A stretch of 64,000 nt of DNA from positions 3,962 through 67,961 of the forward strand of contig JBOGEV010000118.1 of assembly GCA_050742015.1 (NCBI GenBank), read 5' to 3'. A program made the translations under genes and the position numbers. The notes under the pieces are model-generated. The model searched no databases, was not told the DNA's origin, and was given only the letters and a program-made list of their open reading frames with translations. Of the stretch, positions 1 through 64,000 are shown piece after piece. This DNA comes from Acidimicrobiia bacterium (lineage in GTDB: Bacteria; Actinomycetota; Acidimicrobiia; Spongiisociales; ZC4RG35). How positions within the stretch are numbered: the stretch's first letter is position 1; each line of letters starts with the position of its first letter.

Positions 1-309
1 GCTGCGCCGAATCACCCCTCCCCAGTTCGGGAAGCGGGAATGCTCGGGCCAGGGCAGCTCGAGCATGAGCTCATCTCCGGCATAGGAGCGAAGGCCCGTG
101 ATCAGATGGAACTCGGGGACGTCGAAGTCGAAGCCCATGTTCTGGAGTTGGAGCACCGCCCGCGGGGTGAGGCCATCGCCGCACGTCTTGTCGCGGGGGT
201 ACTCCTTCTTCTCGACGAGTGTCACCTGGTGCCCGTCCCGCGCCAGCCAGTAGGCAGCAGCCGAGCCGGCCGGGCCACCACCGACGACGAGCACGGAGGG
301 GGAGGGCAT
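1..309 (-). CDS. FAD-dependent geranylgeranyl-reductase-family oxidoreductase (MenJ-like), N-terminal 103 codons only; remainder lies beyond the window edge
   Basis: Not in the ORF track because it runs off the edge. Reverse complement from 309 reads MPSPSVLVVGGGPAGSAAAYWLARDGHQVTLVEKKEYPRDKTCGDGLTPRAV... This shows a GxGxxG FAD fold plus the PRDKxCGDGLTPRA block typical of this family. Confidence 0.6.
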   Translation of the reverse strand, partial: MPSPSVLVVGGGPAGSAAAYWLARDGHQVTLVEKKEYPRDKTCGDGLTPRAVLQLQNMGFDFDVPEFHLITGLRSYAGDELMLELPWPEHSRFPNWGGVIRRS

Positions 310-380
310 GGGCGCAGAGGTTAGATACCGGCAACCGGTAGCCGGGCCACATGCTCGATCCTGGGGTATAACGTGCGCTT

Positions 381-998
381 GTGAATGAAATCCCAAAGGC
401 CACGGTGGTCAGGCTCCCCCGGTACCTCCGTCTGCTGGAGGACCTGGACTCATCCCGGGATGTGATCAGCTCCGAGGAACTGGCGGTGGCGGCCGGGGCC
501 AACGCAGCGAACGTTCGACGCGACCTCTCTCACCTCGACTTCCACGGGGTCCGTGGCATCGGGTACTCGGTTGGCGAGCTGATGGCCCGGATCCGCCAGG
601 AGCTCGGCATCGCCGAAAGGAGGCGGGTTGCCATCGTCGGAGCCGGCAACCTGGGCCGAGCCCTGGCCAACTACGGAGGGCTGGGACGACGCGGATTCGA
701 TGTAGTCGCCCTTTACGACACCGACGTCCGAAAAGTGGGCTCCAAGGTCGGAAGTGTCACCATCCAGCACCTCGACGTCCTCGACGGTGACTCTCGTTCC
801 GACCTCTTCGAGATCGCCATCCTGGCCGTGCCTGCCGTCGCCGCCCAGCAGGTCGCCGACCGTCTGGTCGAGCACGGGATCCGTTCCATCCTCAACTTCG
901 CCCCGGTCCGGGTCAAGGTTCCCGAAACGGTCTCCGTTCGCCAGGTCGACCTCTCGATGGAGCTACAGGTGTTGAGCTACTACGGCTCCCGTCTTTGA
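381..998 (+). CDS. rex: Redox-sensing transcriptional repressor Rex
   Basis: 205 aa with a GTG start. N-terminal IPKATVVRLPRYLRLL DNA-binding block and VAIVGAGNLGRALANY Rossmann NAD(H) site. Confidence 0.9.
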   Translation: MNEIPKATVVRLPRYLRLLEDLDSSRDVISSEELAVAAGANAANVRRDLSHLDFHGVRGIGYSVGELMARIRQELGIAERRRVAIVGAGNLGRALANYGGLGRRGFDVVALYDTDVRKVGSKVGSVTIQHLDVLDGDSRSDLFEIAILAVPAVAAQQVADRLVEHGIRSILNFAPVRVKVPETVSVRQVDLSMELQVLSYYGSRL

Positions 999-1096
999 TG
1001 GCGGCCGACTTCGACCGAGGCCAACCCTCACAGACGCCAGTCGGCCGCCGCGCGGCCAGGTCACCCTCCAGGCGACCGAGTCCAGTTGTTTTCCTC

Positions 1097-1168
1097 CCGG
1101 AGGGGGATGTGGCCCGTAATTCCCCCCTCCCTGGCTCCGTCGGTAATCCCCCCTTCGGAGGAAAAACG
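1097..1168. repeat. C-rich repeat element, copy A (intergenic, rex / small membrane gene)
   Basis: 1120..1168 aligns to 9196..9245 with 43/49 identical positions and one 1-nt gap (hand alignment). The weaker ccggaggggga / gcggaggaagga similarity lies further 5'. Contains GGAGGGGGA...TCCCCCCTCC complementarity. Confidence 0.55.
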
Positions 1169-1173
1169 ACGCC

Positions 1174-1545
1174 CTAAGCCGAGGACTTCTCTTGTACCTC
1201 TTCGTATTGGTGGAGGGCGACCAGGAAAGCCAGGAACAGGACCAGGGAGACCAACAAATAGGTGATCGGGATGATCCGGATTTCCAAGGCGTTGAGACCC
1301 TCGATGTCGTCGGGCTTGGGGCCACGAGGGGCATAGACCACGAACAGCATCGAGGTGATCGTCAGCCAGCCAAACACCGCCGACCCGGTCACCAGAAAAC
1401 CAAGCCTCTTGCCCAAATTGGTCCAGTTGAACAGGTAGATCGAGCCGTAGAACAACAACACCGCGCCCAGGGTCAAGATGATCCCGGTGACGAAGAGGTT
1501 GGCCGAAAACAACGACCGGAAGAACTCACGGAAGAACACTGACAC
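1174..1545 (-). CDS. Small polytopic membrane protein, last gene of the Rieske/cytochrome b operon
   Basis: 123 aa with 3-4 hydrophobic spans. Overlaps the upstream cytochrome c gene by 20 nt. No family recognised. Confidence 0.55.
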   Translation of the reverse strand: MSVFFREFFRSLFSANLFVTGIILTLGAVLLFYGSIYLFNWTNLGKRLGFLVTGSAVFGWLTITSMLFVVYAPRGPKPDDIEGLNALEIRIIPITYLLVSLVLFLAFLVALHQYEEVQEKSSA

Positions 1546-3448
1546 CCTCCTTCCCGTCCATGTTTCCGGCCCTCAAGAACCGGGCCAACAACTTGATGTC
1601 CTCCACGGCGAGACTTGGACCGAAAGCAGGCATCCGGCCGGAGCCGAATCCGTTAAGACCGTACGGGGTCTCAGCCTCCGAGCCTCGGATCAGGAATTGG
1701 AGCAGGAGGTCGTCCTCGGGGTTCTCGGTGGCATCGCCGAACTGAACGGTGGGCCGGCCGTCCCACAGGGCGGGACCGAAGCCGCCCGAGCCCGCCTCCT
1801 GGGTGTAGGGGACACCGGCACTGAATCCCGCGGTGTGACAACGAGCACAGTTGGAGTTGAAGAGGCCGACAGCCCGCTCCGCCTCCTCGACCGAAGACCC
1901 CATGGCCTCGGCCACGCCATCGAAGTCGATGGAGTACAGCTGGGCCTCGAGTGACTCCTCGAGGAAGTCGAGACCGGCGCCTTCGGTGTCCAGAAGCGTC
2001 TTCTGGTTGTCGGTCGCCACGGTGAGCTGGGAGGCCAAACCCTCCAGGCTCCCGACGAAGGCGCTGGCGGTGGCGGCGTCCGGCTCGCCTCCGACCGAGG
2101 CCGGGTTGGTCGGGTCGAGGCTGATCAGGGTGATCTCGGAGGGTGTGGTGGCCGTGATCGCCGCCCCGACCTGGGTCGTGATGTCGTTCTCGGCAGCGGT
2201 GGAGAGCCCGTCCCCGTCGGGATCGGAGCCGCCCTCGATGGCGGCCGTCGTGGTGGCGAGCAACTCGGTGGCCGCTTCGATCGGTTCCTCAGCTGTCGTC
2301 GCCGCCTCCAGGGCAGCGGCCAGCTCGTTGGCTCCGTCCAGGTCTTCGACGACGCCCGGGACCTCGATCCCCGCCGCCTCAGCGGCGGCACGGGTCTCCT
2401 CGATCTCGGTCAGAGCAGCGGTGCTGAGCCCCACGGCCGGGTCGACGGAGCCGGCCTCGATGGCCGCCTCGACCGCAGCCACGTTGTTGAGGACGATGGG
2501 ATCGGTCTCCGAGGCGGTCTGGAGGGCGGCCAGCGCCTCATCGGCCAGCTCGGCATCCGGTGTCTCCGGGTCGAGGGTCACCGGCTCCATGATGCGGAAC
2601 CCGTCCACGGCCTCCTGGGAGATGGCGCTGAGCTCGGTCTCGGCGGCATCGGAAAGGCCGTCGGCATCGGTGTCCAGCCCGGTGCCCGCTCCGTCGAGAG
2701 CCTGGCGCGAGGCGGTCGCCAACGGCACCAGGAGGTCGGCGTCGGCCGGCGCCGATTCGATGTCGGCGACTACCTGGCTCTGGGTCAGGATGGCGGCTTC
2801 CACGGTGGCGTCGGCACCTTCCAGCGTGCCCAGGGCAGCGCTTATGCCGGGCTCCACCTCTCCCAACGCCTCGGGTTGGGAGATCTGGATCGTCTTCAAA
2901 TAGTTGACGACGTCGACCACCTGCTCCTCGTTGAGAGGCCCGCCACCGGGGACCCCCCAGGCCGGCATCGGGGTGTTGCCCCGCCCGTAGGTGACCCAGA
3001 AATTGACCTCGTCCTCGTCGTACCGGAAGAAGACATCGTTGAGGGAGGGTGCCGCCCAGCTCACGGTCACGCCCGACCGCTTCTCGACATAGGGGGCAAC
3101 CCCACCCGAGCCCTCGGGGCCATGGCAGGAGAAGCAGGCGAACTCCTCCACGATGTGGTCGCCGCGCGCAATGGAACCCGCGGCGAACTCGTCGACGAAG
3201 CCCTGCTGTCGGGCGGGCTCGGTGAGGAAGTACAAAGGGAGGGATATGGCGAGAAAGGCGGAGAACGCAATGGCCGCCTTTTGCCCGCCCTCGAGGCGGC
3301 GGGTCTCGATCTGTTCGTCGTCGATCCCGGGTCGGAGGTTGAGCGACACCTCCTCGCCACCACGGTTGCGGATGGCCGACACGAAGAGCATGCCCAGCCA
3401 GGCGATGCCGGCAACGACGGCGATGACCGTGATGATGCCGGCGGTCAT
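1526..3448 (-). CDS. Membrane-anchored dihaem c-type cytochrome (QcrC-like) with a long acidic insert between the haem domains
   Basis: 640 aa. Two CxxCH motifs (CFSCH aa105-109, CARCH aa534-538) and N-terminal TM helices. ATGA overlap with the Rieske gene at 3445-3448. Confidence 0.8.
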   Translation of the reverse strand: MTAGIITVIAVVAGIAWLGMLFVSAIRNRGGEEVSLNLRPGIDDEQIETRRLEGGQKAAIAFSAFLAISLPLYFLTEPARQQGFVDEFAAGSIARGDHIVEEFACFSCHGPEGSGGVAPYVEKRSGVTVSWAAPSLNDVFFRYDEDEVNFWVTYGRGNTPMPAWGVPGGGPLNEEQVVDVVNYLKTIQISQPEALGEVEPGISAALGTLEGADATVEAAILTQSQVVADIESAPADADLLVPLATASRQALDGAGTGLDTDADGLSDAAETELSAISQEAVDGFRIMEPVTLDPETPDAELADEALAALQTASETDPIVLNNVAAVEAAIEAGSVDPAVGLSTAALTEIEETRAAAEAAGIEVPGVVEDLDGANELAAALEAATTAEEPIEAATELLATTTAAIEGGSDPDGDGLSTAAENDITTQVGAAITATTPSEITLISLDPTNPASVGGEPDAATASAFVGSLEGLASQLTVATDNQKTLLDTEGAGLDFLEESLEAQLYSIDFDGVAEAMGSSVEEAERAVGLFNSNCARCHTAGFSAGVPYTQEAGSGGFGPALWDGRPTVQFGDATENPEDDLLLQFLIRGSEAETPYGLNGFGSGRMPAFGPSLAVEDIKLLARFLRAGNMDGKEGVSVLP

Positions 3449-4335
3449 GCCTCAGCCACAGCGCTGATGCAGCTCGGCCCCTGGGGGTACTCGACACTTG
3501 GCGCGGGTGCCCGGGGCGTTTCGATGATATCCCCGGTCCTGATGAAGAAATTGCCCCCGCGGTTCTCCACGACGAACCGATCGAGGTTGCGTGGCGCGGG
3601 CCCGCCGAAGTACTCACCGGCGGCGTTGTACCTCGAGCCATGGCAGGGGCACTCGAAGCCCTGGGACGGTGCGCACCACGGGACCCGGCACCCGAGATGG
3701 ACACAACGCATGTAGAGCGCCATGAGACCGTCGGTGGCCACGCTCTTGCCCTCGAACTGCTCGGACAGTTCTTGCGGAGCGGGGACCAGGTAGGCCCGGG
3801 CCTCGGGGATGAACAGTGGCAGCACCCCCCCGGTCGATGTGAACACTTGTGAGCGGAGATCGGCAACGGGCCCGGCATCGATATCGGCGCCGAAACCTCC
3901 GGTCAGCTTGGGCCAGAAGAAGGCGAGGTAGTAGAGACCTTGGGCGGCGAGAAAAGTGCCGAAGGTGGCAGTGATGGCCCGATTGAAGAACTGGCGCCGG
4001 CTCACCCCACCCTCCTCGGGCGACACCTCGACTATCCGTTGCTCCTCGATGATCTGGACGCCGGCTCCGGCCCCATTCGCCTCGACCGGCACCGGCTCGA
4101 GCTCCTCAGGCTCGGCCACCTCCTCGACCTCGGGCTCGGCCACGGTCACGACCCGGGGAGGGATGGTCACGGTCCGGGCCGACCTGTCGGCGACTCTGGT
4201 CTCCTCGGTCACCCCAGCGAAGGGATCGGGTTTCTCGGCGGTTTGGGACCGGCGATAGGCGACCGCGAACGCCCCGGCCGCCCCGAGGATCGCCACCACG
4301 GCGACGGCAATCAGGGCGGCGTTGGTCAAGGTCAT
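3445..4335 (-). CDS. Rieske [2Fe-2S] subunit of a cytochrome bc-type complex
   Basis: 296 aa. CVHLGC...CPCHGS Rieske boxes and an N-terminal TM anchor. ATGA overlaps at both ends. Confidence 0.9.
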   Translation of the reverse strand: MTLTNAALIAVAVVAILGAAGAFAVAYRRSQTAEKPDPFAGVTEETRVADRSARTVTIPPRVVTVAEPEVEEVAEPEELEPVPVEANGAGAGVQIIEEQRIVEVSPEEGGVSRRQFFNRAITATFGTFLAAQGLYYLAFFWPKLTGGFGADIDAGPVADLRSQVFTSTGGVLPLFIPEARAYLVPAPQELSEQFEGKSVATDGLMALYMRCVHLGCRVPWCAPSQGFECPCHGSRYNAAGEYFGGPAPRNLDRFVVENRGGNFFIRTGDIIETPRAPAPSVEYPQGPSCISAVAEA

Positions 4336-5495
4336 TCGAACTGCACCCAGTCCTTGAGGTCGTCGAAGAAGACTCCGTCCTGCCAGGGGTAGGAGAAGTT
4401 GAAGCCGAGACCGCGGAACAGCACGCCGAAGATGGTGAGCGTGGCCGCCCCAGCGAGGAACACCGAATAGAGGGCGATGGCGAACTTGCGGTCACTGGGC
4501 CTGGTCGATGGGTTCTTGTCGACGTAGGGCACCAAGAAGAACCCGATGATCCCGGTGACGGTCGGGATCATCACCCCGGCGATCTGAGGGTCGAAGTAGG
4601 ACAGCAGCTCCTGCAGACCGAGGAAGTACCACGGCGCCTTCGACGGGTTGGGAGTGGCGTTGAAGTTGGCCGGATCGAGCAACGGGGAGTGGATGATCAC
4701 CGACAGGATCACCAGGAATCCGGTGATGGCCAGGAGCGCCCCGAACTCCATCAGCATCAGGTGGGGCCAGGTGTTGACCTTGTCCGTGGGCTCCGCTTTG
4801 ACAGCCTGGATCGCCCTGGCCTTGACCACGGTGAGCAGACGCTGGGAGCGCACCCCTTCCGGTGTCCCCTTCGGCGGGACGGTGGGACGGGGGCTGACCA
4901 AAGCCGCCACCTTGCCATTGCCGGCGCCATCGCCCTCCGGAGCGGGGCGATCCTCGACTGCGGTGGCCACGGACGCGGCGGCGGGCTCGGCCGTGGTCGC
5001 GGCCGCTATCTCCTCGGCGGGGGGAGTTCCCCCAGGCTCACCGGGGGCCGCGGGTTCGGCCGCAGGCTCGGCCGCTGGCTCCTCTGTGGCCGACTCCGGC
5101 GGGGACACGGCTTGTTCACTGTCTTCCACCGGCGGCGCTTCGGTGGGCGGGGCAGGGGAAACCTCGGCTTCAGTCTCGGCCTCCACCTCGGGCTCGGCGT
5201 CGGCGGCGTCATCGACCGGGGCCTCTTCCACCGGCTCCGGCTCGTCTTCGACCGACTCGATTGCCTCTTCGATCTCCTCGGAGCGCTCGGCGGCCTCCTC
5301 CATCTCCTCGGCCACGGTCTCTTCAGAGGCCGCCGCGGACTCGGCCTCGCCAGCCGGCTCCGGTTCGGCCGACGGGGGCGGAGTGGGCGGTGCCTCGCCT
5401 TTCATCTCGGCCAGGACCTGCTCAACGGGCAGCCCCAACGCCTTGGCCTTGGCCTCAGCCGACCTTCTGAGAAGACTCTCTGGGATTTCGGTCAT
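4332..5495 (-). CDS. Cytochrome b C-terminal half / subunit IV-type protein with a long acidic N-terminal extension
   Basis: 387 aa. The C-terminal 3-TM region carries NPSKAPWYFLGLQELL (PEWY-type Qo motif region). The N-terminus carries the shared RSA..A.A...G..V..VL module plus a Glu/Ala/Pro-rich linker. Confidence 0.85.
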   Translation of the reverse strand: MTEIPESLLRRSAEAKAKALGLPVEQVLAEMKGEAPPTPPPSAEPEPAGEAESAAASEETVAEEMEEAAERSEEIEEAIESVEDEPEPVEEAPVDDAADAEPEVEAETEAEVSPAPPTEAPPVEDSEQAVSPPESATEEPAAEPAAEPAAPGEPGGTPPAEEIAAATTAEPAAASVATAVEDRPAPEGDGAGNGKVAALVSPRPTVPPKGTPEGVRSQRLLTVVKARAIQAVKAEPTDKVNTWPHLMLMEFGALLAITGFLVILSVIIHSPLLDPANFNATPNPSKAPWYFLGLQELLSYFDPQIAGVMIPTVTGIIGFFLVPYVDKNPSTRPSDRKFAIALYSVFLAGAATLTIFGVLFRGLGFNFSYPWQDGVFFDDLKDWVQFE

Positions 5496-5504
5496 AACGA
5501 CTCC

Positions 5505-6281
5505 TTAGAGCGGCCCGGATATCCCGCCATCCTTGCGCACCCGCCAGAAATGGACGGCGAGGAAGAGCACGAGGATGAACGGCAACGCCAGCACGTGCAG
5601 GACATAGAAGCGGAGCAGGGTGGCGCCGGAGACCTCCACTCCGGCGAGGAGGGCGAACTTGACCTGGCTGCCGACGACGGGGACGAAGCCGGCCATGTTG
5701 GTTCCGACCGTCACCGCCCACAGCGCAAGCTGGTCCCAGGGGAGGAGATATCCGGAGAAAGAGAGGAGCAGGGTCAGGAACAGGAGCACCACGCCGACCA
5801 CCCAGTTGAACTCCCGGGGCGGCTTGTACGCGCCGTGATAGAAGACCCGGCTCATGTGCAGGAACACCGAGAGCACCATCAGATGGGCCCCCCATCGGTG
5901 CATGTTCCGTACCAGAGACCCGAAGGCAACGTTGGTGGACAGAGCCTCGATGTCCGCATAGGCCGTCTCCGCCGACGGCGTGTAATAGAACATGAGGAAG
6001 ATCCCGGTGATGGTCAGCAGGATGAACAGGAAGAAGCTGAGCCCACCCAGACACAGGGTGTAGGAGAGCCTGACCCCGTGCCGCTTTACCTTCACCGGGT
6101 GGAGGTGATAGAGCACGTTGTTCATCACCACATACGACCGGTTCCTCGGGCTGTCCGAGTAACCCTTCTTGAAGGGCGAGCCGGGACGCAGGATCGATTC
6201 CGCGACCTGCGAGCCCCAGAGTTTCTCGTTGGCCTCTTTGATTCTGTCCTTGAGTCCGGTCTTACCGTTGCCGTTGGCCAA
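5505..6281 (-). CDS. Cytochrome b6-type protein (N-terminal, haem-binding half of cytochrome b)
   Basis: 258 aa, 4 TM. Conserved His pairs in [12 protein letters not shown] and [22 protein letters not shown]. Stops where b6-type proteins stop. Confidence 0.9.
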
Positions 6282-6289
6282 ACCGCCTC

Positions 6290-6739
6290 CTACCAGCGCA
6301 TTCCATAGGCGTATCCATTCTTGAAGTCACGTTGCCCGGTGTCGAGATCCCACGGGCGCCGATCGAGGCCGAGCTCGGCGGCCTGGTCGGCCAGTGAGCC
6401 CTCGAACTTGCCCAGGGTGATGACATTGGTCGGGCAGCGGTCGACGCAGAGAGCACATCTGGTGCACTCGTCTTCGTCGACAACGAAGAAACCAAGGTTC
6501 TGAGGGTCGTCCCCCGGGTGGTCGACGTTGACCCCTTCGGTGATGGCATCCAGAGACAGGTAGTGGATGCACTTCCAGGGGCAGATGTCGACACAACCCT
6601 CACACAGGATGCACTCCGACTGGTCGATGTGGAGGAACTGCTTCGGGCGCAGTTTGTCGGTGAAGTAGTCACCTTCGACCACCGCCAACTGGTAGTCATC
6701 GCGGTACGGAGGGGTCTCGTCGACGACACCCTTGGGCAT
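6290..6739 (-). CDS. 2x[4Fe-4S] ferredoxin-domain protein encoded inside the bc operon
   Basis: Internal ATG of track ORF 6290..7297 at 6739; 149 aa. Motifs [12 protein letters not shown] and [16 protein letters not shown] overlap with the upstream gene's stop, and 8 nt upstream of the b6 gene. Confidence 0.85.
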
Positions 6740-7344
6740 CAGCCTTCTCCCCTCACCAATGGCCGCCCGTATGGCGACCTCACTTCGGGCTTCTCCGCCG
6801 ACGGCGGCGGCCCCTGTCTGATCTTCTGCAACTGGATGGTGAACACCGCGGCCGCAACCAGCATCACGATGTGATATCCCATCGAGATGGAGTCCTTGAT
6901 GGCGGCCCAGCTGAGCTGGACATCGTTGCCCAACACCAAGAACGGCGGGATGGCGACGGCCACCCTCTGCGACGACCAGTCGAGATCGGTCTGAGCGAAG
7001 TTGAGCCATTCCGAGGGAACCATCCCGAAGATGAGGACCAGCTCGATCCAGGTGATGAAAGAGGCGAACAGGGCCCGAGCCCAGGTCATCTTCAGGTTGA
7101 GCACCCAGACGAAAAGGGCGCCGACGACCAGCATCTGGGAAGCGGCGAACACCACGAGGTAGCCGAGGCCCTTGAGGATGTGACCTCTCGGGATCCAGTC
7201 GAAGAAGCCGGCATCCTGCTCCGGAGGGAGACTGGTGAAGTGGATCCAGATCACCCCGACGACCAGAGCGAGAAAGCCGAGCCCGAGCAACCCCCATCCG
7301 ATGCTCTTGCGTCTGCTGTCACTCAGTTCTGCCAGGCGGTACAT
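6739..7344 (-). CDS. Polytopic membrane protein, first gene of the bc operon (family not recognised)
   Basis: 201 aa with about 5 hydrophobic spans. Translationally coupled (ATGA) to the ferredoxin gene. Confidence 0.55.
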   Translation of the reverse strand: MYRLAELSDSRRKSIGWGLLGLGFLALVVGVIWIHFTSLPPEQDAGFFDWIPRGHILKGLGYLVVFAASQMLVVGALFVWVLNLKMTWARALFASFITWIELVLIFGMVPSEWLNFAQTDLDWSSQRVAVAIPPFLVLGNDVQLSWAAIKDSISMGYHIVMLVAAAVFTIQLQKIRQGPPPSAEKPEVRSPYGRPLVRGEG

Positions 7345-7501
7345 CTCTCGTCTTCGGGTGCGGTCGAATTACCTGTTCACGTCGTTTGTACCACAACCCG
7401 GGTGTCGTTACAGAACCTGGCGAGCGCGTCAGGGGTGTCTGCGGAAGGAATCGGCCGAGCAGTTATGCTCCCGCCCGTCCCGTTCCGCGACGAGGGAACC
7501 G

Positions 7502-8974
7502 TTGGCCGCAACCCAAACTGCAGATATCAGGGCCCTGCTCGGAGCGGGCGCCGAGGATCGGGTCGCTGCCGCCCACTTCCTGGCCGGCGCCATGTTCCTG
7601 GTCTTGGCCGGCGCCCTGGAGCTCCTCGCCCTTTTCTCTCTGAGGTTCGCCGGGCTCTCGCCGGTGAGCTTCGGCCGGGCGGAGTCGATGGCCAATGTCA
7701 CCGTCATGCTCGGTTTCCTGGTGCTGACCCTGTCCGGAGGCATCTACTACGTGCTCCCCCGTCTCACCGGTACCAGGCTCTGGCGAAAGGAACTGGCCAT
7801 CCTCGGCCTGGTCGGAACATCGGGGCTAGTCGTCATCGACGTGCTCGCGGTGGTCCTCGGTCTCGGCGACGGCCGTCAGCCGTTCGGGCTTCCCTGGTGG
7901 CTCCACATCCCGATGCTCGGACTGCTGGCCATCCCGTTCGCCATCACCATGATGACGATCCGGCGAAGGGAGGAGAAGCGAAGCTTCGTCACGCTCTGGT
8001 TCGTCATCGGCGGCGCGACGTGGCTCCCACTGCTCTATCTGGTCTACTTCGCCGGCGAGCTGCCTTTTGTGTCCTCGTTGGGCGAGGCGTACACAGACCT
8101 CTTCTTCACCGCCGGCTTCGTCACACTCTGGGTGTTCACGGTGGGCAGCGGGCTCTTCTATTACACCGTCGTGAAGGAGCTCGAGATTCCCCTTGCCTCC
8201 CGTCAACTGGCCTCGGTCGGCTTCTGGTCGCTCGGTTTCGCCGCGGTTTGGTGGGGGACGGCTCAGCTCGTGTTCGGCCCCGGTCCGGGCTGGATCGCCG
8301 GCGTCTCGGCGGCGCTCGGGCTTGCCTTCCCAATCGGAGCATTGGCCAACGCCTCGAGCGTCTCCCTCACTCTCCAGGGGCACTGGGAGAAGCTCGGTGA
8401 GAGGCCGGGCGTCGTGTCGGGGGTCGTCGGCCTCTATCTCGGGGTAGTCGTGGCCGTGCTGGCCAGCTTCGCCTCCTTCCCCTCGGTGGGATCGGTCACC
8501 GCTCTCACTGCATACTGGGAGGCGATCGAGTACGGCGCTCTGTTCGGGGTGGGCACTCTGCTTGCCGCAGGACTCACCTTCGAGGCGTTGCCCAGGGTCT
8601 CGGGTCGCGACCTGAGCTCCCTCGATCGACCACGGTCTTTCAACCGATGGACCGTGATCGGTGTCGGCGGTGTCATGCTCAGCCTCATCGCTTCCGGCCT
8701 CGTCAGCGGTTATTCCTGGGTGGCCGGCTCCAACAGCGCCGCGTATATCAACGCGGGGGAAGGTTGGGCGCAAGGCGCCGGAGCCGCCGAGGTCCTGCTC
8801 CTCATCGCTTTCGGGTTCGGCATCATCGCCTTCATCGGCCAGTTGGCATATGCAGCCACGGTCATCGGCACCATCACCATCGGCCGTGCCGTGCCCCAGG
8901 AGGTGCTGGTCTACGGCTCTGAGGGAGAGCAGAGCGTTGGGACGGTCGCTGTGGAAGAGACCGACGATGAGTGA
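7502..8974 (+). CDS. Haem-copper-oxidase subunit I-like (CcoN-like) 12-TM protein apparently lacking the canonical His ligands
   Basis: Tail of track ORF 7235..8974. Proposed TTG start at 7502 after GAGGGA; the start is uncertain. 12 hydrophobic spans. N-terminal pattern AAAHFLAG...FGRAESMANVTV...GGIYYVLPRL resembles CcoN. Only 3 His in the whole protein. Confidence 0.55.
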   Translation: MAATQTADIRALLGAGAEDRVAAAHFLAGAMFLVLAGALELLALFSLRFAGLSPVSFGRAESMANVTVMLGFLVLTLSGGIYYVLPRLTGTRLWRKELAILGLVGTSGLVVIDVLAVVLGLGDGRQPFGLPWWLHIPMLGLLAIPFAITMMTIRRREEKRSFVTLWFVIGGATWLPLLYLVYFAGELPFVSSLGEAYTDLFFTAGFVTLWVFTVGSGLFYYTVVKELEIPLASRQLASVGFWSLGFAAVWWGTAQLVFGPGPGWIAGVSAALGLAFPIGALANASSVSLTLQGHWEKLGERPGVVSGVVGLYLGVVVAVLASFASFPSVGSVTALTAYWEAIEYGALFGVGTLLAAGLTFEALPRVSGRDLSSLDRPRSFNRWTVIGVGGVMLSLIASGLVSGYSWVAGSNSAAYINAGEGWAQGAGAAEVLLLIAFGFGIIAFIGQLAYAATVIGTITIGRAVPQEVLVYGSEGEQSVGTVAVEETDDE

Positions 8975-9800
8975 GCTGAGCGCGGCCGCCGCAGCCGCCC
9001 TCGGCATCCCCGAGGCCATCGTGGAGCGCTCCGCTGCCGCCCGCGCCGAAGAGACCGGGATGACCGTCGACGAGGTGCTGACGGCATGGGCCGGAGGTGG
9101 AGAAATTCCCGCCGCGGCAGCGCCTCCGACTCCGGAAGAGCAGGCGGCAGAACCCGAGGCGGCCCCGGTCGAGACGCCTGCCGCGGAGGAAGGAGTTCCC
9201 CCCTCCCCGCCTCCGGCGGTACTCCCCCCTTCGGGGGGAGAAACGGGTACCCCCTCCCCGGTGCCGGCCCCGGTCGCCGATTCGGGGAAGCCACCGGTCC
9301 TGGTGGGAGAGGCGGACAACCCGATCGCCGTGCTGGTCGGGGTGGTGGCCATGTTCGTGGCGGTCTTCCTGGTCGGTTTGGTGGGGCCAGCCCTACCCGC
9401 CGAGAATCCGGGGGCCCGATCCAGTGAGCTCCCCTACAGCGAGGCGGGTCTGCGCGGCCAGCACGTCTACTCGTCGGTCGGATGCGCCTCCTGTCACACC
9501 CAGATGGTCCGGCCGGTGGTGGCCGACGTCGGCCTGGGTGCCGTGACCCTCAACGACAGCAACCAGGTGCTCGGCTCCCGGCGTTTCGGCCCCGACCTCT
9601 CCGACGTCGGGTCGAGGATCTCGGGCAGTCAGATCGAAGGCGTGATCGGAGGGCTGGGGGGGCATCCTTCCCAGAGCCTTTCGGCTGAGGATCTCGCCGA
9701 CATCGTCGCCTATTTGCTCGAGTCTCAGACGATGGAGGCGGCTCCGGCAGAGCCAGCCGATGAGGGAGACGCCGACGAAGAGGAGCCGGCGGAGTCATGA
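8967..9800 (+). CDS. CcoO/FixO-like monohaem cytochrome c subunit
   Basis: ATG at 8967 gives an 8-nt overlap with the upstream stop. GCASCHTQMVRP...RRFGPDLSDVG matches the CcoO signature. Order: N-terminal shared module, Pro/Ala/Glu linker, one TM. Confidence 0.7.
   Translation: MSELSAAAAAALGIPEAIVERSAAARAEETGMTVDEVLTAWAGGGEIPAAAAPPTPEEQAAEPEAAPVETPAAEEGVPPSPPPAVLPPSGGETGTPSPVPAPVADSGKPPVLVGEADNPIAVLVGVVAMFVAVFLVGLVGPALPAENPGARSSELPYSEAGLRGQHVYSSVGCASCHTQMVRPVVADVGLGAVTLNDSNQVLGSRRFGPDLSDVGSRISGSQIEGVIGGLGGHPSQSLSAEDLADIVAYLLESQTMEAAPAEPADEGDADEEEPAES
9183..9245. repeat. C-rich repeat element, copy B (inside the linker-coding part of the CcoO-like CDS)
   Basis: See copy A. Contains a perfect CTCCCCCC-TTCG-GGGGGGAG hairpin (9222..9240). 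In frame it encodes VPPSPPPAVLPPSGGETG. Confidence 0.55.
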
Positions 9801-10846
9801 GCGAGCTCAGCGCCGCAGCGGCCGCCGCGCTCGGTGTCCCCGAGCCGATCGTCGAGCGGTCGGCGGCAGCCCGGGCCGCCGAGACCGGGATGACCGTCGA
9901 CGAGGTGCTCTCGGCCTGGGCGGGCGGTGGAGCCGTCGCCGCTGCGACGCCGGCCGCAGCCGAGGAGACGCCCGCAGCCGAGCCGGAGGCAGAGGCGCCC
10001 GCCGAGGAAGCCGGCCCCGCGCCGGCGCCGGAGATGCCCTCCGAACCCGTGGCACCTGCCGCCGCGGCCCAGCCCTCCGCCGTCACCCGCTCCCCGATCC
10101 CGGCCGAGGTGACCGCAGCCGAGGCGGCGAGCCTGCCCGAGGTGGTCACCGTTCCCACCGCCGGCATCCGGGAAAAGACCAACTTCGTCGTCCCCCGCTG
10201 GCTGGCGGCGGTTTTCCTGATCATCCCGGCATTCGCACTGTTCGCCCTCGGCGGCTCAGCCACCGGCGAGTGCGGAGACGCCACCGAGTTGAGCACCGAT
10301 GTGATCACCGGTGAGGTGGTCAATTGCGATGGAACCGAGTTCACCGGCTCGGGCGCCGGTGGCGGCGGTTCCGACTTCATCGCCATGGGTGAGGACGTCT
10401 ATGCCAATGTTGCTAGCTGCGACGGATGTCATGGCGCCACCGGTGGTGGTGGCGTCGGTCCGGCGTTCGGAAGCGTCGTCTCCACTTTTGGTGCCTGTGC
10501 CGACCATATCGAATGGGTGACACTGGGATCGGCGGGCTTCGAAGCAGCGGGTGAGAGCACTTATGGAGACCCGAACAAGCCCATTGCCGGGGGCATGCCC
10601 CCGTTCGGTGGGACCTTGAGCGAGGAGCAATTGGCCGCGGTGGTCGCCTTCGAGCGGGTCCGCTTCGGTGGGGCGGACCCCGCCGAGACCCTCGTCGATT
10701 GCGGTCTGGCCCCGGCCGAAGGGGAGGAAGGCGGCGAGGGCGAGGCGCCCGGTGAGGAGACCCCCGGTGAAGAGGCGCCGCCCGAGGGAGAGGCGACCAC
10801 CACCACCGTGAGTGGCGCCGAAGCCGGACTCAGCCAGACTCCCTGA
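9797..10846 (+). CDS. Membrane-anchored class I c-type cytochrome (CcoP-like role possible)
   Basis: 349 aa. CDGCH haem motif and GGMPPFGG Met-ligand region. Same N-terminal module as the upstream gene. ATGA overlap at 9797-9800. Confidence 0.8.
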   Translation: MSELSAAAAAALGVPEPIVERSAAARAAETGMTVDEVLSAWAGGGAVAAATPAAAEETPAAEPEAEAPAEEAGPAPAPEMPSEPVAPAAAAQPSAVTRSPIPAEVTAAEAASLPEVVTVPTAGIREKTNFVVPRWLAAVFLIIPAFALFALGGSATGECGDATELSTDVITGEVVNCDGTEFTGSGAGGGGSDFIAMGEDVYANVASCDGCHGATGGGGVGPAFGSVVSTFGACADHIEWVTLGSAGFEAAGESTYGDPNKPIAGGMPPFGGTLSEEQLAAVVAFERVRFGGADPAETLVDCGLAPAEGEEGGEGEAPGEETPGEEAPPEGEATTTTVSGAEAGLSQTP

Positions 10847-10853
10847 CCCAGGG

Positions 10854-11102
10854 TCACACCCGGCGCAGTGCCCGTCGCAATGATGCCCGATCGATCCGAC
10901 CCTCGGCGACCACGTCATCGCCGGGCCCGAGAAGCACCGGGATCCGCATTCCGTAGTCCCTGATCAACACGTCATCGGTGTCGATATCGACTTCTTCCAG
11001 GGTCCCGCCCCGTCGTCGAATCGCCCGTTCTACCAGGGGACGAGCCTCATCACAGAGATGGCATCCGGGTCGGGTGAAAAATTTGAAGGCTAAATGTTTC
11101 AA
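10854..11102 (-). CDS. Glutaredoxin-like small thiol-disulfide protein (DUF836-type)
   Basis: 82 aa. FTRPGCHLCDEA CxxC motif in a thioredoxin-fold context. TTG start. Confidence 0.75.
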   Translation of the reverse strand: MKHLAFKFFTRPGCHLCDEARPLVERAIRRRGGTLEEVDIDTDDVLIRDYGMRIPVLLGPGDDVVAEGRIDRASLRRALRRV

Positions 11103-11245
11103 GTAACCACTCTGGGTGACCGATAATGGAGGCGCATGCAGGAAGGAGGGTCAACCGTTCCCCTCATACCAAGGGCACGTTCGTCCAAGGTGTGAACGGA
11201 TAGCCTCCCAGCCCGCCCCACGGTACGGAACTCTCCTTCGTGTAG

Positions 11246-11281
11246 ATGAGGCCCCCGCCCAGCGGGGGCCTCATCATTTTT
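11246..11281 (+). terminator. Intrinsic-terminator-like hairpin with T-tract on the + strand
   Basis: ATGAGGCCCCCG / CGGGGGCCTCAT 12-bp perfect stem with a 5-nt loop, followed by CATTTTT. No annotated + strand gene ends here. Confidence 0.5.
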
Positions 11282-11376
11282 CGCACCGTCCTCAGGGTCT
11301 GCCATCGTGGGCCCCATGCGACCCGCCACAGCCATAGTCCTGGTGATCCTCTTGGTGATCATCGCCGTGGCCGGGA

Positions 11377-12210
11377 TCATCCAGCTGGTGTCGATCCTCT
11401 CCCAGTGAGGGTGACCGCCACCCCCGACGTCAAGTTCAGTTCCTCGTCGGCCGCACCGTCCCTAACGGCAATGGCGATCAGCCCCACTGAGTCGACATGG
11501 ATCAGTGGCTCGCCGGAGTCGACGTCGGAGTAGGCGGTCGCCCAGGGAATCGTGTGCAGGGTTGCCCCCACCTTCACCGTCAGCGTCGATCCGGGGGCGA
11601 GGCCGACGGCAGCGAGATCGTCAGGCCCGATGTTGGTCTGAACGTTCCCGAAGCTATCCACCCACCATGCCTCCCCCGTCACCACATTCCCTTCGGTCTC
11701 GGGAAGGGGGAGGAGCAGCGGCTGCACCGATCCCGGGCCCAGCTCGGCGCCGAGATCGAGGATCGACGCCTCGCCCGAGGCGAGCAGCCCGGCGGCCGGA
11801 GCAAACACATCACGGCCATGGAACGTCTCCCCAGGAGATGGGATTCTCGCCTCCGGATTGTCGATGGAGACGATGACGGTGGCCCCACCCACCATCGCCA
11901 CCGCCGGGGAGAGGACACCGTTGTCGGGACCGACGAAGTATCCCCATTCGGTTTCCAGGGCCAGGGCCCTGCGCTCCGATCCGACGCCGGGGTCCACCAC
12001 CACCAGGGCCACTCCTTCGGGTAGGTACTGGATGGCCCGGGTCAGGGCCAGGGCGGCCGCCCGCACGTCGCCCCGTGGTGTCCCGTGCCCGACGTCGATG
12101 ACCCGGGACTCCGGTGACATCTTGGACAGCACCCCGTGCACCACCCCGACGAACTCGTCGGCGAGTCCGAAGTCGGAGAGGAAACTGATGGGGAGTGCGT
12201 TCTGCGGCAT
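11377..12210 (-). CDS. S-adenosyl-L-methionine hydroxide adenosyltransferase family protein (DUF62)
   Basis: 277 aa. FLSDFGLADEFVGVVHGV, VVVDPGVGSERR and FHGRDVFAPAAG blocks typical of the family. Confidence 0.85.
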   Translation of the reverse strand: MPQNALPISFLSDFGLADEFVGVVHGVLSKMSPESRVIDVGHGTPRGDVRAAALALTRAIQYLPEGVALVVVDPGVGSERRALALETEWGYFVGPDNGVLSPAVAMVGGATVIVSIDNPEARIPSPGETFHGRDVFAPAAGLLASGEASILDLGAELGPGSVQPLLLPLPETEGNVVTGEAWWVDSFGNVQTNIGPDDLAAVGLAPGSTLTVKVGATLHTIPWATAYSDVDSGEPLIHVDSVGLIAIAVRDGAADEELNLTSGVAVTLTGRGSTPAG

Positions 12211-12265
12211 GGGTGGGGCGTCGGCCGGACACGGTAGACAGCGTGGTCCGACTTATATTGCCGCG

Positions 12266-13147
12266 ATGAACGAGGCCAGCCACGACGCCATTGCCCGGGA
12301 GGTGTCGCGGGCCAAGGTCGCGATGCTGATGGGGAGCGTCGACACCGGAAAGACCACCCTCGCCCTGCAGGCGGCCCGTCTCGCTCTCGGCGCCGGTCGG
12401 ACCGTGGCGATCGTCGATGCCGACGTGGGAAACTCGACCGTCGGCCCCCCGGCCTGCGTCGGGCTGAAGGTCTTGCGAACCCCCGAGGACATCGAGACCG
12501 TGCGCATCCCTGACCGACTCCACTTCGTCGGCACGATCACTCCGGCCCGGCTCGTCCTGCAACAGGTGGTTGCCACCGTGGCCATGGTGGACCAGGCCCG
12601 TGAGCTGGCAGACCTGGTGATCCTGGACACGACTGCTGTGGTCTCCGGGGTGGCCGGGGAGACATTGAAATACCACAAGGCCGAGCTCTGCCGGCCCGAC
12701 ACGGTGGTGGCCTTGCAACGAGGCGGAGAAATGGAGCCGGTCGTGGGGATGTTGCGACGTTTCCTCGGTCTCGATGTGACCGTCTCCCCGACCGATCCCA
12801 ATGTGATGCCCCTCTCCCCCGATGAGAGGGCGCAGAGACGCACCGAGGCCTTCGCCCGCGCACTGGCCCCGCCCCTCGACCGCTGGAAGGTCAGGCCGAC
12901 CGTGTTCGCCCCCACCCTGCCCATGGGCCTCAACCTGGGACGTCTCGACGACGTCCTGGTAGGAGTCCAGGACGAAGGAGGGGGGTGTCTCGGGCTCGGC
13001 ATCCTCAGCAACGAAGACGATGGGCTCCGTGTGATGACCAACACCGGGGAAGGGATGAAGGGCCTGCGTCTCGGCTCGATGCGACTCGACCCCGGGACCC
13101 TGGAATCGAGTGTGATCAGTCTGCGCGAGGTCATGTTCGGGATCTGA
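12266..13147 (+). CDS. Clp1/Grc3-like P-loop polynucleotide kinase family protein
   Basis: Internal ATG of track ORF 11858..13147; 293 aa. GSVDTGKTT Walker A, then VAIVDADVGNSTVGPPACVGL and LVILDTTAVVSG...PDTVVALQ blocks as in archaeal/eukaryotic Clp1. Confidence 0.7.
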   Translation: MNEASHDAIAREVSRAKVAMLMGSVDTGKTTLALQAARLALGAGRTVAIVDADVGNSTVGPPACVGLKVLRTPEDIETVRIPDRLHFVGTITPARLVLQQVVATVAMVDQARELADLVILDTTAVVSGVAGETLKYHKAELCRPDTVVALQRGGEMEPVVGMLRRFLGLDVTVSPTDPNVMPLSPDERAQRRTEAFARALAPPLDRWKVRPTVFAPTLPMGLNLGRLDDVLVGVQDEGGGCLGLGILSNEDDGLRVMTNTGEGMKGLRLGSMRLDPGTLESSVISLREVMFGI

Positions 13148-13234
13148 GCTCAGCGTTCTACGTTTACGTAGGTGGGTCAAGGAGCCCAACCAGCGACCTA
13201 AAGGGGTTTTGGCCACGCGTCGATAAATAGATCG

Positions 13235-13927
13235 ATGCTGGGGAAGCGACGATGGCTCTTGGTGCTGGTCGGGGTCCTGGTGACCGCCGGCGTGTCCGTG
13301 GCTGCCGCCGCCGACTCCGGCACCGAGAGCGAATTCCTCTCCCTGATCAACTCGACCCGGGCCAACAACGGGCTGGGGTCCCTTCAGGTCGACGGAGGGC
13401 TTCGGGCTCACGCCCGGAATCACACCCAAGCGATGATCGAATCCGGCGGCATCTACCACTCCAGTGACGGCGAGCTCTCGGCCGCGGCCGGAAGTGGCTG
13501 GTCCCGGGTCGGAGAGAACGTGGGACGGGGTCAGGACCCCTCGTCCCTGCACAGCGCCTTCATGGCCTCGCCCGGTCACCAAGCCAACATCCTCGGTGAC
13601 TACAACTACGTGGGGATCGGCACCGGGAGCGCCGACGGCTATCTCTATGTCACCGTCGTGTTCATGAAGAAGGGCGAAACCGCTCCGCCCCCCACCGAGG
13701 CCCCACCCCCGACCGAGGCCCCGCCCCCGGCCTCAGACTCCCCCGGCACGACGCCCGCTCCCGCCCCTGATCCAAGCGAGCCGGGGCCGGCATCGACCAC
13801 CACGACCTCCACAACCACCACGACCCCGCCCCCGACCACGACCCTGATCGTGCCCCCCGACAAGGCGGTCGTCGCCGGTCAGTCGTGCCTCGAGGCAACT
13901 CGATACTCGAGCATCTGTCAGAACTGA
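13235..13927 (+). CDS. Secreted CAP/SCP (PR-1-like) domain protein with Pro/Thr-rich tail
   Basis: 230 aa. Signal peptide, then a CAP block (GENVGRGQ, SPGHQANIL, YVGIGT), then PPPTEAPPPTEAPPP and poly-T segments. Confidence 0.85.
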   Translation: MLGKRRWLLVLVGVLVTAGVSVAAAADSGTESEFLSLINSTRANNGLGSLQVDGGLRAHARNHTQAMIESGGIYHSSDGELSAAAGSGWSRVGENVGRGQDPSSLHSAFMASPGHQANILGDYNYVGIGTGSADGYLYVTVVFMKKGETAPPPTEAPPPTEAPPPASDSPGTTPAPAPDPSEPGPASTTTTSTTTTTPPPTTTLIVPPDKAVVAGQSCLEATRYSSICQN

Positions 13928-13950
13928 GACTCTGGCCAGGGTTTGGCCGA

Positions 13951-14808
13951 CTAGATCACAGCGTGCAAAACCCGGGTCCCGTCGAAGCCCTTGAGATCGT
14001 GTCCAGGGCTCTCCTCAAAGCTGAACTCGCTATCAGTCGCCAGAGCACGGGTCGTGGCGGACACGAGGATCTCCCCTGGGGATGCGGCCGCAGCGATCCG
14101 GGCCGCCTCATGCACCGCGACTCCCCTGACATCGTCGCCCACCACCTCGACCTCCCCGGTGTGGATCCCGGCTCGGATCTCCAGATCGAGCGCGCGAGAC
14201 CTATCCCGTATCGCCCGCGCGGCATGAATCGCCCGGGCCGGCCCATCGAAAACGGCCAGGAAACCGTCGCCGGTGGTCGCTACCTCGCGCCCCCGAAACC
14301 GATCGAGCTGATCGCGGACGTCCCGGTTGTGTCGGCCGAGGAGATCGCGCCACGCACCGTCCCCCAGCCGCACAGCTGTTTCCGTCGACGACACGATGTC
14401 GGTGAAGAGAAGGGTGGCGAGAACTCGATCGCCCGACTCGACCTGGGGAAGCCAGGTTCGGACTCCGGACCAGTTGATGCCGACGAAAGGCTCCTCGCTC
14501 ACTACCCAGCCATCGTGGCCGGCCGGAATGTCGAACACCTCGTTGGGGCCGAGGTCCATGGCCGAGCCGTCATCCATCTCGATGCGCAGCCTCCCTTGGA
14601 CCACCATGCCGGAGTGATGCGCCTGACAGCTCTCCTCTGCCCGATGGTTCCCCTTGAGAAGACGTCCCCCCAGGGTACAGTGGGCGCCCGGCTGGAATAC
14701 ATTCCGGGAGATGGAGGCATCGCCGACCTGAACGATGTCCGCCACGACCCCTTCCAACTGAACGCGCTCGTCCGGGGCGTCGAGGTTCTTCTTCTGCAGG
14801 CCGGCCAT
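13951..14808 (-). CDS. Cupin domain + class III adenylate/guanylate cyclase
   Basis: Internal ATG at 14808 of track ORF 13951..15003; 285 aa. LLFTDIVSST and TTGDGFLAVF metal-Asp motifs and GIHTGEVE. The N-terminal ~110 aa has a cupin-like beta pattern. Confidence 0.8.
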   Translation of the reverse strand: MAGLQKKNLDAPDERVQLEGVVADIVQVGDASISRNVFQPGAHCTLGGRLLKGNHRAEESCQAHHSGMVVQGRLRIEMDDGSAMDLGPNEVFDIPAGHDGWVVSEEPFVGINWSGVRTWLPQVESGDRVLATLLFTDIVSSTETAVRLGDGAWRDLLGRHNRDVRDQLDRFRGREVATTGDGFLAVFDGPARAIHAARAIRDRSRALDLEIRAGIHTGEVEVVGDDVRGVAVHEAARIAAAASPGEILVSATTRALATDSEFSFEESPGHDLKGFDGTRVLHAVI

Positions 14809-15128
14809 CCCATGAGATCGTACTGGAGAAGTACCAGCCAAACCCCGCCGTGTTGGCCGGGTGCGCCAAAGGCAAACGCCCGAGTGACCTCCAGAGCCTC
14901 CTCCGCACTTCCCCGAACGGACGGTGCTCCGGTTTGCCTCTCGGGCGTTCGCATCGCCGAATGTACGGGCTCGCCGACCTCGGTTCAACGACCTCGACGC
15001 CATCGTCGATCACCGTCGAACAACGATATCCATCGTCAAGTGGACAGTGAATCGAGGCTGTAACCCGGTTACCAACAGGAATCGGGCTTTTGCACAGGGT
15101 TTGTGCACATGGGTGTGTTCACAAGTTT

Positions 15129-15554
15129 CTAACTCGAATTTTCGCGACCCGACTGCAGTGAGCGAAGCAGAGGTCGGAAGCTGACCTCGATGGTGTCGTA
15201 GACCTCACCGAGGGCGCGGTCCAGCTCGAGATCGGTCACATGGGTGTCGGGGATGCGTCCCCGAAGCAGCAGACCCCCATCCTGGTCGAGGGCGAAAAAG
15301 GCGCGCCACCCTCTCATGTTCCGCTGCAACGCCTGACGGAGAAGGCCGGGAGTGCCTTCGCCCACCGGCAACACGTAGGCCTCGTACTGGAGGCTTCGCT
15401 CTCCAACCGTGAACCACACCGTCGTGGCGTCCCTCGTCTCCTGAACCATGCGGACCGCCCAGCGCCCTTCGACCTCCTCGGCGTACTCGACACTCGAGTC
15501 CGGATCGTCGAGCCAGCCTGAGATCCGCTGCTCCAGCACCTCCCTCATGCCCAT
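15129..15554 (-). CDS. YbjN-family protein (putative sensory-transduction regulator / chaperone-like fold)
   Basis: 141 aa. The pattern WAVRM..E.RDATTVWFTVGERSLQYEAYVLP...LLRRN resembles actinobacterial YbjN-domain proteins. Confidence 0.65.
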   Translation of the reverse strand: MGMREVLEQRISGWLDDPDSSVEYAEEVEGRWAVRMVQETRDATTVWFTVGERSLQYEAYVLPVGEGTPGLLRQALQRNMRGWRAFFALDQDGGLLLRGRIPDTHVTDLELDRALGEVYDTIEVSFRPLLRSLQSGRENSS

Positions 15555-16492
15555 CGCAGCTCGACCCTCGGCTCGAGCTCACCGACCGAACGCCCGCCGC
15601 CGAGGACCTCGGGCCGAGCCAGCGGGGCGAGACGATCCGCGCCGTATCGCGGGAGCTCGCCCAGTGCGGCCAGGGTGGCGACCATGGCCGTGTCGGCCAC
15701 TTCCTGGATCCCGTCCCAAGCCTTGACCGCGATACCCAGCCGCCCATCGAGTGCGACCCCGAGACAGCCGGCCGCGCCTCGCTTTGCGGCCGCATTCAAT
15801 GCCGTGGCGATCTCACTGTCGCCATTGCCGCGGCCCGACGCCAATGCCGGATAACGGTGCATGGCAGTGAACACCTCACGCAACATGGGCAACGAGGCGA
15901 GCCGGGCGTAGAGGAGGGCCATCGCCCGGGTCGTCGTGCGGTGAACCGGCGCCCCACACCCATCGACCCCGACCGGGGTGGCCGGATACTGACCAAGTTC
16001 ATCGATCAGCTCGGTGATCTTCTCCTGCAGCAGATGGCTCGGTGACAGATAGTCGTCCAATGGCCAACCACGCGCCTGACTCGCCCTGAGCCAGGCGGCG
16101 TGCTTCCCCGAGCAGTTGTGCCAAACCCGTTCCGGAGTCTCCCGCCCCTGATCTCGATACCTGGTCATCGCCGCATTGGAGAGGGGCCATGCGGCCGGGC
16201 AGAGGAGATGGGACACTTCGAGCCCCACGCCGCCCAGCATCGCCTCCACGATGGCCACATGCACCGGTTCGCCGTCGTGTGATCCGGACGCGAGTGCCAG
16301 CTGCTGCGAGTCGAGCTGGGCGCCTTCCTGCTGGGCGATCAGGGCCTGGAACGGCTTGGAGGCCGACCGAAGGAAGAACGGCTGATCGATGTCCCCTACT
16401 GAGGCAACCAGGGCCCCATCGTCCGCAACGACCGCCACGGCCCCATCGTGCATGGTCTCCACGAGACCCGAGCGGGTTCGGGCGGCGAGCAA
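15545..16492 (-). CDS. Asparaginase II family protein (Rhizobium-type L-asparaginase)
   Basis: 315 aa. FFLRSASKPFQAL, HNCSGKHAAWL and VDGCGAP blocks. Confidence 0.85.
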   Translation of the reverse strand: MLAARTRSGLVETMHDGAVAVVADDGALVASVGDIDQPFFLRSASKPFQALIAQQEGAQLDSQQLALASGSHDGEPVHVAIVEAMLGGVGLEVSHLLCPAAWPLSNAAMTRYRDQGRETPERVWHNCSGKHAAWLRASQARGWPLDDYLSPSHLLQEKITELIDELGQYPATPVGVDGCGAPVHRTTTRAMALLYARLASLPMLREVFTAMHRYPALASGRGNGDSEIATALNAAAKRGAAGCLGVALDGRLGIAVKAWDGIQEVADTAMVATLAALGELPRYGADRLAPLARPEVLGGGRSVGELEPRVELRWA

Positions 16493-16495
16493 CGC

Positions 16496-17026
16496 TCAGC
16501 CTGCGGTTTGTGGTTCGCCCTGCTGGCTCCGGTATCGGGAGATGATCTCGTCCTGCAGGGCATCGATCACCGAATGCAGCTGCCGACGTTGCGCCGAGAG
16601 CTCTGCCTCCACCTCATGGACACGGTCGATGGCCTCGCTCAGCTCCTCACTGGTCAGCTCGGGAAGCTGGGTCAGAATGCCGTCGTCCATGATCCGATCG
16701 ATGAGTCGGCGCCCGGTGGAGGTGGGGAGCGGGGGCATGGTCTCGAGGTGGCGCAGATTGGGCTCGTTGCCCAGGACCATGCCGGTGGCGAGGATCTCGG
16801 GCAGCGCCTCGAGCAGGGTCCGCTCCTCCTGGCCGCTGCGACGCCGCAGCTCGAAATTGAGCAGGTCCATCCGGCCGTGGAGGAGCCGGCGGTAGTACGA
16901 GATCTGGGCCTCGACGTCTTCAGCCGACTCCCGACGCCGTCGGAGCTCGTCTAGGTCGACCTCGGCTATGTCGTCCAGGTAGTCGGGCTCGAGAACCGTG
17001 TCGATGTTGCGTCGGTGCTCGGTCAC
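16496..17026 (-). CDS. RsiG-like coiled-coil protein (candidate c-di-GMP-binding anti-sigma factor homologue)
   Basis: GTG at 17026, immediately after the upstream gene's stop; 176 aa. Two copies of E-x3-S-x2-R-x3-H-x3-D (EAQISYYRRLLHGRMD, EAELSAQRRQLHSVID). The published RsiG motif is E-x3-S-x2-R-x3-Q-x3-D. Confidence 0.5.
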   Translation of the reverse strand: MTEHRRNIDTVLEPDYLDDIAEVDLDELRRRRESAEDVEAQISYYRRLLHGRMDLLNFELRRRSGQEERTLLEALPEILATGMVLGNEPNLRHLETMPPLPTSTGRRLIDRIMDDGILTQLPELTSEELSEAIDRVHEVEAELSAQRRQLHSVIDALQDEIISRYRSQQGEPQTAG

Positions 17027-17036
17027 GGGGTCAAGG

Positions 17037-18128
17037 CTACCTGCAGGCACCGGCCACGGTGGGATAGGGGTTGACCGCCGAGGAGCCACGACCGCCGGGA
17101 TGGATCTCGAAGTGGAGGTGGGGCGAACCTCCCCTGGCGTTCCCGGTGTCACCGTTGAATCCGATCGTCTGCCCCTGGCTCACCGAAGCACCCGAGCTGA
17201 CGTTGAAGCTGGAGAGATGGGCGTAGTAGAAGCCGATTCCGTTGTCGCCGGACAGCCAAATGCTGTTGCCTCCCAGACCACCGCTGCGGGTTGACACCTT
17301 TCCTGAGGTGACGGCATATATCGGCTCGTTCCAGGCCGCGAACATGTCGGTCCCCTTATGGGCCCGGCCCCCGGACCGAGGGCTGCCCCAAGAGTCGATG
17401 AACGAAGTGCGGCCCGGCGTGAAGGGGCAGATGAACGAGCCCACCTGGACCGAGCCTGCGGCTCGCTGCCTCGCCCGCGCCGCCAGCTCCGCCTGTTCCC
17501 GGTCGTATTCGGTGGCCAACTCCTTGCATCGTCCGGACAGCTTGGCGTAGGCCGCATGCTCGGCCTCCATGGCCGACTCCTGTGTGTTGCGCGCGTCCAG
17601 CCGATCCGCCTCGACCACTTCCAGCTCGTTCTGGGTGTCGGCCAGCTGACTCTCGAAGCGATCGAGCTCGCTCCGGGCGGCGATCAGCTCGTCGAGCGAC
17701 TCCTGGCCTCCGGTCGCGGCCGCAGCGAGGAATTCGGACGTGGTCATGAACTGATCGACCGTGGAGGCCGAGAAGATGATGCCCGGGCTAGCCATCCCTC
17801 CCCTCATGTACAGCTCCACCGCCTGTTCTTCGATCTTGGCCTGCACCTGGTCTAGTTCGTCGGTGTGACTGGTCATCGAGCCAGTGACCTGTTCCCGCTT
17901 GCGTTCCACCCGATCGACCTCGATGACGGCGTCTTCGTACTCCCGGGCCGCCGCGGCGAAGGCGCCCTGTGCTTCGCGGTACTCCGCCAGCTGAGCACGG
18001 GAGTCGGCGCATGCCTCTTCTACCTGCGCCTTGGTCACGGCAAGGCCCGAAATCGGGAACAGCGCGGCCAGGAGAGCGATGAGGGTGAGGAGGGTGACGA
18101 CGCGACGAGGCGTCCAGGTGGCACGCAT
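17037..18128 (-). CDS. Secreted M23 family metallopeptidase with N-terminal coiled coil
   Basis: 363 aa. Signal/TM segment, long coiled coil, then HKGTDMFA...[10 protein letters not shown] (HxxxD / HxH zinc motifs). Confidence 0.9.
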
Positions 18129-18192
18129 CGGCGGAGAGAGTAACCCCTGAGACCCGCTTTATGTAGTCCCCAGTTGATCTGTCGTGATGTGA

Positions 18193-19191
18193 TCAGAGAA
18201 CGAGCAGCAAAAGGGGGTAGTAGATGGCGGCGGCCAGGGCCACGCCATCGAGGCAAACCAGGGCCCCGGGTGGTCGCTCGGTGAGGGTGGCGCGTCCGGT
18301 GCGGAGCATCGAGGAAAGTCCGCGACCTGCGAGCAAGGCCACTGCGATGCCAAGTCCGACGAGCAGGTAAGACACCACATCGAGGTCCCAGATCAAGGCC
18401 GCGCCGACTGCCGAGAGGACGGCTCCGAGAGCGGTCACGGAGAACGGGTCGAGGAGGGGGAGCGGGGGAACGCGTTCCACGATGGACCCGAGGAGAAGGG
18501 CCGCGATAACGGAGACCAAAAAGACGTCGACTGCACTCGCCTCCGGGCTCTGGGCCGACCTGGCGAGTACCAACGACGCCGTGCCCAGCCCCGCGAAGAG
18601 CGACACCATCACCGTCGGGCTGAACACGTCGACGTGCCGATACTGGGGGAAGGCGACGGCCCACCCCATGCCGACGGCGACCGCCAGGACGAGGGCCAGG
18701 GCGTAGCCGGCGCCACCAGCGACGTGGGCGGCCATGGCCGCGCCGGCGGCGGTGACAACCACGGCGAGAGTGGCGAACTCTTTGCCCCTGGAGGTGAACG
18801 CAGAGCCGAGGTCGACTGCCCAAACCCCCACGATGAGCACCAGGACCGCGGCCCAGATCTCCTGGCCCTGAGTGTTGGCCAGAATGGCCACAACGGCCAC
18901 GGCGATGGGCAGGAACCCGATCAGATCGACGGCCGAGAACGTCGTGGTCGGTTGGCTGCCCCCCGATACGGGCGGGATCAGCACCACCTCGTCGGTCTCG
19001 ATGATGTTGTCCTCCATGGACGCCGACTCCCCGTTGACCCACACTCGGGCCGTTTCCACGCCACGGCGGAAGTCGGGGCCGAACTTCTCGGAGGCCGCCT
19101 CGATGACACCGCCAACCGTCTCCGCGGGCACGTCGAGCCTCGAGGTCCCGGCGATCTCACGGAGATTTGCGAACAGGCGGAGCTTTGCCAT
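18193..19191 (-). CDS. MoaD/ThiS-like ubiquitin-fold domain fused to a polytopic membrane domain
   Basis: Internal ATG at 19191 of track ORF 18193..19683; 332 aa. aa1-78 look like a complete MoaD ending LIPPVSGG. The frame continues uninterrupted into about 8 hydrophobic spans. Confidence 0.6.
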   Translation of the reverse strand: MAKLRLFANLREIAGTSRLDVPAETVGGVIEAASEKFGPDFRRGVETARVWVNGESASMEDNIIETDEVVLIPPVSGGSQPTTTFSAVDLIGFLPIAVAVVAILANTQGQEIWAAVLVLIVGVWAVDLGSAFTSRGKEFATLAVVVTAAGAAMAAHVAGGAGYALALVLAVAVGMGWAVAFPQYRHVDVFSPTVMVSLFAGLGTASLVLARSAQSPEASAVDVFLVSVIAALLLGSIVERVPPLPLLDPFSVTALGAVLSAVGAALIWDLDVVSYLLVGLGIAVALLAGRGLSSMLRTGRATLTERPPGALVCLDGVALAAAIYYPLLLLVL

Positions 19192-19257
19192 GTGCTGAGG
19201 GTAAAGCGTACCGACATCACTTCGCGTCTCCGGGGTCCCGTCGCTTAGGCTCGGATC

Positions 19258-19677
19258 ATGGACGACAGGGTGATGGTGGCTGTCGACGTCCCCCTGGTGG
19301 GGGATGAGCGTCACAAGAACTGGGCCAAGGTCGTGGAGTCGGTCGACAGTGAGAAGGCCTCGGGATGGGCGTTCGAAGGCCCGTTCGTGGCGGCTGGGGG
19401 GATCCAGGACATCCCGATGGGCTCGGTCCTGCTCGTCTACGGAGAACGCGGGTCGCGGGCCAATCCCCAGATCACGGCGCACGTGTACAGGGTCAACGCG
19501 GATTCGACGCTGAGCCTCGAGGCGGAGGCCAAGGGCAAAGCCTGGGCCCGCACCCTTCGTGACCCGGTCGAGCGTTGTCTTGGTGTGGATTCGATCGACC
19601 TCGACTTGTCCTATCTGAGCGACGAGCTTCTCGCGGACGAGCTGCGGACCCGAGGATGGAAGGTGGAACGGACGTGA
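19258..19677 (+). CDS. Hypothetical protein
   Basis: 139 aa ORF. GTGA overlap with the downstream quinone oxidoreductase gene suggests real translation. No family recognised. Confidence 0.45.
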   Translation: MDDRVMVAVDVPLVGDERHKNWAKVVESVDSEKASGWAFEGPFVAAGGIQDIPMGSVLLVYGERGSRANPQITAHVYRVNADSTLSLEAEAKGKAWARTLRDPVERCLGVDSIDLDLSYLSDELLADELRTRGWKVERT

Positions 19678-20642
19678 AGGCAATCGTGATATCCGAGCTC
19701 GGCGGGCCGGAGCGGCTCGTCCTGAGCGACGTCCCCGAGCCCGTGGTCGGGCCGGGCGACCTCCTGGTCGAGGTGGCAGCCGCCGGCCTCAACTTCATCG
19801 ACACCTATCAGCGCATCGGGTTGTACGACCTCACCCTCCCCTTCACCCCGGGGATGGAAGGGGCGGGGACGGTGCTCGGGGTGGGCGCCGACGTCACCGG
19901 GTTCCATACCGGCGACAAGGTCGGCTGGGCCCAGGTCGTCGGCACCTACGCCGAACGTCATGTCGTGCCTGCCGAACGGGCGATTCCGGTGCCCGATGGG
20001 ACGGACCTTCGGGTGGCGGCCGCGGTGCTGTTGCAAGGGATCACCGCCCACTACCTGGCGACCGACACCTTCCCTTTGAAGCCCGGAGACAGGTGTCTGA
20101 TCCATGCCGGAGCTGGTGGGGTGGGTTTGCTTCTCACCCAAATCGCCAAACTCCGGGGTGCCGAGGTGTTCACGACCGTGGGCACCACCGACAAGGCCGA
20201 CCTGAGCCGGAAGGCGGGGGCGGATCATGTCATCGTCTACTCCGAGACCGACTTTCAGGAAGCAGTGGAGGCCGTGGCCGGCCCCAAGGGCCTGGATGTC
20301 GTCTTCGACGGGGTGGGCGCCGACACCTTCATGAAAGGGCTCGATCTGCTCCGGCCCCGGGGTCTGATGGCCACCTTTGGCAACGCATCCGGCCCCGCGC
20401 CGGAGATCGCGCCCCTCGTCCTCTCCCGGAAGGGCTCGTTGTATCTGACCAGGCCGACCATGGCCCATTACCTCCGGACAAGGGAAGAGATGCTCTCCCG
20501 CTGCAGCGATATCTTCTCCTGGATCGATCAGGGTGTCCTCGACGTTCGAATCGGGGCCGAATACCCACTTGCCGACGCGGCCGACGCCCATCGGGCCCTG
20601 GAGGCCAGGCAGACAACGGGCAAAGTGCTGATCATTCCTTGA
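19674..20642 (+). CDS. qor: NADPH:quinone oxidoreductase (zeta-crystallin / MDR family)
   Basis: GTG at 19674; 322 aa. VAAAGLNFIDTYQRIGLY and IHAGAGGVGLLLTQIAK nucleotide-binding block. Confidence 0.85.
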   Translation: MKAIVISELGGPERLVLSDVPEPVVGPGDLLVEVAAAGLNFIDTYQRIGLYDLTLPFTPGMEGAGTVLGVGADVTGFHTGDKVGWAQVVGTYAERHVVPAERAIPVPDGTDLRVAAAVLLQGITAHYLATDTFPLKPGDRCLIHAGAGGVGLLLTQIAKLRGAEVFTTVGTTDKADLSRKAGADHVIVYSETDFQEAVEAVAGPKGLDVVFDGVGADTFMKGLDLLRPRGLMATFGNASGPAPEIAPLVLSRKGSLYLTRPTMAHYLRTREEMLSRCSDIFSWIDQGVLDVRIGAEYPLADAADAHRALEARQTTGKVLIIP

Positions 20643-21268
20643 ACCGTCCTGCGCCCAGCCGAATCCCGCTGAGGTCTCGCCTGTTCTGGCCCGTGGTGCT
20701 CCCGGCCATCCGGATCGGCGGAAGGATCGCCTGGAGGCTGAAGATCGATCGGGGACCGGGTTTTCCCGCCCCTCCTTTCGTCATCGCAGCCAATCACTAT
20801 TCGTTCCTCGACCCTCCGCTGGTTGGCGCGGTGTACGGAAGCCGGTCCCGGTTCATCGCCCTGACCGACCTCTATGGGAATCACTGGTGGCTCGATTGGC
20901 TCTTGGACACCCTGGAGGTGATCACGGTGCGCAGGGGAGCCGTGCCGCTGGCAACGGTGAAGGCGTGTCTGGCCCATCTCGCCGAAGGGGGAGTCGTCGG
21001 CCTGTTCCCGGAGGGGATCAGGGTGGAGCGATTCGGTGATGCCGGCTTCAAGCAAGGGGCGGCGTGGTTGGCTGCCCGGGCCGGAGTGCCGTTGGTCGCA
21101 GTCGCCGTCATCGGCACCGAGCAGGCGCTGGGCATCGACAACAGGTTCCGGAAGGGCCGGGTCCGGGTCATCGTCGGCCCCACATTCCACCCCACCGGGA
21201 CCGACCGCCCCTCAATCCACGACCTCACCCGCCGCTGGGCGGAGTGGGTGGAAGGAGCGCTTACCTGA
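20639..21268 (+). CDS. plsC: 1-acyl-sn-glycerol-3-phosphate acyltransferase family protein
   Basis: Proposed TTG at 20639 (TTGA overlap); the start is uncertain. NHYSFLDP (HX4D) and FPEGIR motifs. Confidence 0.75.
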   Translation: MNRPAPSRIPLRSRLFWPVVLPAIRIGGRIAWRLKIDRGPGFPAPPFVIAANHYSFLDPPLVGAVYGSRSRFIALTDLYGNHWWLDWLLDTLEVITVRRGAVPLATVKACLAHLAEGGVVGLFPEGIRVERFGDAGFKQGAAWLAARAGVPLVAVAVIGTEQALGIDNRFRKGRVRVIVGPTFHPTGTDRPSIHDLTRRWAEWVEGALT

Positions 21269-21280
21269 ACCTGATACCTA

Positions 21281-21314
21281 ATGCAGGGCGTCACGGATGT
21301 GTGACGCCCTGCAT
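21281..21314 (+). terminator. Perfect 14-bp GC-rich hairpin downstream of plsC
   Basis: ATGCAGGGCGTCAC-ggatgt-GTGACGCCCTGCAT. No strong T-tract, as is common for high-GC terminators. Confidence 0.55.
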
Positions 21315-21350
21315 AACGTTCGTGTCGTGTCCCGTTAGGTTGGCCCGGCC

Positions 21351-22373
21351 ATGAGCGGACTCGAGTTCATCACCGAAGAGCCCCCGAATGCCGCCGTCCC
21401 TTTGGCCGATCTCGATGGGAGGGGGCTCCCCCAGGAGCGGGTGTACATGCGGAACAGCTTCCCGATGCCCGAGCCCGGACAGGTCACCGGCCAGATAGAG
21501 GTCGACCTCCCCGGCCGCCCGGCGCGCACGCTGACCCCCGACGGACTGGCGGCTCTGGAACACGTCGACCTCGACCTGGTCCTCGAGTGTGCCGGGAACG
21601 GGCGCTCCCTCATGAGGCCGGTGGTCAGCGGGGTGCAATGGGGATTGGGGGGAGCATCGCCGGTCCGGGTCGGGGGGGTGCGGCTCATCGATGCCTTGGG
21701 CGAGATCCCTGATGAGGTGACGGAGATCGTTTCCACCGGGTTCGATCGGGGCAATGTCCACCCCGAGGGCGAGGTGCACTTCGAGTTCTCGGTCCCGGCT
21801 CGCCTGGTCCGGGAGGGCTCGGCGTTGTTGGTGACACACATGGGCGGTGAACCACTGGGCCTCGAGCACGGAGGCCCGGTTCGGTTGGTCGTGCCCGGGC
21901 ACTACGCCATGAAGTCGGTCAAGTGGCTGATCCGGATCGTAGGTGTGACCGAGCCATTCTCCGGCCACTTCGTGAATCGCTACCGCTTCTTCGGCGACGA
22001 CCTCGTCGAAGACGGCGCGCCGGTGGCGGAGATGCAGGTCAGGTCGGTCGTCACATTCCCCGGTCCAGGAGGACGGGTGACCGCCGGAAGAGTGACCGTT
22101 GCCGGATCGGCCTGGTCGGGGCTGGCGGCGGTGGAACGGGTAGCTGTGTCGGTGGACCAGGGAGTGACGTGGGTGGACGCGGAGCTCACACCGGGATCGG
22201 GACCGCTGGCGGCGACTTCATGGCGGCGCGACCTGACCCTCAGTCCCGGGATGCACACGGTCATGGCCCGAGCCACCGACGCCTCCGACAACACTCAGCC
22301 ACTCGTCTCGAGATGGAACAAAGGCGGCTACGCCAACAACGTGGTGCACACCGTCGAATTCGAGGTGGTCTAA
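21351..22373 (+). CDS. Sulfite-oxidase-family molybdopterin oxidoreductase
   Basis: 340 aa. LECAGNGR with the Mo-ligand Cys, GGPVRLVVPGHYAMKSVKWL, and a C-terminal Ig-like dimerisation-type domain. Confidence 0.85.
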   Translation: MSGLEFITEEPPNAAVPLADLDGRGLPQERVYMRNSFPMPEPGQVTGQIEVDLPGRPARTLTPDGLAALEHVDLDLVLECAGNGRSLMRPVVSGVQWGLGGASPVRVGGVRLIDALGEIPDEVTEIVSTGFDRGNVHPEGEVHFEFSVPARLVREGSALLVTHMGGEPLGLEHGGPVRLVVPGHYAMKSVKWLIRIVGVTEPFSGHFVNRYRFFGDDLVEDGAPVAEMQVRSVVTFPGPGGRVTAGRVTVAGSAWSGLAAVERVAVSVDQGVTWVDAELTPGSGPLAATSWRRDLTLSPGMHTVMARATDASDNTQPLVSRWNKGGYANNVVHTVEFEVV

Positions 22374-23344
22374 GGCGTCAACGTGGCGATTGCTGCCGCC
22401 ACTTCGCCCGGGGCGTCGAGATGTGCCTTCCAGGCGTCCGCCTGCACCTCGAACTCGGCCTCGGGCAGTGCCTCCTCGACTCGATCGACGGATTCACGAG
22501 GCACCTCTCCCTGTTGGCTCCACAGGTAGAGGACGGGAGCGGTGATCTCGTTCAGCTTGGACGGCACCTGGGAGGCAGCCGGGGTACGGCGGAACGCCCG
22601 GAACGACTCTGTGGTGTCGACGATGGTCTCGGCGAGATCCCGGGCCAGGACCTGGCTCTGTGTCGGGCACCAACCTCCGGTCTCGCAATTCGGGGCCCAG
22701 CGTGAACTGCTGAGCGGACCTGCCGTCTCCAAGGCGAAGGTGGCCGCCGTGCCCACCCACGGCAATTTCTCGACGAATTCGACCCATCCCTCCGGTTTGT
22801 AGAAGTCGACGTCGACCATGACCAGACCGGCCACCAGATCGGGATCCATCACCGCGATCTCGGCGCCGACCTCTCCTCCGAGCCCGACGCCGGCGATCAC
22901 CACGGGCCCGCCCACGCGCGCCTCGATGGCACCCGACAGCTCGGTGGCCATCGAAGCCACCGTGTGCCTGCTCCCCTCGACCGGGATCCTCTCGCTCAGT
23001 CCGAACCCGGGGAGATCGATTCTGATGATGGTGAACTCCGGGCCCAGGTCGGCAACCACATCGTCCCAGAGCACCCCGCCGGCGACGTCCACGTCGTGAA
23101 GGAGGACCAACGGGACGGCCCCGTCTCCTTCCTCGACCACATTCAGCTGGGTGCCATTGGCGGTGACGACCTGATCCAACTCGAGGTCGTCGAGGGAGAC
23201 GTCCTCGATCAGGTCGATCCGTTGCCTGGTCACCGCCGTCCAGACGACGATCCCGGCCGCGACGACAAGCAGGATCAACACGACGATTCGCAGCAGGACC
23301 CGGCTCGGTGCTTCATCCTTGGGCGGTGGGCGGAGCCCGCTCAC
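22370..23344 (-). CDS. Membrane-anchored alpha/beta-hydrolase-fold protein, nucleophile apparently absent
   Basis: 324 aa. N-terminal TM and LVLLHD oxyanion-type block. The nucleophile elbow reads AGVGLGG where GxSxG is expected. Confidence 0.65.
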   Translation of the reverse strand: MSGLRPPPKDEAPSRVLLRIVVLILLVVAAGIVVWTAVTRQRIDLIEDVSLDDLELDQVVTANGTQLNVVEEGDGAVPLVLLHDVDVAGGVLWDDVVADLGPEFTIIRIDLPGFGLSERIPVEGSRHTVASMATELSGAIEARVGGPVVIAGVGLGGEVGAEIAVMDPDLVAGLVMVDVDFYKPEGWVEFVEKLPWVGTAATFALETAGPLSSSRWAPNCETGGWCPTQSQVLARDLAETIVDTTESFRAFRRTPAASQVPSKLNEITAPVLYLWSQQGEVPRESVDRVEEALPEAEFEVQADAWKAHLDAPGEVAAAIATLTP

Positions 23345-23424
23345 GGGACACGACCAGGCGAGGGGGGCAACGCCATGACCCTCACGTTAGGAACGACCGT
23401 AACCGACCAGAGGTCAATAGGGCC

Positions 23425-24399
23425 TCAGCCGAGCCGCTTGACGACAGTCTCGGTGATCGAGTCGACCGAGGGGATCGCCATGTCCTCCAGTGCCTCGGCG
23501 GCCGGGAGCGGGATGTGCGGGGTCGTGATCCGGACCACAGGCCCGTCCAGGTCCCAGAACACCTCGTCGGCGACGATCGAGGCGATCTCGGCGCCCCAGC
23601 CACAGAGACGGGGGTTCTCCTCCACGGTGAACAACCGACTCGTTTTCGTCACCGAGCCGAGGATGGTCTGTGTGTCAAGCGGGACCAGGGTCCGCACATC
23701 GATCACCTCGGCCGAGATGCCCTGCTCGGCGAGCCGATGGGCGGCCTCCAAGGCGCGGGGGACCATCAGGGCGAGGGCGGCGATCGTGCAATCCGTGCCC
23801 TCACGCACCACCTTGGCCACTCCGAGCTCGTCGACGATCTCGCCCTCGGGCACCTCCGCCTTGTCGGCCATCAGGGATTTGTGCTCGAGGAACACCACCG
23901 GATCGGGATCCCGGATCGAGGCGGCCAGAAGACCGACCACGTCGAGCGGGGTGGAGGGTGCCACCACTTTGAGGCCGGGGATCATCATCACCCAGTTCTC
24001 CACGCTCTGTGAGTGCTGAGCGCCGAATCGGGAACCGCCACCATTGGCCGTGCGCACCACGACCGGGACGCTCACCTGGCCCCCGGTCATGTAACGGGAC
24101 TTGGCGATCTCGTTGGCCAACAGATCGAAGCAGACGGCAATGAAGTCGGAGAACATGATTTCGGCGATCACCGGGACGCCGGTCATGGCGGCTCCCATGG
24201 CCGCACCCAGGATCGCCTGCTCCGAGATGGGGGTGTCCCGAATGCGGTCCGGCCCGAATTCGTCGAGCAGCCCGACCGTCGTCTTGAACACGCCCCCTGC
24301 CCCGGCGATGTCCTCGCCCAGCATCACCAGGTTCGGGTCGCGGCGCATCTCCTGGGCGATGCCGTAGGCAACGGCCGTGCGATAGGTCAGTTCCGCCAT
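23425..24399 (-). CDS. 2-oxoacid (pyruvate/acetoin/branched-chain) dehydrogenase E1 component beta subunit
   Basis: 324 aa. Typical transketolase-like Pyr and C-terminal domains (MLGEDIAGAGGVFKTT, DTPISEQAI). Confidence 0.9.
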   Translation of the reverse strand: MAELTYRTAVAYGIAQEMRRDPNLVMLGEDIAGAGGVFKTTVGLLDEFGPDRIRDTPISEQAILGAAMGAAMTGVPVIAEIMFSDFIAVCFDLLANEIAKSRYMTGGQVSVPVVVRTANGGGSRFGAQHSQSVENWVMMIPGLKVVAPSTPLDVVGLLAASIRDPDPVVFLEHKSLMADKAEVPEGEIVDELGVAKVVREGTDCTIAALALMVPRALEAAHRLAEQGISAEVIDVRTLVPLDTQTILGSVTKTSRLFTVEENPRLCGWGAEIASIVADEVFWDLDGPVVRITTPHIPLPAAEALEDMAIPSVDSITETVVKRLG

Positions 24400-25460
24400 G
24401 CCGAACCCCCATCTACCCAGACGTCGCTCATCAAGAGCTCCTCGCCGGGCAACTCACCGCTCTTGGCGAACTCGGTGGCCTCGTCGACCCGCCTCGCCAC
24501 ATCCTGTTGGATCGTGGTCAGGTCCCCCTCCGGGACGCCGAGCCGCAACATGCGCTCGTGGTACATCGGGATCGGGTCCCGCGCTTTCCAGGCCTCAACC
24601 TCGGCCGGGGGTCGGTACTTGGCCGGGTCGGCACGGCTGTGCCCCTGCTCCCGATAGGTCTGGGCCTCGACCAAGGAAGGTCCTTCGCCATTGCGGGCCC
24701 GCCCGATGACTCGACCGGCCACCTGGTAGACGGCATCGGCGTCGTTGCCGTCGACGATGATGCTCTCCAGGCCGTAGGAGCCGGCGCGATCCGCTGCCGG
24801 GTTGGGCACTGCGGTGATCAGGTCGATCGGGGTGTACTCCATCCAGAGGTTGTTCTCGCAGACGAAGACGACGGGAAGGTCCCAAATCGCAGCCATGTTG
24901 AGTGCCTCGTGGAAGGCACCGATGTTGGTGGTCCCGTCGCCGAAAAAGCACACCGCCACCTGATCGGTGCCTCGCATTTGCGCCGACCAGGCGGCGCCGT
25001 TGGCGATGGTGAGGTGGGCCCCAATGATGGCGTAGGAGCCCATCATCCCGTGCTCGATCGAGGTCAGGTGCATCGAACCACCCTTGCCTTTGAGAATCCC
25101 GTTCTCCCGTCCGAGCAGCTCGGCCAGCACCGGCCCCGGCTCGGCGCCCCGGGCCAGGGTGTGGGCGTGCCCCCGATAGGTGGCGAAGGTGTAGTCGTCG
25201 GGTCGCATCGCCTTGGCGAAACCGGTGGCCACTGCCTCCTGCCCAAGAGAGAGATGCGAGGTCCCCTTGACCAGGTTCTGCAGGAAGAGGTCATACGCCC
25301 GTTTCTCGAACTGACGGAGAAGCTGCTGGGTCTCGTACAGGCCCAGTCTCTGCTCGATCGGTATCTCGATCCGGTCGTTGTCCCGGTTCTCCGGGGCAGG
25401 GAGCCGTGGCTCCCTGGTGGCATAGTCGTAGAGGCCCTCGGAGGCCTGTTTGGTGCTCAT
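24387..25460 (-). CDS. 2-oxoacid dehydrogenase E1 component alpha subunit (TPP-binding)
   Basis: Start at ATG 25460 (or 25490). TPP motif GDGTTNIGAFHEALNMAAIWDLPVVFVCENN. 13-nt overlap with the beta subunit gene. Confidence 0.9.
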   Translation of the reverse strand: MSTKQASEGLYDYATREPRLPAPENRDNDRIEIPIEQRLGLYETQQLLRQFEKRAYDLFLQNLVKGTSHLSLGQEAVATGFAKAMRPDDYTFATYRGHAHTLARGAEPGPVLAELLGRENGILKGKGGSMHLTSIEHGMMGSYAIIGAHLTIANGAAWSAQMRGTDQVAVCFFGDGTTNIGAFHEALNMAAIWDLPVVFVCENNLWMEYTPIDLITAVPNPAADRAGSYGLESIIVDGNDADAVYQVAGRVIGRARNGEGPSLVEAQTYREQGHSRADPAKYRPPAEVEAWKARDPIPMYHERMLRLGVPEGDLTTIQQDVARRVDEATEFAKSGELPGEELLMSDVWVDGGSAWRN

Positions 25461-25539
25461 GATCGCCAACTCACTCCTCGCATCGGGCACAAGGTAATGA
25501 CCGGGCAGGCGGCCCGGCGCATCGGGATAACCTCGAGCT

Positions 25540-27438
25540 ATGACCGAAGCCCGACCCTACGGTACGTGGGAGTCCCCGATGTCGGCCGCCGACGCCGTCG
25601 GCGGCGTCGTCGACTACGGACAGATCGGTGTCGACGGTGACGATCTCTACTGGCTCGAAGGCCGTCCCGGCGAAGGCGGCCGGCAGGTGCTGGTCCGCCG
25701 TGACCACTCGGGTCGGATCACCGAGATCACACCGTCGCCGATCAACGTGCGGACCCGGGTCCACGAATACGGAGGCGGGTCGTACGTGCTCGGTGAAGGC
25801 CGGCTCGCCTACTCCGAGTTCTCCGACCAGCGTCTCTATGTGGACGGCGCTCCCATCACGCCGGAACCGTCGGTCCCCGGCTCGCTGCGATATGCCGACG
25901 GCCGCTTTCTCCCCGACGGGTCGATCGTTTGCGTCCGGGAGAGCCATGGGAAAGGCGAAGCAGTCAACGAGATCGTGAGAGTCGACCCTGCCGGCAACTC
26001 GGTCAGGGTCCTGGCCTCGGGTCGGGACTTCTACTCCTCGCCCCGTCCCTCGGCCGACGGCGGCCGACTCCTTTGGCTGGAATGGGATCATCCCAACATG
26101 CCCTGGGACGGGACCACGCTGATGGTGGCCATCATCACGAACGAAGGGCTCACCGATGTCTCGCAGGTGTCCGGTGGCCGCGACGAGTCTGTGATCCAGC
26201 CGGAGTGGGGCCCCGACGGGGAAGTCGTGTTCGTCACCGACCGGAGCGGTTGGTGGAACCTCCACCGTTTCGATGGAGGAGAATCGTCACCGATCCTGAC
26301 CATGGAGGCGGACTTCGGCGGTCCCGCCTGGTTGTTCGGGTCCACGACCTTCGGGTTCCTCTCCCGAGGCCGGCTCCTGGCCGGCTTCTGGGAGGGTGGT
26401 GTCCATCACCTGGCGGTCATCGGTGCCGAGGGCACACTCACCCGTCTCCCCGATGACCTCACCTCCCACGATCACCTGGTCACCGACGGCGAGTCCCGGG
26501 CATGGTTCGTCGGTGCGGGCCCGACCACCCCGAGTGCCGTCTACGAGCTCGAGGTCGACAACGGCGGGATGGGCATCGTCCGCTCCAACCCGATGCCGGT
26601 CGAGCCGGGATACCTCCCTGAGCCCCGAATCGTCACCTTCCCAACCGACGACGGGACGATGGCCCATGGTGTGTTCTACCCGCCGACCCACCCCGGCCAT
26701 CACGGTCCCGACGACGAAAAGGCGCCGCTGATCGTGAAAGTGCACGGCGGGCCGACCACCCACGTCTTTCCCCGGCTGAGACCGGGCTTCATCTATTGGA
26801 CGAGCCGAGGCTTCGGGGTGGTCGACGTCAACTACCGGGGTTCGACCGGCTTTGGACGTTCGTATCGGGACCGACTCCGCAATGCCTGGGGCATCGCCGA
26901 CGTCGAGGACTGCATCGCCGCAGCCAAATTCCTGGCCGACGCCGGGGAAGCAGACCCCGACCGTCTGATCATCACCGGGGGCAGTGCCGGTGGGTACACG
27001 ACCTTGGCCGCGCTCGCCTTTGGCGATGCGTTCGCCGCCGGCGCCTCGTACTACGGGGTAGCCGACATCGGGCTCCTGGCCGACGACACCCACAAGTTCG
27101 AATCGCGCTATCTCGACGGTCTCGTCGGGACCGATCGCGATGTGATGAGACGGAGGTCGCCCTTGTACTCGGTCGACAAGATCACCGTCCCGGTGATCTT
27201 GTTCCAGGGTCTCGACGACCTGGTGGTGCCTCCGGAGCAGGCAAAGGTCATCGCCGACGCTTTGGCGACGAACGGCGTGCCCCACGCCCTCATCACATAT
27301 CCGGGCGAGGATCACGGCTTCCGCAAGGCGGAGAACATCATCCACAGCCTGGAGTCGGAACTGGCCTTCTATGGGGAGGTCTTCGGTTTCGAGCCTGCCG
27401 GCCCGCTCCCCGACGTCCCGCTGGTGGTGGCGCGGTGA
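25540..27438 (+). CDS. S9 family serine peptidase (prolyl oligopeptidase / acylaminoacyl peptidase type)
   Basis: 632 aa. Beta-propeller N-terminus, GGSAGGYT nucleophile elbow, and a C-terminal D...H (YPGEDHGF). Confidence 0.9.
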   Translation: MTEARPYGTWESPMSAADAVGGVVDYGQIGVDGDDLYWLEGRPGEGGRQVLVRRDHSGRITEITPSPINVRTRVHEYGGGSYVLGEGRLAYSEFSDQRLYVDGAPITPEPSVPGSLRYADGRFLPDGSIVCVRESHGKGEAVNEIVRVDPAGNSVRVLASGRDFYSSPRPSADGGRLLWLEWDHPNMPWDGTTLMVAIITNEGLTDVSQVSGGRDESVIQPEWGPDGEVVFVTDRSGWWNLHRFDGGESSPILTMEADFGGPAWLFGSTTFGFLSRGRLLAGFWEGGVHHLAVIGAEGTLTRLPDDLTSHDHLVTDGESRAWFVGAGPTTPSAVYELEVDNGGMGIVRSNPMPVEPGYLPEPRIVTFPTDDGTMAHGVFYPPTHPGHHGPDDEKAPLIVKVHGGPTTHVFPRLRPGFIYWTSRGFGVVDVNYRGSTGFGRSYRDRLRNAWGIADVEDCIAAAKFLADAGEADPDRLIITGGSAGGYTTLAALAFGDAFAAGASYYGVADIGLLADDTHKFESRYLDGLVGTDRDVMRRRSPLYSVDKITVPVILFQGLDDLVVPPEQAKVIADALATNGVPHALITYPGEDHGFRKAENIIHSLESELAFYGEVFGFEPAGPLPDVPLVVAR

Positions 27439-28280
27439 CCAGGCCTTTTCGTCATTCGTTCAAAGTCTGGGCACAGGACCATGACTGGCCCCACCTGCGC
27501 GAAACGTGGATCGAAGCCGACCGGGGAGGGTTCTGGGACATGGTCTGGCTCAACGACCATCTCTACGCGCCACGAGACGATGACACGCGGCCGATGCTGG
27601 AGGCCTACGCCTTGTTCGGGGGCTTGGCTGCGGTGACCAGTCGGATCCGCTTCGGGACGATGGTGACCGCCAACACGTTTCGTCATCCTGTTCTCCTGGC
27701 CAAGCAGGCCGTCACGCTCGATCACATGTCGCAGGGGCGGCTCGAGCTTGGCGTGGGGACCGGGTGGCAGGAAAGGGAGCACGAGGCGTTCGGCATCGAC
27801 CTCCCCCCGATCCAGGAGCGTTTCGAGAGGCTCGAAGAGACGTTCGAGATCCTGCACGGCTTGATGACCGAAGAGGTGTTCGAATTCGCGGGCAAGTACC
27901 GCACCATCACCGCAGCACGGTTCGAACCCAAGCCCGTCCAACGCCCGAGACCGCCCTTCGTCATCGGTGGCACCGGGCCGCGGCGGACCATCCCCTTGGC
28001 CGCGCGCTGGGCGGACCAATGGAACTTCCCGGACTTCACCTCGGACCTCGAGTTGTTCGTCTCGTCTCTGGGCCGGCTCGACGAGGCCTGCGAGGAGATC
28101 GGCAGGGACCGGGCCGAGGTCGAGGTCTCGGTGCAGTTCCGCTACCCGGACGATCTCGCCGAGACCGCAGACCGGGTGGCGGCCTACCGGGAGTCGGGCG
28201 CCGACCACGTCCTGGTCAGCTTCTTCCCCCCAACCAGCCTCGACCTCCCCTCCAAGGTGGCCGAGACGCTGGCGGGTTGA
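27435..28280 (+). CDS. LLM-class (luciferase-like) F420-dependent oxidoreductase
   Basis: GTG at 27435 (GTGA overlap); 281 aa. Typical LLM blocks: LNDHL, RIRFGTMVT, GRLELGVGTGW. Confidence 0.8.
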   Translation: MTRPFRHSFKVWAQDHDWPHLRETWIEADRGGFWDMVWLNDHLYAPRDDDTRPMLEAYALFGGLAAVTSRIRFGTMVTANTFRHPVLLAKQAVTLDHMSQGRLELGVGTGWQEREHEAFGIDLPPIQERFERLEETFEILHGLMTEEVFEFAGKYRTITAARFEPKPVQRPRPPFVIGGTGPRRTIPLAARWADQWNFPDFTSDLELFVSSLGRLDEACEEIGRDRAEVEVSVQFRYPDDLAETADRVAAYRESGADHVLVSFFPPTSLDLPSKVAETLAG

Positions 28281-28309
28281 GGCACGGAACCCCCCGTTTT
28301 GGCTACCCT

Positions 28310-28437
28310 GAGCGGGCCGACCCAAGGGTGGCTAGGGTTCCGGCCGATTCGTATCGGTGACCGGTCCGAGCGCCACAGAAGGCCCGCTCTGGAAGACACC
28401 GGGCTCGCACCTCACTGGACAAAAGCCTCGAGGGGAC
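28310..28437 (+). promoter_or_regulatory. ykkC-family (guanidine-I-like) riboswitch aptamer
   Basis: Conserved ykkC blocks in the right order: CTAGGGTTCCGG (28332-43), GGTCCGAG (28363-70), ACACCGG (28396-402), GGACAAAAGCC (28417-27), GAGGGGA (28430-36). A 9-bp closing helix GAGCGGGCC/GGCCCGCTC spans 28310-18 / 28381-89. Confidence 0.6.
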
Positions 28438-28439
28438 AA

Positions 28440-28465
28440 GTCGGCACGTGTCAGCGCGTGCCGAC
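28440..28465 (+). other. Hairpin between the aptamer and the SD of the transporter gene (candidate expression platform)
   Basis: GTCGGCACG-tgtcagcg-CGTGCCGAC perfect 9-bp stem, directly followed by AAGGAGAG and TTG at 28478. Confidence 0.4.
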
Positions 28466-28477
28466 CAAGGAGAGAAC

Positions 28478-29422
28478 TTGTCCGATCCGACCACCAGCCG
28501 GGAGCACACCGGCGCCATCCTCACCGCACTCTTCGTCACCGTGCTCTGGTCCTCGTCGTGGATCTTGATCCGATGGGGCCTGGACGACGAGGGTCTCCGG
28601 CCGCTGACCTTCGCCGGCATGCGTTACCTCCTCGCCTCCCTGCTCCTCATCGGCCTGGTGCTGGTGACGCCGAGAACCCGGGTGATGATCGCCGGCATGG
28701 GTCGGGCGAAATGGGGACAACTGATCCTGCTCGGATTGGTCTTCATGGCGGTGGCTCAGGGCGCCCAGTTCGTCGCGATCGACTCGCAACCAGCGGCTAC
28801 CTCGAGTCTGGTCCTTTCGCTGACCCCTCTCATCGTCGCCGCGGCCTCCACGATCACGCTTGCGGAGCGACCGAGCACGCGCCAGACAATGGGAGCTGTC
28901 CTCATCGTCCTCGGCGCCGTCGCCTATTTCTCTGGTGACCTCGGGTTCACGGTCATCGGCCTGGTGGCCGCCCTGGTCGGCCTGATCGCCAGCTCGGTGG
29001 GCTCCCTGATCGGAAGGGCTGCGAACCGGGACCGGGCACTGGCTCCTGTGGTGGTGACCGTGGTCAGCATGAGCTCAGGAGCAATCGCGCTGATGGCCGC
29101 CGGGGTGGCGGTCGAGGGTTGGCCCGCAATATCGGCTCGGGCCTGGCTCATCATCATCTGGCTGGCAGTGGTCAACACCGCGTGGGCGTTCACCCTGTGG
29201 AATCGGAGTCTCCAACTCCTCTCCGCAACCGAGTCGTCCGCAATCAACAACACGATGCTGATCCAGATCGGGTTGCTCGCCTGGCTGTTCCTCGACGAAA
29301 CTCCGGGCCCACTCGACATCCTCGGAATGCTGGCGGTGTCGGTTGGGGTTTACCTGGCCCAGCGGCCACGTGTCGACACCCGAGCCTTCCATGAGCAAGT
29401 ACCTGACCCCGGTCGCCGGTGA
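28478..29422 (+). CDS. EamA/DMT-superfamily transporter
   Basis: Track ORF starts at GTG 28448, which lies inside the hairpin. TTG 28478 has an AAGGAGAG SD 4 nt upstream. 10 TM with two EamA-type repeats. Confidence 0.75.
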   Translation: MSDPTTSREHTGAILTALFVTVLWSSSWILIRWGLDDEGLRPLTFAGMRYLLASLLLIGLVLVTPRTRVMIAGMGRAKWGQLILLGLVFMAVAQGAQFVAIDSQPAATSSLVLSLTPLIVAAASTITLAERPSTRQTMGAVLIVLGAVAYFSGDLGFTVIGLVAALVGLIASSVGSLIGRAANRDRALAPVVVTVVSMSSGAIALMAAGVAVEGWPAISARAWLIIIWLAVVNTAWAFTLWNRSLQLLSATESSAINNTMLIQIGLLAWLFLDETPGPLDILGMLAVSVGVYLAQRPRVDTRAFHEQVPDPGRR

Positions 29423-30035
29423 GCGGCTCCCCAGACGCGTCACCCAACTCGTCGTTGGTTTGGTGCTTTTCGGCTTCGGGGTCGGTCTCATGCTGCAATC
29501 GGGCCTCGGCGTTCCGCCCTGGGACGTCCTGCACCAGGGTCTTGCCCGTCAGTTCGGCCTAACCGTTGGTGTCTGGTCGATCATCATCTCGGTCATTGTG
29601 CTCTTGCTCTGGCTGCCCCTTCGGCAGGCCTACGGGATGGGGACCCTGCTCAACGCCGTGATCATCGGAGTTGTGATCGACCTGACCGGAGTCTTCCTCC
29701 CGGAGGCCGAATCGACCGTTGTCGCCTGGGTCATGCTGATCGGCGGTGTCGTCCTGATCGGGATCGCTTCCGGGCTGTACATCGGCGCCAACCTCGGCCC
29801 CGGTCCCCGGGACGGGTTGATGACCGGGATCGCCAAACGGGGGCCATCGATCAGGCTCACTCGTGGGGTCATCGAGATCACGGTCCTGGTCCTGGGATGG
29901 ATCCTGGGCGGCACCTTCGGCATCGGCACCATCGTGTTTGCCCTCGCCATCGGTCCCCTGGTCCAGTACTTCCTCCCCCGCTGGGACATCTCACCGCACC
30001 CGATGACCGACCCGCTCGACCACTCGGCCCGTTAG
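29391..30035 (+). CDS. YczE/YitT-like membrane protein
   Basis: ATG 29391 (MSKYLTP...), 214 aa. GFGVGLMLQSGLGVPPWDVL and GPGPRDGLMTGI blocks as in YczE-type proteins. 32-nt overlap with the EamA gene. Confidence 0.65.
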   Translation: MSKYLTPVAGERLPRRVTQLVVGLVLFGFGVGLMLQSGLGVPPWDVLHQGLARQFGLTVGVWSIIISVIVLLLWLPLRQAYGMGTLLNAVIIGVVIDLTGVFLPEAESTVVAWVMLIGGVVLIGIASGLYIGANLGPGPRDGLMTGIAKRGPSIRLTRGVIEITVLVLGWILGGTFGIGTIVFALAIGPLVQYFLPRWDISPHPMTDPLDHSAR

Positions 30036-30074
30036 TGCCCCGAGCTCTCGATTTCGCAGTACATTTGCCGAAGT

Positions 30075-33000
30075 GTGAGCGTGTCTCGGGAGGGGAATCC
30101 CAAATTGGGAACAGAGTCCGCGCCTGGCGCGGCTTTTCGCGACAATTCCGATCCGGGTGATGAGGGTTCCGACGCGCGGTTGCGGGTCTTCGTCTCATCC
30201 ACTCTGGGCGAGCTGAGATCGGAGCGGGAAGCCGCCAACTCGGCGATCAAGAGCCTCCGTCTGGTGCCGACCGGCGTCGATCTCGGAGGCCAGTTCGAAA
30301 AAGCCGTCGCCTCACCGGAAACCTCTGACGTCTTCGTGGGCATCTACTGGCAGTCCTACGGATGGGTTGGCGAGGACAGTCCCCGGTCGGACTTGGAGAG
30401 GGACTACGACCACAGCACCGGCCTGCCCAGGCTGATCTACGTCAAGGGCCCGGCCGGAGATCGAGACGAGGGTCTGCAACGGCTGCTCTCGCGCATCGGC
30501 CAGGACGAGCACGCGGCGATGCGCTCCTTCGAATCACCAGGTGAGCTTGCCGAGATGATGGTCGAGGACCTCGCCGGCCTGATGACCGACCACTTTCCGG
30601 CATTCGACGACCAGCCGGGATCTCTTCCGCTGGGGACCCTGACCTTCATGTTCGGGGACATCGTCGGCTCGACCTCCCTCGTCGAGCGTCTCCAGGGCGA
30701 CTACGCAGAGGTCCTCTCCGGCTATCACGAGACGGTCGCCGAGGCCAATCGGAGCAATGGCGGGACCGTCCTCGATCTCGAGGGGGAGCGCGTCTTCAGC
30801 GTCTTCCAGGATGCCTTCGAAGGGTTGAGCGCCGCCGTCGAGATCCAGACGTCGCTCGCCGAACGGGAGTGGCCCCAGGCCGCCCAGATCCGGTCCCGAC
30901 TCGGACTGCACACCGGGACCGCCCGCCTCGGATCGGGCGGGTACGTGGGCCTCGACGTCCATCGCGCATCGCGGGTCGCCGCCACGGGTCATGGAGGGCA
31001 GATAGTGATCTCGGCGCCGGTCAGGGAATTGGTGGAGGGCCGCGTCGAAGACGTCGGATGGCGCATCAAGGAACTGGGCTCGTTCGCCCTCAAGGGCCTG
31101 TCCCGGGCGGAGAAGCTGTTCCAGGTCGAAGCTCCCGGGCTCGAGACCGACTTCCCACCCCCCCGGGCCCGCTCGACGATCCGGGTTCGGCTGCCCTCAT
31201 CACAGGCCAGTCTCGTCGGCCGGGAGAAGGAATTGGCCGAGTTGGTCGACATGCTGGGACAGGCCCACGTGCGCCTAGGCACCATCATCGGACCGGGTGG
31301 CATCGGAAAGACTCGCCTCGCCCTTTCGGCGGCTGAAGTGCTCTCCCCTTCGTTTCCCGACGGTGTGTACTTCGTCAACCTGGCCCCGCTCACCGAGGCG
31401 AGCCAGGTCCTCCATGCCATTGGTGACGCCGCCGGCATCCCCATCGAGGGCGATCCGATCGACGCCCTGTCCAGCGAGTTCCAGGACCAGCAGGTCCTCC
31501 TCCTGATCGACAACTTCGAGCATGTGGTCGCCGCCGGTCCGGACATCGGGGAGCTCCTCGGCCGCAGTCCGGGGCTGAAGGCCCTGGCCACCAGCCGGGT
31601 GCCTCTACGGATCATGAGCGAATACGAATATCCCCTCGAACCGCTCGGGCTGCCCCCCATCGGGTCGGATCGGGTGGAGTCGGTCTCCACATCCGACGCG
31701 GTGCGCCTGTTCATCGAACGTGCCCTCGCCGTGATCCCTGGTTTCTCGATCGACGAGGAGAACGCCTCCCCGGTCGCTTCGATCGTTCGCATCGTGGACG
31801 GGCTTCCCCTCGCCATTGAATTGGCCGCCGCTCGTCTGCGCATGCTGAGCCCATGGGCGCTGTCGGAGCGCCTCACCAAGTCGCTCGACGCTCTCGGCGC
31901 CGGTGCCGCCGATGTCCCCAGCCGCCAGCGCACCCTGGAAGCAGCCATCGACTGGAGCTATCAGCTCTTGACCCGTGAGGAGCAGACCCTGTTCGCCCGG
32001 CTCTGCGTGTTCCAAGGGGGCTTCACGGTCGAGTCGGCGCAGGAGGTCGCGGTTGAAGACGGGGACGCGGTCGACCAGTTGATGGTCCTGGTGGAGAACA
32101 GCCTGGTTCTGCCCGCTCAGGGTGGGGATGGCCGGCTCCGGATGCTGGCGCCGATTCGGGAGTTCGGTCTCCGTCGTCTCCACGAGTCGGGCGAGTACGA
32201 CTGGCTCAAAGACCGACATGCCGGCTATTACGTCCGTCTGGCGGAATCGGTCCTGGACGACCTTCGAGGTGTCAAGCAGGCCGCCGTTGTGGAGCGATTG
32301 GCGGCCGACTGGAACAACATCGACATCGCGGCCGATTGGCTCCTGCAGCAAGGCGACCACGACTCGCTGATCCGGATGGCCTACGGGATGTGGGTTTTTC
32401 TCTGGGTCGGGAACCACATGAAGGACGGTGCTCGATGGCTGGGCGGGGTCACCGCCTACGACGAGATGGATCCGGTGCTCGCCGGGCGCTGCTGGTGGCT
32501 ACGGGGCGGGATCCTCTATGAGATGGGCCAATACGGGAAGTCGAAGCAGGCCATCGACACGGCCCTGGAGATCCTGGAGAGCAACGGAGACATCGACTGC
32601 CACAACTGGGCCGACTTCGTCTCCGCGCTCCTGCTCCCGGCCTTCGACGGCGATCAGGGTGAGGTGTGGCGAAGGGTGGAGGTCTCACTCGCCAGGTTCC
32701 GTGGCCTCGGGGACCGCTGGGGCGAGGGGTACGCCCTGATCGCACTCGGCATATTGGCCGGGTCGACGGGCGATCACGAGACTGCCGAGAAGTATCAGCT
32801 CGAGACTCGCGCCCTGGGCGCCGAGCTCGCCAACGGTGCGCTCATCGGGCTAGCCGAGGCGCAGCTCGGGTTCTCCTACGTTGCCTCAGGGAGGTTCGAC
32901 GAGGCGCGTGACGCTCTGCGGAGGTCGTTCGAGGTCTTCCGGGGCATGAACTACCGGGAGGGCATGTGCTACGCCCTCGAGGCGACAGCTTCGCTTTCGT

Positions 33001-33233
33001 TCGGACAGGGGCGGGCGGAGATGGGCATGATCGCCTTGGGCGCCGCCGAGGACGTCCGCACCAGGATCGGCCTCCATCCCTGGCCCCTGATCAGCTGGGT
33101 GTTCGACTCGCTGACCTCTCTGGCCGATTCCGTCGACGACCCGGCGTTACAGGCCGCCAGGCACGAAGGCCGCCAGATGAACCCCTTCGACGCCGCCGCA
33201 CTGGTCCTCGACGCCGCCCCGGTCCCGGCCTGA
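30075..33233 (+). CDS. STAND NTPase: DUF4062 + class III cyclase-homology domain + NB-ARC ATPase + TPR array
   Basis: 1052 aa. RVFVSSTLGELRSEREA...YWQSYGW (DUF4062-like). FMFGDIVGSTS...GLHTGTA...VHRASRV (cyclase). GPGGIGKTRLA Walker A and VLLLIDNFEH Walker B. C-terminal ~350 aa of TPR-like helices; no HTH. Confidence 0.8.
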   Translation: MSVSREGNPKLGTESAPGAAFRDNSDPGDEGSDARLRVFVSSTLGELRSEREAANSAIKSLRLVPTGVDLGGQFEKAVASPETSDVFVGIYWQSYGWVGEDSPRSDLERDYDHSTGLPRLIYVKGPAGDRDEGLQRLLSRIGQDEHAAMRSFESPGELAEMMVEDLAGLMTDHFPAFDDQPGSLPLGTLTFMFGDIVGSTSLVERLQGDYAEVLSGYHETVAEANRSNGGTVLDLEGERVFSVFQDAFEGLSAAVEIQTSLAEREWPQAAQIRSRLGLHTGTARLGSGGYVGLDVHRASRVAATGHGGQIVISAPVRELVEGRVEDVGWRIKELGSFALKGLSRAEKLFQVEAPGLETDFPPPRARSTIRVRLPSSQASLVGREKELAELVDMLGQAHVRLGTIIGPGGIGKTRLALSAAEVLSPSFPDGVYFVNLAPLTEASQVLHAIGDAAGIPIEGDPIDALSSEFQDQQVLLLIDNFEHVVAAGPDIGELLGRSPGLKALATSRVPLRIMSEYEYPLEPLGLPPIGSDRVESVSTSDAVRLFIERALAVIPGFSIDEENASPVASIVRIVDGLPLAIELAAARLRMLSPWALSERLTKSLDALGAGAADVPSRQRTLEAAIDWSYQLLTREEQTLFARLCVFQGGFTVESAQEVAVEDGDAVDQLMVLVENSLVLPAQGGDGRLRMLAPIREFGLRRLHESGEYDWLKDRHAGYYVRLAESVLDDLRGVKQAAVVERLAADWNNIDIAADWLLQQGDHDSLIRMAYGMWVFLWVGNHMKDGARWLGGVTAYDEMDPVLAGRCWWLRGGILYEMGQYGKSKQAIDTALEILESNGDIDCHNWADFVSALLLPAFDGDQGEVWRRVEVSLARFRGLGDRWGEGYALIALGILAGSTGDHETAEKYQLETRALGAELANGALIGLAEAQLGFSYVASGRFDEARDALRRSFEVFRGMNYREGMCYALEATASLSFGQGRAEMGMIALGAAEDVRTRIGLHPWPLISWVFDSLTSLADSVDDPALQAARHEGRQMNPFDAAALVLDAAPVPA

Positions 33234-34280
33234 TCACATTGTGGCCAGAGCAACGTTGGTGAGGGTGGGCCCGTAGCTCTCGCGGAGGAGTAGCTTGCGT
33301 TCCAGCGCTTCGATGACGGCCGAGGCGAAATCGACCTCGTGGAGGGAGGAGGCGCTGCCCAGCCCTCCCGGGCTGAACACGTTCGCTTCCATCAGCTTGT
33401 CTCCTACGATGTCGAGCCCGACCAGGAACATCCCGTCCTGGATCAGCTTGGGTCGGGCCATCCTCACCACGTCCAGCATCTCGTCGGTCACCTTCACCTT
33501 CTCGGCCTTCCCTCCGACGTGCATATTCGATCGGACATCGTCGTCCTCGTTGACCCGTCGAAAAGCGGCGACCTTCCCGTTCACCTCCAACGGCACCCCG
33601 TTCATCACGAAGAGGCGGACGTCGCCCTTTTCCGCCTCCTTCAGGTACTCCTGGACCACCACATAGCCGTCTCGGGTGATGGTCTCGATGATCTGGTTCA
33701 GGTTTTGACCCTTCTTCCCATCGATGAGGAACACCCCTTGTCCCCCCGACCCCTGCAGTGGCTTGAGCACCGCCCGGCCGCCGAGCTCGCTCACGAACTC
33801 TTTTATGTCGGCATCGGTCCGCGAGATGAGAGTGCGCGGCCGTACTTCCTCGGGAAAGTGCTGGAAGTAGGTCTTGTTGATCGCATCAGCGAGATGCACC
33901 GGGTCGTTGACCACCAACACCCCGGCCGCTGCCGCCAGCTGGCCGAAGAGCACACCGGATGCCTGGGCCCAGGGCCGCTCGGTGGCATCCTCAGCGGGGT
34001 CGTTGCGCAACAACAGGACGTCCAACTCGTCGAGGGTGATCAGCTCAGGCTCCGTCTCCGGGCTCTGGATGTCCTCGAGGAAGCTCTTCAGCGAGCGATA
34101 CGTCTTGTCCTGAGGAGCGCGTGCTCTCGCCCGCACTTCACCGCTGGCGATGTTGGAGAGGTCACCGACACCCATCATCCAGACGTCATGACCCCGCTTC
34201 CGGGCGGCGAGGGCCAGGCGAGTCGTGCTGTACTGGGGGTGTTCGGTCGCGATTTCGTTGACTACCAGCCCGAGTCTCAT
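33234..34280 (-). CDS. Glutathione-synthetase-like (GshB/RimK-type) ATP-grasp ligase
   Basis: 348 aa. VVNDP, LKPLQGSGGQGVF, VVQEYL and RSNMHVGG ATP-grasp blocks. Its stop abuts the STAND gene's stop. Confidence 0.8.
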   Translation of the reverse strand: MRLGLVVNEIATEHPQYSTTRLALAARKRGHDVWMMGVGDLSNIASGEVRARARAPQDKTYRSLKSFLEDIQSPETEPELITLDELDVLLLRNDPAEDATERPWAQASGVLFGQLAAAAGVLVVNDPVHLADAINKTYFQHFPEEVRPRTLISRTDADIKEFVSELGGRAVLKPLQGSGGQGVFLIDGKKGQNLNQIIETITRDGYVVVQEYLKEAEKGDVRLFVMNGVPLEVNGKVAAFRRVNEDDDVRSNMHVGGKAEKVKVTDEMLDVVRMARPKLIQDGMFLVGLDIVGDKLMEANVFSPGGLGSASSLHEVDFASAVIEALERKLLLRESYGPTLTNVALATM

Positions 34281-35431
34281 ACGACGACGCCTCCCAGCTC
34301 CATGACACTCGCACCGTCCCTGATTCGGGTCAGACGATCACGAGCCATTTCCGAGTCCATGAACCGCGGCCGCAGCGGCGGCTCGACCAAAACCCCCCGG
34401 TCGAGGAGGTCGACGACAAGCGGCTCGTCCTCCAAAGATATCTTGCCAACGAGGAGGGAATCGAACCGTCCACCTTCGTGGAGGTAGGCAAGAAGGCGGA
34501 TCAGACCACCCAGATAGAGGGCATCTTTGGTCATCCCACCCGAGCGGTGGGCCCGCATGGTGGTCATGAAGGCCAGGTGTCGCCCGGAACCGTGTTTTCT
34601 CAGGAGGTCGTAGGTGTCCGCGAACCGGGCTCGGTCGCTCACCGACTGGGCGGCCACGACGCGCAGCGCGAGGACGCGGAGTCTTTGCGGCCTGAGCCCT
34701 CCGCTCAGATGCTCGGCCAGAACCCCGAGCGACTCTTGGGTCTCCTCGTATCCGGCCAGGCCGAGGGAGAGCATCCGGATCGGCTGTGCGCTCCCGTTGA
34801 CATAGGTCAGGACGTGGATCCCGATCTCGTGTTGGAGCAGTTGCTCGACCCGGCCGACGGCGATGGTGGTGTCGGCGCCGATGAAAAGGTCGCCGTTCTC
34901 CACCATCACCCCGGCGGCCGTGTCGCTGATGTGGACCAGCGCCGTCAACTCGGGGAACAGAGCCCGATAGTGGTCCAACTCCCGATTGGCCAAAGTGGCC
35001 AGCCTCTCTGACGCAACGAATTCCCTGGACCGTCTTCCCGGAGGTATCTCCTCGAGGATCTGATGGGCGAGGTCCAGCAGAGTCTTCTCGACATGCCCGT
35101 ACTTCTCCACGGCCGCGAGGAGGAAGTGCTCGGTGTTCCGGCTCTCGAGCAGTTCGAGCCGACGCTCCAACTCACGGTGCATGCCCCGCATCATGTGGAT
35201 GAGAACGGGGTCGGACGCCTCCTCGGGGTTGACCTGTTCCAACTCCCTGGCCATGGCGTCGAGGTCGGGAAGGTCGGCGTAGGTGAACTCCGGGTCATCC
35301 GTCTCGCCGGCGAGATAGGCCCCGGCCATGTCGGGCACATTGGTGGGCGTGAGGAGCCGAAGCATCGGGAGGAGGCCGCAGATCTCGCTGAGCCGACGGT
35401 CGAGGGCCAGGTCGACATCATCGACGCTCAT
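34277..35431 (-). CDS. DUF1704 / QEGLA-motif protein (zincin-like putative carboxypeptidase)
   Basis: ATG at 35431 (ATGA overlap with the upstream stop); 384 aa. HEIGIH (HExxH) and TQESLGVLAE (QEGLA-type motif). Confidence 0.75.
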   Translation of the reverse strand: MSVDDVDLALDRRLSEICGLLPMLRLLTPTNVPDMAGAYLAGETDDPEFTYADLPDLDAMARELEQVNPEEASDPVLIHMMRGMHRELERRLELLESRNTEHFLLAAVEKYGHVEKTLLDLAHQILEEIPPGRRSREFVASERLATLANRELDHYRALFPELTALVHISDTAAGVMVENGDLFIGADTTIAVGRVEQLLQHEIGIHVLTYVNGSAQPIRMLSLGLAGYEETQESLGVLAEHLSGGLRPQRLRVLALRVVAAQSVSDRARFADTYDLLRKHGSGRHLAFMTTMRAHRSGGMTKDALYLGGLIRLLAYLHEGGRFDSLLVGKISLEDEPLVVDLLDRGVLVEPPLRPRFMDSEMARDRLTRIRDGASVMELGGVVV

Positions 35432-36204
35432 GCCAGCTCCCAGGCGCGCCCGACCGGCTCCGCCGAGGCGAGGAGGGCATCTCCCAGCTCCTCCAAGAGA
35501 GTCGAGTCGATCCTCCCGGTCCACTCATCCATGAACACCTTCTTCATCTCGATGGCCAGGGCACAACCCACGTCGCCGTAGTTTTCGTGCACCCAACGAG
35601 CGACCTGCCGCCCCTCGAAGCGCACGTTCTCTCTGGCGTCGAGGGGAGTCCCCGCAACGGTCGCGCCTCTCATGCTCTCGATGAAGACATCTGCGACACC
35701 CTTCCACTTGTCGGGCAGCGAGCCGGTGCCGAGGTTGACGACCGGGCTCTCCTCGGCCGGATCCGGCGGGGCCACCGGACCGGCTCGCCGGTGGTTGAAG
35801 GAGTGGAGATCGTAGAGGACGAAGCCGCCGCGCTCGACCACGAGACGATCGAGGACCGAGGCCAGGTCGGAGTAGAAGCGGTCGTAGAGGTCGAGGGATT
35901 CTGCGACATCCTCCTCGGTCGGGGGGCGGCGCCAAATGTCGAGACCCCAAGCATCGGAGGGGCCCATATAGACGGCTTTCTCCCGCTCCCGGTTCAGGTC
36001 GACCTCGAAGCGCGACCGGTGAACCACCACGCTCGGGGCGAAACGCTCGGCGATCGCCCCCGTGTGAGGATCCTCCTCGCGAAGACGCGCGGCGTCGTCC
36101 AGGATGAGCAACCTCGCCAGGCTTGGCCGGAGGTCGTGCCCATTGTGGACCGCGGTGGCGATCACGAGCTCGGTTGCAGGCAGGTTGAAAGAAGCGAATT
36201 CCAT
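35428..36204 (-). CDS. N-formylglutamate amidohydrolase (FGase) family protein
   Basis: ATG at 36204; 258 aa. VHNGH, EVDLNRE and LYDLHSF blocks typical of PF05013-like proteins. Confidence 0.75.
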   Translation of the reverse strand: MEFASFNLPATELVIATAVHNGHDLRPSLARLLILDDAARLREEDPHTGAIAERFAPSVVVHRSRFEVDLNREREKAVYMGPSDAWGLDIWRRPPTEEDVAESLDLYDRFYSDLASVLDRLVVERGGFVLYDLHSFNHRRAGPVAPPDPAEESPVVNLGTGSLPDKWKGVADVFIESMRGATVAGTPLDARENVRFEGRQVARWVHENYGDVGCALAIEMKKVFMDEWTGRIDSTLLEELGDALLASAEPVGRAWELA

Positions 36205-36334
36205 CGGTTGGGGACAATTACCCGTCCCCGATCGACCCAAAACGAACAGCGGGCCTCGTGACTTCCGCGACCAGTGAGCCACAGGCCTGGCGGGCGGAAC
36301 CAATTTCGGCTCGCCCAGAACCAGAGCAGCCCTT

Positions 36335-37546
36335 TCAGGGGCGAAGGGCGACGACCCCCGAGTGGTACCCCACGAACAGGGTCGCCTCTGCTGTCGCTCC
36401 GGTGTTCGAGTTCATCGCGTAGAGCATCCCGTTCGACGGTCGGTAGGCCCCGACGGTGTCATCGCCGTCGCCATCCCAGTCGCCTGCGACGAGGAAGTCA
36501 CCGGAGTTGCCAAACGTGAACTGGCCGTCGGCCAACCCGTGGCTGTGAGAGTTCCGGTAGTAGACGAGACCGGCCTCCTCCCGGTGCAATCCGATCGTGT
36601 CGATCCCATCCCCGTCGAAGTCGTGCACGAACGGCTTGTCTCCTTCCATTCCGAAAGTGAACGAGTGGTGCGCGGTCCCAAGTCCCCGGTCGGCCGCACC
36701 GATCTCGTTGATGATGTAGAAGCGAGCTTCCGAGGGTCGGTGGATCGACACGGTGTCGCAGCCGTCGCCATCGAAGTCGCCTGCGATCGGGAAGTCGCCG
36801 GGATTCCCGAAGTAATACGTTATGTCGGCGAGCCCTTCCGTGTTCGCATTGCTGAGATACACGTAGCCGTCGGAACGTCGGTAGAGACCGAGGGTCTCGA
36901 CGCCGTCACAGTTCCAATCCCCAGCGAACGCCACATCGCCAGGATTTCCGTAGTAGAAGGCTGAGACCTGGCGGGTAGAGGCAAGCTCGTCCCACAGGTC
37001 GAACCTGCCTCCGGCGTCCTGAAAGGCGACGGTGTCACAGACGGCACCCACTGGACAGAGACTCGACGCGCTGGTCCCGGATGTGTCGGCCGCGGTCGTG
37101 CTCGCGTCCCTCTTCATGAAGACGACGGTCACGTAGAGGTATCCATCCCTGCTTTGAGTTCCGATCCCGACGTAGTTGTAGTCGGCGAGGATGTTGTTCC
37201 TATGAGCAGGCGAATTCATGAAGGCTTGGTGGAGTGAGGTAGGGCTCTGGCCGCGGCCGACGTTTTCGCCGATCTTCTCCCAGCCTTGGCCGCCAGCCGC
37301 CCCGAGCTCCGCGGAGCTGGAGTGATACAACTCGCCGGCGTCAATCATGCCTTGAGTGTGCAAGCGGGCATGCGATTCGAGGCCATCGTCAATTTGAAGC
37401 AATCCGAGGCCGTTGGCCGAGCGCTCGGCATTGATCTTGGCGAGAAACTCGCCCTCGGTATCCGAGTCGGCGACGGCGGCGCCCTCTCCGAACAGGACCA
37501 TCGTCGCCACCAGTGACAACACGACCCAGCGCCTTGTTCCATGCAT
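36335..37546 (-). CDS. Secreted CAP/SCP domain protein with four FG-GAP/VCBS-like repeats
   Basis: 403 aa. N-terminal CAP domain paralogous to 13235..13927. Then 4 repeats containing GD(W/F)(D/N)(G/C)DG.(D/E)T.G..R. Confidence 0.85.
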   Translation of the reverse strand: MHGTRRWVVLSLVATMVLFGEGAAVADSDTEGEFLAKINAERSANGLGLLQIDDGLESHARLHTQGMIDAGELYHSSSAELGAAGGQGWEKIGENVGRGQSPTSLHQAFMNSPAHRNNILADYNYVGIGTQSRDGYLYVTVVFMKRDASTTAADTSGTSASSLCPVGAVCDTVAFQDAGGRFDLWDELASTRQVSAFYYGNPGDVAFAGDWNCDGVETLGLYRRSDGYVYLSNANTEGLADITYYFGNPGDFPIAGDFDGDGCDTVSIHRPSEARFYIINEIGAADRGLGTAHHSFTFGMEGDKPFVHDFDGDGIDTIGLHREEAGLVYYRNSHSHGLADGQFTFGNSGDFLVAGDWDGDGDDTVGAYRPSNGMLYAMNSNTGATAEATLFVGYHSGVVALRP

Positions 37547-37582
37547 CCATTGGATATCGGCTCTGGCGCCGAATCCCTTGAG

Positions 37583-38542
37583 ATGGCGCCGGAGGTGATA
37601 TCACCTCGTCTGGGCAGATCAACCCCGACGGCGAGTGGAGTCACACCGGCCACTACCGTTGCCGTGGTGCAGCGACCCGATTGGTTCCTCGAAGACCAGT
37701 ACCCCTTCGAGAGTCATTGGCAGGAGATCGACGGGGCACAGGTCCACTACCTCGACGAGGGTGAAGGCCCTGTGCTGCTCATGCTGCACGGCAATCCGAC
37801 CTGGTCATTCCTCTACCGGCGGATGGTGCCCTATTTATCGGACCGGTTCCGCTGCATCGCCATCGACTACCCCGGGTTCGGCTTGTCCAAGGCGAGAGAC
37901 GGGTTCGGGTACACCCCGGCCGAGCACGCCGAGGTGGTGGGCAAGTTCATCGATGCGCTGGATCTGCAGGGCTACACCCCGGTGATGCAGGATTGGGGTG
38001 GCCCGATCGGCCTGGCCACCGCCCTGGACCGACAGGACCGGGTGAAGGCGATGATCATCGGAAACACATGGGCGTGGCCTCGCACCGACAACGTGACACA
38101 ACGATTCTCCTCCGCGCTTGGCGAGGGGAGAACCAGTGAATTCCTGGTCGACCGGGCCAATGTCTTCGTCAACGTGTTCGTGCGAAGGGCGATGCGTCGC
38201 CGGGCGCCGAGCGGTCGAGAGATGGCCATGTGGCGAGGGCCCTTCCCAGACCAGGAATCCAGGCTCCCGATTCGAGTCTTCCCCCGGGAGCTGACCGGAT
38301 CGGCCGACTTCCTCAAATCCGTGGAGGATCGCCTCGCCGAGATCGCCGACAAGCCGACCCTGCTGTTCTGGGCCGACCAGGACCCGGCGTTCCGGGGGGT
38401 CGAGAAGCGGCGCTGGGAGTCGATCCTCACCAACCGCACCAGCTACGACCTGCGTCACGCCGGCCACTACTGGCAGGACGACGCCGGCCCCGAAGCCGCC
38501 CTCATGATCCGCTACTGGTGGGACCAGACGGGGCTGAATTGA
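37583..38542 (+). CDS. Haloalkane dehalogenase-type alpha/beta hydrolase
   Basis: Start uncertain (ATG 37583; the track start 37541 overlaps the divergent gene). HGNPTWSFLYR, QDWGGPIG (Asp nucleophile) and AGHYWQDD (His) motifs. Confidence 0.8.
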   Translation: MAPEVISPRLGRSTPTASGVTPATTVAVVQRPDWFLEDQYPFESHWQEIDGAQVHYLDEGEGPVLLMLHGNPTWSFLYRRMVPYLSDRFRCIAIDYPGFGLSKARDGFGYTPAEHAEVVGKFIDALDLQGYTPVMQDWGGPIGLATALDRQDRVKAMIIGNTWAWPRTDNVTQRFSSALGEGRTSEFLVDRANVFVNVFVRRAMRRRAPSGREMAMWRGPFPDQESRLPIRVFPRELTGSADFLKSVEDRLAEIADKPTLLFWADQDPAFRGVEKRRWESILTNRTSYDLRHAGHYWQDDAGPEAALMIRYWWDQTGLN

Positions 38543-38551
38543 CCCATCGCT

Positions 38552-38727
38552 CTGCCCAATGTGATCCTCACCCCTCACATCGGGACCTCGGCACGGCAGA
38601 CGAGAGAGTGATGGCGACCCAGGTGGTTCGGAACATCGAGATCCATCACCGAGGGGGGCGACCCCTTCACGTGCTCAATCCCGAGGTCTACGGGGAAGCT
38701 CCGCTCGATCACGAGCGGATCGGCTGA
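38552..38727 (+). pseudogene. Remnant of the C-terminal ~58 codons of a D-isomer-specific 2-hydroxyacid dehydrogenase, frameshifted
   Basis: LPNVILTPHIGTSARQTRE then TGA at 38609. The -1 frame continues MATQVVRNIEIHHRGGRPLHVLNPEVY. No N-terminal part exists because the dehalogenase gene ends at 38542. Confidence 0.6.
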
Positions 38728-38786
38728 CCCGGACCGACGAGGCGGTCCCCTGCGTCAAGGGGGCACCGGAATCGGCCCCCACTAAC

Positions 38787-39581
38787 TTGGCCAGATGCTG
38801 GCCACACCTGGCCCGTGAAGAGGCCGTGACCGCAACGAAGGGCGAATACGCCCACGAGCGCCGCAAGCACTGGCTCAAGATCCACGCCGGTGTCTATCTG
38901 GTGGTGAACGGCTTCTTCGTGGGGACCTGGCTCATGGTCCAAGGGATCCCCGACATCGAGGATCCGAATATCGAGATGTTCTTCCCCGGATGGCTTCTCC
39001 TGATCTGGGGCGTGTGCCTCGGCTTCCACGCCGTGGTTGTCTGGGCCCGTCGCCCTCAGGTCCGCCCACTGGCGATGCGGAGCGGCGGGCAGGCGGGGCG
39101 TGTGGTGAGCACCGTCCTCTTCACCGACATCGTCGGCTCGACCGAGTTGGCGGCCGGCCTCGGCGATCGCCGGTGGGCGGAAGTACTCGATCTCCATGAC
39201 CGGACGTCCCGACGAGTCGTCGTCGACAATGGCGGCCAGGTGGTGAAACAGACCGGTGACGGCACACTCGCCACCTTCGACACCCCTAACCAGGCAATAG
39301 CCGCCGCGTGGGCGCTGCGCGAGGAGTTGGGCCAACAAGACCTCCTGATCAGGGCCGGGCTCCACTCGGGAGAGATCGAGCTGAGACGCAGAGATGTTGG
39401 TGGCATCGCAGTGCACATCGCATCCCGGGTGATGGGGGCCGCAGCACCGGGAGAGATCCTGGTGTCGAGGACCGTCCGCGACCTCGTCGGGGGTTCCAAG
39501 GTCGAGTTCTCCGACCGGGGCGCCAGCCCCCTCAGAGGGCTGGAAGGCGAGTGGGAGCTCTACGCTGTGGACGCCCTGTGA
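38787..39581 (+). CDS. Membrane-anchored (2TM) class III adenylate/guanylate cyclase
   Basis: 264 aa. N-terminal 2-TM module (WLKIHAGVYLVVNGFFVGTWL...). VLFTDIVGST, QTGDGTLATF and GLHSGEIE motifs. Confidence 0.85.
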   Translation: MARCWPHLAREEAVTATKGEYAHERRKHWLKIHAGVYLVVNGFFVGTWLMVQGIPDIEDPNIEMFFPGWLLLIWGVCLGFHAVVVWARRPQVRPLAMRSGGQAGRVVSTVLFTDIVGSTELAAGLGDRRWAEVLDLHDRTSRRVVVDNGGQVVKQTGDGTLATFDTPNQAIAAAWALREELGQQDLLIRAGLHSGEIELRRRDVGGIAVHIASRVMGAAAPGEILVSRTVRDLVGGSKVEFSDRGASPLRGLEGEWELYAVDAL

Positions 39582-39618
39582 GAGAGCTCGACGTCCGTCG
39601 TCTGACCGCGGTCGACAC

Positions 39619-40107
39619 ATGTGGGGCGGGAGCGGCTCGATCCTGCGGCGACGGCTGATCCTCTTCGAGTTCCTCCTCGGCGCAGTCGGTGGTCTGGCTC
39701 TCGGGACCTGGCTCCTGCTCGACGCCAACGACGGGCTCGGCTTCGGCCTGGGCCTGTCGGCGATCGGGGTGGGTATCAACTATGTGCCCCTCGCCATCTA
39801 CGCCGTCATCTTCTCTCGCCCCGGCGCGCTGGAGAGGGAGATGCAAGGGGTCGATCTGTGGTCCGAGCTGCGCTATTACATGGGTGCCCAGTTCCGGGTG
39901 TTGGTGCCCCTGGTGGATCGCCCTCGGCGCCCTCCGCCAGGCAACGAACGCGTGATCGCGAAATCTCGTCAGCGACCAGAGATGTGGCTGCGACTACTCC
40001 GAACTAGGGTTGCGCCCTCTTCCCCCCGAGTGCCAATCGAGGTGTTCACCTCCCCGCCGAGAGTGTTGATTTTCGCGCTCTTGGCACCTCTCGAGGCCTG
40101 TGGATAA
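39619..40107 (+). CDS. Hypothetical small membrane protein; C-terminus ambiguous
   Basis: The first ~95 aa are hydrophobic and protein-like. After ...VLVPLV the frame turns Arg/Pro-rich, while the +1 frame reads WWIALGALRQATNA* (stop at 39955). Confidence 0.35.
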   Translation: MWGGSGSILRRRLILFEFLLGAVGGLALGTWLLLDANDGLGFGLGLSAIGVGINYVPLAIYAVIFSRPGALEREMQGVDLWSELRYYMGAQFRVLVPLVDRPRRPPPGNERVIAKSRQRPEMWLRLLRTRVAPSSPRVPIEVFTSPPRVLIFALLAPLEACG

Positions 40108-40115
40108 CGAAACAC

Positions 40116-40144
40116 TTGACCGATGACATATGTGTAATTACAGT
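40116..40144 (+). promoter_or_regulatory. Sigma-70-type promoter for nrdJ
   Basis: TTGACC (40116-21), 17-nt spacer, TACAGT (40139-44), in the only AT-rich patch upstream of nrdJ. Confidence 0.55.
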
Positions 40145-40153
40145 GTTGAAGTC

Positions 40154-40200
40154 CAACCAGATGTAGTGGTCGCTTCCCCTTCAACCACAACATCTTGTGG
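40154..40200 (+). promoter_or_regulatory. Tandem NrdR boxes
   Basis: CAACCAGATGTAGTGG (40154-69) and CCACAACATCTTGTGG (40185-200). Both fit acaCwAtATaTwGtgt at every strongly conserved position. They lie 31 bp apart, just downstream of the -10. Confidence 0.6.
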
Positions 40201-40272
40201 TGGTGGTAGTTGGCAATTGGACTGGCCCCGGACCTTTCACGGGGCGCTCCCCGTGCGAGGAGGCACGTTTCT

Positions 40273-43200
40273 ATGAGTAAAGGCCTGCGGATCACCCGTC
40301 GCTTCACCGAGGCCGGCAAGGACCCCTACGACCAGATCGAATGGTCGCGTCGCGACTCTCGGATCACCAACCCCGACGGCTCGGTGGTGTTCGAGATGAC
40401 CGACGCCGAGATCCCGGCCGGGTGGTCGCAGGTCGCCTCGGACATCATGGTGTCGAAGTACTTCCGCAAGGCGGGTGTCCCCCAGCTCGACGAAGAGGGC
40501 AACCCGATCGTCGATGATAACGGCGACCCTGTGCTCGGTCCGGAGCGCTCAGCTCGACAAGTGTTCGACCGTCTCGCCGGCACCTGGCGGCATTGGGGTG
40601 AGAAGGAGGGTTACTTCGCCTCCACCGACGATGCGACGGTCTTCGAGGACGAGCTCAAGTACATGCTGGCCAACCAGATGGCCGCCCCCAACTCCCCTCA
40701 GTGGTTCAACACCGGGCTGAATCACGCCTACGGGCTGACCGGGCCTGCCCAGGGCTTCTGGTACGTCGACGGCGCCGACGGCGAGCTCAAGGCCTCTCCC
40801 GACTCCTACAGCCGCCCGGCCCCCCACGCCTGTTTCATCCTCAGCGTCCGTGATGATCTGGTGAATCCCGGCGGGATCATGGACCTCTGGGTGCGCGAGG
40901 CAAGGATCTTCAAGTTTGGCTCGGGGGCCGGGTCCAACTTCAGCCAGATCCGCGGTGAGAACGAGCGGCTTTCCGGTGGTGGTAAGTCGTCGGGAGTGAT
41001 GTCGTTCCTCAAGATCGGCGACCGCGCCGCTGGCGCAATCAAAAGTGGAGGCACGACGAGACGCGCCGCCAAGATGGTCATCCTCGACGTCGATCATCCA
41101 GATATCGAGAAGTTCATCGACTGGAAGAAGGTCGAGGAGGACAAGGCCCGGGTCCTGATCAACCATGGTGGATTCCCCGCCGACTTCAACGGTGACGCCT
41201 ATGCCACGGTGTCCGGTCAGAACTCGAACAACTCGGTCCGGGTCAGCAACGAGTTCATCGAGACGGTCGTGGACGACGGAGACTGGGAGTTGAAGAACCG
41301 GACCGACGGCACGGTCCGCAAGACGGTCAAGGCCCGTGACCTGTGGAACCGGATCGCCGAAGCGGCATGGGCCTGCGCCGATCCCGGTCTCCAGTTCGAC
41401 ACCACGGTCAACGAGTGGCACACCAGCCCCGCCGGTGGCCGGATCAACGGATCCAACCCTTGTAGCGAGTACATGTTCCTCGACGACACGGCGTGCAACC
41501 TTGCGTCGATCAACCTCGTCAGGTTCCACGACGACCAGACCGGTGTCTTCGACATCGAGGGCTACCAGCACGCGGTCCGTCTGTGGACGATCGTTCTCGA
41601 GATCTCGGTGGCGATGGCCCACTTCCCATCGCCGGAGATCGCCCAGGGCTCCTACGACTATCGCACTCTCGGACTCGGCTACGCCAACCTCGGATCCCTG
41701 CTGATGCGTCAGGGGATCGCCTACGACTCCGACGAGGGCCGCGCCATCAGCGGTGCTTTGACCGCGATCCTCACCGGGTACTCGTATGCCACGTCGGCTG
41801 AGATCGCCGGGGTGGTCGGGCCGTTCCCCCGCTTCGCCGAGAACCGGGAGTCGATGCTGCGGGTGATCCGCAACCACCGTCGCGCCGCCTACGGCGACAC
41901 CGACTATGAGGGTGTCAGCCACAAGGTGATGGCGATCGACGCCGATCTCTGCCCCGACGATGTGCTGGCCGCGGCCCGCACCTCGTGGGACCTCGCCCTC
42001 GCCCAGGGGGAGCAGCACGGCTACCGGAACGCCCAGTCCAGCGTCATCGCGCCTACAGGAACAATCGGGTTGCTGATGGACTGTGACACCACCGGGGTGG
42101 AGCCCGATTTCGCCCTGGTGAAGTTCAAGAAGCTGGCCGGCGGCGGCTACTTCAAGATCGCCAACCAGTCGGTCGCCCCGGCGCTGCGGCACCTTGGCTA
42201 CGACGAGGGCCAGATCAAGGATGTGGTCGAGTACATCGTGGGAACCAGCTCCATCGATGGGACTCCCCACATCAACCGGGAGACACTCACCGCCAAGGGC
42301 TTCGACGACGAGGACCTGGCCAAGTTGGAGAAGGCTCTGCCGGCGGTGTTCGAGTTGAAGCACGCCTTCAACGTGTTCACCTTCGGCGAGGATGCGTTGC
42401 AGCGGCTCGGCTTCGGAGTCGACGAGTACACCGGGTGGGATTTCAACCTGCTCAAGGCGCTCGGGTTCTCCTCGAAGGAGATCAACGAGGCCAACGATCA
42501 CATCTGCGGCCGGCAGACCATCGAAGGTGCCCCGCACCTGAAGGACGAGCATCTATCAGTCTTCGACACCGCCAACAAGAACGGGAAGATCGGCGAGCGG
42601 TTCATCCACCACTACGGCCACATCAAGATGATGGCCGCGGCCCAGCCGTTCATCTCGGGGGCGATCTCGAAGACGATCAACATGCCCAACGAGATAACGA
42701 TCGAGGACATCGAAGAGTCCTATCGGATGTCCTGGGAGTGGGGTCTCAAGGCAATGGCCCTCTATCGGGACGGATCGAAGGCGGCCCAGCCGCTCAACTC
42801 CACCTCCGACGAGGGTGAGGAGAGCGAGGATGAGGCGCCTGGGATCACTGCTGCGGTCGAGGCGGAGAAGGCGATCCACTGGGGCAACCTGCCGGCGGGG
42901 ATCTCCCCCACCCAGGCCTACCACCAGGGAATGAAGCCACCCCGGTTCCTGCTCCCGGCCCGTCGCAACGGGTACAACCAGGAGGCGAGGATCGGCGGGC
43001 ACAAGGTGTTTCTCCGCACCGGCGAGTACGACGACGGGACCCTGGGCGAGATCTTCATCGACCTGGCGAAAGAAGGGGCGACCTTGAAGGGAATCCTCTC
43101 CTGCTTCGCCATCGCCGTCTCCAAGGGCCTCCAGTACGGGGTGCCGCTGGAGGAGTTCGTCGACACCTTCACCTTCCAGACCTTCGAGCCGAGGGGCATG

Positions 43201-43683
43201 GTCGAGGGCCATCCCAACATCAAGATGGCAAACTCGATCGTGGACTACGTGTTCCGGGCCCTCGGTGTGGAGTACCTGGAGCGTGACGAGCTGGCACAAG
43301 TTCCGCCCGACCGTGAGGGTGAGCTCCCCGAGCCCGCCTCGGGCATCGCCATCGAGGCCGGGATCCAGCTCGACCTGACCGACGCCGTTGCCGAGTCCGA
43401 CGTTGATGCGGTCAGGGCAGCCGCGGCCTTCGTGGATGCGCCGACATCCGTTTCTCCTTCCGTAGGGGGAGGTACCGCCGGAGGCGGCGGAGGCGTAGCG
43501 GCCCGTACCCTCCAGGTCGAGGAGAAGGTGACCGTGGTCGCAGGATCGGCGGCGATGGTGGACACGGCCTTGAAGGAGAACATGGGCGACGCCCCGGTCT
43601 GCTCCAACTGCGGGCACATGACCATCCGCAACGGCAGCTGCTACGTCTGCCTCACCTGCGGGGACACGACCGGGTGTAGCTGA
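40273..43683 (+). CDS. nrdJ: Class II (adenosylcobalamin-dependent) ribonucleotide reductase
   Basis: ATG 40273 after GAGGAGG; 1136 aa. Active-site NPCSEY and a C-terminal CxxC...CxxC zinc-ribbon tail (CSNCGHMTIRNGSCYVCLTCG). Confidence 0.95.
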   Translation: MSKGLRITRRFTEAGKDPYDQIEWSRRDSRITNPDGSVVFEMTDAEIPAGWSQVASDIMVSKYFRKAGVPQLDEEGNPIVDDNGDPVLGPERSARQVFDRLAGTWRHWGEKEGYFASTDDATVFEDELKYMLANQMAAPNSPQWFNTGLNHAYGLTGPAQGFWYVDGADGELKASPDSYSRPAPHACFILSVRDDLVNPGGIMDLWVREARIFKFGSGAGSNFSQIRGENERLSGGGKSSGVMSFLKIGDRAAGAIKSGGTTRRAAKMVILDVDHPDIEKFIDWKKVEEDKARVLINHGGFPADFNGDAYATVSGQNSNNSVRVSNEFIETVVDDGDWELKNRTDGTVRKTVKARDLWNRIAEAAWACADPGLQFDTTVNEWHTSPAGGRINGSNPCSEYMFLDDTACNLASINLVRFHDDQTGVFDIEGYQHAVRLWTIVLEISVAMAHFPSPEIAQGSYDYRTLGLGYANLGSLLMRQGIAYDSDEGRAISGALTAILTGYSYATSAEIAGVVGPFPRFAENRESMLRVIRNHRRAAYGDTDYEGVSHKVMAIDADLCPDDVLAAARTSWDLALAQGEQHGYRNAQSSVIAPTGTIGLLMDCDTTGVEPDFALVKFKKLAGGGYFKIANQSVAPALRHLGYDEGQIKDVVEYIVGTSSIDGTPHINRETLTAKGFDDEDLAKLEKALPAVFELKHAFNVFTFGEDALQRLGFGVDEYTGWDFNLLKALGFSSKEINEANDHICGRQTIEGAPHLKDEHLSVFDTANKNGKIGERFIHHYGHIKMMAAAQPFISGAISKTINMPNEITIEDIEESYRMSWEWGLKAMALYRDGSKAAQPLNSTSDEGEESEDEAPGITAAVEAEKAIHWGNLPAGISPTQAYHQGMKPPRFLLPARRNGYNQEARIGGHKVFLRTGEYDDGTLGEIFIDLAKEGATLKGILSCFAIAVSKGLQYGVPLEEFVDTFTFQTFEPRGMVEGHPNIKMANSIVDYVFRALGVEYLERDELAQVPPDREGELPEPASGIAIEAGIQLDLTDAVAESDVDAVRAAAAFVDAPTSVSPSVGGGTAGGGGGVAARTLQVEEKVTVVAGSAAMVDTALKENMGDAPVCSNCGHMTIRNGSCYVCLTCGDTTGCS

Positions 43684-43754
43684 TCAGAGAACCTGAACGT
43701 CCGGGAGACAGGATCTAGGAGAAAGGGGAGAGGCGGTCGACGAGGCTGCCTCTC

Positions 43755-44381
43755 TCACGCGCCCGGGTCGGGCGTGGCCGTTTCGTACTGCGGACGGCCG
43801 GCGGGCCGGTAGACCTGGATCGTTACCCCCTTTGGGGTAGTCCGCGATTCCACCAAATCGAACGCTATGTCCGGGCCGGTGTCGGGGAACAGCCGTGTGC
43901 CCTGACCGATCACCACTGGGCAGACGAATAGGGTGATCTCGTCGACGAGCTGGTTGTCGAGCAGCCAGCGGATCAGGCCCCCGCTGCCGTGCACCTGCAG
44001 CTCCCCTTCCCGCTCGGCTTTCAGGTCGTCGATGCCGGCCGCGACGTCACCGGAGAGGACGGTCGTGTTCGCCCAGCTCGGTTCGGTGAGGGTGTTCGAT
44101 GCGACGTACTTGGGCTGCTTGTTCAAGGCCGCAGCGATGGGGTTGCTGCTCGGGTCTGGCATCGTTCCCCAGTAGCCGGCGAAGGTCTCGTAGGTTCGTC
44201 GGCCGAACAGGAACGTGTCGGCGCGCTGGTAGATCTGGTTCACAGACGTCGCGGCCTCCTCGTCCCAGAACGGCGCGGCCCACCCACCGCGCTCGAATCC
44301 GCCGCTGCGATCCTCGTCCGGCCCGCCGAGTCCCTGCATCACGCCGTCGAGGGTGATCCACGTGGTGGTGGTGAGCTTCAT
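43755..44381 (-). CDS. Dihydrofolate reductase-like (RibD C-terminal domain) family protein
   Basis: ATG 44381 after GAAGGGA; 208 aa. ITLDGVMQG...FGRRTYE...LQVHGSGGLIRWLL pattern. Confidence 0.8.
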   Translation of the reverse strand: MKLTTTTWITLDGVMQGLGGPDEDRSGGFERGGWAAPFWDEEAATSVNQIYQRADTFLFGRRTYETFAGYWGTMPDPSSNPIAAALNKQPKYVASNTLTEPSWANTTVLSGDVAAGIDDLKAEREGELQVHGSGGLIRWLLDNQLVDEITLFVCPVVIGQGTRLFPDTGPDIAFDLVESRTTPKGVTIQVYRPAGRPQYETATPDPGA

Positions 44382-44615
44382 GATCGTGGTTCCCTTCTCG
44401 CTGTTCGGCGTGTGAGCCTGGTTTAGACCACGCCTCCGCACCGATCCAATCGCTTGTGGGTACGACAGCGCTCTCCATGCTGATGTGATCTGGGTTGAAC
44501 GTGCCCTCCATCTTGGGTCATTCGACTCATTGTCGATCCCCCGCTAAAGACCAAAGCTTCGAGGGCCGACAGGGATCTATGAGGGAGGCCCCGCATCCGT
44601 AAGTTCGCCGGCTTC

Positions 44616-45590
44616 TTGCGTCGTCACCCACGCGCCCGGTGGGGGATCCCGCTCGTGTCATTGATCGTCATCGCCTTCCTGCCGGTGCCCTGGCTGATGG
44701 CCAACACCACCAACCCGCCGGGGATTGCGTGGAGGCTCGATGGTCGGTTCCTGTTCGACGGGGAGCCGATTGACCCGCCGGGCACCTGGTACGCCCTCTC
44801 CGCGGGTCGGCCGCCACTGGTGGCAGAGGTGGTTCTCGCCTGGGTCGACCCCGACGTCTTGCCGCCGAGAGATCTGACCCGCGGATCAGGGTTCAGCTCG
44901 CCGGCGATGGCGGAGCCTGCCGCGCTCGCTATCGGACTGGTCCGTGCCGGGCGGGTGGTCGAGCTGACCACAGTGGTCGAGGTCAGCGAGCCGACGATCC
45001 CGGGACTGCCCGACCGGGCTCAGGTCGCCCGTCTCAACGGGCAGGCAATCACGAGTCGAGAGGAATGGTCAGACGCTGTCTCGCATCTGGGACAACTGAA
45101 CGAGTTCATCACCCGGAGCGGTGCCGTTCACACCTTCGATGGGCCCGAGCTGCCGTATCGGGAAGTGGTGGCCATGGGATTCCCGATCGATGCGTCCGTA
45201 TCGCCGACGGGATGGCTTCGATTCATCCCGGAGAGCTGGTACCGCAACCTCACGCTGGGTAGGTCCCACGGGCTGATCCTCGCCCTTGCCGCCTACACGC
45301 ACGCCTCAGGGGAGGACCTGGCCGCGGGCCGGGTGATCGCCGGCACCGGGACAATCCGAATCGACGGCACTGTCTCTGCGATTGGGGGGCTAGCCGCCAA
45401 AGCGCGAGCTGCGCATCGTGCCGGCGTCGAAGTGTTCGTCTACCCGGCATCACAGCGATGCCAGGGCGAGGCCATCGCCGAGAGTCTCCGCGGCCAAAAC
45501 ATGACGATGTACCCAGTGGAGACACTCGACCAGGCGATCGGCGTGCTGCGAGGAGTGGTCCCTCCTCCTTCTCAGACCGCCTGTCCCTAG
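44616..45590 (+). CDS. Membrane-anchored Lon-like S16 peptidase with PDZ-like middle region
   Basis: 324 aa with an N-terminal TM. GRSHGLILALA (Ser) and IGGLAAKARAAHRAG (Lys) resemble the Lon protease C-terminal catalytic dyad. Confidence 0.6.
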   Translation: MRRHPRARWGIPLVSLIVIAFLPVPWLMANTTNPPGIAWRLDGRFLFDGEPIDPPGTWYALSAGRPPLVAEVVLAWVDPDVLPPRDLTRGSGFSSPAMAEPAALAIGLVRAGRVVELTTVVEVSEPTIPGLPDRAQVARLNGQAITSREEWSDAVSHLGQLNEFITRSGAVHTFDGPELPYREVVAMGFPIDASVSPTGWLRFIPESWYRNLTLGRSHGLILALAAYTHASGEDLAAGRVIAGTGTIRIDGTVSAIGGLAAKARAAHRAGVEVFVYPASQRCQGEAIAESLRGQNMTMYPVETLDQAIGVLRGVVPPPSQTACP

Positions 45591-45611
45591 TCGGCGTGGA
45601 TAGACAGAGAA

Positions 45612-46127
45612 TCAGATCTCCCTCACCCTGAGGATCTTGCCGGTGATGGCAGCCAACTGATGGATCTCGGTCTTGTTGAGCTGTGAGAACAGGCGCCTGT
45701 CCAGCCCGGCGAGATGCGTGTCCTGGGCGACTCTGAATTTCTCGAGTCCCTTGTCGGTGATGGACACCTCGACCCCGCGTCTGTCAGCCCCGGCAACCGA
45801 GCGCTGAACCAGGCCGCGGACCTCGAGATCGGCGACCAGCCGGGATACCCGGCTCTGGCTGAGGGGTGTCCGTTCGGTCAACTCCGAGATCCGAAGTCGG
45901 CCCTCCGGAGAGAAGACCGCCAAGAACAAGAGCACCTCGAAGCCGCGTAGGCCTATCCCGTGCTCCGTCTCGAGCTCGTGGTCCAGCTCGCGAGCGATTT
46001 TCTCCCCCGCCCTCACCAACCCGAGGAACGCTGACGCTCGCACCGGTGAGAGGTACTTCAAGCCACCGGCGCGTTGGACCACGCCTTCACTCTCGGTGAT
46101 GACGGAATCCGGGTCGGTAGCGGTCAT
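45612..46127 (-). CDS. MarR family transcriptional regulator
   Basis: About 171 aa. Winged-HTH block ISELTERTPLSQSRVSRLVADLEVRGLV.R......DRRGV. Confidence 0.85.
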   Translation of the reverse strand: MTATDPDSVITESEGVVQRAGGLKYLSPVRASAFLGLVRAGEKIARELDHELETEHGIGLRGFEVLLFLAVFSPEGRLRISELTERTPLSQSRVSRLVADLEVRGLVQRSVAGADRRGVEVSITDKGLEKFRVAQDTHLAGLDRRLFSQLNKTEIHQLAAITGKILRVREI

Positions 46128-46148
46128 GAGCAAAAGACTACACAATTA

Positions 46149-46162
46149 CTTGCGCCCGCAAG
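46149..46162. promoter_or_regulatory. Palindrome in the MarR divergent intergenic region (candidate operator)
   Basis: CTTGCG-cc-CGCAAG perfect 6-bp arms between the divergent MarR gene and the small membrane protein gene. Confidence 0.3.
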
Positions 46163-46212
46163 CACATTCTTATATGCTTGTGCATACATCTTATCCGAGC
46201 CTGGAAGTGAAT

Positions 46213-46665
46213 ATGACACATCCGAAATCAACCAGGACCATCTCCGGCTCGAAGGCCTTGCGAGGACAGAGACTTATCGCGGTAGTTGCCGCCGTCGCTG
46301 CTTCCCTCGCCACCTTTGCGGTGATCGAAGGTGTCTTGGGAGTTGATCTGCAGTCCCCCGGCTTCGGTCCGAGCGGCCCTCAGGATCTCGGTTTCGTCCC
46401 AGTGGTGGTGGCTAGCGCGCTGGCGGGTGCTGCCGCGTGGGCATTGCTGGCGCTGCTGGAGAGGTGGACGACCCGGTCCCGCCGCTATTGGACGATCTCG
46501 GTGACCCTCGGGCTCGTCATCTCCATCGGCGGTCCCATGTCCGGAACCGGCATCAGTCAGTCCGAACGCTGGCTTCTGTTCCTGCTCCACGTGGCGGTGG
46601 CCGTCGTGTTGATACCTCTCCTCTACCGAACCGCGCGGTCCGGCTCCGATCGGTCGACAATATGA
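46213..46665 (+). CDS. Small 4-TM membrane protein (DUF6069-like)
   Basis: ATG 46213 after GGAAG; 150 aa with four hydrophobic spans. ATGA overlap with the downstream PPOX gene. Confidence 0.5.
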   Translation: MTHPKSTRTISGSKALRGQRLIAVVAAVAASLATFAVIEGVLGVDLQSPGFGPSGPQDLGFVPVVVASALAGAAAWALLALLERWTTRSRRYWTISVTLGLVISIGGPMSGTGISQSERWLLFLLHVAVAVVLIPLLYRTARSGSDRSTI

Positions 46666-47039
46666 CCGAGAGGCGGCGATTCTCGGAAGCCGAACTCGCA
46701 TACTTGCAGAGTGAGCGACGCTTGGGCCGGCTCGCAACCGCCGATTCGGATGGGCGGCCCCATGTCACACCGGTAGGGATGTGGACCTTCAACCATGAGC
46801 TCGGGACGGTCGATGTCACCGGTCGCGACTTCGCGACCACCCGCAAGTATCGAAACGTCCGGGCCAATCCTCACGCCGCTTTGGTCATCGACGACCTCGC
46901 ATCGATTGATCCCTGGCGACCGCGAGCTGTCGTCATCGAGGGCGCGGCGACAGCAGTGACCGGGGACGGGGTATCCGCGCTGATCCGGATCGTGCCCACC
47001 AAGATCATCTCCTGGGGGCTCGACTCGCCAGAGGCCTGA
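46662..47039 (+). CDS. PPOX-class (pyridoxamine 5'-phosphate oxidase-like) probable F420-dependent protein
   Basis: 125 aa. LGRLATADSDGRPHVTPVG...TRKYRNVRANPHAALVIDD pattern. Confidence 0.8.
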   Translation: MTERRRFSEAELAYLQSERRLGRLATADSDGRPHVTPVGMWTFNHELGTVDVTGRDFATTRKYRNVRANPHAALVIDDLASIDPWRPRAVVIEGAATAVTGDGVSALIRIVPTKIISWGLDSPEA

Positions 47040-47107
47040 AGCACGGAAGTGGTCAGGCAAACGGGACAAGCCTGCGGGGCCGGCTTCAGCGGGCGATACT
47101 GAGACGG

Positions 47108-47800
47108 ATGAAAGCGATCACCGCTCCGATCCTTCCCTGCGTCGATCTGGACGACTCGATCTCCTTCTACGAGGCACTCGGGTTCAAACGCACCTACCGC
47201 CAGCAGCGACCGAATCCCTCTGCCGTCGTCGAGCGCGGCGAGATCGTGATTCACCTCTTCGGACTCGAGAACTTCGACCCGGAAACGTCTTACGGCAGCG
47301 TCATCATTGCCGTATCCGATCCGGACGCGCTGTACGCCGATTTCGCCGCCGGTTTGCGCGAGCGGTTCGGGAAACTGCCTTCCACAGACATCCCTCGCAT
47401 CCTGCGACCGAGAAAGAAGCACGGGACGGTCCGGGGATTCAGCGTGGTGGATCCGGGCGGAAATTGGCTGCGGGTGTCGAAGCTCGGTGACGAGGAGCGG
47501 GCCCAGGAGACGACGACGGGTCTGGCCCGCGTGATCGAGAACGCGGCGAGGCTCGGCGACGCCAAGGGTGACGACTCCGAAGCGGTGCGTCTGCTGAGCA
47601 ATGGCCTGGAACGTTTCTCCGATGCGCCGCCCATCGAAAGGGCCAGGGCCTTCCTCTACCTCGCCGAGCTCCACGCCAGGGTTGGCGACCAACCGGCCGC
47701 ACACGATTCATTGACCAAGGCATCCTCGATGGAACTGTCGGACGACGAGCGCGAGTCGCTGAGTGCCGAGTTGGCGCACACCCGTGAGGTCGTCGGCTAG
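47108..47800 (+). CDS. VOC/glyoxalase-bleomycin-resistance domain protein with helical C-terminal extension
   Basis: 230 aa. PILPCVDLDDSISFYEALGF...FSVVDPGGNWLRV, then about 100 aa of helical sequence. Confidence 0.7.
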   Translation: MKAITAPILPCVDLDDSISFYEALGFKRTYRQQRPNPSAVVERGEIVIHLFGLENFDPETSYGSVIIAVSDPDALYADFAAGLRERFGKLPSTDIPRILRPRKKHGTVRGFSVVDPGGNWLRVSKLGDEERAQETTTGLARVIENAARLGDAKGDDSEAVRLLSNGLERFSDAPPIERARAFLYLAELHARVGDQPAAHDSLTKASSMELSDDERESLSAELAHTREVVG

Positions 47801-47801
47801 A

Positions 47802-48740
47802 TCACAACCCTTCCCGAAATCCCGCCCGCCAGCTCGAGTAGCGCGGCGTCCAGCCCAGTTCCCGCTTCGCCTTGGCGTTGGAGGAGCCGCGGAGCTTGGT
47901 CATCATCGTCACCCCGGGGCTGCCGACGATGAGTCGGGCAAGCCAGGCCGGTACCTTCCGGGGCGGCTTGGCGCCGAGCACTTCGGCCAGATATGGGAGC
48001 CATTCCGAAACTGCAGCCGGCTCGTCGTCGACGACGTTGTAGAGGCCGGGGTCGCCCCGGTCCACGGCCAACGCGGTCGCGGCCGCGGCGTCGTCGATAT
48101 GGACGAATGACCAGATGCCGGTCCCCCCACCCACGATCGGCATCTGCCGCTTGACCACCGCCTCGAACATGGCCCCACCTTTGCCGAGCGCCTGCCCGGG
48201 CCCGTAGAACCCCCCGTAACGCAAGGCGAGGCCTTCGATCCCGTGAGTGCCGGTGGTGACAGACTCCAGGTGGAAGATGGCCTCGACCGTTTCCTTGACC
48301 GGTCCGGTCGGGTTGGCCAGACGAGGGTCCTCTTCGGTCTTGACCGGGCCTCCGCTCTGCTCATACGCCCAGGCGGCGAAGCTCTGAGCGACGAAACGGC
48401 GGGCACCGGCCTCGACACTGGCCGCTATGAGTCGATCGGTGGTCTCGGTCCTAAGCCGGTTGGTCTCGGCGAAGGTATCGGCGAAGTGTCGGAAGTCGAG
48501 GTCGCCGGAAAGGGCGGTCATTTGGTGGACCACCACCTCCGGTTGCGCGTCGAGCACGGCACGCCGCACCGCATCTCCGTCCAGGCCGTCGAGCACCACC
48601 GGTGTGGCACCGGTCAGGCGAAGACCGTCGACCTTGGCCGGGGTAGTGGTGGTTCCGACGACGTCGTGACCTGCGTCCACGAGCAGTGGCACCAGCCTCT
48701 GCCCGATCGCTCCGGTCGCGCCTGCAACAAAGACCTTCAT
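47802..48740 (-). CDS. NAD-dependent epimerase/dehydratase (SDR) family protein; COE-type partner of the ECF41 sigma factor
   Basis: ATG 48740 after AAGGAG; 312 aa. MKVFVAGATGAIGQRLV Rossmann motif. Confidence 0.85.
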   Translation of the reverse strand: MKVFVAGATGAIGQRLVPLLVDAGHDVVGTTTTPAKVDGLRLTGATPVVLDGLDGDAVRRAVLDAQPEVVVHQMTALSGDLDFRHFADTFAETNRLRTETTDRLIAASVEAGARRFVAQSFAAWAYEQSGGPVKTEEDPRLANPTGPVKETVEAIFHLESVTTGTHGIEGLALRYGGFYGPGQALGKGGAMFEAVVKRQMPIVGGGTGIWSFVHIDDAAAATALAVDRGDPGLYNVVDDEPAAVSEWLPYLAEVLGAKPPRKVPAWLARLIVGSPGVTMMTKLRGSSNAKAKRELGWTPRYSSWRAGFREGL

Positions 48741-48767
48741 ATGTCTCCTTTGATCGTTACCTACTGA

Positions 48768-48794
48768 GACGAGATAGGTGCGACTCATGTGACA
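48768..48794 (-). promoter_or_regulatory. ECF41-type promoter driving the epimerase gene
   Basis: The minus strand reads TGTCACA-tgagtcgcacctatct-CGTC, an exact match to TGTCACA-N16-CGTC. Confidence 0.7.
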
Positions 48795-48806
48795 AGCGTG
48801 GATCGG

Positions 48807-48833
48807 TGTCACAATTGGAGGGGCTATCTCGTC
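48807..48833 (+). promoter_or_regulatory. ECF41-type promoter driving the sigma factor gene (autoregulation)
   Basis: The plus strand reads TGTCACA-attggaggggctatct-CGTC. It shares the ctatctCGTC extension with the divergent promoter and ends 11 nt before ATG 48845. Confidence 0.7.
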
Positions 48834-48844
48834 CCAGAGGACAC

Positions 48845-49753
48845 ATGACCGATGCCCCAGACCCAGGTCCCGAGCGCGACGAGCCCGATTCGCAGCTCCG
48901 GCCACTGTTGTTCTCCATCGCCTACCGGATGACGGGCAGCGTGACCGAGGCCGAAGACCTGGTCCAGGACACGTTCATCCGGGTCCACGACGCGGAGCAG
49001 CAGGGGACCGAGATCGAGTCCCGTCGTGCCTACGCCTGCGCAGTGGTGACCCGTCTCTCCATCGACCATCTCCGCTCCGCCCGGGTGCGAAGAGAGCAAT
49101 ACGTCGGCGAATGGCTCCCCGAGCCCATCGTCACGGATCCCGCCCTCGACCCCGAGAAACACGCCGAGCTCTCCGACAGCCTGTCGATGGCATTCCTGGT
49201 CCTCCTCGAGCGGCTGACCCCGCCGGAACGGGCGGTCATCCTGCTCCGGGACGTGTTCGGGTACGGGTTCGACGAGATCGCCGAGCTGATCGGCAAGACC
49301 GAGGCCAACTGCCGGCAGCTTGCGGTGCGGGCCCGGGAGAAGGTTCAGGCAGGGAAACCCCGGTTCGAGACCTCGGTTGAGGAGCGGTGGGCATTGGCGG
49401 AGCGGTTTTTCGCCGCTGCTGAGGCAGGGGACACCGAAGGGTTGATGAGCATGCTCGCCGAAGATGTCGTCATGTACGGAGACGGTGGGGGAAAAGCGCC
49501 GGCGCGGAGAACCCCGACGAGAGGAGCCGTGGACGCGGCGCGTCTGCTCGCCGGCTTCAGCCGACGAGGCGAAGCACCCAAGTGGGTCTTGACCCTGGTG
49601 GAGGTCAATGGCCAGCCCGGAGCGATCGTGCACGACCAGTCCGGGGCCACGGTGTCGGTGGTGTCACTCGACATCTCAGAGGGCAAGGTCCAGGTCGTCC
49701 GGGCAGTGGTCAACCCCGAGAAATTGCGCCACCTGACCTCCGCCGCCGGCTAA
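48845..49753 (+). CDS. ECF sigma factor, group ECF41 (SigJ-like) with fused SnoaL-like C-terminal domain
   Basis: 302 aa. Region 2 (LFSIAYRMTGSVTEAEDLVQDTF), region 4 (PPERAVILLRDVFGYGFDEIAELIGKTEANCRQL), then about 110 aa of NTF2/SnoaL-like extension. Confidence 0.85.
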   Translation: MTDAPDPGPERDEPDSQLRPLLFSIAYRMTGSVTEAEDLVQDTFIRVHDAEQQGTEIESRRAYACAVVTRLSIDHLRSARVRREQYVGEWLPEPIVTDPALDPEKHAELSDSLSMAFLVLLERLTPPERAVILLRDVFGYGFDEIAELIGKTEANCRQLAVRAREKVQAGKPRFETSVEERWALAERFFAAAEAGDTEGLMSMLAEDVVMYGDGGGKAPARRTPTRGAVDAARLLAGFSRRGEAPKWVLTLVEVNGQPGAIVHDQSGATVSVVSLDISEGKVQVVRAVVNPEKLRHLTSAAG

Positions 49754-49792
49754 ACGCCATCCCGCGGCCAGGCGCCCGACTAGACATCTGAC

Positions 49793-50209
49793 ATGGACAT
49801 AGTCGACCGACACTTCGCCGCTGAGAACGCCCATGACGTCGCCGCCACCCTGGCCACCTACACCGACGACATCGTCTGGGACGACGTCACCCATCCACTG
49901 CGCCCGGTGCACGGGAAGGAGGCCGTGGGAGCCGTCTACACGGACATCATCGCCGCCATCCCCGATGTGCACTTCGAGTCGATCCGTCGTTTCTCCTCCG
50001 AAGACGGCAGTTGGGTGGTCGACGTGTCCGACGTCACCGGCCACGTCGAAGGCGAGTGGGCCGGTGCCGCGGGCGGCGGAGCGTTTGTCCAGCTCCAAAT
50101 CCTCCACCTGTTCCAGGTCCGCGACGGGCTGATCGCCTACGAGAACACATGGTTCGACTCCGCTGCCGTCCAGCGACAGGTCGAAGCCTGGAAGGCGAAG
50201 CAGGGCTGA
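49793..50209 (+). CDS. SnoaL-like / NTF2-fold protein (ester-cyclase-like)
   Basis: 138 aa. VDRHFAAENAHDVAATLATYTDDIVWDD pattern. Confidence 0.7.
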   Translation: MDIVDRHFAAENAHDVAATLATYTDDIVWDDVTHPLRPVHGKEAVGAVYTDIIAAIPDVHFESIRRFSSEDGSWVVDVSDVTGHVEGEWAGAAGGGAFVQLQILHLFQVRDGLIAYENTWFDSAAVQRQVEAWKAKQG

Positions 50210-50238
50210 CCGGCCGACCCATCCGTAGACTCGTTCGC

Positions 50239-51516
50239 GTGCGGACTCCACTCCGGAGCGCCACCCTGGCCCTGGTATCGATGCTGGTCGCCTTGGTCAT
50301 CGCCGCCTGCACCGCCGAAGCCGATCCGGGGCTGTCGTCGCTGCCACGTATCGGGACCCTCACCACCGCGGTCGAAGGCGATCCGGGCCTGGCCGCCCTT
50401 CCGGGGCGGCTCCTGGTCCTGGGCACCGACGGCGAGATCACGACGATGAGGGCTGACGGCACCGATCCGGTGACCCTGGCCGAGCCCGACCCGTCCACGG
50501 ATCGCACTCAACCGACGTGGTCGCCCGACGGGTCGCAAGTGGCCTGGACCGAGCAAACAGACGTCGGGGAGAGGTTCCTGGTGGTGGCGGCTGAGGATGG
50601 CCGGATGTCGACGTCGACTCCGGCGCCGTTGATGGCTGTCTACATCGCCTGGAACCCGGGTGGGTCGCTCATCGCCATGAGCGGGAATGACGAGGAGGGC
50701 AACCTGCTGCTTGCCACAGCCGAGCCGGGTCAATCGATCGCAGTGATCGACCAGGGCGCCCCTCTCTATTTCGACTGGGCCCGCGACGGATCCTCCCTGC
50801 TGGTACGCACCGCGGAGCGATTCGAGCATGTGCCAATCGACGGGTCGGAACGAACCCAGGTCCCTGCCAGCGGAACCTTTCGTATCGGGGTGCACATCGG
50901 GGACTCGCTGGTGCTGGCCACCGCGCGGGACGTCGGCGATGCGCTCGCCGTGGCCGATCGCGAAGGTGAGATCGTCCGAGAACTGATTCGATACGCCGGT
51001 CCGATCGCCTACGTGGCGGGGCCCGGCGACGACCGGCTGGCGACGATGACCAGAGGATCTCCGGAGAGCCAACGCCTGGCCCAGCTTGAAAAGTCCGACC
51101 TGCCAATCCTCGAGCCCAATCGCCTGGTCACGGTCGAGACCGCCACAGGTGACATCGAAGAAGTGGCGCAAGCTCGTGGCGTCGCCTGGTTCTGGAGCCC
51201 GGACGGGCGTCTGCTTCTCTACAGCACTCTCGAGTTCGTCGACGGCGTCGAACGTCTCCAGTGGCACACCTGGGACGGCGAGCGGTCGGTCTCATACCGG
51301 GCGTTCTCCCCGACCGGGATCTTCGGTCGGGACTACCTGGCCTTCTTCGACCAATTCGCCCGAAGCATGTCGTTGTGGGCCCCCGACGGCTCGGCGTTCG
51401 CCTACGCGGGCGGCTCCAGTCTCGACGACGCCGGCATCTGGGTGCAACCCGTCGCCGGCGGCGACCCGGTTCGGGTGTCGGCCGGTGAGATGGCCATGTG
51501 GTCCCCCACTCCCTGA
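50239..51516 (+). CDS. Lipoprotein with TolB-like (PD40) beta-propeller repeats
   Basis: GTG 50239; the signal peptide ends in the lipobox VIAAC. Repeated W(S/N/A)PDG motifs (TWSPDGSQVAW, FWSPDGRLLLY, LWAPDGSAFAY). Confidence 0.7.
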   Translation: MRTPLRSATLALVSMLVALVIAACTAEADPGLSSLPRIGTLTTAVEGDPGLAALPGRLLVLGTDGEITTMRADGTDPVTLAEPDPSTDRTQPTWSPDGSQVAWTEQTDVGERFLVVAAEDGRMSTSTPAPLMAVYIAWNPGGSLIAMSGNDEEGNLLLATAEPGQSIAVIDQGAPLYFDWARDGSSLLVRTAERFEHVPIDGSERTQVPASGTFRIGVHIGDSLVLATARDVGDALAVADREGEIVRELIRYAGPIAYVAGPGDDRLATMTRGSPESQRLAQLEKSDLPILEPNRLVTVETATGDIEEVAQARGVAWFWSPDGRLLLYSTLEFVDGVERLQWHTWDGERSVSYRAFSPTGIFGRDYLAFFDQFARSMSLWAPDGSAFAYAGGSSLDDAGIWVQPVAGGDPVRVSAGEMAMWSPTP

Positions 51517-51630
51517 GGCTCCAGATTCCCCCTCGCCGCCCGTGTCCTCCGCCAAGAACGAAGTGAGGTTGGGGGAGGAAGCCCAGGGCCGGGGGGTCCG
51601 GCGCTCCCCTCCCTGACTTAGACTCGGGTC

Positions 51631-52014
51631 ATGCCCCAACTCGACGCAATCGGCGTCATCGTCTCCGACATGGAGCGCGCCATCGACTTCTACCAGCGGG
51701 TCGGTCTCGAATTCGCCGACATCTCCGACGATGTGCATGCCGAGGCGACCGGGCCAGGCGGGATTCGGGTCATGCTCGACACTGAGGCCAGTGTCATGTC
51801 CTTCTCCGACTGGCACCCGCCGACCGGGGGCGAGCCGCGCACCGCCCTCGCCTTTCTCTGCGAGAGCCCGGCCGAGGTGGATCGCATGTTCGATGAGTTG
51901 GTTTCTGCCGGCGGCCGGGGTCACCTGCCCCCGTTCGACGCCCCGTGGCGACAGCGCTACGCCTCGGTTCACGACCACGACGGCAACGCCGTGGACCTCT
52001 TCGCGCCTCTCTAG
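51631..52014 (+). CDS. VOC/glyoxalase family protein
   Basis: 127 aa. IGVIVSDMERAIDFYQRVGL...VHDHDGNAVDLF. Confidence 0.8.
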   Translation: MPQLDAIGVIVSDMERAIDFYQRVGLEFADISDDVHAEATGPGGIRVMLDTEASVMSFSDWHPPTGGEPRTALAFLCESPAEVDRMFDELVSAGGRGHLPPFDAPWRQRYASVHDHDGNAVDLFAPL

Positions 52015-52033
52015 GCGCTGGCAGTATCCCGTC

Positions 52034-53536
52034 ATGAGCGACACGCTGAGCATCGTGGATCGGGCCCGGGAATGGGGAGATCGAGCCGCGGTGACAGACG
52101 AGAATGCGGTCTACACATACGACGACCTGTTGACGGAGTCGCAACGAGGGGCCGCCCACCTTCTAGCCGCGAGACCCGATCTCGAGGAGGCACGGGTTGC
52201 CTTCATGGTCGAGCCGTCGTTCGACTACGTCCGAATCCAATGGTCGGTGTGGCGGGCCGGCGGCGTGGCCGTCCCGTTGTGTCTCACCCATCCCGCCCCG
52301 GAGCTCGAGTACGTGCTCGACACCACGACCTCGGCGATGGTCATCGCTTCGCCCCGGTATGCCGACCTCCTTCGACCCCTGGCCGAGGCTCGTGGGATCG
52401 AGTTCTCGATGGTGGACGAGGTTGCGGCTGACGCGGTCGACCTGCCTGAAATCAGCCCCGAACGCAAGGCGATGATCCTGTTCACCAGCGGCACCACCGG
52501 GAGGCCAAAGGGCGTGGTGACCACCCATGGCAACATCGAAGCTCAGATCAGGTCCCTGGTCGAGGCATGGGAGTGGGAGCTCGACGACCGCATCCTGCTC
52601 ACCCTGCCCCTTCATCACATCCACGGCATCGTCAACATCATCGGCTGCGCCCTGTGGAGCGGGGGCCGCTGCGACATGCTCCCCGCATTCGACAGCTCGG
52701 CGGTCGTCGATCGATTGACGACGGGCGACCTCACCCTGTACATGGCCGTGCCCACCATCTACCACCGACTCATCGCCCACCTGGATGGGTTGGCCGCTGA
52801 GGAAAGGGACAGGTTCAGAGAGGGGACGGAGCGTCTCCGTCTCATGGTTTCCGGCTCAGCCGCTCTGCCTATCCCGGTCCTGGAACGGTGGCGTGAGCTC
52901 TCCGGCCACACCCTGCTCGAGCGGTACGGGATGACCGAGATCGGGATGGGTCTCTCCAATCCGTACCGGGGAGAGCGGATCCCGGGCTCGGTGGGGACTC
53001 CCCTTCCCGGTGTCGAGGTCCGTCTCGTCGACGACCACGGTGTGGAGGTCCGCGACGGAGAGCCCGGTGAGATCCAGGTCCAAGGTCCATCTGTGTTCCT
53101 CGAGTACTGGGAGCGACCGGAAGACACCGAGGCTGCCTTCACCGACGACGGCTGGTTCCGCACCGGAGACACCGCCGTGGTCGAAGCGGGTCGCTACCGG
53201 ATCCTGGGACGGTCCTCGGTGGACATCCTCAAGTCCGGGGGTGAGAAGATCTCGGCTCTCGAAGTCGAGGACGTGCTCCTGCGCCACAAGGCGATCAGCG
53301 AGGCGGCGGTGGTCGGCGTCGACGACCCGGAGTGGGGTCAACGGGTCGTGGCCGTGGTCGTATCCAGACAACCGGTCGACCCCGACGAATTGAGACAGTG
53401 GGCGAAGGGAATCCTCGCGCCGCACAAGGTGCCCAAGGAGTTCCATTTCGCGGATTCGCTACCCCGCAACCCGCTCGGCAAGACCCTCAAGCCCGAGGTG
53501 GTGCGGTGGGTCACCGAGCAGGAAGCAATCGGATAG
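52034..53536 (+). CDS. AMP-forming acyl-CoA synthetase (MatB/long-chain-type)
   Basis: ATG 52034; 500 aa. ILFTSGTTGRPKGV, YGMTE, FRTGD and GEKIS motifs. Confidence 0.9.
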   Translation: MSDTLSIVDRAREWGDRAAVTDENAVYTYDDLLTESQRGAAHLLAARPDLEEARVAFMVEPSFDYVRIQWSVWRAGGVAVPLCLTHPAPELEYVLDTTTSAMVIASPRYADLLRPLAEARGIEFSMVDEVAADAVDLPEISPERKAMILFTSGTTGRPKGVVTTHGNIEAQIRSLVEAWEWELDDRILLTLPLHHIHGIVNIIGCALWSGGRCDMLPAFDSSAVVDRLTTGDLTLYMAVPTIYHRLIAHLDGLAAEERDRFREGTERLRLMVSGSAALPIPVLERWRELSGHTLLERYGMTEIGMGLSNPYRGERIPGSVGTPLPGVEVRLVDDHGVEVRDGEPGEIQVQGPSVFLEYWERPEDTEAAFTDDGWFRTGDTAVVEAGRYRILGRSSVDILKSGGEKISALEVEDVLLRHKAISEAAVVGVDDPEWGQRVVAVVVSRQPVDPDELRQWAKGILAPHKVPKEFHFADSLPRNPLGKTLKPEVVRWVTEQEAIG

Positions 53537-53635
53537 ACGGCGAAGCCCCGCAACACCGAGTAGCGACTCAGCTCGCCGTCACAGCGAGGGCAGCCGATGT
53601 CGAGCACGGTGGAAGGCTATCCCGACGCCGCATGA

Positions 53636-54529
53636 TCAGGCCCGGCGCGCAGACTCCACCACATAGCCCATGTCCTGAGACCCGAAACCCTGCTCGATCA
53701 GAGCGTCCGTCAACTCCAAAGTCCTCTCCAGCTGCCCGGTGGGTGCGCCGGTCCCTCGAGCCTGTTCCAGCGCAAGCACCATGTCCTTGCGGGCCAGGTC
53801 GAGGGTGAATGAGATGGGAGCGGTGTCCGGGTGGAGATACTGCTCCCGCCGGTAGGAAAGCATCGGCGCCCCGGCAGCCCCCTTGGCCAGGATGTCGAGC
53901 GTGGTCGCCGGCTCCACTCCCGACTTCTCGGCGAGAGCGACGGCCTCGGCGACTGCCTGGTTCAAACCGTAGAGCACTGAGTTCACGGCCAGCTTTAGAA
54001 CCGTGGCCGATCCGGTGGGCCCGACGTGGACCGGGTTGCCCGCACCCTCGAGCAGCGGTGCCACCCGTTCGTAGGTCTCAGGGGACCCGCCGACCATGAT
54101 GAGCAGAGAGGCCGACTCGGCGGCGGCGGTCGCTCCCGATACCGGGGCGTCGACCATCATCCCGCCGTTTGCCTCGACCATTTCTCGAACCCGTTGGAAG
54201 CTTTCCGGGCCCGATGTGCCCATGTCGATGGCGACGGTCTGTCCACCCAGGGAACCAGCGACTTCCTCATAGACGGCTTCCAGTGCGGCCCCGTCGGCCA
54301 ACATGGTGACAATCGCATCGCTCCACTCGGCCAACTCGACAAGGTCGCCCGCGACCGTTCCTCCGTTCGCGTCGACCCAATCTTCGGCGACCGATCCGGT
54401 TCGATTCCAAACCATGATTTCGTTGCCTTTGGCGAGGTTCGCGGCGATGCGCGACCCCATTCGACCCAACCCGACAAACCCGACTCGCTGACTGGTAGAT
54501 GTGCTCACGCCCTCAGTATCGGGCTTCAT
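53636..54529 (-). CDS. 3-hydroxyisobutyrate dehydrogenase-family NAD(P)-dependent oxidoreductase
   Basis: ATG 54529 (GTG 54508 is an alternative). VGFVGLGRMGSRIAANL Rossmann motif and a GTGAPTGQ-type C-terminal domain. Confidence 0.85.
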   Translation of the reverse strand: MKPDTEGVSTSTSQRVGFVGLGRMGSRIAANLAKGNEIMVWNRTGSVAEDWVDANGGTVAGDLVELAEWSDAIVTMLADGAALEAVYEEVAGSLGGQTVAIDMGTSGPESFQRVREMVEANGGMMVDAPVSGATAAAESASLLIMVGGSPETYERVAPLLEGAGNPVHVGPTGSATVLKLAVNSVLYGLNQAVAEAVALAEKSGVEPATTLDILAKGAAGAPMLSYRREQYLHPDTAPISFTLDLARKDMVLALEQARGTGAPTGQLERTLELTDALIEQGFGSQDMGYVVESARRA

Positions 54530-54567
54530 GGCACCGGCTGTCACACCGAACCACCCGGCCTCCCCGT

Positions 54568-55812
54568 TCAAATGGTCAACGCGACGCGGCGATGGAGGAT
54601 CACGACCGCTGCCGGCACCGCGAGCAGAAAGAGGCCGATCAGGGCGATGGTCCGGTAGTCGGTTGCCTGATAGGCCACACCCGACGAGATGCTTGCCAAC
54701 CCACCCGAGATCCAGGCCAGCGAGTCGACCCTGCCCTGGAGACGGCTCCGGATCGCATCCGCCACCCCGACCGTCAGCAATGAGCTCCCCGCCACGAAGG
54801 ACATGTTCCAACCGACGCCGAGCAAGAACAACACCAGGACCAACAGCGTTGTGGAGCTGTTGGGACCGTAGGCCGCCCCGAGAGCGGCCAGAGCCAGCAG
54901 CACCATGCCGCCGGTGACCACCCGGTAGCCACCGAACCTGTCGGCGAGACGCCCGGTGAGCGGGGACAAGGCGAACATGCCCAGGGTGTGGGCGCTCATC
55001 ACCAGGCCGACGATCCCCAGGTCCGAACCGTGATGATGGATGTGAAGCGGGGTCGAGGTCATGATCATCACCATCACCACCTGCCCCGCGATCATCGCGC
55101 TCAGCGCCACCCGCACCTGAGGCAGCCGGAATGCGGTGCCGATGCCACCGGACCCTTCGCTGCGGTCGTGAGATCCGATCGCCAGACTCGCCGGATCGGG
55201 ACGGAGCGCGATCAAATAGAGGACCAATGCCGCGGTCATGAAGACGCCGCTGACCAGGAAGCCTCCGAGCAGCTCCGACCTGCCGAGGTCGAGCGCGATC
55301 CGGCCTGACGGTTGAAGCAATGCCGGGCCTAGCACCGACCCGATCGTGCCGCCCCAGACCACCATGCCCAGCGCGGAGCCGCGCCGATCGGACGGATAGA
55401 GGTCCGCTGCCGTGTAGCGGGCGAGGTGACTCGAAGCGTTGCCGAGCCCGAGGAGCGCCATGCCCACGAGGAGGAGAGGGAGGGAGCGGGTGAACAGCGA
55501 GACCCCACCGACGACCGATCCCAAAGCAGCCGCGGTGTAGCCGGCCATGAGCCCGGGCCGCCGGCCACGCCTGGCCACGCCCAACGTCAGCAGTGTGGTC
55601 CCGGCCGCCGTCCCACCTGTAGCGACCGCGGCGGGGACACCGGCGAACGTGGCCGATCCGATGATCTCGTCGACCGCCAGGGTCGAGATCGTCACCGCCG
55701 CGATGTACGCAGTGGACCCGAGCGCGACGCCACTGAACAACACCATGGTGAGCCGTCGCCGAGCAGAAGGAGGGCCGATTTCCTCGGTGGCGGCATTGAC
55801 GTCAGGATGCAT
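54568..55812 (-). CDS. MFS transporter (12 TM)
   Basis: 414 aa, hydrophobic throughout. Motif-A-like GRLADRFGGYR loop. Confidence 0.85.
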   Translation of the reverse strand: MHPDVNAATEEIGPPSARRRLTMVLFSGVALGSTAYIAAVTISTLAVDEIIGSATFAGVPAAVATGGTAAGTTLLTLGVARRGRRPGLMAGYTAAALGSVVGGVSLFTRSLPLLLVGMALLGLGNASSHLARYTAADLYPSDRRGSALGMVVWGGTIGSVLGPALLQPSGRIALDLGRSELLGGFLVSGVFMTAALVLYLIALRPDPASLAIGSHDRSEGSGGIGTAFRLPQVRVALSAMIAGQVVMVMIMTSTPLHIHHHGSDLGIVGLVMSAHTLGMFALSPLTGRLADRFGGYRVVTGGMVLLALAALGAAYGPNSSTTLLVLVLFLLGVGWNMSFVAGSSLLTVGVADAIRSRLQGRVDSLAWISGGLASISSGVAYQATDYRTIALIGLFLLAVPAAVVILHRRVALTI

Positions 55813-55884
55813 TCCTGCAGTATCGCGGGGACAGGACTTTGTGAGCCTGCACTGTCGGCCGGGTGATCCCTCCGACGTGACCGG

Positions 55885-57285
55885 TCAGGACTCGCAGCCC
55901 AGACCGTCGTTGTCGTTGCCGTCGAATCCGTGCGGATCGGGGGGCAGCACCTGGAACCGCCGATGAGAGATCTCACCACAATCGAGATCGGGAGGGGCGG
56001 GCGGGATGCAGACGTCGGGATAGCTGGGGTCACAGTCGGTCGGCCCCACGATGGGATTGATCGGGGCCAACGTCGTGACCGGGGACTGGGTGGTGGTCGT
56101 CACCCCGTCGTAGTCGTAGGTCGTGTGCGTGTTGCCGTTGGGGTCGAGAAGGAACGCGGTATCGCCGTCGTTGTTCCAGACAGCAGCGCCGATGCTGCAC
56201 CAGAAGAGGTCAGTGCCGAAGTCGTCTCCACAGCCAGTGCGAATCGTCACCGACTCACCGGGGGCGAGGATGAACGCAGTCGGGAACGAGTAGCGATTGC
56301 CGGCCGACTCGTCCTTGATCCCCCATCCGCTGAGGTCGACCACGTTGTCTCCGTCGTTGCGGATCTGGATCCACTCCTCATTCAGGTTGTCGTTGTCGTT
56401 CCCCGCCGCGTCGAACTCCAGCGCGATGATGGACACCACGGCATCGGCCCGAGGCCCACAGGCTTCGGCTGCCCACAGCCCGAGCCCGGCATCCTTGGCC
56501 TCGGATTGGGCCACCTCGAAACGGTCGGCCATGGCCGTGTCCGGCGGGTAGCGCCGGGCGATGGCCGCTCCCCGACGGACCGACTCCTCGTTGACCGACA
56601 ACCCGCCGACCCATAGGTAGCGGAGCAGCCGGTCGAACTGGTCGAGATCGGATACGTCGCTGGTCACTCCGACTCTCGAGCCGACCGGAGCCAACGCGGC
56701 CAGTGTCAGCGCGGCCTCATCCGAGAAGCATTCGTTCGATTCCGGGGTGTTGATCCCTATCAGCCTGACTTCGGCCACCGATCCGTCGGCGAATGCGACA
56801 TCGAGAGTATCGCCGTCGGTGATCGACCTCACGGTCACCAATTCCGCCCCGGTCGGAACCGCTCCACCCGGATCTCCGGACGGTCCGGCCGCAGGGGCCG
56901 CCAGCAGGACCTCAGCTTGCGGGAAGGGCGGTTCGGCCACCACGGTGGTTGGTGCGGGCGGGGTGGTGGTCGATGGGATCGAAGTCGACGTGGTTGCGAG
57001 CCCGGTCGAGGTCGAGGTGGCGATCGCTCCGGTCGTCGTCGGGCTCGAGGACAGGGTCGTGTCGGGCCCGGCCAGAGTCCCGGGCTCGGCGGACTCCCCC
57101 GACCCCGGGAGGGCCACGACGACGACCAGGATTGCCGCCGGGACCCACGCGGGAGACACTGGGCGGGCCGGTCTGGGTAGGAGACTGCCCGGCGTATTCT
57201 TGTGCTCAAGCCATGCACCGCGGCGTTCGCGCCACTCGCCCCATGAAGCGGAAGACCAGAACCTGACCCATGAGGGAGCCCTCAT
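55885..57285 (-). CDS. Secreted thermonuclease (SNase) + lamin-tail domain + excalibur-like Ca-binding tail
   Basis: 466 aa. DGDTLDV...VRLIGINTPE...RLLRYLW (SNase). NEEWIQIRNDG..VDLSGW (LTD). C-terminal DGNDNDGLGCE. Confidence 0.8.
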   Translation of the reverse strand: MRAPSWVRFWSSASWGEWRERRGAWLEHKNTPGSLLPRPARPVSPAWVPAAILVVVVALPGSGESAEPGTLAGPDTTLSSSPTTTGAIATSTSTGLATTSTSIPSTTTPPAPTTVVAEPPFPQAEVLLAAPAAGPSGDPGGAVPTGAELVTVRSITDGDTLDVAFADGSVAEVRLIGINTPESNECFSDEAALTLAALAPVGSRVGVTSDVSDLDQFDRLLRYLWVGGLSVNEESVRRGAAIARRYPPDTAMADRFEVAQSEAKDAGLGLWAAEACGPRADAVVSIIALEFDAAGNDNDNLNEEWIQIRNDGDNVVDLSGWGIKDESAGNRYSFPTAFILAPGESVTIRTGCGDDFGTDLFWCSIGAAVWNNDGDTAFLLDPNGNTHTTYDYDGVTTTTQSPVTTLAPINPIVGPTDCDPSYPDVCIPPAPPDLDCGEISHRRFQVLPPDPHGFDGNDNDGLGCES

Positions 57286-57295
57286 GTGCTTGCCC

Positions 57296-57640
57296 TCAGT
57301 CGGTGGCCGGTGTTGTTTGCTCCCACCTCATGATCATCGGGTGTCGGGCCCCGTCACCTTGAATTCGACGATGTGATGGAGTCCGCCGGACCCAGAATCC
57401 GCCCTCTTCCGTCAGGGGGTAATCGATCTCGTACCCGCGTCGCTTCGCCTCCGCGTACGCCTCGTCAACGCCGATGCCGAGGTGGACCGAGATAGCCGGG
57501 TCATGAGGCGCACGTCGTACCATTTGCCGCGCAGCACATCGGTGACCGCAACGATACCGCTCGGAACCAGGATTCCTCTCGTCGGGTGAGGCGTTCGTCT
57601 CACGCGCCGGGTGCAGGCTGCCGGGACTTGCCAAGGAAGA
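57296..57640 (-). pseudogene. Possible degraded VOC/glyoxalase-family gene
   Basis: One frame gives a C-terminal half-domain (ISVHLGIGVDEAYAEAKRRGYEIDYPLTEE...). A second frame upstream gives an N-terminal-like IVAVTDVLRGKWYDV. No single frame covers a full domain. Confidence 0.3.
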
Positions 57641-57644
57641 GGCT

Positions 57645-58220
57645 TCAGCCCAGGGGTGCTGTAGCGAAGGGCACCGCGAACCGTAGGCACCAGATCAGCA
57701 CCGCCCGGTGGATCGCCGGGTCGAACTCCGGGGGCAATTTGTAGTTCTGACCGCCCACTGTCCCCTTCAGCGTGCCGAGATCGATGTATTCGGCCGGGTT
57801 GCCACCTTCATACGAGCCGGCAGGGAGCAGCCACACGTAGAGGTCAGGCCCGTTCTGGATGTCCGTGTCGTCCTCGAACCTGAGCACGTACGCGCCGTCC
57901 TGTTCGTAAATCGACGCCGTACCATCAGCCGAGTGGTCGATCCCGGTCCACCGGCCCGTGGCGACCTGGACCGGCCCGGCGGTGATTGTGGTCGTGGACG
58001 CGGTCGCGACCTCGGTGGTGGTTGTCGAGGACGGGTCCGCGTTCCTGGTGGTCGTTGCCTGCCCGACGGTCGCCTCGGTGGTAGTCGTCTCATCGAACGC
58101 CTCCTCCAGTTCCTCATCGGACTCCACCTTCGTGAACAACGTGTCTGGGCGAAAGAGAAGAAGACCAACCACCGCCACAACAGCGGCGGCACTGATAGCC
58201 AGCCATCGGCGCCGACTCAT
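57645..58220 (-). CDS. DM13 domain protein with N-terminal anchor and Thr-rich linker
   Basis: 191 aa. G.W.GIDHSADGTASIYEQDGAYVLRFE...GPDLYVWL pattern of DM13. ATGA overlap with the fasciclin gene. Confidence 0.7.
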   Translation of the reverse strand: MSRRRWLAISAAAVVAVVGLLLFRPDTLFTKVESDEELEEAFDETTTTEATVGQATTTRNADPSSTTTTEVATASTTTITAGPVQVATGRWTGIDHSADGTASIYEQDGAYVLRFEDDTDIQNGPDLYVWLLPAGSYEGGNPAEYIDLGTLKGTVGGQNYKLPPEFDPAIHRAVLIWCLRFAVPFATAPLG

Positions 58221-58774
58221 CCAGCCTCGGGCGGAGTGAGGACCATGTCGATGACATGGATGACGCCGTTCGAGGCCGCTATGTCGTAGCGGAGAATGGT
58301 CGCATCCCCGACCTTGACGGTGTCTCCGTCGACGGTGACCTCCAGCGGCGCCCCGTTGAGGGTGGTGAAGGTCTGACCGTCCATCCCCATGACCATATCG
58401 GCATCCTCCATCGTCGCGACCGCGTGAAAGCCGAGGATCGACTGGAGCATCTCGGCTCCGGCGAATGCTTCTTCCTGGGTCATGCCGGCCTCGTCGAGAT
58501 AGGCAGCGAACGCGTCGTCGGTGGGCACGAACAGCGTGAAGGGTCCCTCGCCGTGGAAGTCCTCCATGATCCCCGCCGCTTCAAGGGCGGCGAGGAATGT
58601 TCCCAGATCACCTTCGTTGGCAGCGACGGCGAGCACGTCGTCGTCCATCATCTCGGTGGTCGCGGTGTCATCCATCATCTCGGTGGTGTCGGTTCCACCC
58701 TCCTCGCCTCCACCGCAAGCGGCGACCAACAGACCGACCAGGGCTAGCAACAAAACAAGACGTCGGGCTTTCAT
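58217..58774 (-). CDS. Fasciclin (FAS1) domain lipoprotein
   Basis: ATG 58774; 185 aa. Lipobox LVAAC. FTLFVPTDDAF...NGVIHVID FAS1 H1/H2 motifs. Confidence 0.85.
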   Translation of the reverse strand: MKARRLVLLLALVGLLVAACGGGEEGGTDTTEMMDDTATTEMMDDDVLAVAANEGDLGTFLAALEAAGIMEDFHGEGPFTLFVPTDDAFAAYLDEAGMTQEEAFAGAEMLQSILGFHAVATMEDADMVMGMDGQTFTTLNGAPLEVTVDGDTVKVGDATILRYDIAASNGVIHVIDMVLTPPEAG

Positions 58775-58959
58775 CAGAGGGCTCCTTTGTATGCGACCTG
58801 GCCAACGTAGGGCTCGATCTCGGGCCAGTGGCCCCGTTTCATCGTCTGTTAAGCCTTTGTTGCTCGGAAAGAAAGCGTTGACCCCAAGAAGTGAAACTTT
58901 CGGAAACGGGCAGGAGGGCGAGAACGCTTTAGGGATGCCGGGCCGTAGCATTTCGGGCC

Positions 58960-59661
58960 GTGGCACCCCGCACCACCCCCGCCGGCCAGCGCATCCTCCT
59001 CGTCGACGACGAGCCGCGGATATGCGAGGTGGTGGCCAACTACCTCCGCCGCGATGGGTACGAGGTCGCGACTGCCGTCGACGGTGAAACCGCACGCAGC
59101 GGTCTACTCGAGTTCAAACCCGACCTGGTCGTCCTCGACCTGATGCTGCCCGCCGTCTCCGGCTTCGAGTTGCTCACCGAGATACGCCGGGATGGCGACC
59201 TACCCGTCATCCTGCTCACCGCCCGAGCCGAGGAGTCGGATCGAGTTGCCGGCCTCGAGCTCGGCGCCGACGACTACGTGGTGAAGCCGTTCTCCCCTCG
59301 CGAGCTCGTGGCCCGGGTTCGCACCGTTCTCCGCAGGGTCCACCCCAAGCCCGGGGACGGTCCGGTCGAATTCGACGGAATCATCGTCGACTCCGCTCGC
59401 CGAGCCGTATCCGTTGACGGAGAGTCGGTGGAATTGACGGCGAAGGAGTTCGATCTCCTCTCCTTTCTCGTAGCCCACCCGCTCCAGGTGTTCAGCCGTG
59501 GCGAGTTGTTGAAGAGCGTCTGGGGATCGTCGGCCGAGTGGCAGGACCCGGCCACGGTCACGGTCCATGTCCGACGCATCCGCCAGAAGATCGAACCAGA
59601 CCCTCAGACCCCTCGCTGGGTACAGACCGTCTGGGGGGTCGGATACAGGCTCGGCGCATGA
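58960..59661 (+). CDS. OmpR/PhoB-family response regulator
   Basis: 233 aa. ILLVDDE...DLVVLDLMLP receiver domain and a C-terminal winged helix (VWGVGYRL). Confidence 0.9.
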   Translation: MAPRTTPAGQRILLVDDEPRICEVVANYLRRDGYEVATAVDGETARSGLLEFKPDLVVLDLMLPAVSGFELLTEIRRDGDLPVILLTARAEESDRVAGLELGADDYVVKPFSPRELVARVRTVLRRVHPKPGDGPVEFDGIIVDSARRAVSVDGESVELTAKEFDLLSFLVAHPLQVFSRGELLKSVWGSSAEWQDPATVTVHVRRIRQKIEPDPQTPRWVQTVWGVGYRLGA

Positions 59662-60836
59662 AACGAATCGTCTGGGCGGTGATCCTGGTGCTGGCCATGG
59701 TGCTCCTGGTCGCCGAGCTGACCATGGATGTCACGCCCGGCGAGCGAACCGAGCTCTACGTCATCTTCGGTCTGATGGCAGTTGCCACCTTCGTAGCCGC
59801 GATCGTCTCGTTGCGGTTGGCGAGCCGGTTTCACTCGCTGCGTACCAGTCTGATCGTTGTCGCCTTCGCCGCGGTGGCCGTGACCGGCGCCGCGGTAGCT
59901 GTGGCCGCCCTGACGATGTTCATCGACGAACACGACCTGACTCTCGTGCTGGTCGCGATCGGTCTCGGCGTGGGCCTGGGAGGCACCATCGCCGGCGCCG
60001 TTGCCCGACCCCTCACCAGTGATCTCGCTGCCATCTCTCGCACCGCAGAGCGGGTCGGCGCCGGTGACCTGAGCGTCAGGACCGGTATCGAGCGGACGGA
60101 CGAGTTGGGGCGGGCCGCCGAGGCCCTCGACCAGATGATCGAGAGGTTGGAGACATCAGAGAACGAGCGGCGAAACCTGCTCTCGGCGATCGGGCACGAC
60201 CTGCGTACTCCCATGGGGTCGATGCAGGCAGCCGTCGAGGCACTGCAGGATGGTGTCGCGCCGGACCCGCCGGCCTACTTGCGCGGCCTATCCCTCGACC
60301 TCGATCATCTGCGGCACCTGGTCGATGACCTCTTCTTGCTGGCGCGGATCGATGCTGGACGGTTGGAGCTCTCGCCGGTGGGAGTCGACCTGGCGGAGCT
60401 GGCCGATGAGGCCGTGGAAGCCGTGACCCCGGCTGCAGCCCAGCGGAACGTGGGCCTCAAGGTCGAGACGACGGGCCATGTCGGGGTGAATGGCGACCCC
60501 GCTGCCCTAGGTCGGGTTCTTCGGAACCTGCTGACGAATGCGATCCGTCACAGCCCGGAGTCTGGTGAGGTGACCGTCATAGTGAGCCGCAACGGGACCG
60601 ACGCGGTCACCAGCGTCATCGATCAGGGCCCTGGATTCCCCGACGAGCTCGGATCGAAGGTCTTCGAGCGATTCACGAGAGCCGACGATTCGCGAAATCG
60701 AGAGTCCGGCGGCGCCGGACTCGGTCTCGCCATCGCCATGAGCATCGTCGAAGCCCACGGCGGCGTCATCGCGATCGGGCGTGGGCCTGGTGGCCATGTC
60801 CGCTTCTCGGTGCCGCTGGGGCAGCCGCCTTCCTGA
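59658..60836 (+). CDS. Sensor histidine kinase (2 TM, HAMP, HisKA, HATPase_c)
   Basis: ATG 59658 (ATGA overlap). H-box SAIGHDLRTP, N-box LLTNAIRHS, G-boxes DQGPGF / GGAGLGLAI. Confidence 0.9.
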   Translation: MKRIVWAVILVLAMVLLVAELTMDVTPGERTELYVIFGLMAVATFVAAIVSLRLASRFHSLRTSLIVVAFAAVAVTGAAVAVAALTMFIDEHDLTLVLVAIGLGVGLGGTIAGAVARPLTSDLAAISRTAERVGAGDLSVRTGIERTDELGRAAEALDQMIERLETSENERRNLLSAIGHDLRTPMGSMQAAVEALQDGVAPDPPAYLRGLSLDLDHLRHLVDDLFLLARIDAGRLELSPVGVDLAELADEAVEAVTPAAAQRNVGLKVETTGHVGVNGDPAALGRVLRNLLTNAIRHSPESGEVTVIVSRNGTDAVTSVIDQGPGFPDELGSKVFERFTRADDSRNRESGGAGLGLAIAMSIVEAHGGVIAIGRGPGGHVRFSVPLGQPPS

Positions 60837-60846
60837 CGATCGCGGG

Positions 60847-62373
60847 TCAGTGGCCGACGGGAGCGATGGGCGCCTCGGGCTCCCCGGCACCGACATGCGC
60901 CGTATCGCGGAGAGGAAGCTCGGGGAGAAAGATCACCAGGATCAGCGCAACCAGGACAAAGGGGATGGCAACAGCGAACACGGTGGTGATCGACTCCGAG
61001 AACGCCGTGATCACCGTCTCTCTGACCGCAGGTGGGAGCTGGGCGATCAGCTCCGGGCTTCCGGTGAGTTCCCCCAGTTGCCCGTCGGAACCTGCGGGGA
61101 GCAGATCGGCGAGATGCAACGTCAGCTGGCTGGTGAGGACCGCCCCCAGAAACGCGGTTCCGAACGACCCGCCGAGCGACCTGAAGAAAGTCGCCGACGA
61201 GGTGGCCACCCCCAGGTCACGAGCGTCCACTGCGTTCTGCACCGCGATCACGAGCACCTGGAGCACCAGCCCCATGCCGGTACCGAAGATCGCCATGAAG
61301 ACCGATGCCTCGAGGATGGTGGTGTCGGGGCCCATGGTGGAGAGCAGCCAGAGCCCAACCGCCATCAGAGTGGTGCCCGTCAGCGGGTAGATCTTGTAGC
61401 GACCTGTGCGGGTGATCAGCCGCCCAGAGACGATCGACGAAGTGACCACACCACCCATCAGCGGCACGAGCAGCAGTCCGGAGTTGGTAGCGGACGCCCC
61501 CATCACGACCTGCAGGAACAGGGGAAGGAAAACGATCGCACCGAACATCCCGAGACCGACTATGAAGCTCGCCGAGGACGTGATGGCAAAGGTGCGATCC
61601 CGGAACAGACGGAGGGGCAGGATCGGCTCCTCCACCCTCCGTTCCTGGAAGAGGAACAGCACCAGCAGGACCACGGACAGCACCGAGAGCCCGATGATCA
61701 CTGGCGAGTCCCACTCGTACTGAGAACCACCCCACACGGTGACCAGGAGAAGCGAGGTGACACCACCCACCAGCAGGCCCGCCCCCAGATAGTCGACCGG
61801 GCGGTCGACCCGGCGGAAGGGAAGGTCGAGCACAGTCGCCGTCACGAAGAGTGCGGCCAAGCCGATGGGAAGGTTGATGTAGAAAACCCAACGCCAGCTG
61901 AAGTTGTCGACGAAGAACCCACCCAGGAGGGGCCCCGCGACCGAGGCGAGGGCGAACACCGACCCGATGTAGCCCTGATATCGCCCCCTCTCCCGTGGCG
62001 ACAGGACATCACCGACGATGGTCATTGCCATGACGATCAAACCACCGGCGCCGAGTCCCTGTATGGCCCGGAACCCGATGAGCTGGATCATCGACTGCGA
62101 CATCCCGGCGAGAACCGATCCAACCAGGAAGGTGACGATGGCGAACTGGAAGACGATCTTCCGCCCGTACATGTCGGAGACCTTCCCGTACAACGGAGCC
62201 GAAGCGGTCGACGTGAGCAGATAGGCCGTGACCACCCAGGACAGTTGTTCCAGCCCGCCGAACTCGCCGGCGATGGTGGGCAATGCGGTGGCGACGATCG
62301 TCTGGTCCAGGGCAGCCAGGAACAAGCCGAGCATGAGACCACTCAGCACGAGGAGGATCTGGCGATGAGTCAT
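60847..62373 (-). CDS. MFS drug/H+ antiporter, DHA2 (14 TM, EmrB/QacA-like)
   Basis: ATG 62373; 508 aa. LDQTIVATALPTIAGEF and GKVSDMYGRK motifs. Downstream of a MarR gene on the same strand. Confidence 0.9.
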   Translation of the reverse strand: MTHRQILLVLSGLMLGLFLAALDQTIVATALPTIAGEFGGLEQLSWVVTAYLLTSTASAPLYGKVSDMYGRKIVFQFAIVTFLVGSVLAGMSQSMIQLIGFRAIQGLGAGGLIVMAMTIVGDVLSPRERGRYQGYIGSVFALASVAGPLLGGFFVDNFSWRWVFYINLPIGLAALFVTATVLDLPFRRVDRPVDYLGAGLLVGGVTSLLLVTVWGGSQYEWDSPVIIGLSVLSVVLLVLFLFQERRVEEPILPLRLFRDRTFAITSSASFIVGLGMFGAIVFLPLFLQVVMGASATNSGLLLVPLMGGVVTSSIVSGRLITRTGRYKIYPLTGTTLMAVGLWLLSTMGPDTTILEASVFMAIFGTGMGLVLQVLVIAVQNAVDARDLGVATSSATFFRSLGGSFGTAFLGAVLTSQLTLHLADLLPAGSDGQLGELTGSPELIAQLPPAVRETVITAFSESITTVFAVAIPFVLVALILVIFLPELPLRDTAHVGAGEPEAPIAPVGH

Positions 62374-62426
62374 AGGGGATGCGGGAGGGCTGGGTTCCAA
62401 GTCGGTCTCCTGGGCGAGCGGTGCGG

Positions 62427-62930
62427 TCAGGTCAGATGCTGTTGGACGTGTTCGGTCAGATCGCCGGCGAAGCGCTCGGTGAGCTCGAACAGGGAGTCCC
62501 GATCGCCCGGGTCCCAACCGGCGAGGACACCTGCCAGGACCTTCCTCCGCTCGGCATCGAGCTGGGCCACGGCCTGCGCACCGTCCTTGGTCGCGGCCAC
62601 CAGTGTCGCCCGCCGGTCTCCCGGATCGGAGCGACGCTGCACCCAGCCCTTGAGCTCGATCGCCCTGAGGTGACGGCTGATGGTGGATGGGTCCAGTCCC
62701 AGGTTCACGGCCAGATCGGTGACCCGGATCGGGCCATCGGCGACCACTTGCCGCATGACCAAGAAGGCGGCCCGCTCACAATCGATCCCGGCTTCTGCCG
62801 CTACGTGGTCGTGAAGACGTTGCAGGGTGCCGTGGCGGAACAGTCTCGCCATCGCCTTCTGGAAACGCTCCAGGCCCTGTTCGGTCGTCGTCAGCACCGC
62901 GCCAGCATAATGCTTGTATTCACCAAGCAA
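62427..62930 (-). CDS. MarR family transcriptional regulator
   Basis: 167 aa. VTDLAVNLGLDPSTISRHLRAIELKGWVQRRSDPGDRR winged HTH. Confidence 0.85.
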   Translation of the reverse strand: MLGEYKHYAGAVLTTTEQGLERFQKAMARLFRHGTLQRLHDHVAAEAGIDCERAAFLVMRQVVADGPIRVTDLAVNLGLDPSTISRHLRAIELKGWVQRRSDPGDRRATLVAATKDGAQAVAQLDAERRKVLAGVLAGWDPGDRDSLFELTERFAGDLTEHVQQHLT

Positions 62931-62977
62931 CTAGGCGTCGGCCGTCAGAAAGCCTCCTCGCCGCGCCAGAACCGTTG

Positions 62978-63973
62978 TCAGTCGGCGCCGCGGGTCGAGG
63001 CGACGATGGCGGCCAGGATCACTCCCCAGATCAGGGTCATCCCGGTCGCCAACCGTGACACCCCGGCCACCACTCCGGCCACAACGCCGACCACGGTCGT
63101 GATCACCACCACCACCAGCACCCCGGCATGGTCCTTGGGCCTGGGAGCGGGCGGCAGCTGGACCACAAGGGTCTGCTCTCCCGATGTGGGCTGAGGCGCC
63201 GTGGTCGAACCGGGGTGGTCCCGACGGACGGTCCCCAACAGCCATGTCTCCAGGCGGCGCCCGTATCGGCTGCCCAGCCACATCAATAGGACGAACCCGG
63301 ACCCCGCAAGGAGCCAAACCCAGCCAGGCGCTCCCTCGAGACCGGCCATGGTGAACACCCCGGCGGCGACCGCAGGCACCCGACCCAGCGTGGCGATGAG
63401 CATGAACCGGCGGAATGAGATTCCTGACAACCCGGCCAGGGCGCAGACCGCGTCGTCCGGCAGCAGCGGCAAGAGGAACACCACCCAGAGCAACAGCCCA
63501 CCGCGCGCCGTGATCACGTTCTGGTACTTGTCTACCCGGTCCTCGCCCAGCAAACGCACAGTCAGGGGCCGGGCCCAACGCCGCGCGGCCAGGAACACGA
63601 CCGCGGAGCCGAGAGCCATGCCGGCCAGACTCAACCCCAGGGCGGCCCATGAGCCGAAGGCGAGCGCGCCAACAGGAGGGAACAGGGCTCCGGGGATCGG
63701 GACGACCATCACCTGCGCCGCTTGAGCCAGGAAGTAGACGACCGGCCCCCATGCGCCGAATCCCTCCACCCAAGCCCGGAAAGCCTCGGGTGTGCCCAAC
63801 GTCTCCGAGAACCCCGCCCACCACTCCCCGATCTCGTCCCCGAAGACGAGCGTCATCCAGACCCCGGACAGGGCCAATACGAACAGGACGATCCAGCCTG
63901 TCGGCCGTCGGCTCGACGGCTCAGGAGCGCGATCGATCGTTGTCACGACACTGGTGGGATTGACCGGATCCAC
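62978..63973 (-). CDS. TVP38/TMEM64 (DedA-related) family membrane protein with extra C-terminal TM segment
   Basis: 331 aa. VVPIPGALFPPVGALAFG and LLPLLPDDAVCALAGLSGISFRRF blocks. Confidence 0.7.
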   Translation of the reverse strand: MDPVNPTSVVTTIDRAPEPSSRRPTGWIVLFVLALSGVWMTLVFGDEIGEWWAGFSETLGTPEAFRAWVEGFGAWGPVVYFLAQAAQVMVVPIPGALFPPVGALAFGSWAALGLSLAGMALGSAVVFLAARRWARPLTVRLLGEDRVDKYQNVITARGGLLLWVVFLLPLLPDDAVCALAGLSGISFRRFMLIATLGRVPAVAAGVFTMAGLEGAPGWVWLLAGSGFVLLMWLGSRYGRRLETWLLGTVRRDHPGSTTAPQPTSGEQTLVVQLPPAPRPKDHAGVLVVVVITTVVGVVAGVVAGVSRLATGMTLIWGVILAAIVASTRGAD

Positions 63974-64000
63974 ACCTCGATACTCGCCTTCGGCCTGCCG

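Follow-up and report, generated by a model that had tools for sequence, protein, structure and literature searches.

In actinomycetes, complex III and the oxidase form an obligate III2IV2 (bcc-aa3) supercomplex (reviewed in PMC8361435). Bc1-cbb3 supercomplexes containing cytochrome cy or CcoP have been described in Rhodobacter capsulatus (PMC7876108) and Pseudomonas aeruginosa (PMC10556555), and in these, cytochromes of the cy type are reported to shuttle electrons between complex III and the cbb3-type oxidase within the supercomplex. The Acidimicrobiia carry a split complex of b6 and subunit IV (SUIV) that belongs to an uncharacterised APWY clade (PMC4122944). For the cytochrome b6f complex, a regulatory role has been assigned to the N-terminal stromal tail of PetD, which controls the STT7 kinase (PMC13287000).

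The locus described here lies in a window of 64,000 nucleotides from an Acidimicrobiia bacterium, which was analysed over its whole length and contains two operons for respiratory proteins. Operon 1 (positions 1174..7344, minus strand) encodes, as assigned with Pfam, TM201, a 2x[4Fe-4S] ferredoxin, cytochrome b6, SUIV, a Rieske protein, a dihaem cytochrome c and TM123, and its gene order is the same in about 80 species. We regard its SUIV as PetD-like, because the core of the protein (4332..4745, minus strand) matches PF00032 (E=5e-7, 30.2 bits versus a cut-off of 20.7) and contains three TM helices as well as the Qo motif APWY at residue 287, and because b6 is encoded immediately upstream. 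It matches the APWY clade of split cytochromes b that was reported for Ilumatobacter (PMC4122944).

The first gene of operon 2 encodes a divergent CcoN-like haem-copper oxidase subunit I (7235..8974, plus strand; PF00115, 60.9 bits), which reaches 86 bits with TIGR00780 (ccoN), far below the cut-off of 583, and whose true start is probably downstream of 7235. It is directly followed by the gene for a CcoO-like protein with the features of a cbb3 subunit II, namely a TM anchor (residues ~113-138, from hydropathy) and a FixO-type haem c domain (together 9297..9800, plus strand) that matches PF02433 (FixO; E=6e-11, 42.7 bits versus a cut-off of 29.6) and has a single CxxCH motif (CASCH, residue 173). 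Since the NCBIfam equivalog cut-offs are missed (38.6 versus 200.65 for this protein), we consider it a divergent relative of CcoO/FixO. The next gene encodes a monohaem cytochrome c, in which a TM anchor identified by hydropathy (residues 136-154, preceded by R/K/R) is joined to a class I cytochrome c domain (together 10202..10846, plus strand; PF13442 with E=2.7e-8, also PF00034; CDGCH at residue 208).

According to the earlier note, SUIV, the CcoO-like protein and the next cytochrome c share an N-terminal module, and we recovered the three copies at the positions claimed, a six-frame HMM scan of the 64 kb yielding exactly these three. Copies 1 and 2, both of what we call the W-type, form residues 1-45 of the CcoO-like protein (8967..9101, plus strand; 86.8 bits) and of the cytochrome c (9797..9931, plus strand; 85.8 bits). 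Copy 3 is of the M-type, lacks the first helix and comprises residues 1-34 of SUIV (5394..5495, minus strand). All three have a Shine-Dalgarno-like sequence and an ATG that overlaps or abuts the upstream stop codon, which indicates that the modules are translated as true N-termini: the ATG of copy 1 overlaps the end of the CcoN-like gene, that of copy 2 overlaps the CcoO stop codon and has GGAG 4 nt upstream, and that of copy 3 comes directly after the b6 stop codon, with AAGGAG 6 nt upstream.

Copies 1 and 2 were also found in a repeat search, as part of a direct repeat of 194 nt with 74% identity (8967-9160 / 9797-9990). The longest run that they have in common is a stretch of 29 nt (9051-9079 and 9881-9909), which had been reported as identical and is so in every position. 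Their nucleotide identity is 82% across the 135 bases of the module, as compared to 56% across the linker after it, and at the protein level it is 91%. As many as 22 of the 45 codons differ, 18 of them synonymously and four non-synonymously, which points to purifying selection on the module peptide and not to a fresh duplication. The likeness of SUIV, which the earlier note thought might fail statistical significance, is significant: a profile built from 80 W-type modules, with no subunit-IV-type sequences, picked out the N-terminus of SUIV at E=3.9e-11 (38 bits) in a search of all six frames of the window (835 ORFs), where the next best match had an E of about 1, and BLASTP of the CcoO module versus the whole of SUIV gave E=2e-6, with 12/25 identities over SUIV residues 4-28.

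Among 105 diverse instances, the family consensus reads xLxxAAxAxG-[MVIL]PExLVxRSAxARAxAxG-x[ST]V[DE][ED]VLAxWAGG, in which A25 is invariant (100%) and the conservation of P15, R21, S22, A27 and G31 reaches 90% or more; the pattern originally proposed, PE-x-h-h-x-RSA-x-A-x-A-x3-G-...-V-[DE]-[EQ]-VL, agrees with it. From the family alignment, with copy 1 as the first sequence, AF2 predicts three helices (2-12, 16-30 and 34-41; pLDDT 87.7, pTM 0.66). That the module is a real protein domain of about 45 residues, consisting of three short helices and folding independently, is well supported. For a natural fragment with two adjacent W-type modules (pTM 0.42), two independent bundles with pLDDT above 90 and no contact between them are predicted, and the linker, which is equivalent to the one in the CcoO-like protein, is predicted to be disordered (pLDDT <50). 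On helical wheels drawn from the per-column counts, not from model coordinates, the strongly conserved columns mostly look like core-facing small or hydrophobic positions, and no large conserved surface patch is obvious.

The M-type modules, which are found on SUIV and TM123, have a basic middle helix (+2.3 on average), and the W-type modules, found on the electron-accepting proteins, are net acidic (-1.6). This split follows the side of the respiratory chain in most cases, but not strictly, since the SUIV-like protein P0006 has five W-type modules and P0041, P0044 and P0078 carry both types. Distant families retain the middle helix alone (IPEHLLKRS...). This short form (IPEHLLKRSKAAKAKA) is basic, with a charge of +2 to +4 as counted on the sequences, and across 129 instances of it P, H, L, L and R hardly vary. 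It is thus the most conserved part of the module, and as a single helix it cannot fold alone.

The earlier note had called the module unrecognised, and this held in all collections searched. No curated family in Pfam-A 2025 or NCBIfam r20 matched it in 13 proteins, the three from the window and ten database entries rich in modules; stray scores in module-bearing proteins were a spurious one for MIF (24.7 bits on P0014) and those for CopG and HTH_32, which lie below the cut-offs. A profile of 105 instances had no match among 177,635 PDB sequences (best E 0.88), and a Foldseek search of the PDB with the pLDDT-88 model gave nothing at E<=0.001 (best E 0.71). The 19 Foldseek matches at E<=10 include designed helical toroids and repeats, which scored best, and ANTAR domains at E 6-9. 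The module constitutes a previously uncatalogued, lineage-specific family.

As had been described before, the module is followed in the three window proteins by an acidic linker rich in Ala, Pro and Glu and then by the first TM helix. The Pro/Ala/Glu-rich tether of the CcoO-like protein (residues 46-110; 9102..9296, plus strand) and the Ala/Pro/Glu-rich one of the cytochrome c (residues 46-135; 9932..10201, plus strand) each have a net charge of -9, and the very long Ala/Glu/Pro tether of SUIV (residues 35-250; 4746..5393, minus strand) has one of -41, so that 65-216 residues separate module and membrane. GC-rich low-complexity linkers are prone to errors, in particular frameshifts in long-read assemblies. 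PetD and FixO-type proteins have an N-in topology, and together with the Arg/Lys clusters ahead of the first TM helix (just before it in the cytochrome c, further upstream in SUIV) this fits a cytoplasmic location of the module, which we deduce from sequence and family knowledge. The CcoO-like protein would in this way possess a cytoplasmic N-terminal extension, which is foreign to the canonical CcoO/FixO family.

An exhaustive HMMER search of 1.84 billion cluster representatives returned 410 at E<=1e-3, with one to seven modules per protein in tandem, and all named sources of module proteins are Acidimicrobiia or Actinomycetota. We inspected the hosts of the best 150 of the 410 matches plus four found earlier; 94 of these 154 database proteins are fragments and not assignable to a host, and all hosts that could be classified are membrane proteins of respiration. 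They fall into at least five types, namely SUIV, the small TM123-like membrane protein of the b6c operon, the CcoO-like protein, the monohaem cytochrome c and a polytopic protein of about 400 residues. The module had been proposed to be shared by subunits of two complexes; it is indeed common to these, but not confined to them. A scatter over unrelated proteins, which the earlier note had considered, was not seen in 1.4 Mb of flanking Acidimicrobiia DNA (17,961 ORFs), where only the expected respiratory genes carry the module and no other gene gave a match.

In 80 Acidimicrobiia loci around cytochrome b6, SUIV bears one to three copies of the module or its short core in nearly every locus that includes the SUIV gene; CcoO bears it in nearly every locus with a recognisable CcoO gene, and in most of the loci the cytochrome c encoded divergently does too. 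TM123 homologues elsewhere can bear module arrays, as in P0005 and P0014, where an array is fused to a TM123-like protein. The polytopic family has one N-terminal module in 58 of its 58 full-length members, two members end in a cupredoxin domain, and the gene adjoins a caa3 oxidase operon in four of six contexts. Within a genome, the modules of CcoO and cytochrome c are 88% identical on average, as compared to 71% for the best match between genomes, and for 21 of 30 modules the paralogue from the same genome is the nearest neighbour. In L012, 34 of 35 residues are identical despite 18 synonymous differences, whereas the two modules of L044 are identical over 105 nt and those of L014 differ by 3 synonymous changes. 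Occasional gene conversion can account for this similarity within genomes. Between genomes, the SUIV copies share 83% identity.

Our preferred reading, to which we give a probability of roughly 40%, is that the module acts in the cytoplasm as a docking handle, and that through such handles on their flexible acidic tethers complex III stays together with its cytochrome c and the oxidases. The tethers would let the handles of the b6c complex (on SUIV and sometimes TM123) search the cytoplasmic membrane face and bind to those of the electron acceptors, or to a site that these have in common. The acceptors would be the cytochrome c with its membrane anchor, CcoO in the cbb3-like oxidase, and the polytopic (cupredoxin) protein that is encoded beside the caa3 oxidase. 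Such docking could keep the high-potential part of the chain assembled, in a supercomplex or a patch, and spare the membrane-anchored carriers long diffusion, and a higher copy number of modules would confer higher avidity. The middle helix (PE-x-LL-x-RS...) may be the ancestral core, retained alone in families without the cbb3-like oxidase, where it could serve as a short linear motif and fold once bound. We count in favour of docking that the domain is translated and under selection, that it is present throughout the class on a narrow and coherent set of hosts, that the copies track each other within genomes, and that there are M and W flavours and acidic tethers. Counted against it are the possibility of gene conversion as the cause of the similarity within genomes, the looseness of the M/W split, and the absence of an obvious conserved surface patch, and the independent bundles in the two-module AF2 model are a weak argument against self-association.

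Nearly as likely as docking between handles, and likewise tentative, is that the handles do not bind each other, but that all of them bring one common soluble protein of the cytoplasm to several respiratory complexes, much as the PSBD of the 2-oxoacid dehydrogenase E2 recruits E1 and E3. Candidate partners would be a chaperone for assembly or cofactor insertion, a kinase or other regulator, the 2x[4Fe-4S] ferredoxin of the operon, and the neighbouring Rex repressor. Recruitment domains on tethers have the same architecture, with a small helical domain, Ala/Pro/Glu linkers and a variable copy number, the lack of predicted packing between modules agrees with this, and that the copies of one genome evolve in concert is consistent with a single partner that co-evolves with them. 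However, other membrane proteins should carry the module too if the partner were a general chaperone or regulator, while the hosts are confined to the high-potential chain. As to ferredoxin, nearly all loci that extend to the position have its gene within the b6c operon, and the protein is, by sequence inspection, rich in Asp and Glu where the middle helix of the M-type and short form is basic; but acidic W-type modules would repel it, and there is no obvious reason why CcoO or a cytochrome c with a periplasmic haem should recruit a cytoplasmic ferredoxin. The Rex gene lies beside the cluster in many loci, yet Rex is a low-copy DNA-binding protein, for the sequestration of which up to seven handles seem excessive.

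It is doubtful that the module serves biogenesis or stability instead, as a fast-folding N-terminal cap that holds the long acidic tail in the cytoplasm while the protein is inserted into the membrane (a topology lock) or shields the disordered tail from being threaded, N-terminus first, into FtsH, Clp or the proteasome; the acidic tail would then be the functional element. In favour are the position of the first module copy, invariably at the very N-terminus, the mainly structural look of the conserved residues, and the extreme acidity of the tails (-9 to -41); acidic N-tails are prone to translocation driven by the pmf. For a cap, however, internal tandem copies with their further linkers would be superfluous, the most conserved part is a helix unable to fold alone, and both the restriction to respiratory proteins and the existence of the tails would be left unexplained. 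A still less probable role is that of an amphipathic, basic membrane-surface anchor, by which the middle helix would pin the tails to anionic lipids, thereby influencing the shape or the location of the complexes. Its charge in the short form and the M-type would suit this, but it has only a weak hydrophobic face, made up of one Ile, two Leu and for the rest Ala, which in the AF2 model of the long form is buried in the three-helix bundle. Anionic membranes would repel the strongly acidic flanking tethers, and the W-type modules are net acidic. Already disfavoured is a neutral, lineage-specific repeat without dedicated function that spread among neighbouring genes by recombination in the GC-rich linkers, because gene conversion between adjacent genes (L044, L014), the highly variable copy number and the recombination-prone linkers, which speak for it, are set against strong purifying selection (in the window and in L012), the between-genome identity of the SUIV copy, and the retention of the module on orthologous SUIV and cytochrome c in nearly all of about 80 species from several families and in every full-length member of an unlinked gene family.

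The docking handle that we favour has an architectural counterpart in the PSBD (E3_binding, PF02817). Both are autonomous helical domains of 35-45 residues with Arg-bearing helices, flanked by flexible linkers rich in Ala, Pro and Glu, and the C-terminal flavour of the PSBD (...ED[IV]xx[FW]LAGG) is similar to that of the module. The PSBD docks other proteins onto a core complex, and its neighbouring lipoyl domains occur in variable tandem numbers. It has two parallel helices joined by a long loop, however, whereas three helices and a tight turn are predicted for the module, and it resides on a soluble acyltransferase core and not on membrane respiratory proteins. As an identity for the module it was rejected: there was no PF02817 match and no E2 chain at E<=10 in the PDB profile search, and the loop G-[TS]-G-x-x-G-R is absent from the consensus, in which helices 2 and 3 are joined by G-x-[ST] alone. 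The resemblance is one of architecture only. UBA and EF-Ts N-terminal bundles, which serve as protein-binding modules, likewise have about 45 residues, a three-helix topology and Gly-containing turns. UBA, CUE and TS-N were discarded as candidates, none being among the 19 Foldseek PDB matches at E<=10 and no Pfam match being obtained, and we see in UBA and TS-N a likeness of general shape only.

Among respiratory systems, the window cytochrome c invites comparison with cy, which is a monohaem cytochrome c anchored by a TM helix at its N-terminus and equipped with a long flexible linker rich in Ala and Pro. The window protein has the TM anchor and the class I domain, but its long linker precedes the anchor, such that tether and handle lie on the cytoplasmic side, whereas the linker of cy is periplasmic and connects anchor and haem domain. 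Its gene comes directly after that of CcoO, like that of a third oxidase subunit. We know of no cytoplasmic docking domain in cy or CcoP. The abstracts of PMC7876108 and PMC10556555 do not describe one either. The III2IV2 supercomplex is likewise an actinobacterial strategy by which complex III is physically wired to the oxidase, without a soluble cytochrome c; in Mycobacterium and Corynebacterium, however, the two are joined through contacts in the membrane and the periplasm and through the dihaem QcrC, with no cytoplasmic tethered domains.

With respect to PetD, the tail has about 30 residues and no folded domain, and its positional equivalent is the basic segment of SUIV just before the first TM helix, whereas the SUIV module is situated 200 residues further out, is common to proteins other than those of b6f, and has no sequence similarity to the PetD tail. 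Both are nonetheless N-terminal extensions on the n-side of the same subunit of a b6-type complex, and by analogy both may be used for communication between proteins and not for catalysis.

The window carries two divergently transcribed respiratory gene clusters. On the minus strand lie the genes of a b6c complex, namely the small membrane protein TM201 (6739-7344), a 149-aa 2x[4Fe-4S] ferredoxin (6290-6739) whose ATG overlaps the upstream stop codon, cytochrome b6 (5505-6281), subunit IV (SUIV, 4332-5495), a Rieske protein (3445-4335), a dihaem cytochrome c (1526-3448) and a second small membrane protein, TM123 (1174-1545). The plus strand encodes a divergent CcoN-like oxidase subunit (7235-8974), a FixO/CcoO-like monohaem subunit (8967-9800) and a monohaem cytochrome c (9797-10846). 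The earlier note had proposed that the CcoO-like protein, the monohaem cytochrome c and SUIV begin with a common module, and this is borne out: the first 45 residues of the former two are 91% identical, the 29-nt run at 9051-9079 recurs exactly at 9881-9909, and the N-terminus of SUIV is a diverged copy (BLASTP E=2e-6). The significance of the SUIV similarity, which had been left in doubt, is now established by a profile built from W-type modules only (the type carried by CcoO and cytochrome c), which detects it at E=3.9e-11, the next best ORF of the window reaching an E of about 1. A six-frame scan finds just these three copies in the 64 kb, and a Shine-Dalgarno-like sequence precedes all three start codons, each of which overlaps or directly follows the upstream stop codon. 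Between the CcoO and cytochrome c modules 22 of the 45 codons differ, 18 synonymously and 4 non-synonymously, and DNA identity, 82% over the module, is down to 56% over the linker. Because the changes are mostly synonymous and identity decays past the module, this is the signature of a peptide under selection and not of a recent copy.

Several other features of these loci deserve mention. Beyond the canonical b6f/bc genes, the b6c operon holds three more, for the cytoplasmic ferredoxin, TM201 and TM123; the latter two have no family assignment past faint DUF7139 matches, and all three recur, where contig coverage allows, in most of the roughly 80 Acidimicrobiia species of the sample (L004-L083). 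Cytochrome b6 bears the haem-ci motif CLGG at aa 77, and the combination of an n-side ferredoxin subunit with a haem-ci b6-type complex is reminiscent of ideas of b6f as a ferredoxin:quinone reductase. The Rieske protein is unusual for such a subunit in having two hydrophobic helices: an additional TM helix stands at the N-terminus, and about 90 aa of acidic sequence separate it from a Tat-like SRRQFFNRA motif and the second helix. Between the two haem domains of the dihaem cytochrome c, whose CxxCH motifs are at aa 105 and 534, lies an inserted acidic stretch of about 330 aa; its thrombospondin-type-3-like DxDxDG repeats (DTDADGLSDAAE, DPDGDGLSTAAE) and a faint PF18884 match suggest periplasmic Ca-binding spacers. 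With 86 bits for TIGR00780, whose cut-off is 583, and 61 bits for PF00115, the CcoN-like subunit is highly divergent and may represent a distinct haem-copper oxidase or NOR-like family. In GCA_030431785.1, a single 640-aa gene with a FixO match (L087, 8075-9997) lies upstream of the cytochrome c and is possibly a CcoN-CcoO fusion; it lacks the module, and the adjoining cytochrome c carries four. Throughout the class, a Rex-type redox-sensing repressor gene (381-998, plus strand) is found in synteny with the respiratory cluster. A Rex-box search of the window returned one site with two mismatches (379-396); an equally good site turned up in 36 of 100 shuffles, so this is no more than chance would give, and Rex remains a neighbour of the cluster.

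The module is a real, new and well-delimited domain family. AlphaFold2 (AF2), given 105 diverse instances, predicts three helices (residues 2-12, 16-30 and 34-41) with a mean pLDDT of 87.7 and a pTM of 0.66; the first of these is missing from the N-terminal copy on SUIV. That the module had gone unrecognised holds up, in that Pfam, NCBIfam, a PDB sequence profile search and Foldseek gave no meaningful match, and nothing was found in the literature on its motif. The near-invariant positions P15, R21, S22, A23, A25, A27, G31 and L38 are mostly small or hydrophobic and by helical-wheel reasoning probably face the core, and the conserved polar positions are R21, E16 and the acidic pair 35/36. In a natural two-module fragment, both bundles are predicted with pLDDT above 90 and the linker as disordered (pTM 0.42), such that tandem modules are modelled as beads on a string; AF2 predicted neither contact between the neighbours nor self-association there, a negative but weak result. 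A compact (45 aa), confidently predicted and uncatalogued domain family of this kind merits a database entry.

As had been noticed before, a Pro/Ala/Glu-rich stretch follows the module in all three window proteins, and the first hydrophobic helix comes only beyond it. These tethers are 65, 90 and 216 residues long in the CcoO-like protein, the cytochrome c and SUIV, with net charges of -9, -9 and -41, respectively. An N-in topology is known for FixO-type proteins, for anchored c-type cytochromes and for PetD-type subunits. For this reason, and because Arg/Lys residues lie ahead of the cytochrome c anchor and SUIV has a basic segment before its first TM helix, module and tether should be cytoplasmic.

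At E<=1e-3, an exhaustive HMMER search with a 7-sequence profile against 1.84 billion cluster representatives matched 410 proteins, of which 156 also pass E<=1e-10. A single protein can hold as many as seven matched stretches, and all named sources are "Acidimicrobiia bacterium", "Actinomycetota" or "Actinobacteria". When the 45-aa module or the 105-sequence alignment served as query in a homologue search, all that came back were fragments of 43-83 aa, which are frameshift artefacts in long-read MAGs; this search appears to favour proteins near the query length and is uninformative on hosts. In close relatives of the window's organism (L001-L003, about 8001-8222 and neighbouring genes), all long-read metagenome assemblies, frameshifts within the GC-rich Pro/Ala/Glu linkers split CcoO, SUIV and cytochrome c, giving rise to spurious "module-only" proteins of 65-73 aa in public databases.

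We also retrieved the surroundings of cyt b6 from GTDB genomes as 80 species-level loci; nearly all carry an Acidimicrobiia label, and the few with other labels look mis-binned. The gene cluster is kept throughout. With an iterated HMM, almost all loci that include the SUIV gene proved to have the module on this protein (1-3 copies), and the same holds for CcoO where its gene is recognisable; the divergently transcribed cytochrome c has it in most loci. The long form accompanies the CcoN/CcoO cluster in every locus of the sample. Ilumatobacteraceae, Microthrixaceae, Iamia, Aquihabitans and relatives have no CcoN/CcoO, and here the same N-termini are left with just the core, some 20 aa reading [MV]-T-E-[IV]-P-E-H-L-L-K-R-[SA]-x-x-[AR]-[KR], usually with a second copy on SUIV (RIPAHLLERSKAAKAK). 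Among 129 instances of this short form, whose spread was assessed in the fetched loci, the P and the first L never vary, and the H, the second L and the R are nearly as constant. The His (IPEHLLKRS) is present in 123 of the 129, taken from the N-termini of SUIV and the divergent cytochrome c in L029-L082, and the folded long form has Ala, Ser, Pro or Glu at this position.

Among those of the best 150 of the 410 matches that were long enough to classify, the hosts are SUIV, CcoO, monohaem cytochromes c, TM123-like proteins and a polytopic family of about 400 aa. Some of the cytochromes c carry 3-5 tandem modules (e.g., P0007, P0010, P0017-P0019), and arrays also stand ahead of TM123-like proteins (P0005, with seven copies, and P0014). 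The polytopic family, which is unannotated and was seen only in Acidimicrobiia within the search made, has exactly one N-terminal module in 58 of 58 full-length members, and a C-terminal cupredoxin domain (SoxE/Copper-bind) is present in two. Four of the six genomic contexts place its gene convergent to the end of a caa3 operon (COX2-COX1-COX3-COX4-CtaG), and its distance to CtaG is 0.3-3.7 kb (genes at L088 8001-9206, L089 8001-9185 and L090 8001-9164); we regard it as a candidate new respiratory component. No homologue was found in the window or the 80 loci, and this host is encoded elsewhere, beside caa3. Nor is the module scattered over unrelated proteins, a possibility that the earlier note had raised against itself: long and short HMMs gave no match outside the expected gene positions in 1.4 Mb of fetched Acidimicrobiia DNA (17,961 ORFs). 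The sole odd host, P0119, joins a module to a glycosylase fragment on a 1.1-kb contig and looks chimeric. Functionally, this host range is strikingly coherent, comprising only complex III and its electron acceptors.

The modules come in two flavours. The W-type (...VLAxWAGG), with a mean net charge of -1.6, is found on cytochrome c, CcoO and the polytopic family, and the M/L-type (...VLAEMKGE), whose middle helix averages +2.3, on SUIV and TM123, with exceptions to this split. The SUIV copy is slow to evolve, with 83% identity from one genome to another. Those of CcoO and cytochrome c change faster but in step: they are 88% identical inside one genome, as opposed to 71% for the best between-genome match, and the nearest neighbour of 21 of 30 such modules is the paralogue in the same genome. 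This is concerted evolution. In one locus (L044), the two modules have 0/35 synonymous differences and are identical over 105 nt, which indicates recent gene conversion; in another (L012), 34/35 residues are identical with 18/34 synonymous differences, the between-genome saturation level being about 0.60. In some lineages, the adjacent CcoO and cytochrome c genes swap their 5' ends by gene conversion. Occasional conversion together with purifying selection is sufficient as an explanation, and selection for matching sequences is possible.

The module is a folded, selected, lineage-specific domain that sits in variable copy number on long acidic tethers, and we infer that it functions as a docking handle. 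Our favoured reading, with a probability of about 0.4, is that the handle holds the high-potential chain together, because the host set is exactly complex III and its acceptors, because other membrane proteins, too, should bear the module if it served as a site for a general chaperone, protease or regulator, and because the copies within one genome track each other. Its main rival, possible but on the unlikely side, is that every handle recruits one common soluble partner, as a peripheral-subunit-binding domain (PSBD, PF02817) would in the E2 chains of 2-oxoacid dehydrogenases; the operon's acidic ferredoxin would be the most concrete candidate partner for the basic M-type and short forms. That the module is a folding cap or topology lock for the acidic tail is improbable, given its internal repeats and the single-helix short form. 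We give still less credit to a membrane-binding amphipathic helix, in view of the weak hydrophobic face and the acidity of the W-type modules and the tethers, and a functionless repeat is hardly credible in the face of purifying selection and class-wide retention.

Other candidates were rejected outright. A prosthetic-group carrier is disfavoured by the mid-helix, apparently core-facing position of the invariant Ser and by the lack of an ACP- or PCP-like motif, DNA binding by the net acidic charge of the W-type, and a Tat or Sec signal by the lack of both a hydrophobic core and a twin-arginine motif. The module is also not the N-terminal helix of PetD, since that segment exists separately, adjoining the first TM helix.

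In a bolder reading, one to seven three-helix stickers on acidic spacers would form multivalent sticker-and-spacer tentacles that cross-link respiratory proteins, and a respiratory supercomplex or patch would be organised from the cytoplasmic side. We know of no respiratory chain for which cytoplasmic-side cross-linking of this sort has been described. It is a rather unlikely proposal that such a cytoplasmic "velcro" links b6c, the anchored cytochrome c, the cbb3-like oxidase and the caa3-associated cupredoxin protein, and it is similarly doubtful that this putative tethered docking domain represents a new principle of supercomplex organisation. In the families with the core helix only, two SUIV helices and one cytochrome c helix might, on this reading, make up the same three-helix bundle in trans. 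Docking by the handle would mean a new wiring of complex III to several alternative oxidases in bacteria without soluble cytochrome c, via flexible cytoplasmic tethers and not via membrane or periplasmic contacts. It would also make the module a sequence marker of membership in the high-potential chain of Acidimicrobiia, one that has already singled out the unannotated ~400-aa membrane family next to caa3 as probably belonging to the respiratory machinery. Acidimicrobiia are abundant in soils, oceans, lakes and sponges and are mostly uncultured, and to our knowledge their APWY-type b6c complex has never been characterised.

With respect to architecture, the nearest known systems are the PSBD and lipoyl-domain arrays of 2-oxoacid dehydrogenases, though the sequence features that define PSBD were absent from the module when tested. 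In physiology, the nearest are the membrane-anchored cytochrome cy of bc1-cbb3 supercomplexes (PMC7876108, PMC10556555) and the obligate actinobacterial III-IV supercomplex (PMC8361435). Neither is known to employ a cytoplasmic domain. For the regulatory use of the n-side terminus of the same subunit there is a precedent in the N-terminal PetD tail of b6f (PMC13287000). The window's host complex itself is of the APWY clade, an uncharacterised group of split cytochrome b in which that of Ilumatobacter has been placed (PMC4122944).

Follow-up and report, generated by a model that had tools for sequence, protein, structure and literature searches.

In one order of Acidimicrobiia, the sulfur-carrier protein MoaD is encoded at the N-terminal end of a polytopic membrane protein, and both this fusion and the orthology of its first domain to the free-standing MoaD of related orders are near certain. 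The gene lies in the window, by which we mean the whole 64,000-nucleotide stretch of DNA analysed here, which belongs to a metagenome-assembled genome (MAG) of 344 contigs that is 97.9% complete. Positions 18193..19191 of the minus strand form an open reading frame of 332 codons without an internal stop (stop codon 18193-18195), in which a MoaD/ThiS beta-grasp domain with a Gly-Gly end runs on into a CdsA-like membrane domain. Our full statement is that the fused domain is orthologous to free MoaD, that the product is cut after the Gly-Gly, and that the membrane domain is a CdsA-derived pseudoenzyme; for the three together our confidence is only a little better than even.

The fused gene, its neighbours and its distribution

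The N-terminal domain comprises residues 1-78 (18958..19191, minus strand) and ends in PPVSGG. PF02597 (ThiS) covers residues 5-78, from position 2 to position 76 of the 76 in the profile (E 5.5e-9, 36.9 bits against a cut-off of 22.5), and is matched by all 18 diverse members of the fusion family. An earlier note on this DNA had described a complete MoaD/ThiS-like domain with an internal Gly-Gly and a frame that continues past it; the PF02597 match does end exactly at G77-G78, and the GG codons are those at 18958-18963 that the note had pointed to. Among NCBIfam models, TIGR01682 moaD is the best for the fusion, with archaeal MoaD and SAMP1 also among the top models, and it is also the best for two of the three free orthologues tested. 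Its score of 48.8 bits for the whole protein, or 53.1 for the isolated domain, is below the equivalog cut-off of 66.15. The full-length protein in fact falls below the curated cut-offs of all three models, the isolated domain just reaches that of archaeal MoaD (49.7 vs 49.5 bits), and the SAMP1 score of 35-41 bits is far under its cut-off of 60. When the family profile was compared with PDB sequences, it aligned with structures of bacterial MoaD and archaeal SAMP1, in each case as far as the GG at their C-terminus, the best matches of the N-terminal domain being SAMP1 (E 3e-12 to 8e-11). The fold of this domain in the AF2 model was likewise matched by Foldseek to MoaD (1fm0_D, TMt 0.78; 2q5w_D, 0.82) and SAMP1 (3po0, 0.70).

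In the full-length AlphaFold model, which was built from an alignment of 35 sequences and has a mean pLDDT of 87.8, the beta-grasp fold at residues 1-75 is followed by nine transmembrane (TM) helices, one more than the eight or so estimated before. Residues 76-86, that is the GG and linker, have pLDDT values under 50 and are predicted to be disordered. The linker SQPTTTFSAV follows the GG directly (18928..18957, minus strand), and its sequence varies among members and is unconserved across the family. The membrane domain occupies residues 89-332 (18196..18927, minus strand); the AF2 models give it nine TM helices, and the loop charges fit an orientation with the N-terminus inside and the C-terminus outside. 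The proposed cleavage site is the bond between G78 and S79.

The next gene downstream (17037..18128, minus strand) encodes a secreted or anchored M23 peptidase (PF01551), with an N-terminal signal or anchor sequence and then a coiled coil, and it holds this place in every fused locus with enough flanking sequence (L012-L022, L025 and G012). An RsiG-like protein (PF22802) is encoded at 16496..17152 of the minus strand; in sister orders its gene adjoins, or is fused to, a free moaD. On the other side lies a divergently transcribed gene for a conserved 139-aa protein without a Pfam match (19258..19677, plus strand), a gene that also lies upstream of the fusion in most of the more closely related fused loci (L012-L016, L021 and G012). 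A sulfite-oxidase-family molybdoenzyme, already recognised in the earlier note, is confirmed by PF00174 and PF03404 at 21351..22373 of the plus strand. Enzymes of this kind use the cofactor to whose synthesis MoaD contributes.

The fused architecture is fixed in the window's order. A profile of the full-length fusion matched 109 of 109 sampled genomes of the order, with one copy in each, and a profile of the membrane domain matched 138 of 138, with essentially nothing outside; in the other Acidimicrobiia orders, only the first ~80 positions of the full-length profile find a match. The fused architecture recurs in more than 600 database proteins, each about 332 aa long, and those with a taxon name are all from Acidimicrobiia, except one mislabelled entry. 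An exhaustive HMMER search with the membrane part alone against 1.84 billion representative proteins returned 94 clusters only. Nearly all of the full-length clusters are 325-345 aa long with a membrane-part match that begins at residue 80-105, and the members inspected all open with a MoaD domain ending in IPPVSGG, even where identity in the membrane part is down to 27-30%. A profile of the distant members, searched against a set of 5.8 billion proteins, retrieved close relatives and no added diversity. By these searches, the membrane domain is specific to the window's order. The fusion is not an assembly artefact, and the fused open frame is also present in closed chromosomes of the order. 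One chromosome of the order (G001) is that of a Candidatus Spongiisociaceae. Apparently split copies in four genomes (G263, G284, G290 and G380) are due to contig ends and are not separate genes, and database matches of about 250 aa, considered as genuine unfused genes, look like fragments or genes with miscalled starts.

Free orthologues and molybdenum cofactor genes

A scan of species-representative genomes yielded 80 loci, 14 with a fused and 66 with a free MoaD. The 66 free reading frames, all in sister orders, are 73-99 aa long save for three longer ones, and their products are 41-60% identical to the fused MoaD. In these orders the small moaD, with a product of roughly 75-80 aa, lies directly upstream of the RsiG-like gene (L026-L091), the stop codon of the first often overlapping the start codon of the second, and about 2 kb beyond comes a gene of the YbjN family. 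The fused loci present the series MoaD-TM, M23 peptidase, RsiG, in some cases asparaginase II, and YbjN. Judged by similarity and gene order, the N-terminal domain of the fusion is the orthologue of the free MoaD of the sister orders. The earlier note had asked whether orthologues are fused or split; they are fused in every sampled genome of the window's order, and in its sister orders they are free of the membrane domain.

Conservation of the domain is much the same in both forms. Mean identity is 0.56 among fused and 0.58 among free MoaD domains, and per-column conservation is correlated between them (r = 0.79). Fused and free domains have in common the invariant positions R5, F7, R11, A14, G38, F41, W51, N53, G54, D67 and E68 as well as the PPVSGG end; the latter is invariant in 80 of 80 loci, fused and free, and although it served to delimit the domains for this comparison it was found in all of them. 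The GG is thus invariant at the exact end of the domain even where it is internal to the gene product. The alignments indicate that MoaD-type conservation is unchanged after fusion, without relaxation.

The free orthologues themselves often extend past the GG. An exact GG end is found in 29 of the 66, one further residue in 5 and two in 25, and single orthologues have 3, 6, 12 or 21 residues (4/66). Two are fused in frame to the RsiG-like protein to give 241 aa (L069 and L079, from two diverged MAGs), and one has an implausible read-through. Sequence beyond the GG is thus present in 37 of 66, comprising 34 tails of 1-21 residues, the two RsiG fusions and the read-through. That MoaD is so often made with residues after the GG implies a trimming activity and a tolerance of stop-codon loss.

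The earlier note was right that no JAMM or E1-like gene adjoins the fusion; both are nevertheless encoded in the genome, in one operon on contig C39, and were found by the genome search that it had suggested for JAMM/MPN+ and ThiF-type E1 genes. The operon has a rhodanese-ThiF E1 gene that is followed immediately by the JAMM gene (C39:2354-2734; PF14464, E 2.4e-19; motif HSHPQGPAMPSMTD), and the JAMM protein keeps the HxH...S..D metal motif intact. The genome also has one MoaE gene, without an adjoining carrier gene, and two ThiS-family genes, namely the fused gene and one for an 87-aa CysO/SAMP1-like protein on the short contig C150. The latter gives no match to the moaD model and could in principle serve MoaE.

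Two nearly closed genomes of the window's own family were examined for other carriers. In G012 (99% complete, 2 contigs) and in G139, the fused gene is the only PF02597 match; G012 also has MoaE and JAMM, with an adjoining E1-JAMM pair. Across the order, a MoaE match was obtained in 76 of the 81 good genomes. Five genomes that are at least 91% complete and give no MoaE match still carry MoaC and MoeA, and because of this their lack of MoaE is best explained by incompleteness; on the same ground we reject the idea that the fused gene is kept in genomes without molybdenum cofactor (Moco) synthesis. JAMM is present in 107 of 111 genomes of the order. Genomes with free carriers have it just as often, so its presence is not specific to the fusion, and in G002 and G005 it lies beside a gene for a CysO-like carrier. 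The G001 chromosome has a second MoaD-like carrier gene, downstream of genes of the xanthine dehydrogenase family. By these gene contents, the order makes molybdopterin, with the fused protein as the sole visible carrier in at least some of its genomes; in those, it would also be the sole visible ubiquitin-like (Ubl) substrate for JAMM. The fused gene is likely to be the housekeeping MoaD gene.

The membrane domain and its probable relation to CdsA

Comparison of the membrane domain with Pfam, NCBIfam and PDB sequences found nothing, and PF01148 gave no match at E values up to 10 in any of 18 members. Foldseek searches of the PDB with the full-length model and with a TM-only AF2 model (pLDDT 90.8, pTM 0.87) gave no credible match to the membrane domain, and the TmCdsA structures 4q2e and 4q2g were absent from the top 50 matches of both models in searches that were run without a CdsA positive control.

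Evidence for a relative comes from profiles. A search of 263 genomes from other orders with the domain profile gave, as its two best marginal matches (E 1.5e-4 and 7.8e-4), phosphatidate cytidylyltransferases of PF01148, collinear from the start of the domain. Aligned by hhalign with an alignment of Acidimicrobiia CdsA, the domain gave a probability of 93.8% (E 1.8e-7) over 245 collinear columns, against 0.8% for reversed alignments and at most 38% for 20 block-shuffles, with a median near 1%. The genuine CdsA was the top non-self match among 334 polytopic ORFs of the window's genome. An internal duplication of the TM domain was also considered and rejected, as its halves reach only 47% in hhalign, which is not significant. 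In TmCdsA, nine TM helices lead from an N-terminus in the cytoplasm to a C-terminus on the outside (PMC4083444), and the modelled membrane domain is like it in all three respects. The membrane part was anonymous in the earlier note; profile comparison now makes it a probable, if remote and degenerate, homologue of CdsA (CTP_transf_1), a relationship that the structure searches do not corroborate.

The likeness does not extend to the active site. In TmCdsA, Asp219 and Asp249 form a metal-binding dyad with D144, K167, E222, K226 and D246 as accessory residues, and D219 sits in a GDxxES motif, where the D219A substitution costs 98% of activity (PMC4083444). Active-site residues were mapped through the numbering of 4q2g. 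Those kept in the membrane domain are G218 (as G289), S223 (as S294) and the pair D249-G250 (as D315-G316, invariant), together with K226, which is kept as an invariant arginine, R297. In contrast, D219 corresponds to R290, a variable position (R/Q/K/H/N/E) that is mostly Arg, and E222 (S293), D246 (V312), D144 (Leu) and K167 (Ser) are lost, as is the HGG motif of CdsA; seven residues around the CdsA KD motif are deleted. Invariant residues of the membrane domain are W124, R185, G289, R297, G309, D315 and G316, with D127 and D248 nearly so, and the conserved residues are mostly on the cytoplasmic side. Because the Asp-Asp dyad is gone, and a genuine CdsA is moreover retained besides the fusion in every genome, the domain is not a canonical CDP-DAG synthase. 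It is probably a CdsA-derived pseudoenzyme, and would then form a branch of the CdsA superfamily that is catalytically degenerate and has gone unrecognised. The one contextual clue to its role is the M23 gene, which is always next downstream.

Probable processing of the fusion and its meaning

The simplest history of the locus would be the insertion of a block of genes together with loss of a stop codon. In the ancestor of the window's order, two genes, one a diverged paralogue of cdsA and the other encoding an M23 peptidase, would have been placed as a block between moaD and the RsiG-like gene, and loss of the moaD stop codon would have brought MoaD in frame with the nine-helix membrane protein. 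Residues 1-78 would serve the lineage as its housekeeping MoaD, which carries sulfur as a subunit of molybdopterin synthase. After translation, MoaD would lie in the cytoplasm with the membrane domain inserted N-in, and a peptidase, most likely the JAMM/MPN+ protein encoded beside the rhodanese-E1 (MoeZ-like) gene, would cut after Gly78. The freed GG carboxylate would then undergo adenylation and thiocarboxylation by the E1, for MoaE, and the membrane domain would be left as a separate protein, its role probably tied to the neighbouring M23 cell-wall peptidase rather than to canonical CDP-diacylglycerol synthesis. Adenylation needs a free C-terminal carboxylate in the established chemistry of MoaD and MoeB; this, and the fused gene being the sole visible carrier, argue for cleavage after G78, which we regard as fairly likely on the genomic evidence. 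We infer the cleavage itself, which protease performs it and what the membrane domain does. The earlier note had left the choice between a cleaved precursor and a recruited cytoplasmic module, and of the two the comparative evidence favours the cleaved precursor.

The main competing explanation, which we consider possible and appreciably less likely, is that the beta-grasp domain is a permanent, uncleaved docking or regulatory module of the CdsA-like protein, as in EccD, and that another carrier serves MoaE. EccD3 is the only match in the PDB to the whole architecture (6sgz_E, E 8e-3), YukD-type Ubl domains are permanently fused to 12-TM domains (Iyer et al. 2006), some genomes have extra carriers, and no processing enzyme is encoded near the fusion. 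However, G012 and G139 show no other ThiS/MoaD-family gene, and G012 has MoaE to be served. A docking domain would not require the GG and the MoaD-type invariants, all of which are kept after fusion; the linker is disordered and unconserved; and the tailed free orthologues and RsiG fusions depict a carrier that is extended by whatever lies downstream of it. The fused MoaD might instead be cleaved by the neighbouring M23 peptidase rather than by JAMM, which would account for the two genes being kept side by side, lysostaphin-type M23 enzymes being glycyl-glycine endopeptidases. This is very unlikely, as the signal or anchor sequence and coiled coil should place the catalytic domain outside the cell, whereas the GG site belongs inside, both by the positive-inside rule and because MoaD works in the cytoplasm, and tailed free MoaD occurs in loci that do not have this M23 gene. 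That two real, separate genes were merged by an assembly or frameshift error has a negligible chance of being correct, since over 600 proteins and all genomes sampled from the order, closed chromosomes included, have the same frame.

Within the preferred reading of a cleaved precursor, the fusion is a variant of the known GG-fusion precursors of beta-grasp proteins, among whose JAMM-processed forms are also the QbsE and CysO types. MoaX of Mycobacterium tuberculosis is cut between G82 and S83, and this cut is required for its activity (PMC4326299); DrJAMM cuts the Deinococcus MoaD-MoaE fusion, and HvJAMM1 cuts linear SAMP1 fusions (PMC8832034). MoaX and DR2607 of Deinococcus radiodurans are like the window's fusion in that a MoaD with an internal GG has a C-terminal fusion partner, and MoaX also has the same GG|S site. 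They differ in that their partner is MoaE, the carrier's own catalytic subunit, whereas the window's MoaD is joined to an unrelated nine-TM protein, the MoaE gene lies at another locus and this form is fixed throughout the order. The SAMP1 and HvJAMM1 system of Haloferax volcanii also combines a MoaD-type Ubl and a single E1 with a JAMM that cuts linear fusions, but the window's fusion bears no sign of the protein conjugation of that system. The ubiquitin precursors Ub-L40 and Ub-S27a and the Rpn11-processed ubiquitin of Caldiarchaeum share an N-terminal beta-grasp domain with GG, release by a GG-specific peptidase and a C-terminal partner that is functional in its own right. In these, however, the Ubl is a protein modifier joined to small soluble ribosomal partners or short tails, while in the window's fusion it is a sulfur carrier and its partner a polytopic membrane protein. 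EccD of ESX (type VII) systems is alike in layout, being actinobacterial with an N-terminal cytoplasmic beta-grasp and a polytopic membrane domain, but its YukD-type Ubl has no GG tail and is not cleaved, its 11-12 TM helices are of an unrelated family, and its context is ESX.

No description of a fusion of MoaD to a membrane protein was found in the literature searched, which included the survey of Iyer, Burroughs and Aravind; the carrier fusions in that literature are MoaD-MoaE, ThiS-ThiG, ThiS-sulfite reductase and MoaD-AOR only. In databases the 332-aa fusions go under the name 'MoaD/ThiS family protein' or 'molybdopterin converting factor small subunit', so named, they may be counted wrongly by tools for pathway reconstruction. 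If cleavage is real, this would be, to our knowledge, the first prokaryotic sulfur carrier or Ubl to be produced as the front of a polytopic membrane protein. The logic of ubiquitin-fusion precursors would then hold in bacteria too, and for membrane proteins, and a concrete substrate could be predicted for the orphan E1-JAMM operons that are so widespread.

A more speculative extension, to which we give a small chance, is that release of MoaD is regulated, with JAMM cutting conditionally or only after membrane insertion, or alternatively that uncleaved MoaD could be the site at which the E1, JAMM and MoaE machinery docks to the membrane. Were regulated release true, Moco synthesis would be coupled stoichiometrically and spatially to a CdsA-derived pseudoenzyme working with an M23 peptidase, and the fusion would be a bacterial, ubiquitin-fusion-like polyprotein that connects cofactor supply to envelope biogenesis. 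In the Acidimicrobiia as a whole, MoaD with no tail, with tails of 1-21 residues, with an RsiG fusion and with a membrane fusion forms a natural series, which is suited to studying how GG-specific processing may render stop-codon loss harmless and so lead to fixed gene fusions.

C-terminal extensions and a second fusion of the carrier

Among the free MoaD orthologues encoded upstream of the RsiG-like gene in the sister orders (L026-L091), 37 of 66 carry residues beyond the Gly-Gly, most commonly a two-residue extension (CR, ST, AA, SR and others), which implies that C-terminal trimming of MoaD is routine in Acidimicrobiia. In two diverged lake MAGs, MoaD is joined in frame at the Gly-Gly to the RsiG-like protein, giving 241 aa in each case (L069:4252-4977 and L079:1924-2649). 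The carrier has here been fused a second time at its C-terminus, independently of the membrane fusion and to the product of the gene that lies downstream. The RsiG-like protein of the window (16496-17152, (-) strand; PF22802) has two helix motifs, E-x3-S-x2-R-x3-H-x3-D, in which His occupies the position that is Gln in Streptomyces RsiG; the canonical Gln is present in the first motif of both MoaD-RsiG fusion proteins.

An Acidimicrobium-like MAG encodes a different fusion, a YbjN-family domain with pyrroline-5-carboxylate reductase (ProC), in a single 446-aa frame (L043:8358-9698, (+) strand). A His-phosphatase and a GT4 glycosyltransferase are encoded close by, an arrangement similar to the gpm-mshA-ybjN region of actinobacteria.

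E1-JAMM operon and a second carrier

In the window's own genome, an E1 gene with an N-terminal rhodanese and a ThiF domain is directly followed by a JAMM/MPN+ gene (C39:2354-3900, (-) strand). The pair recurs in a near-complete same-family relative (L114:5033-6473), and with no carrier gene adjoining in either genome it is an orphan operon conserved within the family.

A Ca. Spongiisociaceae chromosome encodes a second MoaD-like carrier of 81 aa ending in LPPISGG (L104:4568-4813, (-) strand), immediately 3' of the large and FAD subunit genes of a xanthine-dehydrogenase/CO-dehydrogenase-family enzyme.

Neighbours of the fusion gene

Divergent from the fusion gene and 66 bp away lies a gene for a 139-aa protein (19258-19677, (+) strand) that had no match in a Pfam search. 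Among the closer fused loci, most have this gene in the same place, at 55-85% identity. Across the order, the next gene past the fusion gene invariably encodes the coiled-coil M23 peptidase with an N-terminal signal or anchor (17037-18128, (-) strand, in the window). The two genes look like an operon, and the pair may constitute a cell-envelope module.

Follow-up and report, generated by a model that had tools for sequence, protein, structure and literature searches.

The ykkC subtype 2d orphan riboswitch candidate reportedly goes back to work by Nelson in 2017 and by Sherlock in 2018/2019. Its members are associated with EamA (phn_DUF6) and TauE genes, their ligand is undetermined, and their consensus is closest to that of guanidine-I; an EamA-associated ykkC class has thus already been described as an orphan (PMC7266159, PMC5912903). 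A "guanidine-like" ligand has been speculated for 2d (PMC5912903). The ligand was still listed as unknown in papers from 2020 and 2023, and none was named among the matches listed for the literature of 2022-2026.

[quoted passage not shown] In the Dickeya RNA, affinity falls about 200-fold with G67A, and binding is lost altogether with G84A or G85A (PMC5340920). The adenosine position A38 (Dickeya, Battaglia numbering) or A46 (Sulfobacillus, Reiss numbering) separates subtype 1 from subtype 2 (PMC6031431, PMC5340920), and the subtype-2 RNAs tested in the literature all fail to bind guanidine (PMC6003355, PMC7266159). In subtypes 2a and 2b (ppGpp and PRPP, respectively), the P0 helix belongs to the expression platform and is stabilised by the ligand (PMC6031431); these classes use it to recognise polyanions.

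The window analysed here is a stretch of 64,000 nucleotides from an Acidimicrobiia bacterium. In it, the stop codon of an F420-dependent LLM oxidoreductase gene at 28280 and the TTG start codon of an EamA gene at 28478 enclose a gap of 197 nt, the length given in the original prediction. The TTG aligns with ATG or TTG starts in orthologues. The start of a YczE gene overlaps the end of the EamA gene by 32 nt, and we agree with the earlier view that YczE is co-transcribed with EamA behind a ykkC-fold leader. The features of the locus are collected in Table 1.

Table 1. Features of the leader and of the genes downstream of it (positions in the window)
Feature	Position	Strand	Remarks
-10-like hexamer TACCCT (TAnnnT)	28304..28309	+	predicts transcription start near G28316
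P0 5' strand GCCGAC	28316..28321	+	pairs with 28440-28445
5' domain	28328..28376	+	P1 = GUGGC 28328-28332 / GCCAC 28372-28376; RF00442 alignment
Block CUAGGGUUCCGG	28332-28343	+	present in leader
5' domain internal-loop blocks CUAGGGUUCCG and GGUCCGAGCG, plus P1a/P1b hairpin	28332-28342 and 28363-28372	+	
Block GGUCCGAG	28363-28370	+	present in leader
Guanidine-pocket adenosine position (A38/A46)	28371	+	C; GAG(C)G replaces GAG(A)G
P2 hairpin GGCCC/GGGCU	28381..28405	+	all 5 P2 pairs covary in alignment A4
3' domain GCACCUCACUGGACAAAAGCCUCGAGGGGA	28407..28436	+	P3 = GG 28417-28418 / CC 28426-28427 around A-rich loop
Block GGACAAAAGCC	28417-28427	+	present in leader
Block UCGAGGGGA	28428-28436	+	present in leader
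Aptamer 3' tail GGACAAG	28434..28440	+	complementary to CUUGUCC 28477-28483, which holds the start codon
P0 3' strand GUCGGC	28440..28445	+	doubles as 5' arm of platform hairpin (switching sequence)
Platform hairpin GUCGGCACG / CGUGCCGAC	28440-28448/28457-28465	+	9 bp, 8-nt loop
SD AAGGAGAG	28467-28474	+	
TTG start codon of EamA	28478-28480	+	
EamA/DMT-family transporter gene	28478..29422	+	Pfam EamA, E 9e-35; conserved regulated gene
YczE membrane protein gene	29391..30035	+	NCBIfam NF052291 YczE, 241 bits vs cutoff 205

Fold and conservation of the leader

The Rfam model of guanidine-I, RF00442, aligned end to end with 28321-28435 (model positions 1-107, 46.5 bits, E 2.2e-7 in a search of a 361-nt stretch), well beyond what chance would give. 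The gathering score of the family is 63 bits, so that by score the leader is not a member of guanidine-I. A scan of the whole window at the gathering threshold returned no Rfam matches, and RF00442 appeared only in a permissive scan. A search of 13 loci reported a match in 10 relatives, and their scores, like that of the window, lay at 38-56 bits, all below 63. No other family of Rfam 15 matched the window leader or the searched relatives, and the leader matched no PRPP or ppGpp family at E <= 10.

The leader has the P1-P1a-P1b, P2 and P3 elements of the ykkC fold together with CUAGGGUUCCG, GGUCCGAG and GGAnAAAAGCC. P1 and P1b covary in alignment A4, where pair 20/108 is AU 11 times and GC 11 times. 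The loop of P2 is strain-specific; in L001, the closest relative, it has 4 nt, as against 15 nt in the window (28386-28400). The 3' domain is invariant among type I relatives. Within this domain, CCUC (28410-28413) and GAGG (28430-28433) are Watson-Crick-compatible and occupy the place of the guanidine-I S-turn pocket; their pairing showed no covariation in the alignment and is unproven, because the segment never varies. For P1, P1b, P2 and P0 together, 93.6% of the cells were paired, versus 82.6% in shuffled alignments, and 18 pairs had compensatory changes, a level of pairing and compensatory change that none of 500 shuffles reached.

A search of genomes yielded 541 EamA relatives, and 80 loci were fetched by homology of the EamA protein alone. 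The RNA was present upstream of EamA in 51 of these 80 loci. The types differ in their core, both between CAC and GGA and after GCC, and a subtype-2 signature is common to all of them. Model R1 gave 114-136 bits for type I and 25-60 bits for types II and III, often without a matched P0. In three syntenic genomes (L003, L004 and L012) the leader was absent and the genes were kept. On the evidence of its conservation and covariation, the leader (28316-28477) is a real, conserved ykkC-fold riboswitch.

Much of the original prediction is upheld by these data. The ykkC-fold cis-regulatory RNA that it placed before EamA is borne out by the full-length RF00442 alignment and by the 51 loci, and the ykkC blocks CUAGGGUUCCGG, GGUCCGAG, GGACAAAAGCC and UCGAGGGGA were indeed found at 28332-28436. 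Other parts have to be revised. The prediction was staked on a cmsearch score not below the gathering threshold, and the score obtained was 46.5 against 63. Its ACAC(C)GG block (28396-28402) falls in the strain-specific loop of P2 and does not correspond by homology to the ACACGG of guanidine-I; the truly homologous segment is GCACCUCAC at 28407-28415. Finally, EamA and YczE had been taken for a conserved regulated pair, and YczE follows EamA in only 8 of the 80 loci, all in the closest clade (L001-L007 and L012). YczE is a late, lineage-specific addition to the operon.

Pocket positions, gene associations and subtype

Pocket positions were mapped according to PMC5340920 and PMC6031431. Among 49 protein-anchored loci, 47 have a C at the A38/A46 position like the window (Table 1), and the pattern did not match the other 2; in alignment A2 this C is invariant. 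CACGG is changed to CACCU, with C and U as the equivalents of G67 and G68, so that a pyrimidine stands in place of G67. The RF00442 alignment puts G67, G68 and G85 on C, A and A, with an ambiguity of 1-2 nt in the 3' strand. The S-turn strand cGGGAG reads UCGAGGGG in the window leader. Neither the pocket guanosines of guanidine-I (G67, the G68 phosphate, G85, the G84-C64 pair) nor its adenosine at A38/A46 are thus retained, and the leader has what is generic for subtype 2, namely the ykkC fold, a pyrimidine at A46/A38, and altered S-turn nucleotides. The label "guanidine-I-like" does not extend to the pocket of this RNA. Because the pocket nucleotides are replaced and the score is below gathering, a guanidine export unit, as proposed originally, is not supported. 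A deviating 3' block and a possible subtype-2 variant had been flagged at the time, and rightly so.

Metagenomes were scanned with a gene-independent sequence pattern, which returned at least 120 loci; GAGCG and CAYCU are invariant in this set, a circular result because the pattern required both. The genes downstream were phn_DUF6-like EamA in at least 70 loci (best NCBIfam match TIGR03340), window-type EamA in at least 17, TauE/SafE in at least 4, and a SAM methyltransferase in at least 4. The RNA is thus found upstream of the genes that mark subtype 2d (EamA phn_DUF6 or TauE/SafE), although the window EamA itself is not phn_DUF6-like; between its clade and the phn_DUF6-like EamA proteins there was no blastp match at E 1e-3. 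Genes of the kinds associated with 2a and 2b (branched-chain amino-acid, glutamate, natA; purine biosynthesis) were not found downstream in the genomic and metagenomic loci covered, where only transporters and the methyltransferase occurred. With RF00442 as the sole matching family, the leader also shares the closeness to guanidine-I that is described for 2d.

The leader best matches the orphan subtype 2d as it has been described, and the match is based on the gene association, the subtype-2 signature and the closeness to guanidine-I. We consider it quite probable that the window RNA belongs to ykkC subtype 2, and there to the 2d type, and not to guanidine-I. Orthologues of the window EamA in group B (52-61% identity) carry the type III core CAUCUGAnGGGACAAAAGCCYGGAG, and this core is common to the RNAs associated with group B EamA, TauE and phn_DUF6. 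The shared core suggests a single RNA class, rather than several, across the EamA and TauE gene groups.

The window RNA resembles the described 2d RNAs in its fold, in the changed pocket positions, in being nearer to guanidine-I than to the PRPP and ppGpp classes, and in its location upstream of an EamA-annotated DMT transporter, with the same RNA variant also preceding phn_DUF6-like EamA and TauE/SafE. It differs in that its EamA belongs to another DMT clade than the phn_DUF6-like majority, that YczE has joined the operon, and that it has the type I form of the core, CACCUCAnnGGA...GCCUCGAGGGGA. With guanidine-I it has in common the overall architecture, the P1 blocks CUAGGGUUCCG and GGUCCGAG, the P3 loop GGAnAAAAGCC and, as proposed below, the logic of an ON switch over exporters. 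Apart from the score (46.5 versus 63 bits) and the exchanges of A38/A46 for C and of G67/G68 for C/U, it is set apart from guanidine-I by UCGAGGGGA in place of the S-turn GGGAG, by the extra P0, by the lack of a U-tract terminator, and by its genes, which are EamA/TauE in this class and Gdx/SugE, carboxylases and similar genes in guanidine-I. The pyrimidine at A46 and a P0 formed by the ends, which competes with an alternative hairpin, are shared with the PRPP and ppGpp classes (PMC6031431), whereas the absence of a match to their Rfam families and a hairpin that is not a U-tract terminator and lies directly upstream of the SD are not.

P0, the platform hairpin and a proposed switch

Exactly one TAnnnT box was present within the 30 nt searched upstream in 49 of 49 protein-anchored loci tested, and it ended 7 nt (34 loci), 8 nt (13) or 9 nt (2) before the first pair of P0. 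A scan with the sigma-70 consensus found no promoter. Transcription probably starts near 28316, as read from the TAnnnT box that is conserved in register.

P0 varies in a correlated manner. Pair 14/142 of alignment A2 is CG in 29 sequences, UA in 9 and UG in 4, and both-sided changes occurred in 6 of the 7 P0 pairs in a set of 24 aligned sequences (23 metagenomic ones and the window). The P0 strands of L146, L189 and L101 are fully different. Judged by this covariation, the genuine closing helix is P0 (28316-28321/28440-28445), which is formed from the 5' and 3' ends of the aptamer, as in 2a and 2b. The TauE and methyltransferase groups have a CGAC/GUCG-type P0 plus a hairpin. In the phn_DUF6-type majority no P0 signal was seen, and in the other gene groups the P0 duplex energy, compared with shuffled flanks, gave Z-scores near 0 for GC-rich 14-mers, which is not informative either way.

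A different helix had been predicted to close the first domain. The 9 bp of GAGCGGGCC/GGCCCGCUC (28310-28318 and 28381-28389) exist in the DNA and are adopted by a single-sequence fold, yet the relatives are without them. The 3' arm, at which most relatives are gapped, consists of the 5' strand of P2 and the strain-specific insertion, and the 5' arm lies directly 3' of the TAnnnT box, between the -10 box and the predicted start. We therefore rejected this helix as not conserved, dependent on the insertion, and located upstream of the predicted start.

The 9-bp hairpin at 28440-28465, on the other hand, lies beside the SD AAGGAGAG and the TTG just as predicted, and it is a conserved part of the RNA. 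Across 44 relatives, 90% of its cells were paired, and it was present in 37 of the 44 minimum-free-energy folds; its sequence is frozen and thus offers little covariation. Since P0 and the hairpin draw on the same nucleotides, only one of them can form at a time. Of the two states, that with the hairpin is the more stable, by 9.2 kcal/mol in the window and by 7.4 kcal/mol on average. As no U-tract follows the hairpin, an intrinsic terminator was dismissed.

The SD lies outside the hairpin as such, and in most relatives repression by the hairpin state is therefore only presumed. In the window, GGACAAG of the aptamer tail and CUUGUCC around the start codon form a 7-bp duplex (-11.0 kcal/mol) in the minimum-free-energy fold, and the probability that the start codon is unpaired is 0.01 with the tail free versus 0.29 with the tail sequestered. 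Family-wide, the permutation test of this pairing gave p = 0.06, with mean unpaired probabilities of 0.41 versus 0.45. On this account, occlusion of the start codon by the tail was retained only in the window and those relatives nearest to it, and was dropped as a family-wide rule. Sequestration of the SD by CCUC was rejected for the window, since its SD, GGAGAG, has no GAGG. Related types pair the SD with aptamer nucleotides, either as GGGCUCC/GGAGCCC or as GUAGCACCU against GGGGUGCUAC.

A translational ON switch would accommodate these features, and we give this model an even chance. The transcript would start at about 28316, and the aptamer would extend from there to 28445, comprising P1/P1a/P1b, P2, P3 and the terminal P0. 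When the ligand is absent, GUCGGC (28440-28445) would form the very stable hairpin, and in the window strain the GGACAAG-CUUGUCC duplex would extend it and bury the TTG, so that translation of EamA and YczE would stay low. Binding of the ligand would lock the 3' tail and P0 in the aptamer, block the hairpin and its extension, and free the ribosome-binding region. With such a switch, the exporter would be induced by what is probably its substrate. That the RNA depends on a ligand, that its polarity is ON, and that control is exerted on translation is what we infer as the most likely reading.

Alternative explanations and the nature of the ligand

A divergent but genuine guanidine-I riboswitch, with guanidine as its signal and a guanidine exporter as the product that it induces, might be suspected from the full-length match to RF00442 and to no other Rfam family, from the DMT-superfamily transporter that it precedes, and from the literature, in which the 2d consensus is nearest to guanidine-I and a "guanidine-like" ligand has been speculated (PMC5912903). 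We regard it as very unlikely. All matching members score below gathering, A38/A46 is replaced by C and G67 by a pyrimidine, and G68 and G85 are not G in the model alignment; in the Dickeya RNA, exchange of G67 alone costs about 200-fold and exchange of G84 or G85 all binding (PMC5340920), and the subtype-2 RNAs tested do not bind guanidine (PMC6003355, PMC7266159). Still less probable is a conserved 5' UTR that is read by a protein or an sRNA, or that stabilises the transcript, and that does not sense a metabolite. The loss of the leader from three syntenic genomes that kept the genes would fit such an element, as would the fact that published efforts have found no ligand for the class (PMC7266159). 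Against it stand the full set of ykkC tertiary-motif blocks, the layout of aptamer and switching sequence typical of riboswitches, its occurrence before exporters of several unrelated families, and the small-molecule binding of all other characterised branches of the ykkC fold (PMC7266159, PMC6031431).

The window-type lineage could also be a ligand class of its own, a "subtype 2e", that comprises types I and I' with the CCUC/GAGG core, a clear P0 and a separate EamA clade. The core does differ by type, as do the R1 scores (114-136 bits for type I versus 25-60 for types II/III), the window-type and phn_DUF6-like EamA proteins lack blastp similarity, and the phn_DUF6 majority is without a P0 signal. 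But the type III core of the TauE and phn_DUF6-like loci is also that of the group B orthologues of the window EamA, a CGAC/GUCG-type P0 and a hairpin are likewise seen in the TauE and methyltransferase groups, and the subtype-2 signature is found in all types, and we consider a separate class unlikely. Assignment to the single orphan class 2d is the reading that we prefer.

The locus adds one more member to an orphan class already described, and the discovery is therefore not new. It does correct an easy mis-annotation, as a ykkC-like leader before a DMT transporter need not sense guanidine. A more speculative thought, to which we give a low probability, is that the window-type lineage may sense a molecule other than that of the rest of 2d or, more broadly, that P0, the TauE/SafE anion exporters, the two unrelated EamA clades and the SAM-dependent methyltransferase could be signs of a small toxic metabolite, either anionic or methylatable, and not of the guanidine-like cation put forward in the literature. 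If true, the search for the ligand of this long-standing orphan class would become narrower. For finding the 2d ligand, the 51 genomic and at least 120 metagenomic loci with the RNA offer a handle, as do the covarying P0 versus the SD-adjacent hairpin, the core sub-types, the added methyltransferase association, and the natural loss of the leader.

The ykkC-like leader and its pocket positions

The 197-nt gap described in the original prediction was borne out, running from the end of the LLM-class oxidoreductase gene at 28280 to the TTG start codon of EamA at 28478. The conserved ykkC blocks and the 9-bp hairpin beside the SD sequence and TTG were likewise found in the window. No Rfam match was obtained over the whole window at gathering thresholds. 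A permissive Rfam scan of the leader gave one meaningful match, RF00442, which scored 46.5 bits where 63 bits is the gathering score, an outcome that the original prediction had named as counting against it. Of 13 relatives searched, 10 matched RF00442 with 38-56 bits, all under the gathering score, and no other Rfam family matched. Because all 10 matching relatives also score low, the low score is a family trait and not decay of the window locus. The ykkC motif in the leader is far beyond chance.

Features of the leader and adjacent genes in the window
Feature	Position	Strand	Remarks
LLM-class F420-dependent oxidoreductase gene	27369-28280	+	TIGR03560; immediately 5' of leader
TAnnnT hexamer	28304-28309		TACCCT
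Originally predicted closing helix	28310-28318 / 28381-28389		9 bp
R1 match	28315-28446		125 bits
P0	28316-28321 / 28440-28445		GCCGAC / GUCGGC
RF00442 (Guanidine-I) match	28321-28435	+	model positions 1-107; E 2.2e-7
ykkC block	28332-28343		CUAGGGUUCCGG
ykkC block	28363-28370		GGUCCGAG
Pocket position	28371		GAG[C]G
P2 loop	28386-28400		GCUCUGGAAGACACC
Pocket position	28411-28412		CAC[CU]
Possible pairing	28410-28413 / 28430-28433		CCUC / GAGG
ykkC block	28417-28427		GGACAAAAGCC
ykkC block	28428-28436		UCGAGGGGA
Hairpin	28440-28448 / 28457-28465		GUCGGCACG / CGUGCCGAC
Hairpin extension	28434-28440 / 28477-28483		GGACAAG / CUUGUCC
SD	28467-28474		AAGGAGAG; then TTG
EamA gene	28478-29422	+	Pfam EamA E 9e-35
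YczE gene	29391-30035	+	NF052291, 241 bits (cutoff 205); 32-nt overlap with EamA stop
1052-aa ORF	30075-33233	+	DUF4062, adenylate/guanylate cyclase catalytic domain, AAA ATPase domain, TPR repeats

In the Dickeya guanidine-I structure, where CUAGGGUUCCG and GGUCCGAGAG are nucleotides 6-16 and 30-39, the guanidinium pocket consists of the G37-A38 bulge, G67 (the floor), the G68 phosphate, G85 and the G84-C64 pair. The G67A mutation lowers affinity about 200-fold, and G84A or G85A abolishes binding (PMC5340920). Subtype 2 ykkC RNAs, which do not bind guanidine, have pyrimidines at A38 (A46 in other numbering) and G67. The window reads GAG[C]G and CAC[CU] at the pocket positions, and the guanidine-I S-turn strand cGGGAG is represented by UCGAGGGGA. 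The equivalent of C28371 was invariant in a 44-sequence alignment, and 47 of 49 protein-anchored loci have C at this position (the pattern failed on the other two). The window RNA showed none of the tested features of guanidine-I membership and is, judged by sequence, a subtype-2 ykkC RNA.

CCUC and GAGG could make four Watson-Crick pairs, a pairing that is unproven since neither segment varies in relatives. At columns 110 and 127 of alignment A3 (window U28416 and G28433), CAUGGGA occurs with CGAGUGG in L022, L030, L031, L040, L054 and L060, and CAYNGGA with CGAGGGG in the other sequences. This could be an exchange of G-U for Y-G, and in these six close relatives it may represent one evolutionary event.

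Conservation and the terminal helix

EamA has many protein orthologues in Acidimicrobiia and relatives, and 80 genomic loci were gathered solely through EamA protein similarity. A search with the covariance model R1, derived from the leader alignment, placed the RNA directly 5' of EamA in 51 of them and found one copy in the window. EamA is the conserved partner gene of the RNA. The copy at L026:2338-2460 (R1 113 bits) has CUCGGG in place of the usual CUAGGG, its P3 loop holds three A residues (GGACAAAGCC), and it may be decaying.

The EamA + YczE pair did not hold up as the regulated unit. YczE follows EamA in 8/80 loci, all of them from the closest clade (L001-L007 and L012), so the pair reflects a recent extension of the operon and is not what defines the gene set. 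In L003, L004 and L012 the leader is absent (at about 2460-2500 in each locus) and the intergenic distance is about 35 nt; the LLM-EamA-YczE order is kept, with the LLM neighbour still 5'. These genomes have thus lost the leader naturally. We saw no evidence that the 1052-aa ORF right after YczE is part of the riboswitch operon.

The 9-bp helix originally predicted to close the first domain did appear in a single-sequence fold but was strain-specific; as domain closure it was rejected, its alignment columns being gaps in most other relatives. The P2 loop, 15 nt in the window versus 4 nt in L001 (the closest relative, 85% EamA identity), contains the predicted "ACAC(C)GG" block, which is therefore strain-specific as well. 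We also note that part of this loop, peculiar to the strain, and the P2 strand jointly complement 28310-28318, the 9 nt that follow the putative -10 box. This complementarity is probably due to chance, but it gave rise to the misleading fold. Within the 30 nt searched, exactly one TAnnnT hexamer was present in 49/49 loci, ending 7-9 nt before the first aptamer pair. If TACCCT is read as a -10 box, the predicted transcription start would lie at about 28316, and most of the 5' arm of the 9-bp helix would therefore stay untranscribed.

The conserved closing helix is P0, which joins the aptamer ends. Its fifth pair covaries in the protein-anchored alignment (CG 29, UA 9, UG 4). Two-sided changes affected 6 of 7 P0 pairs in 24 sequences (23 metagenomic plus the window), an alignment fitted to R1 and hence somewhat biased toward the structure. 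In some loci the P0 strands are wholly different yet complementary (L146 GGGCCA/UGGCCC, L189 GCCAAUC/GGUUGGC, L101 GCCGCCC/GGCGGGC). Over all helices of the structure, 93.6% of cells were paired versus 82.6% after shuffling, and the observed covariation was reached in 0/500 shuffles. PRPP and ppGpp aptamers have a terminal helix of both ends, "involved in the expression platform", and their P0 is stabilised by ligand (PMC6031431). Like these aptamers, and unlike guanidine-I, the window RNA has P0; it appears to work like the P0-bearing ykkC variants and looks most like guanidine-I.

Gene associations and core variants

Subtype 2 has been divided into 2a (ppGpp), 2b (PRPP), 2c (ADP/CDP) and 2d. 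A NAR 2023 paper still terms 2d an orphan model, and none of the papers listed in literature searches up to 2026 was found to name a 2d ligand. Metagenome contigs were scanned with CCGAGCG N{20,50} CAYCUNANNGGANARAAGCC, a pattern that draws on RNA positions only, without gene information, and retrieves 41 of the genomic comparison loci. The scan found at least 120 loci, with first downstream ORFs in four main groups: EamA with TIGR03340 phn_DUF6 as best NCBIfam match (at least 70 loci; 81-118 bits, under its cutoff), EamA of the window's type (at least 17), TauE/SafE (PF01925; at least 4) and SAM-dependent methyltransferase (Methyltransf_11; at least 4). These are the published 2d genes plus the methyltransferase, an association absent from the accounts of 2d in the reviews consulted. 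In L084, L088, L179 and L180 (metagenome), the RNA combines a core resembling type III and a CGACU/AGGUCG P0, and lies ahead of a Methyltransf_11 gene and not a transporter.

The 2d-like gene set and RF00442 as the only match place the RNA in subtype 2d, and the window RNA shows the testable features of this orphan class. We consider it quite probable that the window RNA is subtype 2d and not guanidine-I, 2d being defined here by its gene set and published description. The class is already known as an orphan, and the window locus is one more member; what makes it of interest is that orphan status and the set of relatives compared, more than this single locus.

The core sequence varies between gene groups. 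Type I (CACCUCAnnGGAnAAAAGCCUCGAGGGGA, in the window) and type I' (CACCUGAUCGGA...GCCGGGAGGGG, in lower-GC taxa) precede window-type EamA, type II (CACCUGACGGGA...GCCCUGAGGGCUCC) phn_DUF6-like EamA, and type III (CAUCUGAnnGGA...GCCYGGAGGA) phn_DUF6-like EamA and TauE. Such a distribution could reflect a split of ligand specificity between core types, which we regard as improbable: in the Ilumatobacter-like genomes of "group B" (L008, L009, L019, L024, L044 and others), the core ahead of the window-EamA orthologues resembles type III, which argues that the types are interchangeable versions of one sensor.

The predicted expression platform

The 5' arm of the hairpin consists of the same nucleotides as the P0 3' strand, so the two are mutually exclusive. 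The hairpin is 90% paired among relatives, and its invariant sequence leaves next to no covariation, as is expected where a segment must match two partners. Nearest-neighbour energies favour the hairpin state over P0; the difference is 9.2 kcal/mol for the window and averages 7.4 kcal/mol over 44 leaders. Minimum-free-energy structures contained the hairpin in 37/44 and P0 in 0/44. The hairpin is thus the default state; P0 would need ligand and tertiary contacts, or kinetic trapping in transcription. A terminator search found no U-tract after the hairpin, and the SD begins 0-6 nt past it, which makes intrinsic termination less likely than translational control.

In the window, the hairpin can be extended by 7 bp (-11.0 kcal/mol) between the tail and a segment holding the TTG. 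The unpaired probability of TTG was 0.01 with the tail free and 0.29 with tail and P0 strand withheld. The L002 start codon behaved in the same way, as did L008 and L044 with another sequence (GGCAUUG/CGAUGCC). Family-wide the effect was weak (mean unpaired probability 0.41 vs 0.45; permutation p = 0.06). Other core types set the aptamer against the ribosome-binding site more plainly. GGGCUCC pairs with GGAGCCC in type II, and type I' has an aptamer segment, GUAGCACCU, that complements the SD-overlapping GGGGUGCUAC, a plain anti-SD layout, whereas the window platform is hairpin-based. In the type I' loci L092, L111, L112, L128, L142, L155, L172, L181 and L184, GGGGUGCUAC lies directly ahead of the start codon.

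In all these layouts, a folded aptamer would leave the ribosome-binding site free. From these models we infer an ON switch, including its ligand dependence, polarity and level of control, as in other ykkC classes. An ON switch would suit an exporter induced by its substrate.
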